A stretch of 64,000 nucleotides of DNA from Octopus vulgaris (lineage: Eukaryota), in NCBI GenBank assembly GCA_951406725.2, contig OX597827.1:83142001-83206000 (forward strand). Reading direction: 5' to 3'. The position numbers were made by a program, and so were the translations under genes. The notes beneath the pieces were generated by a model. It made no database searches. It was not told the DNA's origin and worked only from the letters and a program-made list of their open reading frames with translations. Each line of letters opens with the position of its first letter. The stretch's first letter is position 1. Below are positions 1 through 64,000 of the stretch, piece after piece.

Positions 1-796
1 AGAGTACACTGATCTAAAGGGAATTTCAATCCCAGAGCCTATATCAGTGAGGGACCTGGGTATCGACATGAGTGATGATACCTCTTTCCAAGTGCACATT
101 ACCAGGATGACAACAAAGTGCAGACGACTGGATGGATCCTAAGAACATTCAGAACCAGAGATAAGGAAACCATGATGGTCCTCTAGCGGACATTCGTCCT
201 CAGCCGCCTGGATTACTGCTCCCAGCTATGGTCACCCAATAGTGTAAAATTAACAACAGACCTTAAAGCAATCTAGTGAAGCTTCACAAAGAAGATCGTC
301 TCTTTGCAACTGCTCAGCTATTGGGAAAGGCTGAAACAGCCAAGACCCTACTCCCTGGAGCGAAGGCTGAAGAGGTATGCAATAATATACATCTGGAAGA
401 TTCTGGAAGGAATTGTACCAAATTTTGGCATTGAAAGCTACACCAATGCCAGAACAGGCTGACACTACATAGTGCCAAAAATCCCAGCAATGCCATCACG
501 CTTCAGGACCAGTTACTGCAACAGCCTGGGTTTAAGAGGTCCACAGCTTTTTAATATTCTCCCAAAGAGCCTGAGAGGCCTACACAAAGTGGATGTAGGT
601 ATTTTCAAATCAAAAGTGGGTCTCTTCCTGTCGAGTCCCATATGAGCCTACCTCGTGGCAAGAGGTGCAAATGAGGGTAGCAACATCAAACTCCCTTATT
701 CACCAAATGCCACATATTAGAGGAAGCTCTCAATAATCATGTAGCAATACGGCAGTGCCCCAGCATGGCCACAGCTTTGAGCTGAAACTAAAAAAA

Positions 797-798
<2 letters not shown>
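1..798 (+). mobile_element. CR1-group LINE (family A) 3' fragment, degraded; runs off the window start
   Basis: Translates in pieces to [19 protein letters not shown] and GPQLFNILP, with stops and frameshifts. Homologous to 21870-22620 and closely similar to 60083-60857. Ends in GTGCCCCAGCATGGCCACAGCTTTGAGCTGAAAC, an A run and (TA)n. Confidence 0.92.
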
Positions 799-829
<31 letters not shown>

Positions 830-831
<2 letters not shown>

Positions 832-1766
832 GCTATTCATGAAGCAGATCATATTCTCTCCAATCAGGCACAAAAATATCCTGGACCTCTGTTTTACAAA
901 CAATGTGGAAATTATCAAAAGTATCGCAGACAGTTAGGAACCGAGAGGAGATCATAAAACTGCAGAAAGACCTGAATGAAATCTACAAATAGGCTGACAA
1001 AAACAATATGCAGTTCAATGCTATGAAATTTCAGGCACTTCACTATCACTCTAAAATCGGTAAACGCCAGACCAGAAAGTAATACGAGAGTGGCTGGCTG
1101 GATTCTGAGGACATATAAAACCAGGAAAAGAGAAGCCCTGCTACTCCTAAGGAGGGCTTTTGTTCTCAGCCACTTGGACTACTGCTCCCAACTATGGTCC
1201 CCAGAGAGTGTGAAACAAACGCTGGAACTCGAAGCAATCCATTGCCAATACACAAAGGAGATTGATTCGATGCATCCCGTCTTTGCATCGAATCAAGAGG
1301 CTAAAGGGGCTGAGTCTCTATTCCCCGAAGAGAAGACGAGAGAGATATGCGGTGATATATATTTGGAAGATCTTGGAGGGTTTCGCATTTTGGAATTGAC
1401 AGCTATACCAATCCTCGAACTGGACGGCACTGCATCATACCAAATTCCCGTCTTTCCCATCTAAAATAAGGACACAGTACTGCAATAGTCAAGGTTTCAA
1501 GGGCCCACAATTGTTCAACATCCTGCCAGGCAACCTTAGAGATTTACACGGTGTTCATGTGGAAGTTTTCAAGGAACATCTGGACACGTTTCTGTCTGAG
1601 ATAGCGGATGGACCCACAACGTGACAGGAGACACAAAGAAGAGCAGCTCTGTTCAACTCGCTGCTTCACCCAAAACAATATCAGAAACAATACTGAGTAA
1701 CTACAGGTGGTGCAGCACCAGCATGACCTCAGCCCTGGGCTGAAACCAGTAAAAGATAAAAGATTA
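830..1766 (+). mobile_element. Degraded, internally deleted CR1-group LINE fragment
   Basis: Contains an ILDLCFTN endonuclease-end-like motif at about 875, then [29 protein letters not shown] and GPQLFNILP. The 3' tail is CAGCCCTGGGCTGAAAC followed by TAAAAGA x2. Confidence 0.85.
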
Positions 1767-1771
1767 CATAT

Positions 1772-1822
<51 letters not shown>

Positions 1823-2226
1823 AGTAGATAATAAAGCAAATGGTTTATAACCTGGTAGCTTACTGGTAAAGCACAGTCACTGTCACAGTGTTTGTTAAGA
1901 ATCTGGCTAATGAGAGACAGAAGATAGAAGATATGAGAGTTTTTATTAATCATTAAAATTGTTTCAACCCTTCTCCCATCGATCCCTCATGGGTGGGATA
2001 CTTAACAATTGGCTCAGGAGCATCCAACAGTGCAAATGTGTCTCTTCAGCTGATAAACAGAGCCCAACTCATTAAAATAACAGTCCCACAATGTATGTGC
2101 TCAGCTCTTGTGAAGAGAAGCAGCAAAGTAAAGTATATAGCTTCATTTATATAGAAGACGAATAATATAATAACAGATGCCAAACAGAAAACAACACACA
2201 ATACAGCAGAGAAAGTCTGTCATTAA

Positions 2227-2263
<37 letters not shown>

Positions 2264-2266
<3 letters not shown>

Positions 2267-2500
2267 GATTGGTGCATAATTATTGCAGCTTTTTTCAACA
2301 AAAACAATAATAATATTTAGCAAAAACATCTTTGAATGACAGTCTGACCGTCTGCCAAGCAAATGGAAAGTAGTAATTGAAGTAGATAGTGAATATGCTC
2401 CAGAATAATCATTTAAAGATGTCTTTGTTACATGTTGTTATTGTATTTCTTGAATAAAATTTGTTGAAAAAAGGCCACAATAATTATGCACCAACCCAAT
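2264..2500 (+). mobile_element. Internally deleted mariner element (MITE-like)
   Basis: Imperfect TIRs of about 35-40 bp (GGATTGGTGCATAATTATTGCAGCTTTTTTCAACAAA and TTTGTTGAAAAAAGGCCACAATAATTATGCACCAACCC), flanked by TA. Internal 2346-2408 encodes DRLPSKWKVVIEVDSEYAPE*, a mariner transposase C-terminus-like peptide. Confidence 0.88.
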
Positions 2501-2604
2501 ATATATATGGTGCTGTAGGATTTAATATCACCAGATTGTATCCAGACCCATTTCCAAATCAAGTGAACCCAATACATCTGTTTCTGTATTATTAGAGTAA
2601 TACA

Positions 2605-2654
<50 letters not shown>

Positions 2655-2867
2655 CTCTAAGTCTCTCCCTGGGACTGAACAATTTTATTCAACAATTCAA
2701 TGCAACCAATTATGAATCATTCACTCAAAAGGTGATTATAAATCTTATTCCAGAAATTGTCAAGTTGCAAGAAAGATGAGAAAAAAATCCCTAAAAAGAC
2801 CAGAGATATGAGAAAACATTTTGATTTAAAATAATAAATGGGTAGTTTTAAGCAAAAGTAATAGATC

Positions 2868-3080
2868 AGTTTCAAATTATCACACAACAATTTCAAGGGA
2901 GGGTTAAAATCAATTACATCGACCCCAGTGTCCAGCTGGTACTTATTTTATTAACCCCAAAAGGATGAAAGGTAAAATTATCCTTGGCAGTATTTGAACT
3001 CAGAACATAAAGACAGACAAAAAAATGCTGCTAAGCAGTTTTCCCAATGTGCTGACGATTCTGCCAGCTGGCCACCCTGA
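2868..3080 (-). mobile_element. tRNA-derived SINE family S1 (Meta-domain-like), old copy
   Basis: Homologous to 3911-4142; carries the ATCGACCCCAGT...CTGGTACTTATTT...GGATGAAAGG...TTTGAACTCAGAAC signature. Confidence 0.8.
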
Positions 3081-3910
3081 GCAGGAATAATATATTAATC
3101 AGAAAGTATTCTTGTCAAACAAAATTAAATCTATGACAATAATATGAAAAATTCTTTGGTTTATTGAAATCATTATAGGAATTGGAATTGTAACTTTTTC
3201 CTGGCCTCCAAAATATTAGAGAATGTTCTGAGATCTAAACTCGGTTGAGAGCAGGCTCTACTCAAGCTAAACACTCAACTACCTTGAACATTATTATAAC
3301 AATACCAAAATGTGACAGTTGTCTTCCAAATTGAATGGATCTTTGTTATTTAGTGAAGTAGAAGTGCAAAATAATTATAGGATTAATGAGAGAGAAAATA
3401 TAATGAAATGATGGCAGCTGTCAGCAAATGGAAGAAAATACAAGAGACAAAAAATTCAGTTTCTGTTCTTTGTAACTTCTATGATCTGGGCTAAAAAGAC
3501 AGCAAGTTTTGAAAAGAAACAGAAATTGCAGAAGACAAATATGAATTCGAGAGGGCAGTTGGTGTTTTGGAATTGTGAGTACAATAGAAAGGAATGGATG
3601 GTCAGGAGTAATGAGTATAAACTGAGAATCTGTTGTCGGTTGGTTCTACTCCAATGTATGAAGTTAATTCATGAGGAGTTGAGAAGGAGAGAGTCTCAAG
3701 AGAAAAATCTAGAAACCATTCTTCCTACGTGTAAACAACATAATTTGTCTAACATTACAAACAGACACATGCAAGTGTGGAACTGTATAAAGGGATCAAA
3801 GTTAGAAATGACTATGGTTCAGCTACAGAGGACTGAATAGCATGTGATATGTGAATAGAGGTCAGCATGTAGTCAGTGTGTGTGTGTTTATTTTATATAT
3901 ATATATATAT

Positions 3911-4142
3911 ATTTCTTTACTACCCACAAGGGGCTAAACACAGAGGAGACAAACAAGGACAGACAAACGGATTAAGTCAATTACATCGACCCCAGTGCGT
4001 AACTGGTACATAATTTATCGACCCCGGAAGGATGAAAGGCAAAGTCGACTTCGGCGGAATTTGAATTCGGAACATAACGGCAGATGAAATACGGCAAAGC
4101 ATTTCGCCCGGCGTGCTAACGTTTCTCCCAGCTTGCTGCCTT
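3911..4142 (-). mobile_element. tRNA-derived SINE family S1, well-preserved copy inside (TA)n
   Basis: The minus strand reads AAGGCAGCAAGCTGGGAGAAACGTTAGCACG, a B-box-like GAATTCAAATTCC, then GACTTTGCCTTTCATCCTTCCGGGGTCGATAAA. (TA)n lies on both sides. Confidence 0.9.
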
Positions 4143-4144
4143 CA

Positions 4145-4192
<48 letters not shown>

Positions 4193-5384
4193 TGTGTATA
4201 TACATGTGTGTGTGTGTGTATACACACAAGCACTTTGTGTGTGTTTATAAATGTATAGAGGGTGCTATGTATAAAGAAAAGAAAACAAGACAGAGATGAC
4301 AAGTTGAGACGTCTTTCAAGGGTAATCTCTAAGAAAAAGGAAGATATATGAGATGAGAGGAAACAATATGTTAACAATGTCAAATAAAACAATGTATGAA
4401 GAAAAACTTCTGAGCTGTTTACATTTGTTATTAAAGAACTCTCAAGTATGGTTGTATTGAGCAGCAATGTTGTTGATATCACAACACAGGAAAACATTTG
4501 ATAATTCGAAAAGGAAGAATGTGATTTGGGATACTTTAGTTAATTTTGTAAAACAATATAAATATTAAACATTTCTTAAATAAATTCATTATGTTGACAT
4601 TTTAAATAGTTTCTATAAGATATGCAAAGTTTTTACACCGATGAAATACGATCCCAACATAATTTGAGATACCTAGAATTATCTCATCTAGAGATAACTT
4701 TAAAACACTTGCTTATCTCAATAACTTTTTAAGTATTACTTCTATTTCCATTTAAATAAATTTAGAAATGATGGCAAAGGGAACTAATCAATCTCTGGAG
4801 AACTGACTGTTAATTACACCTGATATTTCAGTCATGGAACCGAATTCACTGTTACAGATTGAACAAACTAACAAGATTCACAGCAAACACTGAAATCTAC
4901 CATCTTTTTTGTAATCAATAACTGTCACTTTTATGTAAAATTAAATGAAAATTTCTTTCAAAATGTTCACCGACACCAGCTAGAGGCTTAATAAACTACA
5001 CAACTTCAAACAAGTTAATTAGACAAATTATTTAATTAGATAAAAAAAGAAATGCTCTGAAGAATTTCATAGTATTTCTTATGTGTATGAGAAACCCAAG
5101 AACCAAGTTGAGCAAACAGATCGCAGAATGAACGAGAACATTAGATAAGAGAAGAAATATTTAACAACATCAAGTCTGATCTGTGTGTAGAAAAACAAAA
5201 CAAATGTGTAAGTTGTAAAGAGACGAATGTGAACCCGTTTCTACATAAAGGAGACAAACTGATGGAGTTATACAAAATAACTTTGAATTTAAAAAGAACA
5301 GTTTATGGAATACATTTAGTGTTTACCTTTTGGAACTGTTTTGTTAATGTGTAAACCAAGTGGTCATCTGTAGAGAGTATATTA

Positions 5385-5413
5385 TGATGATGGTTATGAT
5401 GATGATTATGATG

Positions 5414-5464
<51 letters not shown>
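5385..5464. repeat. (GAT)n/(AAT)n microsatellite
   Basis: Read directly from the sequence. Confidence 0.95.
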
Positions 5465-5465
<1 letters not shown>

Positions 5466-6381
5466 GATAGCTGGAGTGGTCAGTTGTTCATACCGTTCAG
5501 GCCTACTGTCTCAACAGTACGATAGACAACTGTGCAGTGACAGGCCAGCTAGACAACACAATTGTTCAGCTCTTCCTCATTTAGTCCAAAAAACATGTCT
5601 GAGAAAAGATCAACCTTTTTCCATCCCTACAAGCATTTGTCCAGTGGTCAGTTAGAGGAGTGAAGTTAAACAAAATATTTAGCCGCTTAAACAATCAAGC
5701 AATTGCATGATATATAAAATGGCGTCAGCAGAATTTGGGTGTAAATAGTAGGAGTTTAACAGCTTAAGCTTTCACTTGTTCATGTTGTGCATGCCTCATC
5801 CTTCTCACTCTTCAATTACATAAGACAAATATTGGAAAACTAATTTGTTATTAATAACCAATAAATAAATCAGAATTTTGTACGAAATAAAATATTTAAG
5901 TATCTTTATGCTTTGCTGTCTATAACAGTGTTAGATGTATATGTGTACACATTTCTGCACGTGTGCAGATGAAAAAAGAATGACACTGCATCAGCTTTTG
6001 TATTGGTGTATGCATATGTGCAGGAGCGCATGTGCACATCTATGATTACACAAGGTGTGAGAATAATTTAAAAACCAACAAAAGTTACATTTTTTTTAAT
6101 TTCAATTTTCTATTGTAAAAAGCAGCAGATGCAGTGAGAAAAGGGTGGGGGGTCATTCAAGTCATAGACAACTTGTAAATTCCTTTTGACAGAAGAAGTG
6201 TTAGGGTAAATTAAAATGAGAGAAAGACCATGTTGACCAAAGGCCCACTTTGGCCATTTAACAATCCCCATTTTGCCAAAAGAAAACGTTTGTTGTTCTA
6301 CATAGAAAGCCATGAGAAATGAGCAAAAAGTAACAGTCACTACATATGGACAGCAGCGTGAGTAAAGCAGAGATCTAAAAT

Positions 6382-6419
<38 letters not shown>

Positions 6420-7104
6420 CCAACAAAGTAGAGAAAGCAGGCTGCAGCAAACAGTGTTCTCTATTTTCCCTGCGCCTCTTCATAATACAACTCTCTTGCT
6501 TCTCTCACACCATACCCAAGAATATGAAGTACATAGCAGTACCCTGAATAACAACGTGTGGGGTGGTGATGGGTAGATATGTGTTGGTGTGAGAAGGAAA
6601 TAACAAACGAATCTAAAGAAGGAACAAGGACTAATAGAAAAAATCTGCCTGAAATCAATTGCCATTGTTTTCCCTATTTGTGTGCATTTCCTTCAAATTC
6701 ACAAACGCTCTCTTTCTCTCACAATGCAAAGTAGTTCGTGCTGCCACCCATCATTGGTGCAGACATCATTTCTTCTCTCCTGGAGCACCCCACACTCGCT
6801 TCTCCCTACAAGCATCTGTGTTGTGCACTTGCTCAGCCTCAATATTAGTCATATGACCAACACACAACGATACTTAAACTAGGCCAACCACCTGGTTTCT
6901 AGAAGTTGTCTCTTGAAAAACAAAGCAATTCTTTAATAAATAGACTGTAAATAAAATCTATTTCACACAGTCCAAACGAGTGGACACTTGCAATCACAAT
7001 TTGAATCACTGAAACTTGCTTTTCTATGAAAAGCACACAGGTGACAACATCCTGTTTCTCTCTTCCAGTCTCTACACATAAAAGTGTCTATGTGTATGTA
7101 TGTA

Positions 7105-7137
<33 letters not shown>

Positions 7138-8677
7138 ATATATGTGCACACACGAAATCAGTAGCCATCTAGGAACTGCCACATTGCAGTCTTCTACAAC
7201 ATGCATGCACAAGGTAACTGACTGACTGGTATGTGTGTGTGTGTGTGTGTGTGTGTCACTCTCTTCTATTTTTTTTACTTATTATAAATTATAAATCTTC
7301 CTTCCACTGAGGAGGGAGCCAGTTTCCAACAAAGATACAAGGCTCCATCTTTGGGATGTAATTAACACAGACAAATTCACATTTGGAACTTGGGAAAAGT
7401 TTGTCTGTCTGTCTGTATGTAGCTGTCATTCAGAGTGTGGTTGCCTCCAGGAAGACAATGACATGATGAAGTTATAGGTAGTCATCAACCAAATTTCAAG
7501 AAGAATTCAATGTCAATTTAATACTATTACAAAGACATCTACTCAAAGTTAACTTTTCTTAAGTATTGTTTCACATAAAATTAATATCTTAAATTAGCCA
7601 CAACTTTATATCCCGCAGAATTACATAAACTAATTAACCTTAAGAAATATAACTGAATCAAAGATAAGTGAGAGGGGAATGGAAAATAGTCTTTAGCAAG
7701 AGTAACTTCAAAAGATAATAGTATATAATGATAAGAATAGCAGAGATTGTAGCAGAACCAAGGTAAGTGAAATGGATAGATGTTGTTAAAATAGATAGAT
7801 ATTGAGGGAGAAGTAAATTAATGAGGTACTGTGTGATATTTAGACAGAGAGGGAGTATGATAATATAGAGAGGTACAATGTGATATGTAGAGAAATACAC
7901 TGTATCTATAAAGGAACCAATTTAGAGGTAAACAGGGAATTAGGTTTGAAGGAATGTTTTAAAAGATAATTAAGTGAAGATACAAGTGGAATAACAAAAC
8001 AAATTGCTGACAAAGAAGAAATACTGAAGAAGTCAGGCCACTCTAATCTAAATAATCTGTGTTAATAGGGAGGGCTGGGAGTTGAGCAACATTTCATATT
8101 AAAGAAGTTGCACTCATTGTTTTAATTTCAGCAAACAAACAAAAAATAAGATTTACTATTGTGATATTCTTTTACAATATTAACTCTAAACATCAAAACT
8201 AAAGAAGGAACCTCTATATGGTTGCTAGAAAAGCAGCCAAATCTCACTCAATTTACACCTAATTATCTTAAAAAGGGACTTTGATGCAAAAGTGAGCGTC
8301 TATACACATATACATAATTGAATGTCTGTGTGTATGGCACATCCACTCCCATATTACAGACTGGTTATGTAAAAGTGGATGTCTGTGTGTAAAGTCAGTT
8401 AAGTAAAAGTAAATATATAAACCTACAGAAAGTTAAGTTACTAATGCAGTAAGTTGGAATTCATAGCCAAGATAAAGAATGGATGGTGAGAGAGAGAGAG
8501 AGAGAAAGGGGAGGGAGATGGCTGAGAAAAAGTAAAGCGTGTGTGTGGGCAGGCACAGACGCGCGCTTGTTATAATATTAAACAGCCAACTATCAATAGT
8601 AACATCTACGTTAGAAGTAAAAGACAGTAAAGCTGGTAGAGACATGTACCAGCAAAACTGGTGTTGACCTGTCCAAC

Positions 8678-8792
8678 GACTACTACTACTACTACTACGA
8701 GTACTACTACCACCACCACCACCACTACCGATATCACTACTACTACCACTATTACTGCAACTGCTGCTGCTAATACTACTACTACTACTAGC
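8678..8792. repeat. Compound trinucleotide microsatellite (ACT/ACC/CTG)
   Basis: Read directly; explains the poly-Ser and poly-Val ORFs here. Confidence 0.9.
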
Positions 8793-9065
8793 ACCAGCAC
8801 AAGGGAAGCAAGACATGCGCTGTAAATGCAAGTTAACTGGAAACACAATCCCCAAACCCAACTGTAAACTGCAATCTCTCATTGAAATAAGTTAGTAACA
8901 AGTAAAGGAGAAATAGGATAGGGTGTATAATACTGTGTGTGCAGTTGAAAAGTAACATGTGTACATACTACAGACAAACATAAGAGGCCAGTGCTGTGTG
9001 TGTGAAATACATAAGAGAATGGTTGTATGCAATGTGTGCGCGCGCACATGCATGCACGCATGCGT

Positions 9066-9113
<48 letters not shown>

Positions 9114-9248
9114 ACACATATTGGGATCAGCTCCTTGTTGAAGAAGGCTGCTATGACTGCCAGTTTATAGCAATGCAAGAGAATAGTGCAGTTAATTCCT
9201 TATTTAATTTTCTTATTAAAAACTAACAAGTCACTAATATATACTTAC

Positions 9249-9257
9249 ATACATTTG

Positions 9258-9317
<60 letters not shown>

Positions 9318-9408
9318 GCATATATATATACATATATATATATACATATATACATATATACATATATACATACATATACATATATATATACATACATATA
9401 TATATACA

Positions 9409-9439
<31 letters not shown>

Positions 9440-9641
9440 ACATATATATATACATATACATATATATACATATATATACACATATACATATATATATACA
9501 TATATACATACATATATATATACATATATACATACATATATATATATATATATACATATATACATACATATATATACATATATACATATATATATATATA
9601 CACATATATATATACATATATATATATACATATATATATAC

Positions 9642-9698
<57 letters not shown>

Positions 9699-9731
9699 CA
9701 TATATATATACATATACATATATATATATAC

Positions 9732-9779
<48 letters not shown>

Positions 9780-9801
9780 ATACATATATATATACATATA
9801 C

Positions 9802-9854
<53 letters not shown>

Positions 9855-9899
9855 TATACATATATACATATACACATATATATATATATACATATATAT

Positions 9900-9942
<43 letters not shown>

Positions 9943-9980
9943 AGAGAGAGAGAGAGAGAGTGGAGGAGAGAAAGAGAGAG
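9249..9980. repeat. (TA)n array with TACA interruptions followed by (GA)n
   Basis: Read directly from the sequence. Confidence 0.98.
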
Positions 9981-11633
9981 AAAATGAGGTGTATGTAAGA
10001 TTGAGGTTTGTTTTTAAACGCAGTATCTATTTTGTTGCAAGAAATCAATGTATGGTATTCCACCCACTAAACCTAACTTGGGCTGAATATAGTCAATGTT
10101 TGCAGCCTACCATGTTTAAATGTTTGACTATATCGACAGGTTTGCTTACATAAGAACCCCCAATTCCATGGAGCAATATTATTATCTTGTCATGACAGGA
10201 AAGAAACAACTCCTTACATTGACACAATGAAAACTAACAGAAATAACCAAGAAACCATAAGAAGCTGTTTCTATTAGACTCTCTCTCTCTCCTTCTCTCT
10301 CTTTGTATGCACATGTGTGATAATTGTAATAAATTTGCTAATTAAAGGCTGAAGGTCAATGACTTCTATTTGAAGTGAAAGGTTAAACAAAATTACATTC
10401 AACTTAAGAGAAAAAGAAAACTTTTGAAGAAGCCAAAGTATTTTGTTGTTCGAAGCAGGGAAACTAAAGAATTGTCACACTGAACAGAGTAAGCCTTTGA
10501 TTAGTTGTTTAACTGGAATAAATTACGGCTAATATTTAATTAACTAACATGATAAATTCAATCAAATTGGTTTTTGATATAAATTCAAAGATGCTGAAAT
10601 TTTTAATTTTCCAAATTGTAAAATACATTAAATTAAAAATCAAAAACTAGTTAGAATAATTAAAATTAATGAAAGAAGGTGGCCGCTATAAAACTAGATC
10701 AATCAGCAATGCTATATAGACGAAGGTAAAACTAATTATCATTAAAGTAGTATCACAGAGGCAATTATTTTTTTCACAAATATCTAAAGCGAAAGACAAA
10801 CTTTTATCCAACCCTAAAATGTCAATGGTAGATGTTATAGATTGTTTCATTGGATTTGTGCAATAAATGTAGCAGATTCAGACATCAAACACACTTAAAT
10901 AGATAAAAAAAAGAAAAGAAAATCTATATTGAAAGAAGGAGTGTAGGGAGTGAGCTATAAACCATAGTTGCTACATTGGTTACACAATACTGGAAGGTGA
11001 ACTGTTTTCTAATTAATTCTTTGACCAACACAGTATGCACAACACCTCTACAGACATCTCTGACACTAAACACTGTCACTGAAATATCGTCATCATCATT
11101 ACAAATGGTGTTTGAAATTTCAGTGAAGGCTTATTTTAAATAATAATAATACAGGTTTAACTTGGAAATGTAGACAACTTTTGACAGACTAATTCCTTAG
11201 TTGGATACATCATTAATAATCACTAACAATGTAAGGAATATAATGATGGGTTTGAAGTCAGGAGATAATAAAATATTGCTGATTATCACTTTAGTAAAAC
11301 AATAAAGTAAATTAGAAACAAATAGCATCAGTTAGTAAGACACAGAGTTGTAAAATGTATTATTTTAATGATAAAAACTGTTCTCCAGAGAGAAAAGATA
11401 TAGTTATGAAAATATAAAAGGGTAATTTTAATCTAGCTAATGATTAGCACTTGTTTCGTGTAGAGTATAATAACAGGAACAAAGAAGTCTGGTGTGAGTA
11501 ATTTACAGTAAAAACATAACAATAGGGTAGTTGGCCATCATACTAAAACAAACACACACACACACACAAATGTAATGTTGAAATGATGTGTTGTTAGAGG
11601 AGACAAACAGGAGGATTGACAATAATAATAATT

Positions 11634-11967
11634 GTTTCAAATATAGGCACAAAGCCCGAAATTTGAGGAAAGGGGTTAGTTGATTACATCATCCCCCAGT
11701 GCTTGACTGGTACTTTATATTATCAACCCTGAGAGGATGAAAGGCAAATAATTGAGGTTTTAGCACAAGGCCAGCACTTTTAAGAGAAGGGAGAGGTTAC
11801 TTGAAATCATTGACTCTAGGACTTAACTGGTACTTTACTTTTATTGGACTCCAAAAGGATGAAAGGCAAAGTCAACTTCAGTGGAATTTGAACTCAGAAC
11901 ATAAGGACAGACAAAATGTTGTTTAGCATTTCGCCCAGCATCCTAACCATTCTGCCAGCTTACCACC

Positions 11968-11970
<3 letters not shown>
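11634..11970 (-). mobile_element. SINE family S1 with a duplicated 3' module
   Basis: GCACAAGGCC...CTGGTACTTTA...GGATGAAAGGCAAA occurs twice (about 11634-11748 and 11755-11880), followed by one tRNA-like head and (AAT)n. Confidence 0.8.
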
Positions 11971-12009
<39 letters not shown>

Positions 12010-12892
12010 TTTAATAAGCTGCTGCTCTTCCCTCCAACTAACTAGCAAGAAAAAAAAGAAAAAAAGTTAAATAAAATATGTAACCATCCTACAGTATGTC
12101 TGTGTGCATGTGTATGCACTCGCAAAATATACATGCTCAATCAGAAAGAGCAGCTCCTTAACGGGAGCTCTGAGACCAGTTGGAGGGAGGTATCCCTAAA
12201 CTGGAGACCTGGTTTGAAAGCTAAAACCCTCCAAGAGCCTGGTGATGCATTAACTCTACTGCACAAGTAAGCCATGGTGGAATTTAAGACAGAAAGCAAA
12301 AAGGCAGGACCAATACCACAAGGTATCCTGACCAATGTTCAAACAATCCAACCCTAACTTAACCCTGGAAGAATGAAAAGTAAAGTTGACCCAAGAGAGA
12401 TCTGAACTGTGAACACAAAGAGAAGCAGGAGGAATAAATAGAGCAAAGTATGTTATTCACCACTCCAGCATCCCTGCCAATTTAGCTCTTATATTAATTA
12501 AGACTTCAAACATTTATTACTAATAACTGGTTGAAATATAAGAACCACAATTTATTACAGACTCTAAAATATAAATTGAAAGAGAATATGTAAAAGAATT
12601 TCTGAAACCTGTTGTTGTTGTTCTTTAACCCAGGGTGAACTATTGTTGAGGAGAACCAAGACAAAACAGCTTCCAGCTGTAAGCCCACCATCTTTTAGTC
12701 AGACATATTACAGGACTACATTATCCAATGGACAGGTGTGATACGAGGGATAGAAAAGGATTGCATCTAGCATGTCAACAAACTCAGTTAACTTGGCTAC
12801 TGAATCAATTATAGAGAAAAATGTGAAATATTTCTCTAATAAGGAACAAAGGGAGAGAGATGACAAGCTAATTGATTTCAATTAATTAATTA

Positions 12893-13032
12893 AGGTATAG
12901 CAGACATAACCATATGACAGTTTGTCTCAGAAACACATGGAGTTGATCCCATTGCATGGTTCCTCAGGTAAACGATTATAGTTTCAACCTGACCAATGAG
13001 TGCAATTTGGTAGATGGAAACTCTATAGACAA

Positions 13033-13086
<54 letters not shown>

Positions 13087-13232
13087 ATTTATGCTTACTA
13101 GTAATTATGTTCGGTCACATTAAAAGGTGACTTAGCCACTTGATAAGTAGAGATCAATAAAGCTAGAGTTGATATGACTGACTGAAACCGTTCAAGGCAG
13201 AGCTCCAGCATGACCAGAGAATGAAAGAATAA
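12893..13232 (+). mobile_element. Old copy of SINE family S2 (internal microsatellite, LINE-like tail)
   Basis: Shows GACCAATGAGTGCAATTTGGTAGATGGAAACT, internal (TG)n and the tail TTCAAGGCAGAGCTCCAGCATGACC. Homologous to the reverse complement of 47238-47625. Confidence 0.7.
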
Positions 13233-16014
13233 ATAATATGAACAAATCAATGAAGAAGGAATATTCACATTTATCAGTTGTCACTCACAACACTTCCATT
13301 GGGGGAGAAATTTAATTAATTAGACAAACCTCTTTGTTGTTGGGTCATTTACATGTTTTACTCACTATTTCATCCATCCCACTCACAGCTTCACTCACCA
13401 CACCCCTTCACTCATCTCATCTCACTCGTCATATCTACATACCAGTTAGTTTTATGTATTCCTGGCATTTTTTTTTTTCTTTGCTATATTTCTGTATTAC
13501 CCAAGTGACAAACCCATGTATACCCCCCCCCATACACACACACAATGTATCCACATCCGTCAATAAGAAGGAATATTGGTGATGTATTCCAATAAAGATA
13601 GCTATCCAATGCACACACAACAGACCTGACACTGTTCTCTGAGAGAGAGAGAACTAAAGTCAGGCACTGTTTTCGAAGTTAGCTGCCCAACAGGTGTGAA
13701 TGTCTCACCTAAAATTATGGAAAGGAGAGTGTCTCTGGTGAATAAATGAGGAACTTACAGCTTTTGTGTCCTAGCTATAGGTACTCATTTTTACCTAATG
13801 TCATAGGTGCACTCAGCCATGTAACAATAGATTTGAATAGAAATGTGGAAGTACGGAGGTTTTTCAAGAAAGAACAAAGCAAACTGATTCATATCCTCTG
13901 AATCCAATTGATGAGAGAAAATTTGTAGAATATTCCAAAGGTTCTTGATATAAGTTTCCTGGGATAAAAATATACAATCATGTGTGTGCATATGGGACAC
14001 CTATACACACACACACACACATCCCTGGAACTGTCTTGACTCCAACACTAAATTTGTCACCTCATTAGCATCCATCCACCTTGAATTCTACAAAGAAGAG
14101 CTTAATGAAACTTAAATCAAATACCCTGTACACAGGAAGTTGTGTTAACATTGCACACACTAACCTACACAGCAACCCACATCATTCAATGTTCAATAAT
14201 TCCAGTTTCCAGCCATAAAAATCTGAAACTGTGCTATGAAACGTTGGGTATTAAATAAGCTTAACATTCTGGCTTCCCAATCAATGGTTTATCTAAAATA
14301 TATTGATTCCACATGAAACAAAAAATAGATTATGTCATAACAAAACTAAGATGTATCTCAGAAAACAGAGAATATAATTAATATCATCAAGAAAAAAAAT
14401 AATAAAATTAGTTTTTAAAAAATCAAAATAAAATTACCAGAGAGAAATCTGAGAATATTAGGATAAAACAATTTGGAGGTGGGAATATGGAAAAATCTAA
14501 TGGTTGTTAGTAAGGTCTAATTATGTGTTAGACATGATAAGAAGAAGATTTATAGATGGATTTAGTTGGGTTGGTAGTAGAGGGCTACAATGGATGAGGA
14601 TATCAGGGTGAACTTACTTTTTGGGATCCATCTTCTTTTCATACTCACCACCCTGTAGGCATGGCACCAGCCCTTCGTCTGTCTGTGGGTGGTGAATCCT
14701 AACCATGAAATATACAAGATTTACTAAGTTAATGTTTCACGCCATTATTTCTGCAACTATTTCAAACTTTATTCTATTATAGCTATTTATTATCAGAAAG
14801 TTCTCAAAGAGAAATAATATTTCAGTAATGAAATATCAATACACCAACTTATTTTGTTGAGTGTTGGGTAGGTGGGATTCCCTCATTAATAATACACCTT
14901 ACCATCACCATTTAGTCAGATCAAAATTTATGAATAAATCTATTGAAGTGTTTGTCATCCCTTATTTTCACTGGATGTCAATCATATATTAGGAAACGTG
15001 GCTTCCTCACATAAAGATATCCTCTCACAGTAAAGGTGGAAAGTCATCCATAACAAAATTACTGATATAAAAAGAAGCATATGGGTTCAATATAGTTTCT
15101 CATCTTCAATCCCCTAATCAGTCTGTTTTAATATAACTAATTTGTCAATTATAAATTAGAATATTTTCTCTCAACCTTGCTAATCTGTTTATAATTTCTT
15201 TGTCAATAATTACTGACAAAATCTCAGTTTTTCATAACATTACACAAGAGTTAGACACAGTTCCTTTAGAAGATATTATTATTAACTGAAATTCTTCCAA
15301 CTTACCATTTTCTACTACTTCAAACAAAAAATTGATTTAATAAAACAAAATCAAAAAAATATAGGACGAAGGGAAAAACTGGGTTCTAATAACTGATGAT
15401 TTGGTATTGTAGGGCTGGGTAACAATAAATAAATTGAATGGCTAAAATAGTGCTTGGTATCTGAAAGGGAGATTACTATTCCACATTCCTACCTACCCAC
15501 CCGCCACCACCACCACCACTTACTGCACTGTTGTAACGGCTACACTAAACAATTTATCAGATAGGTCTTTCTAAAATTTGATCAGATTTATGTCAGAAGG
15601 TTAGTCAGTTTCGTTGATTATCTTTTAAAATAAATAACAGTAATATGGTGGTAGCCATGCAATAATAACCTAAAACATTGTGAACCTAGAAATAATTGCC
15701 CTTGTGTATGTTGAAGGACTTCAGAAGTATTTGTTTTGTTTGCCTAGTCTAGAGCATGCTATCTTTATGTTGCTGGTTCAAATCACATATATATCAACTT
15801 CATTTTCCTCAAATAAGGACCAACAAGGCAAATGAGGTGTGGGTATGAAATTATAGAAAGACAGGAATATCTAGAAATCAGCGTGAGAAGAAGAAGCTAT
15901 GCTACTTGGAAATTATAATTTGAATGCAGTGGTGAATAAATGAAAATAAGCAGTTGGCATGAAATAATGCAGTAGTGGAGAGTGTGTTGTGAAAACACAC
16001 ACACACATGGAAAG

Positions 16015-16047
<33 letters not shown>

Positions 16048-16434
16048 CAAGAAGTTGGCTGCACTCAGTGTAAACTGGTTTAGTAGCAGCAACAGTAGCA
16101 GTAATAAGAGAAGATGCCTTTACCTAATGACATAACTATTTCCATGCTGTGACTTCCTAGGAATTAGTCCTGACAGGAAACTTAATCAGTGTGTGGGGGG
16201 TGGGGGTGGGGGTTATGATGTATTATAGATGAGAACAAAGTGAGGTAGATATGCCTTGATTCAAGGGGTCGGTTATGGTGCTGGGGCAATATAAATGGTC
16301 ATAAAAAAGAGAAATGGGGGGGGGGCCCCGGCTAATAATGGCCTGTCTGACTCATCTGACACTAACATGAACAAATTAAAACAATTTACCAATCATCATC
16401 ATAATGATCATATAGCACACATACCAATAAATAC

Positions 16435-20592
<4,158 letters not shown>

Positions 20593-22640
20593 AAAGAATG
20601 CTAATGCTAATAAAAGAATGCTAATGGAAACTGAGAAAAGTCTACATCAGTCCCATGAAAAGGAGAGAGCAGATAAAGAAGATTGGGTAATAGAAAATAT
20701 AAAATCAAACCCTAAAGCTTTCTTTAAGTTTGCCAAAGAGACAGCCACAGTGCACCAGAGAATAGGACCTCTCTTCCAAAAAGATGGCTCTCTCACAGGA
20801 AATCCCACGAGGATAAGTGAAATACTGAACGAACAGTTCCAAAGTGTATTCACTACACCTCTAGGACACAGGCAAGTAAACAACCCAGAAGAATTCTTTG
20901 CCACTTTACCAGCGGCCAAAGAGACAAAAATTGAGTACATCAACATCGAAGAAGATGATATCACACTAGCCATTGATGAGATTGACACAAACTCAGCTGC
21001 TGGACCTGATGGATTCCCAGCGATCCTTCTCAAATCGTGCAAACGAGCCCTTGCAAAACCGCTACAGCTTCTTTTTCAGAGCTTTCTTGCAAGTGGTAAG
21101 CTCCCAGTCAAACTGAAAGAGGGGGTAATATGCCCTATCCATAAGGGAGGTAGCAGAGCAGATGCTAAAAATTATAGGCCTATCTCTCTGACCTCACACA
21201 TCAGCAAAGTCATGGAACGAATAGTCCGTAAGAAACTAATCATGTTCCTTGAAGAAAATGACTTACTGTCTGACACCCAGCATGGATTTCGACCAGGTAG
21301 AGGCTGCCTAACACAGCTCCTGCAACACTATGACTGGGTGTTGAAACAGCTACTAAATGGCTCAAATGTGGATGTAATATATCTTGACTTTGCAAAAGCC
21401 TTTGATAAAGTCGACCATGGTATGATCTGTCACAAACTGCGTGGTCTCGGCATAGGCGGGAAACTTGGAGAGTGGCTGCACAACTTCCTAAAAGACAGAA
21501 AACAGGCAGTTGTGAGCAATGGAGCCACCTCCAGGGAAACGCAAATAACAAGCGGTGTCCCACAGGGCACTGTCTTGGGGCCACTGATGTTCATAGTGGC
21601 CCTTTCAGACATGCCTTCAGTTGCTACGATGACCACCCTTGCTAGCTATGCAGATGACACAAAGGTCTCCCACGCAATACAGAACCCTGAAAATATTGCG
21701 CATCTGCAACATGAGCTGGACACAATATACAGGTGGGCTGAGGACAACAACATGCAGTTTAATGCAGGTAAGTTCCAGGCCCTGCGCTACTGGCACACAA
21801 AGGTAAATGACGTGAAGACTGGATACACTGGCCCAGGAAGAATTGCAATCCCTGAGTCAAAATCAGTGCGTGACCTGGGCATTGACATGAGCAATGATGC
21901 ATCTTTCCAAATGCATATTGCTAATCTGGTGATAAAATGCAGACGGCTAGCTGGATGGATTCTCCGAACTTTCAGAACAAGAGAGAAGGAGACACTGATG
22001 GTCCTATGGAAAACATTTGTCCTCAGCCGCTTGGACTACTGCTCCCAACTTTGGTCACCACACAATATAAAACAAACAGCAGAACTCGAAGCAACTCAGA
22101 GAAGCTACACAAAGAAAATCGTCTCAATGCAAAATGTCAGCTACTGGGAAAGACTGAAGGTATTAAACCTCTTCTCCCTGGAGCGGAGGCGGGAGAGATA
22201 TGCAGTAATATACATCTGGAAAATCCTGGAGGGTCTTGTCCCAAACTTTGGCATTCAAAGTTACTCCAACCGCAGAACGGGGCGCCGCTGCGTGGTGCCA
22301 AGGATTCCAACATCACCATCAAAATACAGGTCCAGATACTGCAACAGCTTGGGTTTCAGAGGACCACAGCTTTTCAACATCCTCCCTAAATGCCTGAGAG
22401 ACTTACATGGTGTGGATGTGGGTTTCTTTAAAACTAAACTGGATCTCTTCTTGTTGGGAGTCCCAGATGAACCTACCTCACGACAGGAGACACGGATGCG
22501 GGCAGCAGCATCGAACTCCCTTGTTGATCAAGTGCCACGTATCAGAGGTGGATTCACAAACTAGTGTGGCTCATTCAGCGGTGGTGCCCCAGCATGGCCG
22601 CGGCCTTCGGGCTAAAACATTTTTAAGGATTTAAGGATTT
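20593..22640 (+). mobile_element. 5'-truncated CR1-group LINE (family A related), young copy inserted in (TA)n
   Basis: Uninterrupted RT reading frame, short 3' UTR with stem-loops and terminal TTTAAGGA x2. (TA)n abuts both ends. Confidence 0.96.
20618..22564 (+). CDS. LINE ORF2 remnant: complete reverse transcriptase domain and C-terminus, AP-endonuclease domain missing (648 aa)
   Basis: Motifs [71 protein letters not shown] and LERRRERY, with no stops or frameshifts. The Met start is probably internal to the original ORF2. Confidence 0.93.
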
Positions 22641-24070
<1,430 letters not shown>

Positions 24071-24449
24071 TAACAACAGACACATACATAGATAGAGAAG
24101 TTTTATATATATACACACACATATACTTATGTACACAGACACATGTACATATACACACTGGATGAATTAGTCTTCCCAAAAGCATGAGTCTGCACCTGGA
24201 ATGTCATGCTTTGATCTTGTTGGCAGAGCAGTGTCAATTGCAGACATCAACATAAGCGACGACAGTCCCAGATGCAGTAACTACACTTAAAGGTACTATC
24301 TGCCACCTTGTGTATGTGTGTGTGTGTGCATGTATGCATACACACACACACATACATATATATATACATGCACACACATAAATATGTGTATATACATGCA
24401 TCCCCACCCCCACACAAACATGAACAAACATGTATACACTTACATATGT

Positions 24450-24965
24450 ATTATAAAAACTGAAGCATTCCAGAGATCAATCAGAGAAAAATTGATGACA
24501 TGGCAGGTTTTGGTTCCTGGGTTTCGCTCAAGAAGCTCAATCTCTACTCCCTGCACTGTCACCATGAGTGCTGTAACATTTGTATGATGTGAAAAATATT
24601 TCATCATTATTACCAAAATGATGTTTAGCACTGACTTCAAAATTTACCCAAGGTTTGATCCCCATGCCATCTATTCTCTACAAGAATCATGCTCACATCA
24701 CAAAACTTGAGACAACTATTTCACCTCAACTGGCCCTGTTCCCTTTAACATCCTGCCAACAATAAGAAGGGAAAGAAAAAAAACTCGAAACATTCATATG
24801 GTTCTGCAATGAATTCCTCTAACAAATTCCAGATAAACTACCTCTATAGGCATACATCTTTGCAAACAATAACTCTTTATCTGTATGGGCTATGGGACCC
24901 AAACTGTGACTGTCATATGAAACACAATTAAATGTCTTCTGGGCAAAACCTAAAGTATCTAAGTG
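24450..24965 (+). mobile_element. Old CR1-group LINE family B 3' fragment
   Basis: ACAACTATTTCACCTCAACTGGCCCTG, CCAGATAAAC and AAACAATAACTCT match 57563-58008. Tail AAAACCTAAAGTATCTAAGT. Confidence 0.8.
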
Positions 24966-25277
24966 CTTATATATATATAAAACAAACGATTTATAAGTGA
25001 CACTTATCCATCCTTTGTTATTTATTTGTTCATAATACACCTCACTGAAATCCCAACCTGTTGGACATCAAATACCGTATGACCAATATAATGCATACTT
25101 TGGTATTAGCCCATAGGCTATTAAAATACTCATAAGGGTTCAATTCTCTGTATATATAACCTGAATATTTCACTGGATGTACTTTGGTACCCATGATATT
25201 TAAGTTAATTTGGCCCAGCCTGGTGCCTTTCATTTAAGTACCTGATTCACTCAAATCCTTAATATTGTGTGTGTGTG

Positions 25278-25319
<42 letters not shown>

Positions 25320-25800
25320 AGCTTTAGGTCATCTTGCACTGCTCAGCTAATTGGGTAGCAATCTTCCTCCACCAGGTTCAGTCCTCTATGTCTCTCACAC
25401 ATCCACTCCATGTAATGGTGACCAATTTCAGGTCAACTTGAAATGTTCACAACAAAGTGATCTTTGGCTTACTCCTTTTACACCTGCCATCAGATGGTAC
25501 CCAAATCAGAGCTGTTTTTAAGTGCTGTTGATTGGTTAGACAGAGAATGTGGCCAGCCAGGCAGCATTGATGCTCTGCTACAATCTTTTGTAATAGTCAC
25601 AACTTCATTCTTCTCAGAATAATCCTCCTTTGTAACATGGCCCTGCCTCTTGACCCTCAAGGTCTTTCTGGGGCATCTTTGATGGAATACATTTAGTTTC
25701 TATCCATCTTTACTGTACTCTTCGAAATCTCATTGGCATAAACTGCAGTCGACAGAACAATGGTTACATAGATGAAATTTCACATCAGTACTGATGTTTG
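25320..25800 (-). mobile_element. RTE-clade LINE 3' fragment, degraded
   Basis: Minus-strand translation gives pieces such as IVLSTAVYANE, LNVFHQRC, LAGHIL, LIWVPSDGR..RSKPKIT and WWRKI, typical of the RTE post-RT region. Confidence 0.72.
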
Positions 25801-27979
25801 AGGCTGTCCCAGGTTCACATCACCAGTGCTGCTTACAACACTGCCCAGATGGGGCAATTAGCTCACTTCTTCTATCTTGTGGTAGAGGGTCTTTCTTAGA
25901 GCTCATTCTTGGGCCATGGATTTGCCCAACTTCATCACTTTTGTCTTGCCAGAATTTCAACAGAGCAATATTGCTAAAGTAGAACCTATTGTCAACCAAG
26001 ATTATAAGTTGTCCTATGATATAAGGGAATGGTTGTAGTCAGGCTTTGAACTGCTGGTGTGATTAGTAGTAGTGCACCATTAATTTCACAGCTAATGACA
26101 ACCTGGAGTAATGAGAAGGCAGTAAGAAAGAGTAGTTAGATGTGGTAAGATGCTCCAGTTGCTAGGTTTGATTAAAGAAACAGATTAGTTGAACTCTACA
26201 TCTAAGAAGCAGAGATGAAAGTGTATAGAGAAGCTTCCTCACTCATCATTGTCTAAACACAAAATGTAGAGATGCATAGATTTAGCAGTGAGATTGTTTA
26301 CATGATAACCAGACCCATTAATGACTGACTGTTCACAAATATTGCATAACTGATTGGGCTGGTAGGTTTACAGAATGCCATCACAAATTGCAACACTAAG
26401 CGAAACTACACTGAACACTGAATTAGGCAGTTGACTATTGTAAATGACGATGACACCAATGATGACAACGATGATGAGGGTTTCTTTTATAGACACAAAG
26501 CCAGAAATTTTGACTGGTGCTTATTTTATCAACCCCAAATGGAGGAAAAGCAAAACTGACCTCAGTGAGATACAAACTCCAAATGTAAAGATTTCTAACT
26601 AAACACCTCAGTCGGTCAAATTATCTGATAATCTCTAATTAACTGCCGAACATTAACATTCTAAATGATAATCAGCAGATATGAGAGTTAAACAATAATA
26701 ATTCTGTCTCTCTCAGTTTATCTTCTACCTGTTTCCGCAGTAATCTACACAATGCTAATGCATTCATAAGTTATAAAATACAGATTACGACATCATTACT
26801 AATTTCATCTATTATTAACTAATTCTAATACACTAAAATTAAATGAAGGTTACATTCAGTATGTTACTTTGTCTTTCTTGACCACACAATCTCCAGCAGA
26901 CTAAATAGAAGATTTTTCAAAGAATTCAATCATAATTCTTAGTCCCAAATAATATTACTTGTAGTGTACACTTACATTATTAAGTATAAAGTTGTGAAAA
27001 CTGTTACATAAGAGGTAATAGATATATAATTACATATATGTGTGAGAGATTAGAACTGTGTGTCAAGTGAACTGATGATCTTAGACCATGTGACGAAACT
27101 GAACCAATGACATCAGTGGAACTCCAACTTTAACCATTGAACAACAGCAAAAACTATTAAATTCACTTTCCATCTATTTATTAACAGTACATAACAGTTT
27201 AATGGCACATCTAAACAAGGTCATCGACACAATTTCATTGCTTGTATGCATTAGATACAAAAACAGCACATACGTCATGAAGGTCAGATATCGATAGATT
27301 TTATAGTGTGATTTACACACACACACACACACATGTAAGGGTTAGTGTCAGGTAAAGCATCTGACTATAAAACAATACCTCAAATAACAGAATTGTCCAA
27401 CCCGTGTAAGCATGGCAAAATGGAGATCAAATAAGCATATGTGTGATATAGATATATCTGTATCTGCATGCACTGTAGATACTAATATGTGTGTGTGTTG
27501 GGGCGCATGAACAAATTGGGGGAAAGTGTGTTGCAAGTAACGAATATGCGCTTAGCTTTCCAAATGCAGACAAGAAAGGTGATTTCCAAATGTTGATAGG
27601 AGAGATTGCTGAATATAGGAAACGTATTGGAGGGAAAGGAATGATTCAAGTATATCCAGCAGAGGGAGCAGGTCCTAAAGTGGGCAATTATAGGGTCACA
27701 ATGGTCATGGATATGAAGATGGGAAAGGACTATGATCATCAGGTAGAGTGGCTGAGATGATGAAAGTAGAGCTCAAAGTGGTCATTCAGCCAAAAAAGAA
27801 ATCAGTGGACAGCCAAAACACCAAAATATACATACAAAGGAAAGCATGGAAATACATCTAAACTTAATCCATTCTTTTTAAGACAACTTATAATTTTGAA
27901 ATGAAAAGAACAAATATTTATATTTTTGCATGTGTGTGTTATGTATAGTGTCTATCATTTGAATGTTCCAACTACTGGA

Positions 27980-28036
<57 letters not shown>

Positions 28037-28237
28037 TCCTTTTTCTCTCTGTCTTTCTTCCCCTTTTTCTCTATCATATGACATTGTAGATGAATAATCT
28101 GGTGTGTTTATTTTAATGGCCTATCAATGTATACAGTGCGTTTCCTTGCCCTAGGTGTCAGGAAGACACTTGGCAAGAAATGGGAACAGAATTGAAAAAT
28201 GATAATAATAATGATGATGATGATGATGATGATAATG

Positions 28238-28452
28238 GTTTCAATTTTTAGTACAAGGCCAGCAATTTCAGGAGTGGGGGGTAAGTCAATTTCATCGGCT
28301 CAAGTGTTTGACTGGTACTTATTTTACTGACCCAGAAAGGATAAAAGGCAAAGTCGACTTCAGCAGAATTTGAACTCAGAACATAAAGACACATGAAATA
28401 CTGCTAAGCATTTTGCCCAGCATCCTAACGGTTCTGCCAGCTTGCCGCCTTA
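28238..28452 (-). mobile_element. SINE family S1 copy
   Basis: Homologous to 3911-4142 (AAAGGCAAAGTCGACTTCAGCAGAATTTGAACTCAGAAC); flanked by (AAT/GAT)n. Confidence 0.88.
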
Positions 28453-29364
28453 AATAATAATAATGATGAAGATGATGATGATGTCTAATATAGGCACAAA
28501 ACTACAACCTTTACAGGTGGAATATGGCCAATTAGATATAACAAAGGATTTTTTCAATGGTATTTAAGGTGTTGGTCAATGAAGGGGTTTAATCAAAGGA
28601 GCTAAAGACGTGTATCTAATTCCTGCAGACTCTTTTATTGCACAAATCTCTTCCAACATGTCACACCTCACAATATTTCAAACACAGAAACACACCCAGA
28701 ACAATCAGCGGATGACATAATTAATTAGGTAGTCAAACTTAATTAGTCATTGGGAGCCCAGCATATATTTCTGAAGAACACCACTTCCTCAACCTGATAT
28801 CAATCTCGTGGATTATACATAATCCATTTATTCTGATTTAGATTTAATCAATTTCTAAATTTAAGGATTTTTAAACATTATGACATTTGATTCAAACATC
28901 AATAAATCATTGTCTACACACACACACACACACACACACGTATGTTACATATAGATATATATGTGTAAATTTATAAATTTAATGAGAGCAACACAAATAA
29001 CATAATAAATGAAACAAATCCGTTACACTTTGTTAGATAATACTGTCATATGTATGCAATGTTGTAATAGGTTGCAATACCGAACTACAAATTAACTAAT
29101 TAATTATTCACTAACTAGTAGACTAATACAGCAACCTAAACTGGATGATAGTAATCAATATTGTTATACAATAAAACTAATGATAATCAACAGTGTTAAT
29201 GTATGGCACAATCTATCGGAGTCACAATTGTATGGTTTTAGACAACAGAAGGAAATATTTTACCTACTTTTTCTCCTTACTGTAGAACAAAGTATTTAAT
29301 AAAGATGGAGAAATATTTGTTAAACTCTTTATACAAATCTACAACGGAAATAGTTTTGAAGTTA

Positions 29365-29403
<39 letters not shown>

Positions 29404-29698
29404 GTGTGTGTGCGTGTGTGTGTGCGTGCGTGCGTGTGTGCGTGCGCACATACATGTGTTCTAGAAGCAAAATATCTTTGAGTGTTAAGTAAACAACATT
29501 AACTATTTCTTATTCATCAGGCTAGAGTGGCTATGTCTACCAGAGCAGTGCAACGACAACAATATTGCTGTACCATGTGAAACTTTCATTTCTGTCAACA
29601 TTCCATACAGGATCTGAATCGCAAAGAAAACCACTTCATTTCACCTCAAGTTTTTTCACCGTCACTCAAATCATCAACCAACAAGTGACTACAAATAC

Positions 29699-29734
<36 letters not shown>

Positions 29735-29778
29735 TACGCCACTGTCACTGCCACTGTCATCATCATCATCATCATCAT

Positions 29779-30020
29779 GGTGGCAACTGGCATGCTGGAC
29801 AAAATGCTTAGCAGCATTTCATCTTCATCTGTCTTTACATTCTAAGTTCAAATTCCACTGAGGTCAACTTTGTCTTTCGTCCTTTCAGGGTTGATGATTA
29901 TTTATTACGTATTTCAGGGTCAGAATCTGTACCAGTTGAACAATGAGGTCAATGTAATGGAATAGTCTCCTCCTCCTCCTCCTCCCACCAAATTGCAATC
30001 CATGGGCCTAGAGTAAAAAG
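29779..30020 (+). mobile_element. SINE family S1 old copy
   Basis: GTTCAAATTCCACTGAGGTCAACTTTGTCTTTCGTCCTTTCAGGGTTGAT. Confidence 0.78.
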
Positions 30021-30622
30021 GATTGTTGTTGTTGTTGTTGTTGTTTTACATTTGCCAATGAAAGATGATTCAGCTGCAGGTAACAACAAACTAAACAGTT
30101 TTATTGTTGTTAAACCAGAAGAAAGAGTCTGCTGCCAATATCTCTAGGTGTAGTATTCACATCACAAGTATTTGAATAGCTTCTTGCCCATTCTATCATC
30201 TCAACAGATTTGAGTTAACTAGATAAATCAGTAATTAGCAAAAATGCTAGTTAACTCCTGTTAATTTGTCAACTACCATCATTGAGTTTAAAACTTCATC
30301 ATTGTTGTACCATCACCACCCGTCCTGCCAGAGCAAAGATTTTACTAAAAAATATTTGCCTGTCAACTACGTATTTATCATTTGGGATTCTTAATTATTA
30401 TGAATTTAGTTTCCATGATATTAATAAAGTAATTTATTGGTGTTGTTCATTTGAGATGCCAATGTATACTGAGTGAAGTACTGAGACATGTGTGCGTAAC
30501 AAACTAACTTCAACCAGATATGGTATCTTAAGTATTGCTACATTCAATACTGGCCGATGAAACTCCTTCATTTTCTGTTAATTTGATCTAAAACGTATTG
30601 ACAAGAAACATTATCTACAATA

Positions 30623-30675
<53 letters not shown>

Positions 30676-31220
30676 TTAATTCTAATAGCACCACCAAACA
30701 CACTTCAGTGTCAATACCATTTCACGAGACTACAAATAGTGACAAGAAGAATCCTTCTGAAATAAGATTCAAAATAAGTTAATCTTCCATTTTGTTGATA
30801 ACAGAAATATATAACCCAGCATGCAACTGTAAAAATAGAGTCTGTAAGACTAGATTAGTCTGGACGAGAGGAGATTTAGAAACACCCTGTCTGTCCTCTG
30901 ATCAAACTCTACAGTATTTCAACAACATTTAATTTTCCATCAAATACAATGTCACCATCTTCACCAGTATAAAACAATCTAGCAATAAAAACATGTCCTA
31001 ACCATTAAAGTAAATAAGTGAGATCTACTCTGAAACTACCCTGACACCAACGATGAACATAAGCGCTAATCCAAACCACTAGAGGTTATTAAAATCATCA
31101 TTTAGTCAAGTAGATTACCAACAAAATGAGGTAGAGGGTTTCTTTTGACAACTATATCCAACAATAGAAACAAAAATATGGAGGCACCTTATGAAATAAT
31201 GAGGAGTGAATAGGGTTTAT

Positions 31221-31323
<103 letters not shown>

Positions 31324-32191
31324 TAATGAGGTGGACAGATTTAGATTAATATTTTGTATATTCAACAGCCAATTGATTGCACTGCTTACAAGAAGAGTTT
31401 CTCTGGTGCTAAATCAAAAACACATTGTTTTTAATATTCCTTTTTAATTATGAATGTAAGAAGATAAGTGATTAAATAACAGACAAAGCAATTTTAAAAC
31501 TACATTTAATATAGTAATTTTCTAACTAAAATTGTTTTAAATAAGTAAAATGGTAATGGGTCAGCAACTGTCTCAGGTGCACACTGCCTGGCTGGCTAAT
31601 AAACTTATAAATCCAAATTCTTAGGCAGAACCGTTCAAAACAATTAGTCACCCCTCCAGTGATGCTGTGGTGGTGGTGGTGATGGTGGTGGTCGAACCCC
31701 ATCAGTGAATAAATTCAATAAATACCCAATCAAGTATTGGTAAGAGAAACTGGTGCCTTATTAACTATTGCTAGCTACAATATTTAATTGTTGCTACAGA
31801 AATAGCCCCTTCTGTTCAGACAGCTTGGCAGAGATACCATCAGTGGAATGAAGATGTAAAAGGAAAGAAAAAACAACAAAGCAACTATCTTGTCTAGCAA
31901 TGCAGTTGTGGTAGAGTAAGGTTTTCTCTGCAGACACAATCAATATGTTATATTTGGGGGTTTACTGCAACACAGAAACACACAGTCTACCAGCCTCATA
32001 TTCTGCTGCTAACAGCAGGTCTCATGCAAATCTGTTCTTTACTGCAAACGTAAATGAATATTAGCTTGAATTTCCCAACTGTTAATTTCTGTTTTCCATA
32101 TTAATAGAGCATATATAGAGAGTATGAAGACTGTAAAAGGAAGGAGGGATGGGGAGAGGAAATGAGAGGGGGAGGGAGGGAGGGATGGATG

Positions 32192-32335
32192 TAATACTGA
32201 GTATGACCTGGTAGTGGGGCTCTGGTTGGGGAGTTCCTGGGTTTTGAGGGGTGTGGCACTTCCTCTTAACCACTATTGTCCACACATCTACTCTGAGCTA
32301 GAGTTGTAGCACCTTTTAGGGTCCCAGCTATGGGA
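32192..32335 (+). repeat. Old interspersed repeat, unclassified; inverted homolog at about 40535-40680
   Basis: TGGTAGTGGGGCTCTGGTTGGGGAGTTCCTGGGTTTTGAGG...GTAGCACC..AGGGTCCCA aligns with the reverse complement of 40535-40680. Confidence 0.65.
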
Positions 32336-33036
32336 TAACAATTAATATGTGATGACACTTTGAGTGCATAGACACAGAAATACCCTTGGTTGGTGTCAGG
32401 GCACACAGTAAAATAACCAGGAGAGAAGGACCCCTAGCTGTTGTCACAGTATCTTCGTAGGAGAGGGAGACTCGTGTAAAACCTGCAGGCCATCTTGCTT
32501 CAACCTGTCATGAGGCAATAATCATGGAGATTCAAAGAGTTGCATTTCTGTTGTACAAGTGTCTATCACTCTGATCCATAAAGACATCTCTTGATGATGG
32601 GAGCTCATTTGTCATTCTTTCTACTGCAAGTGGCAACGGAGGAGGCTGACCCGATCAGTTGGAAGGACATAGTTAAATTACAACTTTCAACAGTCGCTTA
32701 TGCCTTCAAACCATGCACAACTGCAATGGGGATTAAATAATTATCTGAGAGGTCATGGATCTGTGAAGATGGAGTAATCACCATGTATGTATGTAGGTTT
32801 GTACACGTACGTACACACACTTCAAATCATTCAACTGTGGTCATAATGGGGCAACCTCTTGAAGCATTTAGTCAATCATATTGAAACCGGTACAAATTTT
32901 ATCAGTTTCTACTTGTTGCACAGCAGACAACAGGATAAAAGCAGACACTGTTTTTGTTTGTCTTTGTTTTTTTGTTTTTCAACATAAAGTCAGATATAGA
33001 AACATATGTACACACACACACACACGGACGGACGGA

Positions 33037-33207
33037 CGCGCACACAGGCATGACCGTCTGGAATCGAAGTTTGTTTTGCCACTCCAAAGTTTTGGGTTCT
33101 ATCCCAATGCATGACTCCTTGGCCAAGTGTCATCTGCAAAAGACTCCAGTAAGTCAATGCTTTACAAGTAAAATTGATGAGTGGAAACTGTATGGAAACT
33201 TGTTCAT

Positions 33208-33264
<57 letters not shown>

Positions 33265-33480
33265 GCACACACGTTTTCATGTGGGCAACAGCAGGTGATA
33301 TATTTAGCTGTCCTATAAACAACATCCTGTAATGTGTGAAGGTCATAGGAATAGAAAACGTTAGTTGACAAACAGGTACAGGTTAGCAATAGGAAGGGTA
33401 TCAGGCCATAGAATAACAATTCAATAAGTCTCATGCAACCCATAACCAGAGAGAAAAAAATGGATGTATAAATTATTGAT
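33037..33480 (+). mobile_element. Old SINE with an S2-like head and an RTE-type tail
   Basis: Head GGGTTCTATCCCAATGCATGACTCCTTGGCCAAGTGTC, internal (CT)n, tail GGTTAGCAATAGGAAGGGTATCAGGCCATAGAA. Confidence 0.6.
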
Positions 33481-33639
33481 GATATGCACACATGAAAACA
33501 TATACACGCATAAATACTGTGTATGTGCACACATGCATATGCATGCATGTGCATCTGTATGTTTTACACACATACATGTATAACTGCAAAGAGAGTCTTT
33601 GTGTGATCCAGTTATACAAGTGCAGTAAGAATGGAGTGC

Positions 33640-34200
33640 ACCTGGAAAGTAGATTCTCCAAACAGCTCAGAATGTTCTACAGAAGTAATCTGTGCCACCC
33701 AGATAAAGTAATTCGCTGTGGTGGGGCCATACTGAAGAAAGATTACTGTCTCTGCTGGCAACAGAAGGTCTCTCCTACATGAAGAGCAAATTGTTGTGGG
33801 TAGAGTATCATGCTACTTGATGATGAGGCTGGGCTCTGAATGTAGAGGACATGCAAAGTTCACAAAGAAATGAGGTGAACATGCTCCACTGAATGTGTGA
33901 TGCGCATGAATGGTATAGCAAAGGATCTGAAAGGAAATTTGTGAACAAGAAGAATCAGATATAGTTTTGTGAAAAAGAAGTTTTCAGTGGTTTGGCATGT
34001 AATGTCTATGTACAATGGTGTCTGCATAAAGCAGTGCTAAGCATTTAAAATAGAACGGAAGAGGAAGACCTAGCAAGACGTGGGGTGAAGGGGTGAAAAC
34101 TCTTCTCAAGTTACTGAAACTCACAAAATAAATGATGAAGGATTGCAGTGTTTAATGATATTGTTTTACTGGAAAAGTCCACTATTTCAGGTAAGCATGG
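33640..34200 (+). mobile_element. RTE-clade LINE 3' fragment, degraded
   Basis: Remnants of the W-FGHV and RGRP.KTW motifs (GTGGTTTGGCATGTAATG; AGAGGAAGACCTAGCAAGACGTGG). Confidence 0.7.
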
Positions 34201-35529
34201 CAGAGAGAAAGAATGTTAATAAAGGGAGTGGCTTGTCTGTTCTTGATGTATTGACCCACTACTCCTTGCTGGCTGCATTCACCCACTGCTCTCACACTTT
34301 TGTCTTCTTTGTCTATCCTGGTTTAGACAAATGTGTTACTGAGATATTGTTTTACAGTCAGATGCCCATCCTGTCACTAGCACTAACCTGTTATTCCACA
34401 CATCTTCAAAGGTGCAAAGCCAGATGACTCATTAGCTGGCAAGATGACAACAATATCACTGCTGGAAGCTAAAGGGTTTTCAGGGAAGTGGTGCAAATGT
34501 AAGCAAAAATGAATGCATGCGTGCGCACACACACACACACATCAAAAGAACAAACATTTTCACATGCAGCACTGTAAATCATGACAACTGCAACATTTGG
34601 GGCAGTGAACCAGACACGAAATCAATTGGTAAATGTTACTCAAGGCCAAAAGTAAATAGAGTTGTTGTCAGAGTTTAAAGAGGTTTCTTCGTTGATGGAA
34701 ACATTACAGATAAAAACTACTTGAACCTGCCGGACCATTCTTTTAAAGACACACACACCCAATCACCATTATTTCATACATACACTTTCCATGCTGGCAT
34801 GGGTTAAATGGATGATCCCATTTCTTATTCAATGCTACTGTTCGCTTAGGTCAAAGACCATATCACACTGCTACATTACATTTTGACCTGGATGTCCTCC
34901 CATCACCATCACTGAATGCTTTACAGAACCGACTGAATACATTTTATCATGGTGGGTTGTTAATGTGAAATGGTTACAAAACCAACTGTCATCATATGGT
35001 ATGATGAATAGGAGAGCGAATGGGTGGGCCATGTAGGGCTAAGGCCATCCTCAATTGCACTGACACTACAGCACAGTAAGCATACAAGGTCTGCTGCCAT
35101 CCTTAGTGACCTTGGCAACATAGTACGATGAATAGTTGAGTGATAGAGAGAGGAGAGAAGAAGGATGAGAAATGAGTGAAGCAAGACAGCAGATGTGTAA
35201 GCATCGAGACTATTGGATGAGAAACCCAAATGTAGATGCCTTCCAGCTTCCATCGTCACCACCAATTTCTAGATGTTTTTAACATTCACTTTACTGTGCT
35301 CAAGGTCTTTCCCTGGCACTGCATCTGGCCAAATATCTTGATCTTTTGTCATTTCCTCTGTAAGCATCAACAGCCTAAGATGAGTCCAATTCAACCTAGT
35401 GGTCACACCACCAACTAACACTTAACATACCTTTAGTAGAGTCCACTCAGCATTTGGGCCAGATTTCAGGTTTCAAGATAACTTCCTTTCTGTTTGCCAC
35501 CCATCTCAGCAGCCCCACAGACAGTCAGA

Positions 35530-35770
35530 GGCCCTGTCTTCTTTCTTAACTAATAATTTTTTCCCCCTTCTTTTTAAAGTCTACTTGAGTTTCTCCTTCC
35601 ACAGTTTCCATCAACTTTGAAGGCTCTGCACTTCTTTATACACCTCTCATCCATCATACAAAACACACACCCACACCAGTGGTCTTCTCTTATATATTTC
35701 ACCATTTCATTCCTCTAATATGTAATTTTCTCTTACAGCTCATTTGTCCTCCATTGCTGATGCATGCATA
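35530..35770 (-). mobile_element. RTE-clade LINE fragment
   Basis: The minus strand reads MMDERCIKKCRAFKVDGNCGRR, parallel to the 33640-34200 fragment. Confidence 0.6.
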
Positions 35771-37630
35771 CACACATTGTGTGTGTGTGTGTGCGCACGT
35801 GCATGCACATCTACACACACACACACACACATAAATTACTACATAGCTAATGGCTGCAAGGAGTTTATAAAAGCCAGACATTACATAATCTGCTATTCTC
35901 ACTAAAATCCAATAAAGAAATTTTTAGTTAAGTGTGTTTAAAGGTAATACTATAGAGCAGAGTTAATGGAGCATTCAATACTTGTTACAGCTGGAAATAA
36001 GAACGGTGGTGGTGGTGGTGGTGGTGGTGGTGGCAGCGGCGGTGGCGGCAGTGATGGTGGTGGTTGGTAGTGGCAGGCATTTTAATCCCAGCAGACCAAA
36101 ATGTTTGTTTAAAAGAACTTATCTAAATACAAAATATTCAACAATATCTGGTGTAGTGTCAGGCAAAAACAATCCCACCGTAACATTTATTTGGATGAGG
36201 ATCATGACGACGATGATAAGGAAAAGGCAGAGAAATTTTACCAAAATTTCTCCATATCCACGCCGTAAGGTAGCATCCAAATAAAAGAACAGTTTGTGGC
36301 TGCAACATGCTTCAGCAAATGCAGTTGCAAACGAAACCCTACTGCAACACCCTCCTAAAAGTATTCTCTCTCCTATTCAGCCCAGACAAAATTTTTTTTT
36401 AAATACCTACAAAAATAACAACATCAGTAAGAGTGACCATGAATGAGACAAGCACCACCTCAATCCTCACCAATGTACCAGGATGCACACTAACAAGATA
36501 TCAACTATTGCACTCTAACCAACCCTAAACCTTTTCCACCTCTGCTATAGCTGCTACCAAGACTTACAAACGGAGAAAGGAGGAGCAGAGTGTGTAGCAC
36601 CTGCCTCCACTCTCTTCTATGGTTCTCTGTTATGATTTATGAGGAACACTAGGGATTGAGGTGCATGACTAACTAAAATGGGTCGGTTTAATGAGGTTTG
36701 ACTAATGCCATCAACACCACTCACCACCATCTTGATATGGTTAGAAATGTAGTGAAAGGGCAGAATAATAGTAAATACACATTGAAAATGGTGCATGTCT
36801 CCACACCTGACCAGACCTGGCAGAAATGAACAGCAAAGATAAAATTTGAACTCAGAACAAAGCAAAACAATAGCCATTCTACCCACAACATTTAACAGTG
36901 TCACAGTTAACCTAGATCTCAGTGCTGGTTTTATTTCATCCAACTTAAAAGGATGGCATTAAGTAAACTGATCCTCAATAGGGTTTTAAATCAAAACAAA
37001 AAGGGATGCAACTGCACAGCACAACGTATTTCAGCCACAGATCTACCGGACTTTCTTTTAAATCCATCATACTAATAAAATAGCTAATTACTACATTAGC
37101 CACTGATCAAATCAACATGAGATAAACTATGGCCAACAGGGGTCCCTCAGCATAGCTGCTTAACAAAATAGGAATAGCAGCTAAATTTCCCTTATACCTC
37201 TATCAAGGAACAATACAGTTGATAATGTAATTTTAGATGTTCTGTGTCTGAGTAAAAGATTGTTTAGTTGGAATGGCACTGATCACAGCTCACTTGATTA
37301 GACAGGATTCAGGGCTGAACAACAACCGTTCAATTTAGTGAAAATGAAAAGATGGGAAACGATTTGAGCCAAAGTTAATTAGGAGAGTAGAAATGAGGGA
37401 CACAACAACATTATAAGACTAAAGAGTAAAGACTAAGCAAACCGACAGCAGCAATGGTCAATGAGAATATCATAGGAGGAGGAGGGGGGAATGGGGTGTT
37501 GCAAATGATGGGGAAAGGGAGCTATTTAAGACCGGGGGGGGGGTCATCTCTGATGTGTTGGCCATAAAAGTGTAAGGTTACAGATATGCTGAGGTAAATT
37601 ATATATCTAGAGAGAGAGAGAGAGAGAGAC

Positions 37631-37679
<49 letters not shown>

Positions 37680-39397
37680 CAGAGAGAGAGAGAAGGGGGG
37701 AGCGGTGAAGTGAAGTGGTTAATGATGCTGGAAGAACACTATCAGAGGAATAGGGAGCAAAACAAGGAGCAGTAAAAGTAGCCCCTTAGAGGGTAAAGTT
37801 ATTTGAAGGGCAGCAGGGAGGGGGGGGGGGAGATTATACAAAATTCACTTTCCAAAGGCAGATGCAACAGGGCAGAATGATGGAGAAGTAGCATAGAAAA
37901 GAGTAGAATAGTAGAGCAGTAAAGGGACCAGTGTAGAAGAGTGGTGAATAGTGGAGGAGTGTCATGTCTAAGGATGGGATCCCCTGGCAGGGTAGAGTCA
38001 TTAGTCTGTGATATATGATGAGGAGCAGGATGAAAGTCTGCTGGCAGACCACATGTGAGTGGCAGAGTATTGTAAGACATCTGATAGTTCATCCACAATA
38101 CACAGACACTCCCTTTCACAGCACACACTGATCCCTCTATTTATAGATTATTTTATGAACTTAGTTTCCATTCATTGATTATCTCAGATTGCAGATGCTG
38201 CAAAAGCAACTCTGCAACCAGCTACAATTACACTAACCACACAAATTGGCAACAAAATTATAATTATTTGTACATTGACTCTATACTCTTATAGAAATGA
38301 TTAAAACTGAGCAGTTTTATACACACACACACACACACACACACACAGCTATTGGCTGTCTGCTATTGTTAGTAAAACACTTGTTACTATCTCTCTCTCT
38401 CTCTCTCTCTCTCTCTATGGCACAATTCCCTCAACTTAACTGTTAATTAATAGTTAGATGCAATAGAGTAGAACAAGACAAGTATCTTTTGTCTGATAAT
38501 GTAAGGAATGTTTATTCAGCTTTCTCTCCAATTGATGCAACTGGAAAGGGAACTTGAAGCAGAATAATTTAATATATTGTTGGGTCTTTTCTACAAGGAG
38601 TCTCATTTAACAAGAATTCACTGCAAAACTGAGACCAGGTCATTATTTTATGAACAGTTTACAAATAGTTATCAAAAATAATTTATCAACAGTTAATTAA
38701 ATCTCACAAATTAAAAACTTTGCATCTATTTTATTTCATCAGCAACTGTAAATATTGAGAGAGAGAGAGTCCAGAATCAGTAAAGATATAATTATACGAA
38801 TATATGAATTGCCTAATTTTTTAAAGATGCAATCTTAGTAACAAATACAAGACATAAGAGTTGACATTATTCTCGATGCATTTAAGACACTTGAAGAATC
38901 CTTATAAACAATACCAAATTTCTCCAAGAATATAATAACTATTGGTGAAGTAATTCAAATTCAGCTCAAAGTCAGATTGTTGCTAAGAATAGAAAAACGA
39001 GATGACAATCAAGCTGTATGTACTATCATCACCAGTCCTTATAATAAAACTAAATAATACTGATTTTTTAGTGTTGCAATGGAAAAATTAAAATTTCCAG
39101 TCAACCCTTTGCCAGGCAAACCATATTTCCCCCAACTAGATACAGGAATATATGAAAAGAAGACACTAAAATCATTGAAGGCATTTATAAAAATAAATAC
39201 AACACAATTTTCTAGATTCACCCAAATAAGAATAAATTTAAAACTTCTTTTTAATACCAACTCAGCTGAGACACCTTATACTAAAATATTCACATTTAAT
39301 TAAAATCTCAATCAAAACCTCATTACTACATGAATGACATGAGATTTCATTTGGACAATAAAGTTAATTATTATGCACCTACTGGCCAACACCAATA

Positions 39398-39431
<34 letters not shown>

Positions 39432-40743
39432 TACAGTGTGCATGTGTGTACACACACACTAATATACCAATATACAAAATTACAGTTATTTAACTAAACC
39501 TCTCCAAAATATTGATTATATTGAAAATCTATTGAAATACAAAAGCTACTCATAGGAAATAAAGTGAGAAAAAAGTCATCTAGAAAGCTGAGTCAGTCTC
39601 CTTCAAATTTTTCAAATTTGAGAAACTTCTCAAAAGTCAGCATTGTAAGTATGTTGCATGCAAATTAATAGCAAAAATACCTTTGTTGTACTGTTCCAGT
39701 TGAAAGAAGGATTGTCTTCTTCAGGAGATGGAGCTTGCAGAAACAAATAGTAAACTTATAATTTTCAATTCCACAAACCAGAGACAATCTGAATTCAAAT
39801 TTCACAAGTTCATACTGTTTATATTTTTAGTTTTCACTACTTACATTAATAGCAATGTAAGTATTTTAGCAGGAAAACAAACAATAACAGTTCTCTAAAA
39901 CTTAAAACTGTAAAGGCCTTTACAGTGTTTATCACACTCCACCATAGTTTTATTATAACACTGTGTTATAATTGGGCATGTGTTGACATTGTGTGTCACT
40001 GGGTATATATTGTCATGGTAGTATTATAGGACATAGATTAACCTAGTAATGCTGTTGGGTGTGAACTCTCTTGTTGCTTCAATGAACAAAGGTTCAACAA
40101 GTCACAGCTACTGGACCATCACTCTACAGCTGCCTTTGTGCAGGGTCAAAGCTGAAGCTTCCAGTAGTATTTTCTACTTGTCCCTATTAAATTTTTTTCC
40201 CCTATCACCACTAGACTTACAAAGAAAGCAGATGGTGTTGGTGCTGGTGTCTTGGTCTGATGTACATCTTGTATGATGACTATTATTATTATTATTATAG
40301 CGGTTTGCATGGTTTGTGCAGAGCCAGTCCCACTCTCCTGTCCCCCAAACTTGTATTGATCTGGTGTAACAAATGCCAGGGGCCCAGTAGTTATCAGGAT
40401 GCAGGATTTGTATGGAGTTACCTTCTCTTCGATGACCTATTAAAGAGCTGAAGGACCACATTGGCCATGGGTCCATTGGGGAGTCTGTGAGTGACCTTCC
40501 AGAGGCAGTCCTGTGACATGCTAATTAAGCCACAGTTGGGACCCTGACAAGTGCTACTACTCAAGATTAAAGTAGATCCAGGTAACAATAATGGCTAAGA
40601 GCTTGTTTTACATTCCTCAAAACTCTGGAACTTCCAAACCAGGGCTCCACTACCAAATACAGTTTAAAGTTATACCCAGGATAAATATTAACATATCGTG
40701 AAGTATATATTAATTAACATAGTAGTGTTATTAAGTATATATT

Positions 40744-40958
40744 TCTTTTCTACTCTAGGCACAAGTCCCAAAATTGGGGGGGAGGGGGGCAGCCGATTAG
40801 ACCGACCCCAGTATGCAAATGGTACTTAATTTATCAACCCAAAAGGATGAAAGGCAAATTCAACGTTGGCGAAATTTGAACTCAGAACATAAAGACAGAT
40901 GAAATACCGCTAAGCATTTCACCCGGCATGTTAACGATTCTGCCAGCTCGCCACTTTT
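40744..40958 (-). mobile_element. SINE family S1 copy
   Basis: Homologous to 3911-4142 and 28238-28452. Confidence 0.88.
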
Positions 40959-41720
40959 TATTAGGTACATATTAACACAGTAATGCTATTGGATATGTAG
41001 GACTTAACACAAAAGTATGACAGGTATTGTAGTGTTGATCAGAACTTTTCATTTCATAATCATATTGGAACCAACCAACACTAAAGGTATGAGGTTAAAA
41101 CTAAAACACACAACAAGTATCTCTTGTGAAATCAAATTTTAAAAGATCAGAACACATCATTGATGATGTGTTGACAGACAATAAAAACGTCATATATGTA
41201 AAGGGATAAGATTTTGAACCCATCACCACTTAAGGTTTAAATGAGAGACGAACAACTGTTACAGAAACATAGCAATAAATATATGAAACTAAATACATTT
41301 ATGGTGGGGGGGGGGAATGAAGAGTACATCCTAGCAGCAATAACAACTGCAGAAGTAACATTTCAACCAACAAAATGAGATGCCAAGTCATCTAGCCATA
41401 CATCACTTCCTTATATTGTCTAAGTTGATCAATGACTAAGCAACTGTTGAGCTGCTTATCTAAGAAGACCAACAATTGAAACACCTTCCTTCATAAATCA
41501 ACAGTACAGAAGGTAATAGATCCATTGTTAACTCTTTAAAACTAATATAGGATAAAAAAATTTTTTGAAAAAAAATTTTATCAATGGCCAGCATATCAAA
41601 AAATGCCTTTAAAGGTTTTTTTCTTTTGCCCTTATTTTATAAGTTATTTATAAATTTAACCTTTAAAGGTATGTTAACTCTTTAAATGTGGATGCTCTGA
41701 AAAGATAACTGTGGGGGTAT

Positions 41721-42105
41721 TGAGTGGAAGCACTCAGTCGGTTACGACGACGAGGGTTCCGGTTGATCCGATCAACGGAACAGCCTGCTCGTGAAATTAA
41801 CGTGTAAGTGGCTGAGCACTCCACAGACACATGCACCCTTAACGTAGTTCTCGGGGATATTCAGCGTGACACAGAGAGTAACAAGGCCGGCCCTTTGAAA
41901 TACAGGTACAACAGAAACAGGAAGTAAGAGTGAGAGAAAGTTGTGGTGAAAGAGTACAGCAGGGATCACCACCATCCCTGCCGGAGCCTCGTGGAGCTTT
42001 AGGTGTTTTCGCTCAATAAACACTCACAACGCCTGGTCTGGGAATCGAAACCACGATCCTACGACCGCGAGTCCGCTGCCCTAACCACTGGGCCATTGCG
42101 CCTCC
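41721..42105 (-). mobile_element. tRNA(Arg)-like SINE family S3, full length with probable target-site duplication
   Basis: Minus-strand head GGAGGCGCAATGGCCCAGTGGTTAGGGCAGCGGACTCGCGG with A box and B-box-like GGTTTCGATTCCC. GGGGGTAT is present on both flanks (41713-41720, 42108-42115). Confidence 0.92.
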
Positions 42106-42992
42106 TGGGGGGTATAAACTAAAGAACAACAGTAGAGTGATGTTAAGTTATACATCTTTTCATTCTGAGTTCAAATCACACTAGGATAGAGATATTCTTC
42201 ATCCTTCAGGGGGGCAATAGCTATCAGTCATAGAGTACATGTAACAGAATTTTCACTTGACAAATATGAAAATAGTTATTTTGACCCTTAAACACTGCTC
42301 ACACCACTGTTTGATGAATATTGATAAATTAATCAGTCAAAAATAAAATAGAAAGAAAATAACTTTAGAATTTTAGAGAAACAAACTTTCTATTCTTACA
42401 AAAATATTGCATCTCTATATTTTTGGCCTATGATATTTGACACCAGAATTACCATTCTATGTGCACAGAGTGCCCAGTTAAAATGCTTGAGACTATTAGG
42501 AGAATAATAACCTGGAGGAAGTTTGTATACTATTGACTAGAAAAGAGAGAATAATTAGGTGTACAGTACCTCGTTACTGCAAGCTGACAGAAAGGCATGA
42601 AATCACTATCAATTAAACTATTTAAAACAGTTGAATTGTTAAGTTCATTATAGCCTTTAATGAGGGACTCTTTCAAGAAGTCATAAATCATAAATTTTTC
42701 TAACCCCTACTGCACAAAACATTCCACGAATGACGACTTTGAAGAAAACATACAAAGCTGTTGCTATTATTGTTTAGAGGTAAAGGTTCATTCTTGTGAG
42801 GAAGGACTGGCAAACAATCAGAAAAGTGATCAATGCCTGGTAAAGTCCAGCTTGCAAAAGTGTTAATGTCACAATTGAGATAATGGATGGACCAGGCGCA
42901 AGACACGCAGGAAATGTATACAAAGAGAAAGGAAGAGCAAATCTTGACAAGATCAACCATAAGATAGCATTATTCATTGTTTTCATTACAAG

Positions 42993-43150
42993 TTGTTGTT
43001 GTTTAGCCCCAGGCCAGCACTTATAAAACAGATCTACAATGAAAAGCATCCTAACCATGACCATCTTCCCTGCCCCATCAAACATCGTGCATTTTTGTTT
43101 CTGAGGAAGGTAGGGCATGATTTAGCTCTTGCTTTTAGCAAATCAAGCAA
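42993..43150 (-). mobile_element. Old interspersed repeat (SINE tail-like); other copies at about 8220, 12615, 37150, 45660 and 53505
   Basis: Recurrent CTAGAAATAGCAGCC(A/T)AATCTCC...GGATAAT...GGGCTAAACAACAAC motif in both orientations. Confidence 0.6.
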
Positions 43151-44527
43151 TCCTATTAAGACTCTTTTATTGCCATATTTTAACTATGACCTGTTCAAAT
43201 ATACAAATTCCTTGTACTTTTTTTGTGACCAGAAAAGCAACACTTCTAATTAAGGCTGCGAGAGCTCATTTCTGAAAAGGATTCCTATGGAGACTAGCTC
43301 CATTTAGTGATCTAAAACCCAAAAGATGATTATTTCCCATTTCATTCTGCTTGAAACTGCCAAATTGTATACCTAATTAAAAGGAGCTTGTTATGAATTA
43401 AGTATGGAGTCAGCAGTAGAAGAGAGGACATAACAGGACACAGTATCTTCTGACTGAAGTAGAGTACCACTACTCCTACACCTGAACAGCAGAAGGTAGA
43501 TCTGTACATTTGGGGTCAAACTCTTATAAATGACACCAATGATGATGATGATGATGATGACAACGGAGGGGGGACAGATTTCATATGAACCTTCTTTTTC
43601 ACGTTAAAAATCAACCAAACTAACAATCAGTGACATGTTGCTACGATTAGCCATAGAATGAGGAAAATAAATGATATCATTGTTATCTTAGACATCTGCA
43701 AGGAAAGGAAGAAGTCAGCTGTTAAAAATATATTCTACCAAAAACTATTGATAAACCAGTTTAGTTTTTAGAAGTCTTATTGCATCAACACTATACAACA
43801 TTGGCGTAAGAATAGATGGGGGTGGGGGTGGGGGGCCAACCAATGCTGCGATAATGATAGCAATTCAAGTGATGCAATAAGACATGTCGTCTCTGAAATC
43901 AGAAGCAGCTTACACTGACAGGTAGATGCTAAATGAGTTTTTGTTTCTTTTAGTTTAAGAGACAATCCTTCTTTAAACCCTTTCTTTAAACATTACTGTA
44001 AATATAACACACACACACAACACACACACACACACACACACACAGAGTTTACCAACTTACTATATTTGTTAAAAGCAAGTCTGATATTTCCTGGCAAAGA
44101 AATGTCAGGATGAGACAAGCATAGAGTCACTAGAAATAGTAGTTAAATGTCAGTTTACAGTTGAAGAGCATGCTAAATAGTGCAGTATAGAACCCTCCAT
44201 CAAGGTTGGACAACCACCAAAGTGATATGATATTGAATTGATTTACAGTTAATATTGTAAATAATTATTTCCACTTTATGTACAAGGACACTAAAAGGGT
44301 GGAAGGGAGCATAGCCAATCCAATGACCTAGCACTTGACCATTGCTTATTTCATTGGCCCCAGGGTTAATGAAAGATAATGTTGACCCCAAATGGATTTG
44401 AACTAAAAGAACATAAATAGCACCACATTTTGTCTGATTTTCTAGTATTTCACCTTCCAAATAAAAATGATACATTATTTGGTGACAAAGAAATACTTTC
44501 CCTCTGTATGTGTGTGTGTGTGTTAAT

Positions 44528-44532
<5 letters not shown>

Positions 44533-44609
<77 letters not shown>
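44533..44609. repeat. (GA)n microsatellite
   Basis: Read directly from the sequence. Confidence 0.97.
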
Positions 44610-44612
<3 letters not shown>

Positions 44613-45911
44613 CACGTAAGTATGTTGTCTGATAAATAGAGCCTCGCAAATATCATTAATATAGAGGAGCATCTGAGAAAATATTGTGAAAAAACAAGAT
44701 ATTTGTCTTTTAAGTCAGAACATGAAAACTATCAACTGCATTAAAGTTGACTACATTGAAACAGATGGAGAGAAAAACTAGGTGAGAAAAACTGGTGTCA
44801 GCCCCAGTGAACACAATAGAATAAGAGAAGAGCGGTTTGGACAGGCAATATATAAGAGAAGAATGATGGTTGATAGAATTATGGAAACGGGAGTGTGCCG
44901 GAGAGAAGTACAAGTGGTGACAAGATACGGTGTGGAAAGCCATGAAACAGATCAGTAATCCTTAATTAAAATTTTATTAAAACAAGACGAGGAGAGAAGA
45001 CAGTTTTATGAAAGGAGATTCTATGAAAAAAGTATTTTAGTCATTTCACACAACTAATTACTAAGCTGTACTCATTAAATACATGAAATTTAATTGAAGA
45101 GCAATTTGGTGACTATGAACAACAAATATTTTAGATACAAAACAAACCTTCGTATCAAACCGCGTGTTTAAACTCTAAGCCCTCTTACATTCGGTGTTCG
45201 GTTGTTAAACTATTCTAGTTTGATACAGCCTGTATTCATAACGGTATCAACAGTTGTGTATGTTGTAGTTTACCTTTGAAGTGTAGTGTCGGATAAATAC
45301 TACTACTACTACTAAAGCATACAGTATGAAAGAGTAAGTAGAACCCCTATTACACATCAGTAGCTGGGAATGCTACTGTTGCACAGGGTTACTTAGGAAC
45401 GATACAAATGATTTTCATGTTACAAAAAGACACGTTTCTCCATATTAAAGTATAACGCTACAACACCAACAACAACACCAACAGACCTTTAGACCGACGA
45501 CGACTGACATTTGTAACCTCAACAACTTATGTACCTCTTGACCCCCTTTTCTTAACGGTCGCCGACCCTGCTGGCTCCTCTATCTCTCCCCTGCTACAAA
45601 ATCATCAGAAATGACCAGGGGATGAGTCTTTGGGTTAGCCTCTGTTTGGTCTTTTGACCTACTAGAAGTAGCAGCCAAATCAAACCCAACATTTGATAAT
45701 GTAGTCTGAGGTGGTCACAGCAAGAATTAGCTTCAATCGTTGGCCAAGTTTAACAGGAAAACTTTATGGCTTCCAATGAAGTTCATGGTTAACTCGTCGT
45801 CCACAATTATTGAGATGGGGAGACTGAAAAGGGGATCGTTTTACAGAGGTTTTCATCAGGTTTCAGACGTTGAAAATAAAAGCGGACGACAGATTCTGAG
45901 CTTCTACGTAA

Positions 45912-45946
<35 letters not shown>

Positions 45947-46203
45947 GAGACACGATAGGACTATGTTTATGTAAAGGCTCTCCTTAAGGGTCAATTTCTG
46001 TTTTACCAACATTTTTCACTGGTTCAGCAATAATCAGATTCAACGGGCCACTAAACAGTTTTCTTCAGATTGATGTAACATGAACGGGTGTTTTTTCCTG
46101 AATAAGCTTGCGGGGGGGGGGGGGGGGTAGATTTCTACCTTTCTGTCCATCTCGATACCATGAATAAAATGAAATGTTGACATTTAACATTAATAGTTTG
46201 AGT

Positions 46204-46400
46204 AAGGTGACAAGCAGGCGGAATCGTCAGCATGTCGGCATTTCGTTCGCTTTTACATTCTGAGTTCAAATTCCCTGAGGTCGATTTGCCTTTCATTCTG
46301 TCGGGGTCGATAAAATAAGTCCCGGTTGATCACCGGAGCCAATGTAATCGACTTACCCCCTCACCTGAAATTGCTGGCCTTGTGCCAAACATTTGAAACA
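46204..46400 (+). mobile_element. SINE family S1 copy
   Basis: TTCTGAGTTCAAATTCCCTGAGGTCGATTTGCCTTTCATTCTGTCGGGGTCGATAAAATAAGT. Confidence 0.85.
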
Positions 46401-47237
46401 GGTATCATTACTTTGACTACTTTACCACTGCAACCCCCAAGATACGCATGCACATGCATTGAGGAGACAATAGCAGCAATAAGTGCAGCTGAAAGGCTGG
46501 ACTCTGGAGGTGCGCTGACAATGATGGAGCAGAGATGTCTCGTTGCTGTTGCCATTTTCCAAAGCACCGAACTCCGTCTGTACACATCCATTGTCTCATA
46601 CTGTGTCAGTGAAATGTGTCGGAAAATAGCAAGAGAATCTAGTCAACCCTGAACTGGCTTCTACAGACGTTGACTTAGAATCGTTGATGGGATGAAAATG
46701 TAATGGAAAGAGTCAGACGGACTAACATACAGTTATATCATTGCCATGAGATGGCGAAAGATGCTTGGCTATGTACTACGCCTGCCTACAAAGAGAGAGA
46801 TGTCCTGTCCCCGGGAAAACACAAACTTTCTTGTTCTTACTGACACGTTAATTCAAGAGAATTTTTGATTCTTGAGATTCTTTCTCTGCCGATTTAAACC
46901 AAAGAAGATAGGCGAGGAGAATGTGTGTGTTGTGCCACTCCCGCGGAATAGAGCTCATACAAACAGGCGGCGAGAGTTTCCTGAGTTCCTTACAGTTTCA
47001 CAAGCAGCTTTCCCCACCCCCACCAGACTTCAAAAAGAAAAACAAATAAATAATTGAGGGGAATTTAGAGAATCTACTCAGAATGCAAAGATCAGCCAAC
47101 TATCAAGTTATTTTACCCGACAATCTAACATATGCCAATTCACCGAGTACACACACCCAATCTTTTTTCTTTTACTTCCTTCAGTGATTGGACTGAGGCC
47201 TAGCTGGAGCACAGCCTTGAAGGGCTTTATATATATA

Positions 47238-47625
47238 TTCTTTTACTCTTTTACTTGTTTCAGTCATTTGACTGCGGCCATGCTGGAGCACCGCCTTTAG
47301 TCGAGCAAATCGACCCCGGGACTTATTCTTTGTAAGCGCAGTACTTATTCTATCGGTCTCTTTTGCCGAACCGCTAAGTGACGGGGACATAAACACACCA
47401 GCATCGGTTGTCAAGCAATGCTAGGGGGACAAACACAGACATACAAACACTTATATATATATAGACATATATACGACAGGCTTCTTTCAGTTTCCGTCTA
47501 CCAAATCCACTCACAAGGCATTGGTCGGTCCGGGGCTATAGCAGAAGACACTTGCCTAAAATGCCACGCAGTGGGACTGAACCCGGAACCATGTGGTTGG
47601 TTAGCAAGCTACTTACCACACGGCC
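47238..47625 (-). mobile_element. tRNA-derived SINE family S2, near full length
   Basis: Minus-strand head TGGCCGTGTGGTAAGTAGCTTGC...CCGGGTTCAGTCCC, internal (TA)n, tail GGCGGTGCTCCAGCATGGCCGCAGTCAAATGACTGAAACAAGTAAAAGAGTAAAAGA. Very similar to 60998-61381 and 63323-63487. Confidence 0.93.
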
Positions 47626-47838
47626 AATCCAAACATGAAAACACAACAACGCGAGGACGTGGAACAAATATATTATTATAGTTTATATATATATAAACAG
47701 TGTTGAGTGTCGAAAACAAAAAACATTCGGTACTACAGTAGAGATTATTTTGGTTGAGTCACTCCCTTGCTATTCTGAGTTTCACCTGTGAATAGACAAG
47801 GTCTTCAGACATAGGCGAAACCCAAAGTAGCAAGAGGC

Positions 47839-47867
<29 letters not shown>

Positions 47868-47869
<2 letters not shown>

Positions 47870-47946
47870 ACAGACGTGGTTATGTGGTAAGAAGCTTGCT
47901 TCCTAATTACATGGCTCCGGGTGCAACCCCACTACGTGGCACCTTG

Positions 47947-48009
<63 letters not shown>

Positions 48010-48303
48010 TTTTGGACATTTAATGTAACGCCACGCACCTTCTTATTTTGTTAGCATTCTGTTAATTGATATATGTCTGTGCGTGTCATTGTGTCTGTGT
48101 ATGTCCCCCGCCACCGACGGACCATCGGTGTTGCTGTACTTGCCTGCTAGTAATTTAGCACTTCAGCAAAAGTGACAGAATAAGTACCAGGCTTTAGAAA
48201 GTAGAATAAGTACTGGGGTCGACTCATTCGACTAAAAATCATTCAAAGCGGTGTCCTAGTATGGCCGCAGTCCAATGACTGAAACAAGTAAAAGATAAAA
48301 GAT
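47868..48303 (+). mobile_element. SINE family S2, older copy, inverted relative to 47238-47625
   Basis: Head GTGGTTATGTGGTAAGAAGCTTGC; tail ATGGCCGCAGTCCAATGACTGAAACAAGTAAAAGATAAAAGA. Confidence 0.82.
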
Positions 48304-48304
48304 A

Positions 48305-48340
48305 TACGAAGGGGTGCTGAAAAGTTCCTGGCTTTGGGTT
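48305..48340 (+). mobile_element. Solo mariner-type terminal inverted repeat
   Basis: TA|CGAAGGGGTGCTGAAAAGTTCCTGGCT resembles mariner TIR starts (TACGAGGG...AAAAGT). No partner TIR was found. Confidence 0.55.
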
Positions 48341-49249
48341 AAGGCAAGACTAACCCCTCAGACGTAGGTAAACACCCCTAAATTGAAGATGCTCATTCAA
48401 CGGAAAGAAAACCCCGGCAAACCAAATCTGGCAAACATCAAGAACAATGTCAGTTCTATCAAAGAAACACAACATTCAAATTTCCACATAATCTATTCAT
48501 GACCTAATTATAAATTCAAAATGACCGACAAGGCAAACACAATCTTATTTTAGGTAAATTTTTCTACCAAACTATCAAAGATAATATGCTCTAACTTGGA
48601 ATGCCAACAGACTAGATGGTGAATCAAAGACATTGATGAAGTTGGCCAAGAATTCGTTGTGGAGTCGCTCATAGTCATATGCAGCAGTTGAAGCATTTTT
48701 GACCCTGGGTGGTAGTATTCAAGTGTTTTTTGGAAGATGAACAAATGAAGTGTATCTTCTCACACAAGAACAGCATCTAGGTAAGTATCAAAGTAATACA
48801 TATGCAAAATTCCAGCCTGTTACATCGATTATTCTCGGAGATATCGTGACCTAAAGATTGCTACTCAGAGTCAGAAAAGTCATTTTGAGAAAAACGCAAA
48901 AAAACGCTGGAAGTGGTTGATTTAACAACAATGCCCAACTACACAAGAATAATATCCAGAATTTAGTGAAATATTTGCAGTTTTGCACAGTCTAATAACG
49001 CCCAGAGAATATCATCTGAAATCTGAGGTATTAGTCTTTCCTTAAAGAAAATACAGGAGAATCAATTAATTATATTATTCATCTTATATACCTCTCAGAT
49101 TCACACACTTATTGCAGCGGTCCTTCAGTTTTTCTAAGCCCTGTAAAAGAACCCGGCAGGTCGGGCTTCTAACCAGGTTTTTCGCGATACCCTTAAAGCT
49201 AGGAACTTTTTGGCACCCCTTCACGTCAACAAGACTCAGTTTGGTTTCT

Positions 49250-49700
49250 GCTGCCATAACAAAGCCGAACACCAAATGGAAAAGCAACTCCATTCATTTT
49301 CCAGAGATACTCAAAATGTACAAGTCCTTGCTAACTTCGATCCTTCTGTATGGGTGTGAGCGTTGGACACTTACAGGCGATACACCTGTAATCCAGGCAT
49401 TTGAGCACATGTGCTTCAGAAGACTGCCATGCTTCCCGTACACAAAACAAGCGGCTTTGTCAGGCAGAAAGTGAACAAATACGCTGGCAGACAGGAACCA
49501 CAAAAATGAAAACTTGTCTGGTAAGGCCAAATTTATGGCCACAACTCCCTGTCCAAAACCATCCTTCAGGGCTCAGCTGAGGAAGAGCGAAAAAGAAGCA
49601 GATAGAGAAAATCCTGGTTTGACAACAGGTCATGACACTGTTACGACAGAGAACAGACTCATGGTGACTGCTGACTACAAAAGCATGTAGAGTGGTACTC
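49250..49700 (+). mobile_element. RTE-clade LINE 3' fragment
   Basis: ORF 49112-49474 contains KWKSNSI...MYKSLLTSILLYGCERWTL...IQAFEHMCFRRL, the RTE LYG.E.W motif. Confidence 0.88.
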
Positions 49701-49715
49701 CAACGACTAGCTGTG

Positions 49716-49756
<41 letters not shown>

Positions 49757-49763
49757 AGAGAGA

Positions 49764-49799
<36 letters not shown>

Positions 49800-50012
49800 T
49801 CCTTCCCGAGTTTCATAAGGTCGGTTTCCGTGGCGTATATATTCCCCACCGGGATGGGACGCTGGTGTTCATTACAGGATTAACTCATTTTTGCCAACTG
49901 AGTAGACTAGAGCAACGAGAAATGAAGTGTTTTGCTCAAGAACAACGCGTTATCCGGTTAAGAATCGAAATCACAATCTTACAGCTTTGAGTCACTAACA
50001 CACACGCCTCCA
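49800..50012 (-). mobile_element. CORE-like tRNA SINE, old copy
   Basis: Minus strand TTCTTGAGCAAAACACTTCATTTCTCGTTGCTCTAGTCTACTCAGTTGGCAAAAATGAGT is homologous to 59870-59930. Confidence 0.75.
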
Positions 50013-50096
50013 CAAGTATACAAGTACATACATATGTATATATATATATTATACACATATATATACATACATACATATATACATACATACATAAAT

Positions 50097-50386
50097 GGAG
50101 GCGCAATGGCCTAGTGGTTAGGGCAGCGGACTCGCGGTCGTAGGATCGCGGTTTCGATTCCCAGACCGGGCGCTGTGAGTGTTTATTGAGCGAAAACACC
50201 TAAAGCTCCACGAGGCTCCAGCAGAGGGGGGGATCCCGGCTGTACTCTTTCGCCACAACTTTCTCTCACTCTTTCTTCTGTTGGCCTGCTCGCTTAGCCA
50301 GCGGGGCTAAAACATGCGAAGCGCATTGTGACCAGCGATGTGTAACAACATCTGATAGCCTAGTCGGTCACGGTGATCACGGTGAT
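50097..50386 (+). mobile_element. tRNA(Arg)-like SINE family S3 with an alternative tail
   Basis: The first ~180 bp are near-identical to the head of 41721-42105. The tail differs and ends in TCACGGTGA x2. The element sits within (TA)/(TACA)n. Confidence 0.92.
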
Positions 50387-51835
<1,449 letters not shown>

Positions 51836-51839
<4 letters not shown>

Positions 51840-52136
51840 ACGACAATACGGCACAACTATTTCACCTCAATTGGACCTGCTCTCTTCAACATTACACCAG
51901 GGTACGTCAAAAAAGAAACTGACCACACAAAATTCAAGAAGTCTTTGGACAAATTCCTTCAAACAGTACCGGACAAACCAACCACACCCGGATATGTCTC
52001 CGCAAACAATAACTCTCTGCTCGAATGGGCCTTGGTGCCCAAATCCTGAACTGAAAGACTTCGCCAGGTGGTGCTATTAAGTTAGACATGGCCTGGGCCA
52101 ATACTGGCCAAAACCTTTCTAAGTTATTCTAAGTTA
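51836..52136 (+). mobile_element. 5'-truncated CR1-group LINE family B (3' ~300 bp)
   Basis: Encodes [17 protein letters not shown]...[25 protein letters not shown]. 3' stem-loops and TTCTAAGTTA x2; (TA)n on both sides. Confidence 0.92.
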
Positions 52137-52169
52137 TATATATATATGCACATACATATATACATATAT

Positions 52170-52203
<34 letters not shown>

Positions 52204-52379
52204 ATCCGTATAGGCGCGGTGTGCGTGCGTGCGATAAGGCTTCAAGAAGTAGAAAAACACTCGATCGGCGAAGAGAGTAAAAATGGCGAAATTATTATTT
52301 CAATTAGGAACTGGGTAGCTGTATTTAACAAAAGTTGTGGTTTTTATTACAACATTCCACACACACGGACACACACACA

Positions 52380-52431
<52 letters not shown>

Positions 52432-53042
52432 ATCCAATTCAATGCAAAGAAGGTAATAGGCCCAAGGCAGATATGTGATATGTAGACCCCATTCCAAAGT
52501 ACTCGAATATTTTAGTAACCACTGTTAAAATGCACGCGATTTCTGCGTTGCAGTTATATATATATATATATATATATATAAATACACACACACACACAAA
52601 GTGAGTGTGCGTGTGCGCGCGCATCTACATGTTCCCCTGGTTTAACACCTGCTTCCTCTTACCTATGTGGGGACCCTAAAGAGAACGGACTACATTGGGG
52701 AAATGAAGTCAAGAAACTAAAGAAGCACGTGCACCAATCCCACCGACCAACGTTTCCCAAGTTGCAGTTTAAAGAAATAAGTGTCTGGAAGGTAACGGCC
52801 ACCACTTGAGCACCTTTTGTGATTGGACAGGCTAAAGGTAACTCGTCTTAATCTCCTAATGTCTCAATAAATTTAGTATTAAAATAGTCATACAGATTAT
52901 TCCTTTCCTGAAGTGTGTGTATACATTTTTTTGAAACTCTCTCTCAGTCATATGTGTGTACGCACGTACACACACACACACACACACATACACACACATA
53001 TTCATACACACGTTATTTGTATATCATGTAGTCCCTCACTCT

Positions 53043-53099
<57 letters not shown>

Positions 53100-54059
53100 T
53101 AATTTAGTCAATGAAATAAATTGATATTCGTGAAAATGGTCAGTGAACCCATTAGTTGAGATGATTGTAATAACTGCTAGATTATGTGAAGGGCCACACT
53201 TGCAGACAGCAGGGATTTCATCACACGCCATTTACTGTGAATACTCCTGCACATCACCCACCTTATCTTATAGTCCATTCCTGGGACCATTTCATTTATA
53301 ACATCAGAGTTTGGCAAACAGCTGTACCTTTTACTTTCCGTTTGTTTTGACATAGAAACAGCTTTTGAAATAGTTGTGGACTGTTCGACTAACTGAAGAT
53401 TTTACGAATTGATTAAAACGAAAGGGTGAATGCAGACATAAAAGATATGGGAATTAAAAGGCTGTTGTGAACCAATGCTGGGGCACCTTTGCCATCGTTT
53501 TTCACACTAGAAATAGCAGCCTAATCTCCTTGAAACCACACCATACTATCATATTGAAGGACACACTGGATAATATCCGGAGAAAATAATTAGAAAAGAT
53601 GTGGTATGCTTCTGAGTGCTGAGACATTTCCTGATAAGTCTACTTGCTCTGTGTCACGGCTGACCTGAGATTAAACAACACATCGGTGACTGCCTTTGTG
53701 ACTATTTTGAGAAGACATTGTTTCTACATTTGGATGCCCTTTCTACAGCCAAACAACGTAGCATAAAGTGAAGAAAGGTGGTCAATGTTGAACAGGTCAA
53801 ATCAAGGAAAGTGTCATTAGAGTAACATGAGAACATGATACTAATAGTAATGGGCTGGCCACACCCTTAGGGGCTACAAATGAAAATACAAGCAACAGAC
53901 ACAAGAAGGTAAACAGAAACATCTAACATTATTGGTCCTGTTGCTATGGACCTACGATTATGAGGGAACTTTCTTTCACCAATTAGAGGCAAACCAAATA
54001 TCTCAGTACATCGTTCTCTCTCTTTTTTTTTTTAGTTCTATTATTTCAGATGCATAACA

Positions 54060-54449
54060 TGTATATGCGCGCATGCGCGCGAGGGGGCGCGCGCGCACAC
54101 ACACACGCGCGCTATATGTATGTATAGAAGTGTAAGCCACACAGAAATCGTGTGCATTTAACAGTGGCTACTAAAATATTTGGGGAGTAGTCTGAAATGG
54201 GGCCCACATTTCACATATCTGGTTTGGGCCTATTACCTCCTCTGCATTGAATTGGATATCATATTTATGAGATAACTCTCAATGTCCACCCTTCTGTACC
54301 AATATTTCCATTCAACATCTTGACTGACTTCACCAGATGGGCATTTGCAAGACTGTATACAACAAACTGTGTATTATGCGTGCGTGAGAGAGAGAGAGAG
54401 AGAATACAAATGACTTCTATGTAGAAATAATTGAATGACATTATATAAC

Positions 54450-54492
<43 letters not shown>

Positions 54493-55460
54493 ACTGACTA
54501 AACTACAAACTTTCATGATCACGGCCACCTGTTGCCGAAAAACGCTGCTCTATTCACGAACACGAACTCAAACACACACACAGATATACAGGTTCACTGT
54601 AGGGAATCGGGTGTAGAGAAAACTACGTCATTTTCCTGCAACCGAAGTGGGGGGGGGTGCTGCAGAGAGTGTGCAGCTGCATCTGCAGCTGCAACAGCAG
54701 CAGTAAGAGAAACTGCAATGATGACGATATTAGAGTGATAAAGTTGGAAATTATTTCACTAAACAGATCGGCAGAGATACATAAAAATACTACAACAAAA
54801 ATTAACAGAAGATCGATATATTATACTGAAAGCTCGCTGTATTTCAACAAATCGTATGAATAGATTATATCCCGTTAACAGCCAACACCAGTAGCTGAAA
54901 AGAACTGCAAGGATACATACACACACACTCACTCACACAAGGAGATGCGCATAGAATATAATATAGAGGAGAGTAATGGTGTAGTGGTGACAAGAAAGTG
55001 ATAAATACAGCGACTCTGTTCCAAGCAACATGTTGAGCACTCGCTACAAACACCACCACATACATATATTGACCACAGAAGTAGGATCAATGGACAGGCT
55101 AAAACCTTAACAAAGACACAAACTACGGGGGGGGGGGGGCAGGAGACGCTTTCAGTGAACCGACAAAGTCGGATACACTGTCTGGCGTTATTGATTATGG
55201 CCCTCGGAGCCGGACTTTTTATACTGAAAGTCTGCTTTTCACCCTTTCGGGTTGGAAAAACTCATATACAGGAGTCGGTTCTTGATTTTCAGTATTTTTT
55301 TCTGTCAAAATCAGTTGTAGCCAGATCTAAGAGAGGGATCGGCCGCCGCCAGGTGTAAAACTGGCGAAGATACGTCGCAGGTCACGACAGCTCCCCAAAG
55401 ACTCAACAAATAGCTGAGGGTTCAAAGCAAAGCAGCGCGCGCGCACAGGCACAGGTCCTA
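54060..55460. promoter_or_regulatory. Candidate CpG-retaining promoter/5'UTR region
   Basis: Unique non-repeat sequence with many CpGs and GCGCATGCGC (NRF1/Ewg-type palindrome) at 54069-54078. No transcript evidence is available. Confidence 0.3.
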
Positions 55461-55600
55461 TTTCTTGAAGCTGAGTCTAGTCTTCCAATACTTCAAATCA
55501 CAATAAAGTGCAGCACCATAAAATACGCATTGAGTGCTCCTTTTATCTCCATCTTATTCATGCAACTTTTAGTGGCACAACATATATCGGCGCTAACATA

Positions 55601-57562
<1,962 letters not shown>

Positions 57563-58008
57563 CGTCGTCGTGAGCGCTACATCATCTGCATGATGTGGAA
57601 AATATTCCATCAGCATTGCCCAAATGATGTTGGCATCACCTTTAAGGTACATCCAAGGCTTGGGCCCCGTGCCATCCGCCCAAAACAAAAATCGCACTCT
57701 CATCTCATAACAACAATACGGCACAATTATTTCACCTCAATTGGCCCCGCTCTCTTTAACATTACACCAAAACACATTAAAACAGAAACTGACCCTATAG
57801 GGTTCAAGAAGTCTTTGGACAGATTCCTTCAAGAAATCCCGGATAAACCCCCTACACCCGGATATGTCTCTGTAAACAATAACTCTCTACTTGGGTGGGC
57901 CATAGTGCCCAAATTCTGACTTGAAAGACTTCACCAGGTGGTGCTATTAAGTTAGACATGGCCTGGGCCAATAATGGCCGAAACCTATCAAAGTATCAAA
58001 GTAAAGTA
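57563..58008 (+). mobile_element. 5'-truncated CR1-group LINE family B
   Basis: Open frame [15 protein letters not shown]...VHPRLGPRA...NNNSLLGW. Tail TATCAAAG x2; (TA)n on both sides. Confidence 0.93.
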
Positions 58009-58085
58009 CATATATATATACATATATATATATACATACATATATATATATATATACATACATATATATATATATACATACATAC

Positions 58086-58118
<33 letters not shown>

Positions 58119-58203
58119 CATACATACATATATATATACATACATACATATATATATACATATATATATATACATACATACATACATACATATATATATA
58201 TAC

Positions 58204-58252
<49 letters not shown>

Positions 58253-58332
58253 ATTATTTTTGGGAAGCAGTGTCGATTTTTACAATCCTGCAAATGATAA
58301 TAATAATATTTTATAAGCTTATCAGCGATCAC

Positions 58333-58559
58333 CGTGTAATGACTAAAGAAAACAGTCTAATATTGGGGGCATTAAGCCCTCGACAGAGAAAAAAAGGACG
58401 GTTTCCATACGCATGGAACTCGATCCCACAGTTCTTTTTTTCGCGACAAGTGTGCTACCATTACACCAACGTACCCCTATGCGTATGGAAACCCTACTTT
58501 TTTTTTGTCGAGGACTTATATGCCCCCAATATTAGACTCTTCTCTTTAGTAATCACACG
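58333..58559. mobile_element. Fold-back/MITE-like element with ~80-bp imperfect inverted arms
   Basis: 58333-58414 is the reverse complement of 58479-58559, for example AGTCTAATATTGGGGGCAT / ATGCCCCCAATATTAGACT and GGTTTCCATACGCAT / ATGCGTATGGAAACC. Confidence 0.85.
58405..58475 (-). pseudogene. tRNA-like cloverleaf (degenerate) inside the fold-back element
   Basis: Acceptor GGTACGT/GCGTATG, D arm GTGT-AATGGTA-GCAC, anticodon arm CTTGT-CGCGAAA-AAAAG, T arm GTGGG-ATCGAGT-TCCAT. Lacks U33 and the 1-72 pair. Confidence 0.65.
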
Positions 58560-59153
58560 TGTGTGTGTATATATATATATATATATATGATTCCAAAGTG
58601 ACAGTGGAACTTGTGTGTAGAGCCTGTCCACATGGAACGATGTTTTGGAGGGGGGGGTTGTATGTGTGTACGTGCGCGCTTGAACATGGCCCATTGATTT
58701 ATGAAATAAACTCGTTTAATACCGTTTCATCGAAATACAGCCACACACACACAGCCACACACACACACACACACACACAGAGGAATATATTAAGAAAAGA
58801 AAAGGTAAGAAATGTCAAGGCACCGCCGCCCACATCTCTAATTAAACAATATATGTATAGTCTTCATCATCACATTGTGCATCAGGCGCTGCAATACTCA
58901 AGGTAACTTAAAATAACCCTAGCCTCCATCTACAACATGCTGCCGGGGCATGTAAACCTGCGAGAGGCCGTCGCTCTTTGAGGTCCAAGCATACAGAATC
59001 AGAGAAAGAAGTGAGAGTTAAACAAGCCCCGGCTTTATCGACCCCAAAAGGACAAAAGACAAATTCAGCCTAAAGAAAATTGCAACTTCGAACACAAATG
59101 GTCCGGAAAGAACACTATCCAACAACTCAACCAACGGGCTTAAACATACAAAT

Positions 59154-59251
<98 letters not shown>

Positions 59252-59322
59252 TGCGTGTGTGTGAAAGTGAGAGAAAGAGAGAATAAATACATATTAAAAT
59301 ACAAATACGTATTTTTTTAATA

Positions 59323-59455
59323 TTCTTTTACTTGTTTCACAGTACTTATTCTATCGGTCACTTATGCCAAACTGCTAGTTTACGAGGACGTAAACAAACC
59401 AACAACAGTTGTCAAGCGATGGTGGGGAGACAAAGAGACACAGACACACACATAA
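59323..59455 (-). mobile_element. SINE family S2 3' half, deleted
   Basis: TTCTTTTACTTGTTTCA..CAGTACTTATTCTATCGGTC...GTTGTCAAGCGATGGTGGGGAGACAAA. Confidence 0.8.
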
Positions 59456-59600
59456 ATATATATATATAGCATATATATTATATATAATACGTAATAAATA
59501 TACATACATATAATATATATACATATATATGTATACATATATATATATACATATATATATATACATATATATATACACATATACATAGATACACACACTA

Positions 59601-59631
<31 letters not shown>

Positions 59632-59724
59632 GCATATATATAATACATAATAAATATATATATGATATAATACATATAAATATATATATATAATATACAT
59701 ACATACATACACACACACATATAC

Positions 59725-59802
<78 letters not shown>

Positions 59803-59804
59803 TG

Positions 59805-60060
59805 GTGAAGGCGTCGTGCTTACGATTGTGAGGTTGTGAGCTCGAATCCTGGACTGGGCTGCGTGTTGTGTTCTTGAGCAAGACACTTTATTTCACGTTG
59901 CTCCAGTTCACTCAGCTGTAGAAATGAGTTGCGACGTCACAGGTGCCAAGCTGTATCGGCCCCTTTGCCTTTCCCTTGGATAACACTGGTGGCGTGGAGA
60001 GAGGATGGGTAACTTTCTAGGTGCAATCCCATGGTCTGTGTCGTGACCGAAGCGGGTCTC
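59805..60060 (+). mobile_element. CORE-like tRNA SINE
   Basis: B-box-like GAGCTCGAATCC followed by GTGTTCTTGAGCAAGACACTTTATTTCACGTTGCTCCAGTTCACTCAGCTGTAGAAATGAG. Confidence 0.8.
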
Positions 60061-60082
60061 AGAATATATATACATATATAAA

Positions 60083-60857
60083 TTTTTTTTTTCTCTCTCT
60101 AGTTTCAGCTCAGAGCTGCGGCCATGCTGATGCACCGCCGTTTTGTGCTACACTGTTATTACAAAGAACCTCGTCTAATATGTGGCATTTGGTGAAGAAT
60201 GGAGTTTGATATAGCTACTCTCATTTGCACCTCTTGCCGTGAGGTAAGTTCATCTGGGACTCTCGACAAGAAGATGTCCAGCTTTGATTTAAAAACCGCT
60301 ACATCTACTTTGTGCAAGTTCCTCAGGCTCTTTGGGAGACTATTAAAAAGCTGTGGGCCCTTGAAACCCAGGCTGTTGCAGAAGCTGGTCCTGAAGCGTG
60401 ATGGCATTGCTGAGATCTTTGGCACTAGGCAGTGTCATCCCGTTCTTTCAATGCCAAAATGTGGCACAATTCCTTCCAGGATCTTCCAGACATATATTAC
60501 TGCATACCTCTCCCGTCTTCTCTCCAGGGAGTAGAGTCTTAGCTGTTTCAACCTTTCCCAGTAGCTTAGCTGTTGCAAAGGGACGATCTTCTTTGTGAAG
60601 CTTCTCTGAATTGCTTCAAGGTCTGCTGTTAATTTCACACTGGTGGGTGACCATAGCTGTGAGCAGTAATCCAGGCGGCTGAGGACGAATGTCCGCCAGA
60701 AGACCATCATGGTTTCCTTATTTCTGGTTCTGAATGTTCTTAGGATCCATCCAGCCAGTCGTCTGCACTTTGTCGCCATCTTGCTAATGTGCACTTGAAA
60801 AGAGGTATCATCACTCATTCCGATACCCAGGTCCCTCACAGACTTAGGCTCTGGAAT
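60083..60857 (-). mobile_element. 5'-truncated CR1-group LINE family A
   Basis: ORFs 60435-60839 and 60159-60425 ([28 protein letters not shown]) are separated by a frameshifting deletion. Same 3' motif as 1-798; TA-rich flanks. Confidence 0.94.
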
Positions 60858-60866
60858 ATATATAAA

Positions 60867-60917
<51 letters not shown>

Positions 60918-60997
60918 TTTGATACTTTGATATAGATATATATATAAAATTATAGATATATATATATATATATATAAAATTTTAAATATATATATAT

Positions 60998-61209
60998 ACT
61001 CTTTTACTTGTTTCAGTCATTTGATTGCGGCCATGCTGAAGCACCGCATTTAATCGAGCAACTCGACCCCGGGACTTATTCTTTGTAAGCCCAGTACTTA
61101 TTCTATCGGTCTCTTTTGCCGAACCGCTAAGTGACGGGGACATAAACACACCAGCATCGGTTGTCAAGTGATGTTAGGGGGGACAAACACAAATACACAA
61201 ACATACACG

Positions 61210-61273
<64 letters not shown>

Positions 61274-61381
61274 TATACGACGGGCTTCTTTCAGTTTCCG
61301 TCTACTAAATCCACTCTCAAGGCTTTGGTCGGGCCGAGGCTATAGTAGAAGACATTTGCCCAAGGTGCCACGCAGTGGGAT
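60998..61381 (-). mobile_element. SINE family S2, 5'-truncated and fused directly to a LINE 3' end
   Basis: Matches 47238-47577; homology stops at GCAGTGGGA, where LINE sequence begins. Confidence 0.92.
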
Positions 61382-62700
61382 TGGTCCAGGCCATGTCTAA
61401 CTTAATAGCACCACCTGATAGGATTATCTAAATCCTGTTTAAGTCAAGTTTTGTTTATGGTCCATTCAAGTAGTGAGTTTTTGTTGTGTGAGTTGTATCC
61501 AATTATGGGTGGCTTATCTGGTATTCCTTGAAGGAATCTATCCAGACTCCGTTTAAAGTTGATTGGATCCTTTTCCTCTTTGATCTCTTTCGGGACAATG
61601 TTAAATAGGGCAGGGCCTGTTGAAAAGAAATTATGTTGCAGTGTACATGTATGCTGTGATCTTGAATTGGGCAGGGGACGTATGGCCCGTGGTCCCACTC
61701 TTGGATGAACCTTGAAGCTAATGTTCAGGTCGTTTAGGCAAAGTTGGCGGTATATTCTCCACATCGTACAAATGATGTACCGCTCACGGCGACGCTGGAG
61801 AGAGTAGAGTTTCAAGGCTTTAAGGCGGTCCCAATAATCGAGAACAGCCATGCCTTCAATTCGATTAGTGAGTGCCCTCTGGGGTGATTCAATCCTCGAG
61901 ATGTTTTGTCTTGTATGGGGAGACCACAGTGGGCAGCAGTATTCGAGGTGTGGCCGTACAAAGGAGGAGAAAAGTGGTATGATGACACCTTGCTCTCTGG
62001 ACCGGAAAGTTCTTAAGATCCAGGAACTCATCCTACGAGCTATATCGACCTTAGTGTTGATGTGGGCACTCCAACTGAGATCGTCATCAACAATTACACC
62101 CAGATCTCTGATATTGTTAGAGGCTGTGAGCGGTTCCCCTGAAGAAAGAGAGTATGGCTGTTTTAGAGAGGAATTTCTTCCAAAATCCATCAGCTCAAAT
62201 TTTCCCTCGTTCAGTTGCATTTTGTTTCTGTCTGCCCATTGACTCACAGCATATAGATCAGACAGGAGTTGAGTTCGGTCTGCTTCTTCATTGATGATTT
62301 GCTGGAGCTTAGTGTCATCAGCAAATATTTTCACTTTGCAGTAATGTACGACACTGGAAAGGTCGCTTATGTAAATTATAAAGAGTAGCGGGCCCAAGAC
62401 AGTCCCCTGGGGGACACCGCTGGTGACTTTTGCTTGGCTTGAGTGGACTCCATCAACTACATGTTGTGTTCTATTCGCCAGGAAATACTTAATCCAGTGT
62501 AGAAGTTTTCCACGGATTCCAACATTTGCCAATTTTGAGAGTAGGATATTATGGTCAACCCTGTCGAACGCTTTACTGAAGTCAAGATATATGACATCAG
62601 AGTTCGAACCTGTTCCCAAGGCTTTGAGTATATCTTCAATGTGGTGATTTGCATTTAGGAGTTTGTGGGTCTCCAGGAAGTCAGCTATCCTTGATCTTAA
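61381..62700 (-). mobile_element. 5'-truncated CR1-group LINE (family B related)
   Basis: RT motifs are present and the 3' UTR reads GGTGGTGCTATTAAGTTAGACATGGCCTGG, as in 52066-52097 and 57937-57966. Confidence 0.95.
61444..62700 (-). CDS. Partial LINE reverse transcriptase frame (~418 codons, no native start)
   Basis: [49 protein letters not shown] and LQRRRERY, with no internal stop. The QHGFR segment is missing. Confidence 0.85.
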   Translation of the reverse strand, partial: LRSRIADFLETHKLLNANHHIEDILKALGTGSNSDVIYLDFSKAFDRVDHNILLSKLANVGIRGKLLHWIKYFLANRTQHVVDGVHSSQAKVTSGVPQGTVLGPLLFIIYISDLSSVVHYCKVKIFADDTKLQQIINEEADRTQLLSDLYAVSQWADRNKMQLNEGKFELMDFGRNSSLKQPYSLSSGEPLTASNNIRDLGVIVDDDLSWSAHINTKVDIARRMSSWILRTFRSREQGVIIPLFSSFVRPHLEYCCPLWSPHTRQNISRIESPQRALTNRIEGMAVLDYWDRLKALKLYSLQRRRERYIICTMWRIYRQLCLNDLNISFKVHPRVGPRAIRPLPNSRSQHTCTLQHNFFSTGPALFNIVPKEIKEEKDPINFKRSLDRFLQGIPDKPPIIGYNSHNKNSLLEWTINKT

Positions 62701-62704
62701 TATA

Positions 62705-62761
<57 letters not shown>

Positions 62762-62845
62762 AAGGGTGGAAAGGAACACACGAGTAGATATATATGAAAA
62801 AACAAGTCAAAAATAGAAAATGCTAAGATGATTTTATAGTGAATC

Positions 62846-62889
62846 TTTCAGTACCGGTTTCGGTCATTTTAAGACCTTTTCAACTGTAA
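62846..62889 (-). ncRNA. Minimal type-I hammerhead ribozyme candidate (mirror copy)
   Basis: The minus strand reads TTACAG-TTGAAAA-GGTC-TTAAAAT-GACC-GAAA-CCGG-TA-CTGAAA and differs from the plus copy only in loop II. Confidence 0.72.
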
Positions 62890-63137
62890 CGATTAAATAA
62901 TTAAATTTAGAAAAATTAGAAGAAAAGTTTTTTTAAAAGAATATTTCTGTAGTAGTGTTCAGATATAAGTAGCATTCTGCCTTTCTCTGACTCCCTTGTT
63001 TGCACGACCTCGAACACACAAGTGCAAACAAGGGAGTCAGAGAAAGGCAGAATGCTACTTATATCTGAACACTACTACAGAAATATTCTTTTAAAAAAAC
63101 TTTTCTTCTAATTTTTCTAAATTTAATTATTTAATCG

Positions 63138-63181
63138 TTACAGTTGAAAAGGTCTCAAAATGACCGAAACCGGTACTGAAA
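63138..63181 (+). ncRNA. Minimal type-I hammerhead ribozyme candidate (U3:A8 variant)
   Basis: TTACAG-TTGAAAA-GGTC-TCAAAAT-GACC-GAAA-CCGG-TA-CTGAAA: helix I CAG/CTG, helix II GGTC/GACC, palindromic helix III, GUA cleavage triplet. Confidence 0.72.
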
Positions 63182-63265
63182 GATTCACTATAAAATCATC
63201 TTAGCATTTTCTATTTTTGACTTATTTTTTCATATATATCAACTCGTGTGTTCCTTTCCACCCTT

Positions 63266-63322
<57 letters not shown>

Positions 63323-63484
63323 TACGACAGGCTTCTTTCAGTTTCCGTCTACCAAATCCACTCACAAGGCATTGGTCGGCCCGGGGCTATAGCAGAAGAC
63401 ACTTACCCAAGATGCCACGCAGTGGGACTGAACCCGGAACAATGTGGTTGGTAGCAAGCTACTTACCACACAACCACTCCTCCG

Positions 63485-63487
<3 letters not shown>
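63323..63487 (-). mobile_element. SINE family S2 5' half (tRNA-like head to internal microsatellite)
   Basis: Minus strand AGGCGGAGGAGTGGTTGTGTGGTAAGTAGCTTGC...GGGTTCAGTCCC...GAAAGAAGCCTGTCGTAT. Confidence 0.9.
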
Positions 63488-63547
<60 letters not shown>

Positions 63548-63656
63548 CATATATATATATAACATATATAATATATATATATAAAACATATATATAATAT
63601 ATATATAAAACATATATAATATATATATAACATATATATAAATAATATATATATAA

Positions 63657-63696
<40 letters not shown>

Positions 63697-63755
63697 ATAT
63701 ATATATATAAAACATATATATAATATATGTAACATATATAGATATAATAAATATA

Positions 63756-63798
<43 letters not shown>

Positions 63799-63972
63799 TA
63801 TATAAACAACATATATATATATATATATAATATATATATATAAACAACATATATATATATATAACATATATAATTAACATATATATAATATATATATAAC
63901 ATATATAAATAACATATATATAATATATATATAACATATATAAATAACATATATATAACATATATAAATAAC
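63488..63972. repeat. (TA)n grading into degenerate AACATATATA low-complexity repeat
   Basis: Read directly from the sequence. Confidence 0.93.
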
Positions 63973-64000
63973 ATCTGTTCATGAAGAGAATGAACGAACG

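Follow-up and report, generated by a model that had tools for sequence, protein, structure and literature searches.

A hammerhead-bearing palindrome in Octopus vulgaris, probably a fold-back insertion of a Penelope-like terminal repeat

Within 64,000 nucleotides of Octopus vulgaris DNA (contig OX597827.1; this whole stretch is the window referred to below) lies a 514-bp palindrome with a hammerhead ribozyme motif in each arm. What is the sequence that is repeated here, and how did its two copies come to lie head to head? We argue from the sequence that the palindrome is most likely a fold-back insertion of the truncated 3' terminal repeat of a Penelope-like element (PLE), its pLTR plus tail; we give this reading a probability of about 0.7. 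Most likely, then, the palindrome is a known by-product of PLE insertion and not a new kind of element. An earlier, sequence-only reading had treated the 514-bp palindrome itself as the mobile unit. Our analysis does not establish this, and the literature treats such palindromes as by-products of insertion.

The palindrome and its surroundings

The palindrome (62757-63270) consists of two 249-bp arms (62757-63005 and 63022-63270) separated by a 16-nt spacer (63006-63021). Compared outward from the center, the arms differ at 3 of 249 positions (62871/63156, 62803/63224 and 62786/63241). Tracts of (TA)n lie on both sides, at 62700-62756 on the left and 63271-63324 on the right; we take them as the target. 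All of these values were re-derived and agree with the first description of the palindrome. No third copy of the arm occurs elsewhere in the 64-kb window. Arm divergence is 1.2% (95% range 0.25-3.5%), which corresponds to roughly 2-3 My with the rate given in PMC13282606, provided that there was no conversion.

Beyond the TA tracts the flanks are unlike each other. On the left, outside the element, is the 5'-truncated RT (reverse transcriptase) frame of a non-LTR retrotransposon (61444-62699, minus strand; RVT_1 E 2.1e-20), whose closest relative among the named entries of the 120 homologues listed is from Argonauta hians (58% identity). On the right, also outside, is a short interspersed repeat (63326-63486, plus strand) that presumably resembles an octopus SINE; a second copy lies near 61280-61390 (87% over 179 nt, microsatellite included).

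Could the palindrome be a fold-back artefact of assembly or library construction? The difference between the flanks, LINE on one side and short repeat on the other, speaks against this. So does the distribution of the arm differences: relative to the family majority (see below), the left arm holds two of them and the right arm one. The topology, moreover, is known from PLEs. These points outweigh those that fit an artefact: no aligned contig spans the whole palindrome, no fold-back joints occur among those listed, and the (TA)n flanks are similar in length with one mirrored interruption (62710/63317). This last resemblance may reflect copying into the flank or chance. We regard an artefact as exceedingly improbable.

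Elsewhere in the window, a 656-aa open non-LTR RT frame (20594-22564; RVT_1 E 5e-30) directly follows a 4-kb (TA)n tract, and related LINE fragments near 50300, 51850, 57600, 60400 and 61444 likewise adjoin (TA)n. A second, decayed palindrome at 58326-58559 is 74% self-complementary over 236 columns and lies close to TA tracts; it has no hammerhead match. At 2264-2499, a MITE-like element with terminal inverted repeats of about 25 nt adjoins (TA)n; we take its look to be of the mariner type. A weak Dicer_dimer match on the plus strand (29526-29858; E 0.0014, below cutoff, among 150 frames) is probably due to chance.

The hammerhead motifs

A descriptor for type I hammerheads, applied to both strands of the 64-kb window, returned two matches, one per arm and both facing outward. 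The right-hand motif (63141-63178, plus strand) is of the minimal type. Its stem I has 3 bp (63141-63143/63176-63178), and a bulged extension is possible over 63133-63185. The core, 63144-63150, reads U3 U4 G5 A6 A7 A8 A9, with U3-A8 in place of C3-G8, a variant that the first description lacked. Stem II (63151-63154/63162-63165) has 4 bp closed by G10.1-C11.1. It is followed by GAAA (63166-63169) and by helix III (63169-63174), a self-complementary 6-nt palindrome. The GUA triplet, after which cleavage is predicted, ends at 63175, 94 nt from the outer end. The mirror motif (62849-62886, minus strand; predicted cleavage 3' of 62852 on that strand) differs from the right copy only in loop 2, at 62871. 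One complete, outward type I motif per arm, about 90 nt from the outer end, is what the sequence-only reading had described.

The hammerhead search suggested by that reading thus recovered both motifs by descriptor, and Rfam Hammerhead_HH9 also gave weak matches, one per arm, of 22.9 bits (E 0.013) and 21.8 bits (E 0.031), below its gathering score of 52. A stricter descriptor, written after the motif had been seen, matched 1 of 20,000 dinucleotide shuffles of the arm. Rfam matches to miRNAs, also below gathering, were set aside as hairpin and TA artefacts. Of 18 variable places across the repeat family, none lies in the 13 core positions, where 0.9 would be expected, and 2 lie in the 38 hammerhead positions, against 2.6 expected; neither is a significant depletion. 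Both variable hammerhead places belong to the 10.1-11.1 pair, one of them being a CpG site.

Would these ribozymes cut? As a monomer, the hammerhead folds no more stably than shuffled sequences do (z about -0.6), and its minimum free energy (MFE) structure leaves helix III open. Two helix III segments are predicted to form a 6-bp duplex (-10.3 kcal/mol). Minimal hammerheads of PLEs are described as having low, dimer-dependent activity (PMC4209133), and one is reported to need protein to cut (PMC11167929). The motifs may simply ride along passively; cutting would require dimerization through helix III or the help of a protein. The full palindrome is predicted to fold at -402 kcal/mol with 246 pairs. 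Whichever strand is read through, the sense hammerhead would lie in the second arm of the transcript, where it is predicted to be sequestered in the hairpin; the earlier claim of such sequestration keeps the standing of a prediction from folding energies, its sole support. The hairpin would also be a putative substrate for ADAR or Dicer, as that reading proposed.

Two further observations were not counted as evidence. The first, a weak lead, is an ATG in stem II (63160) whose frame ends after 14 codons. It stands 110 nt from the element end, near the position at which RT starts in an anole element (+111 to +118; PMC11167929). Within 63106-63143 there is a branch-point-like motif and an AG acceptor-like end, a weak signal in AT-rich DNA. 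The acceptor-like end coincides with the 5' strand of stem I (63143), an arrangement also known from the D. virilis Penelope intron (PMC4209133).

A minimal type I hammerhead with G10.1-C11.1 and a palindromic helix III is a feature of PLE pLTRs (PMC4209133), and it is present here. Is it sufficient to assign the monomer to a PLE? Another class of short, non-coding repeats with type I hammerheads has a similar size: the non-LTR retrozymes, which are head-to-tail tandems with canonical hammerheads (PMC7229834). The palindrome, in contrast, is head-to-head. A retrozyme monomer with a circular-RNA intermediate, inserted here as an inverted dimer, is a very unlikely explanation. The monomer of about 265 nt does fall in the retrozyme range of 150-450 bp (PMC7229834), and animal retrozymes have been argued to derive from pLTRs (bioRxiv 10.64898/2026.07.22.740005). 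The monomer is also mildly self-paired (z -2.16; 6 of 200 shuffles), its MFE structure pairing about 63034-63057 with 63199-63222. The hammerhead, however, with its 3-bp core stem I, is a minimal one as in PLEs, and go-back joints are absent among those listed, a weak negative. The retrozyme-like option raised earlier fails at this locus on its defining trait, the head-to-tail tandem, which is absent.

Self-pairing of the monomer has one more aspect. Positions 63012-63023 are complementary to 63242-63253 (12 nt, one mismatch), a possible panhandle between the 5' end of the monomer and its tail. Such an end-to-end match arose in 3 of 2000 shuffles, in a post hoc test, and in 74 of 200 when allowed anywhere in the monomer. 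Longer self-similarity between the 5' and 3' parts was not significant by local alignment (236 of 3000 shuffles).

The repeat family and the origin of the palindrome

How common is the monomer? Among the 24 runs listed (assembled contigs), 20 contain the palindrome or part of it and 7 contain at least half of its words, with 6 organism labels and 13 studies represented. Four runs (X1, X3, X6 and X9) were aligned to the spacer plus right arm, 267 nt; X1, X3 and X6 carry three organism labels. In these three, 3751, 1179 and 1172 contigs aligned, respectively. Summed depth in X1 is near 1e6, against 30-46 for several single pieces; summed depth is not copy number, and we infer only roughly, after allowing for contig overlap, that the family has thousands of copies. 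The palindrome belongs to an abundant, young repeat family with many variants.

The spacer reveals where the unit begins. Depth over it is high in all three of these DNA-type runs (305,000 in X1 at 63006-63014). The spacer, on the plus strand, is therefore family sequence that continues unbroken into the right arm, and forms the 5' end of the monomer. It follows that the unit is a monomer of about 265 nt (63006-63269), spacer plus right arm on the plus strand and probably a PLE pLTR plus tail, together with an inverted copy 16 nt shorter. This copy, the left arm, lacks the first 16 nt of the monomer, and its hammerhead reads on the minus strand. No coding potential is apparent in the monomer, as every sense frame closes within about 34 codons.

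Among the 19 of 220 loose-end rows listed, contigs leave the other end of the monomer for (AT)n behind 63239 in X1 (26 contigs) and X6 (15), and not in X3. These loose ends lie 30 nt before the element end and are mostly short (median 10-11 letters). These ends point to a candidate 30-nt optional PLE tail at 63240-63269 (plus strand), mirrored at 62758-62787, though they could be expansions of the internal ATATATAT.

A single contig of X9 (depth 4; among the 25 of 6120 pieces listed) holds a solo arm, 63020-63272, with 3 differences and a CA/TA microsatellite before it. It belongs to the same subfamily as the palindrome, with which it shares three minority alleles, C63078, T63056 and C63108. 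Both arms of the palindrome carry these alleles, rare as they are: at 63078, family depth is 99%, 92% and 93% T. Minority alleles in both arms are expected if both came from one template or one active source. The solo arm may instead have arisen by deletion. A single A>G difference that it has, at 63224, was rejected as an editing signal: G is the majority in DNA too, and the RNA status of X9 is a guess.

More distant relatives were also sought. Diverged members of the family have 63081-63181 in common, the hammerhead region. In X3, a loose end behind 63181 marks such relatives in 6 contigs (agreement 0.77), with an apparent ATG about 20 nt after the hammerhead; this ATG, absent from the palindrome's own family, is a lead to a coding parent element. 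The viral, metagenome and prokaryote collections contain no relatives: the exact arm motif has 0 matches in metagenomes and the hammerhead motif patterns 0 in viral contigs. A looser pattern hit 2 metagenome and 3 prokaryote loci, which we dismiss as chance, with 1-3 pairs in stem II and no BLASTN similarity to the monomer.

Do the ends of the unit fit a DNA transposon instead? The sequence-only reading named as its alternative a TA-targeting MITE with long terminal inverted repeats (TIRs). Such a MITE would be mobilized by a Tc1/mariner-type transposase, and its hammerheads would come from an old PLE fragment or be incidental. The long, near-identical inverted repeats are terminal and lie in a TA context, the outer end resembles, as we see it, mariner-type termini, and a classical short-TIR MITE sits in (TA)n at 2264-2499 of the same window, which we also count against the PLE reading. 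TIR-dependent elements conserve their ends. Here, however, the terminal 30 nt have about one third of the hammerhead-flank depth in two runs (0.32 in X3, 0.29 in X6), although not in X1 (1.04), and the measure is weak. Tail-less ends and a solo arm are seen, a MITE would not be expected to have an intact hammerhead at the position typical of PLEs, and there is no transposase domain in the 150 frames scanned, the longest of 237. A TA target-site duplication is unreadable inside (TA)n. We consider a MITE improbable.

The PLE reading is the best supported. Besides the hammerhead, an adjacent, head-to-head, 5'-truncated inverted copy is present, with the spacer belonging to the right-arm monomer. 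A bias to (TA)n or AT-rich targets is seen in both the palindrome and the X9 copy, which lie in TA/CA microsatellite, at two loci only. A Penelope-derived origin, as first proposed, is thus favored by the type, position and orientation of the hammerhead, the inverted copy, (TA)n, the solo arm and the tail-like ends; it lacks a linked PLE protein gene. Membership in a PLE family is accordingly unproven: the monomer resembles a PLE end, with no linked RT or endonuclease gene.

Several findings count against this reading. None of 150 window frames (the longest of 237) has a PLE-type domain. Both arms here carry the tail, which in PLEs is often at one end only (PMC8557442). In X1, depth stays level across 63033-63170 and does not fall toward the 5' end; this suggests a discrete non-autonomous unit of pLTR size over random truncation and so weighs against a by-product. 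Finally, variable fold-back points were not seen among the joints listed, with a reference cut at the spacer; the same cut makes the absence of strand-change or go-back joints among the matches listed uninformative.

How would a PLE terminal repeat give rise to the palindrome? We propose four steps. The PLE GIY-YIG endonuclease would nick (TA)n. The PLE reverse transcriptase would prime at the nick and copy an RNA, beginning with the tail end (63269) and reaching 63006. The 3' end of this cDNA would then fold back, leaving 16 nt unpaired, and copy itself through the arm and tail. Lastly, the new end would join the other, self-complementary (TA)n flank, and the host would fill in. The bottom strand has the corresponding order: right flank, antisense monomer to 63006, sense arm from 63022, left flank. 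Fold-back of first-strand cDNA primed in (TA)n would explain the equal outer ends, the shared rare alleles and the one-sided spacer. In an equivalent route, a dimeric enzyme would prime both target strands with one type of source RNA and yield the same product. A native hairpin that primed the fold-back would be indistinguishable from the copied arm.

The same enzymes might instead propagate the whole palindrome as a fixed, non-autonomous unit. Transcribed divergently from its center, it would yield a pair of identical sense RNAs held together by helix III, and both (TA)n strands would be primed by a dimeric enzyme. For such a unit one can cite flat depth across the monomer with high depth at the spacer, tails on both arms, the predicted helix III duplex (6 bp, -10.3 kcal/mol), the predicted dimeric PLE protein that extends both strands (PMC11167929) and the bidirectional promoter motifs proposed for pLTRs (PMC3846280). 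A solo arm of the same subfamily in X9 argues otherwise, as does the finding that hammerhead cleavage is dispensable for insertion in vitro (PMC11167929). Independent re-creation of the asymmetric 16-nt junction is hard to account for unless there is a native hairpin, which would fix the junction for a by-product too. We think a fixed unit unlikely.

A larger claim can be built on it. Octopod genomes would contain thousands of copies of a self-propagating palindromic hammerhead unit, whose two centre-out transcripts would dimerize through helix III and be co-inserted by a dimeric Penelope enzyme. The perfect 250-bp hairpins of this unit would be a main source of octopus's unusual abundance of long dsRNA and of its A-to-I hyper-editing, as palindromic Harbinger repeats are in Xenopus. 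This we hold to be unlikely. In octopus, the share of loci that could form long, near-perfect dsRNA is exceptionally high (4.4e-3) and hyper-editing is very high as well (PMC5625713); in that account the repeat responsible is not assigned. Palindromes like 62757-63270 are candidates for the source.

The locus alone is probably an ordinary by-product of PLE type. Its family is of some wider use. The family supplies many natural variants of a U3-A8 hammerhead, and because it is abundant and young, a genome-wide survey of its junctions could distinguish fold-back from two-strand priming, a point of PLE insertion described as still open (PMC8557442, PMC11167929).

Comparison with published Penelope-like elements

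An inverted, 5'-truncated copy and a tail are general in PLEs (PMC8557442). Solo pLTRs occur together with head-to-head palindromes, the latter read as self-priming on an antisense template, and bidirectional promoter motifs have been proposed within the pLTR (PMC3846280). Where an inverted pLTR overlaps the direct one, it does so by 15 bp; pLTRs measure 193-218 bp and an optional tail 31 bp (PMC3846280). The corresponding values for our palindrome are 16 nt, 234 nt and 30 nt. Biochemically, a purified PLE protein, predicted to be dimeric, cuts AT-rich DNA and extends both strands, and two RT start sites define the tail (PMC11167929).

The rotifer element Pen2a of Adineta vaga, an EN+ PLE (PMC3846280), shares with the palindrome a head-to-head repeat, an overlap of about 15 nt, a unit of about 200 bp, an optional tail of about 31 nt and AT-rich targets. 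The palindrome differs from it in having no ORF between or beside the repeats, a tail at both ends, and thousands of variants as against few copies.

The hammerhead has a close counterpart in the Cercyon PLEs of Schistosoma, in which the U3-A8 core variant is known (PMC4209133); the two have the U3-A8 covariation in common. Opposite-strand pairs of minimal hammerheads, reported 100-700 bp apart, are a second point of likeness (PMC4209133). The main minimal motifs of S. mansoni, in contrast, have a helix II of 7-8 bp and no helix III insert, whereas the 4-bp helix II and small palindromic helix III found here are as in Drosophila, rotifer and shrimp PLEs (PMC4209133). A search of papers for the activity of C3U/G8A hammerheads had 0 matches.

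Octopods have PLEs in plenty: in O. vulgaris there are 190 families, 31 of them with recent insertions, and together they make up 6.83% of the genome (PMC13282606). Hydra-1_Obim, a PLE of Octopus bimaculoides (PMC8557442), likewise has a (TA)n target and a hammerhead about 100 nt from its 3' end. We rejected it as the parent, however, as its hammerhead sequence and stems differ, and our palindrome is for this reason left with no named parent. Searches of the PMC8557442 supplement for the palindrome's motifs gave 0 matches. Nor did the papers searched contain a description of this hammerhead repeat family; Repbase, Dfam and the Zenodo library of PMC13282606 lay outside the search.

The closest published parallel in topology is Penelope-13_HM, of the Hydra clade (PMC8557442). 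It too has outward-facing hammerheads about 100 nt from each end, an inverted, 5'-truncated copy and (TA)n. It is 3 kb long, with coding sequence and a C3-G8 core, whereas the palindrome is non-coding and has U3-A8. The topology of the octopus palindrome is thus already published, as Penelope-13_HM.
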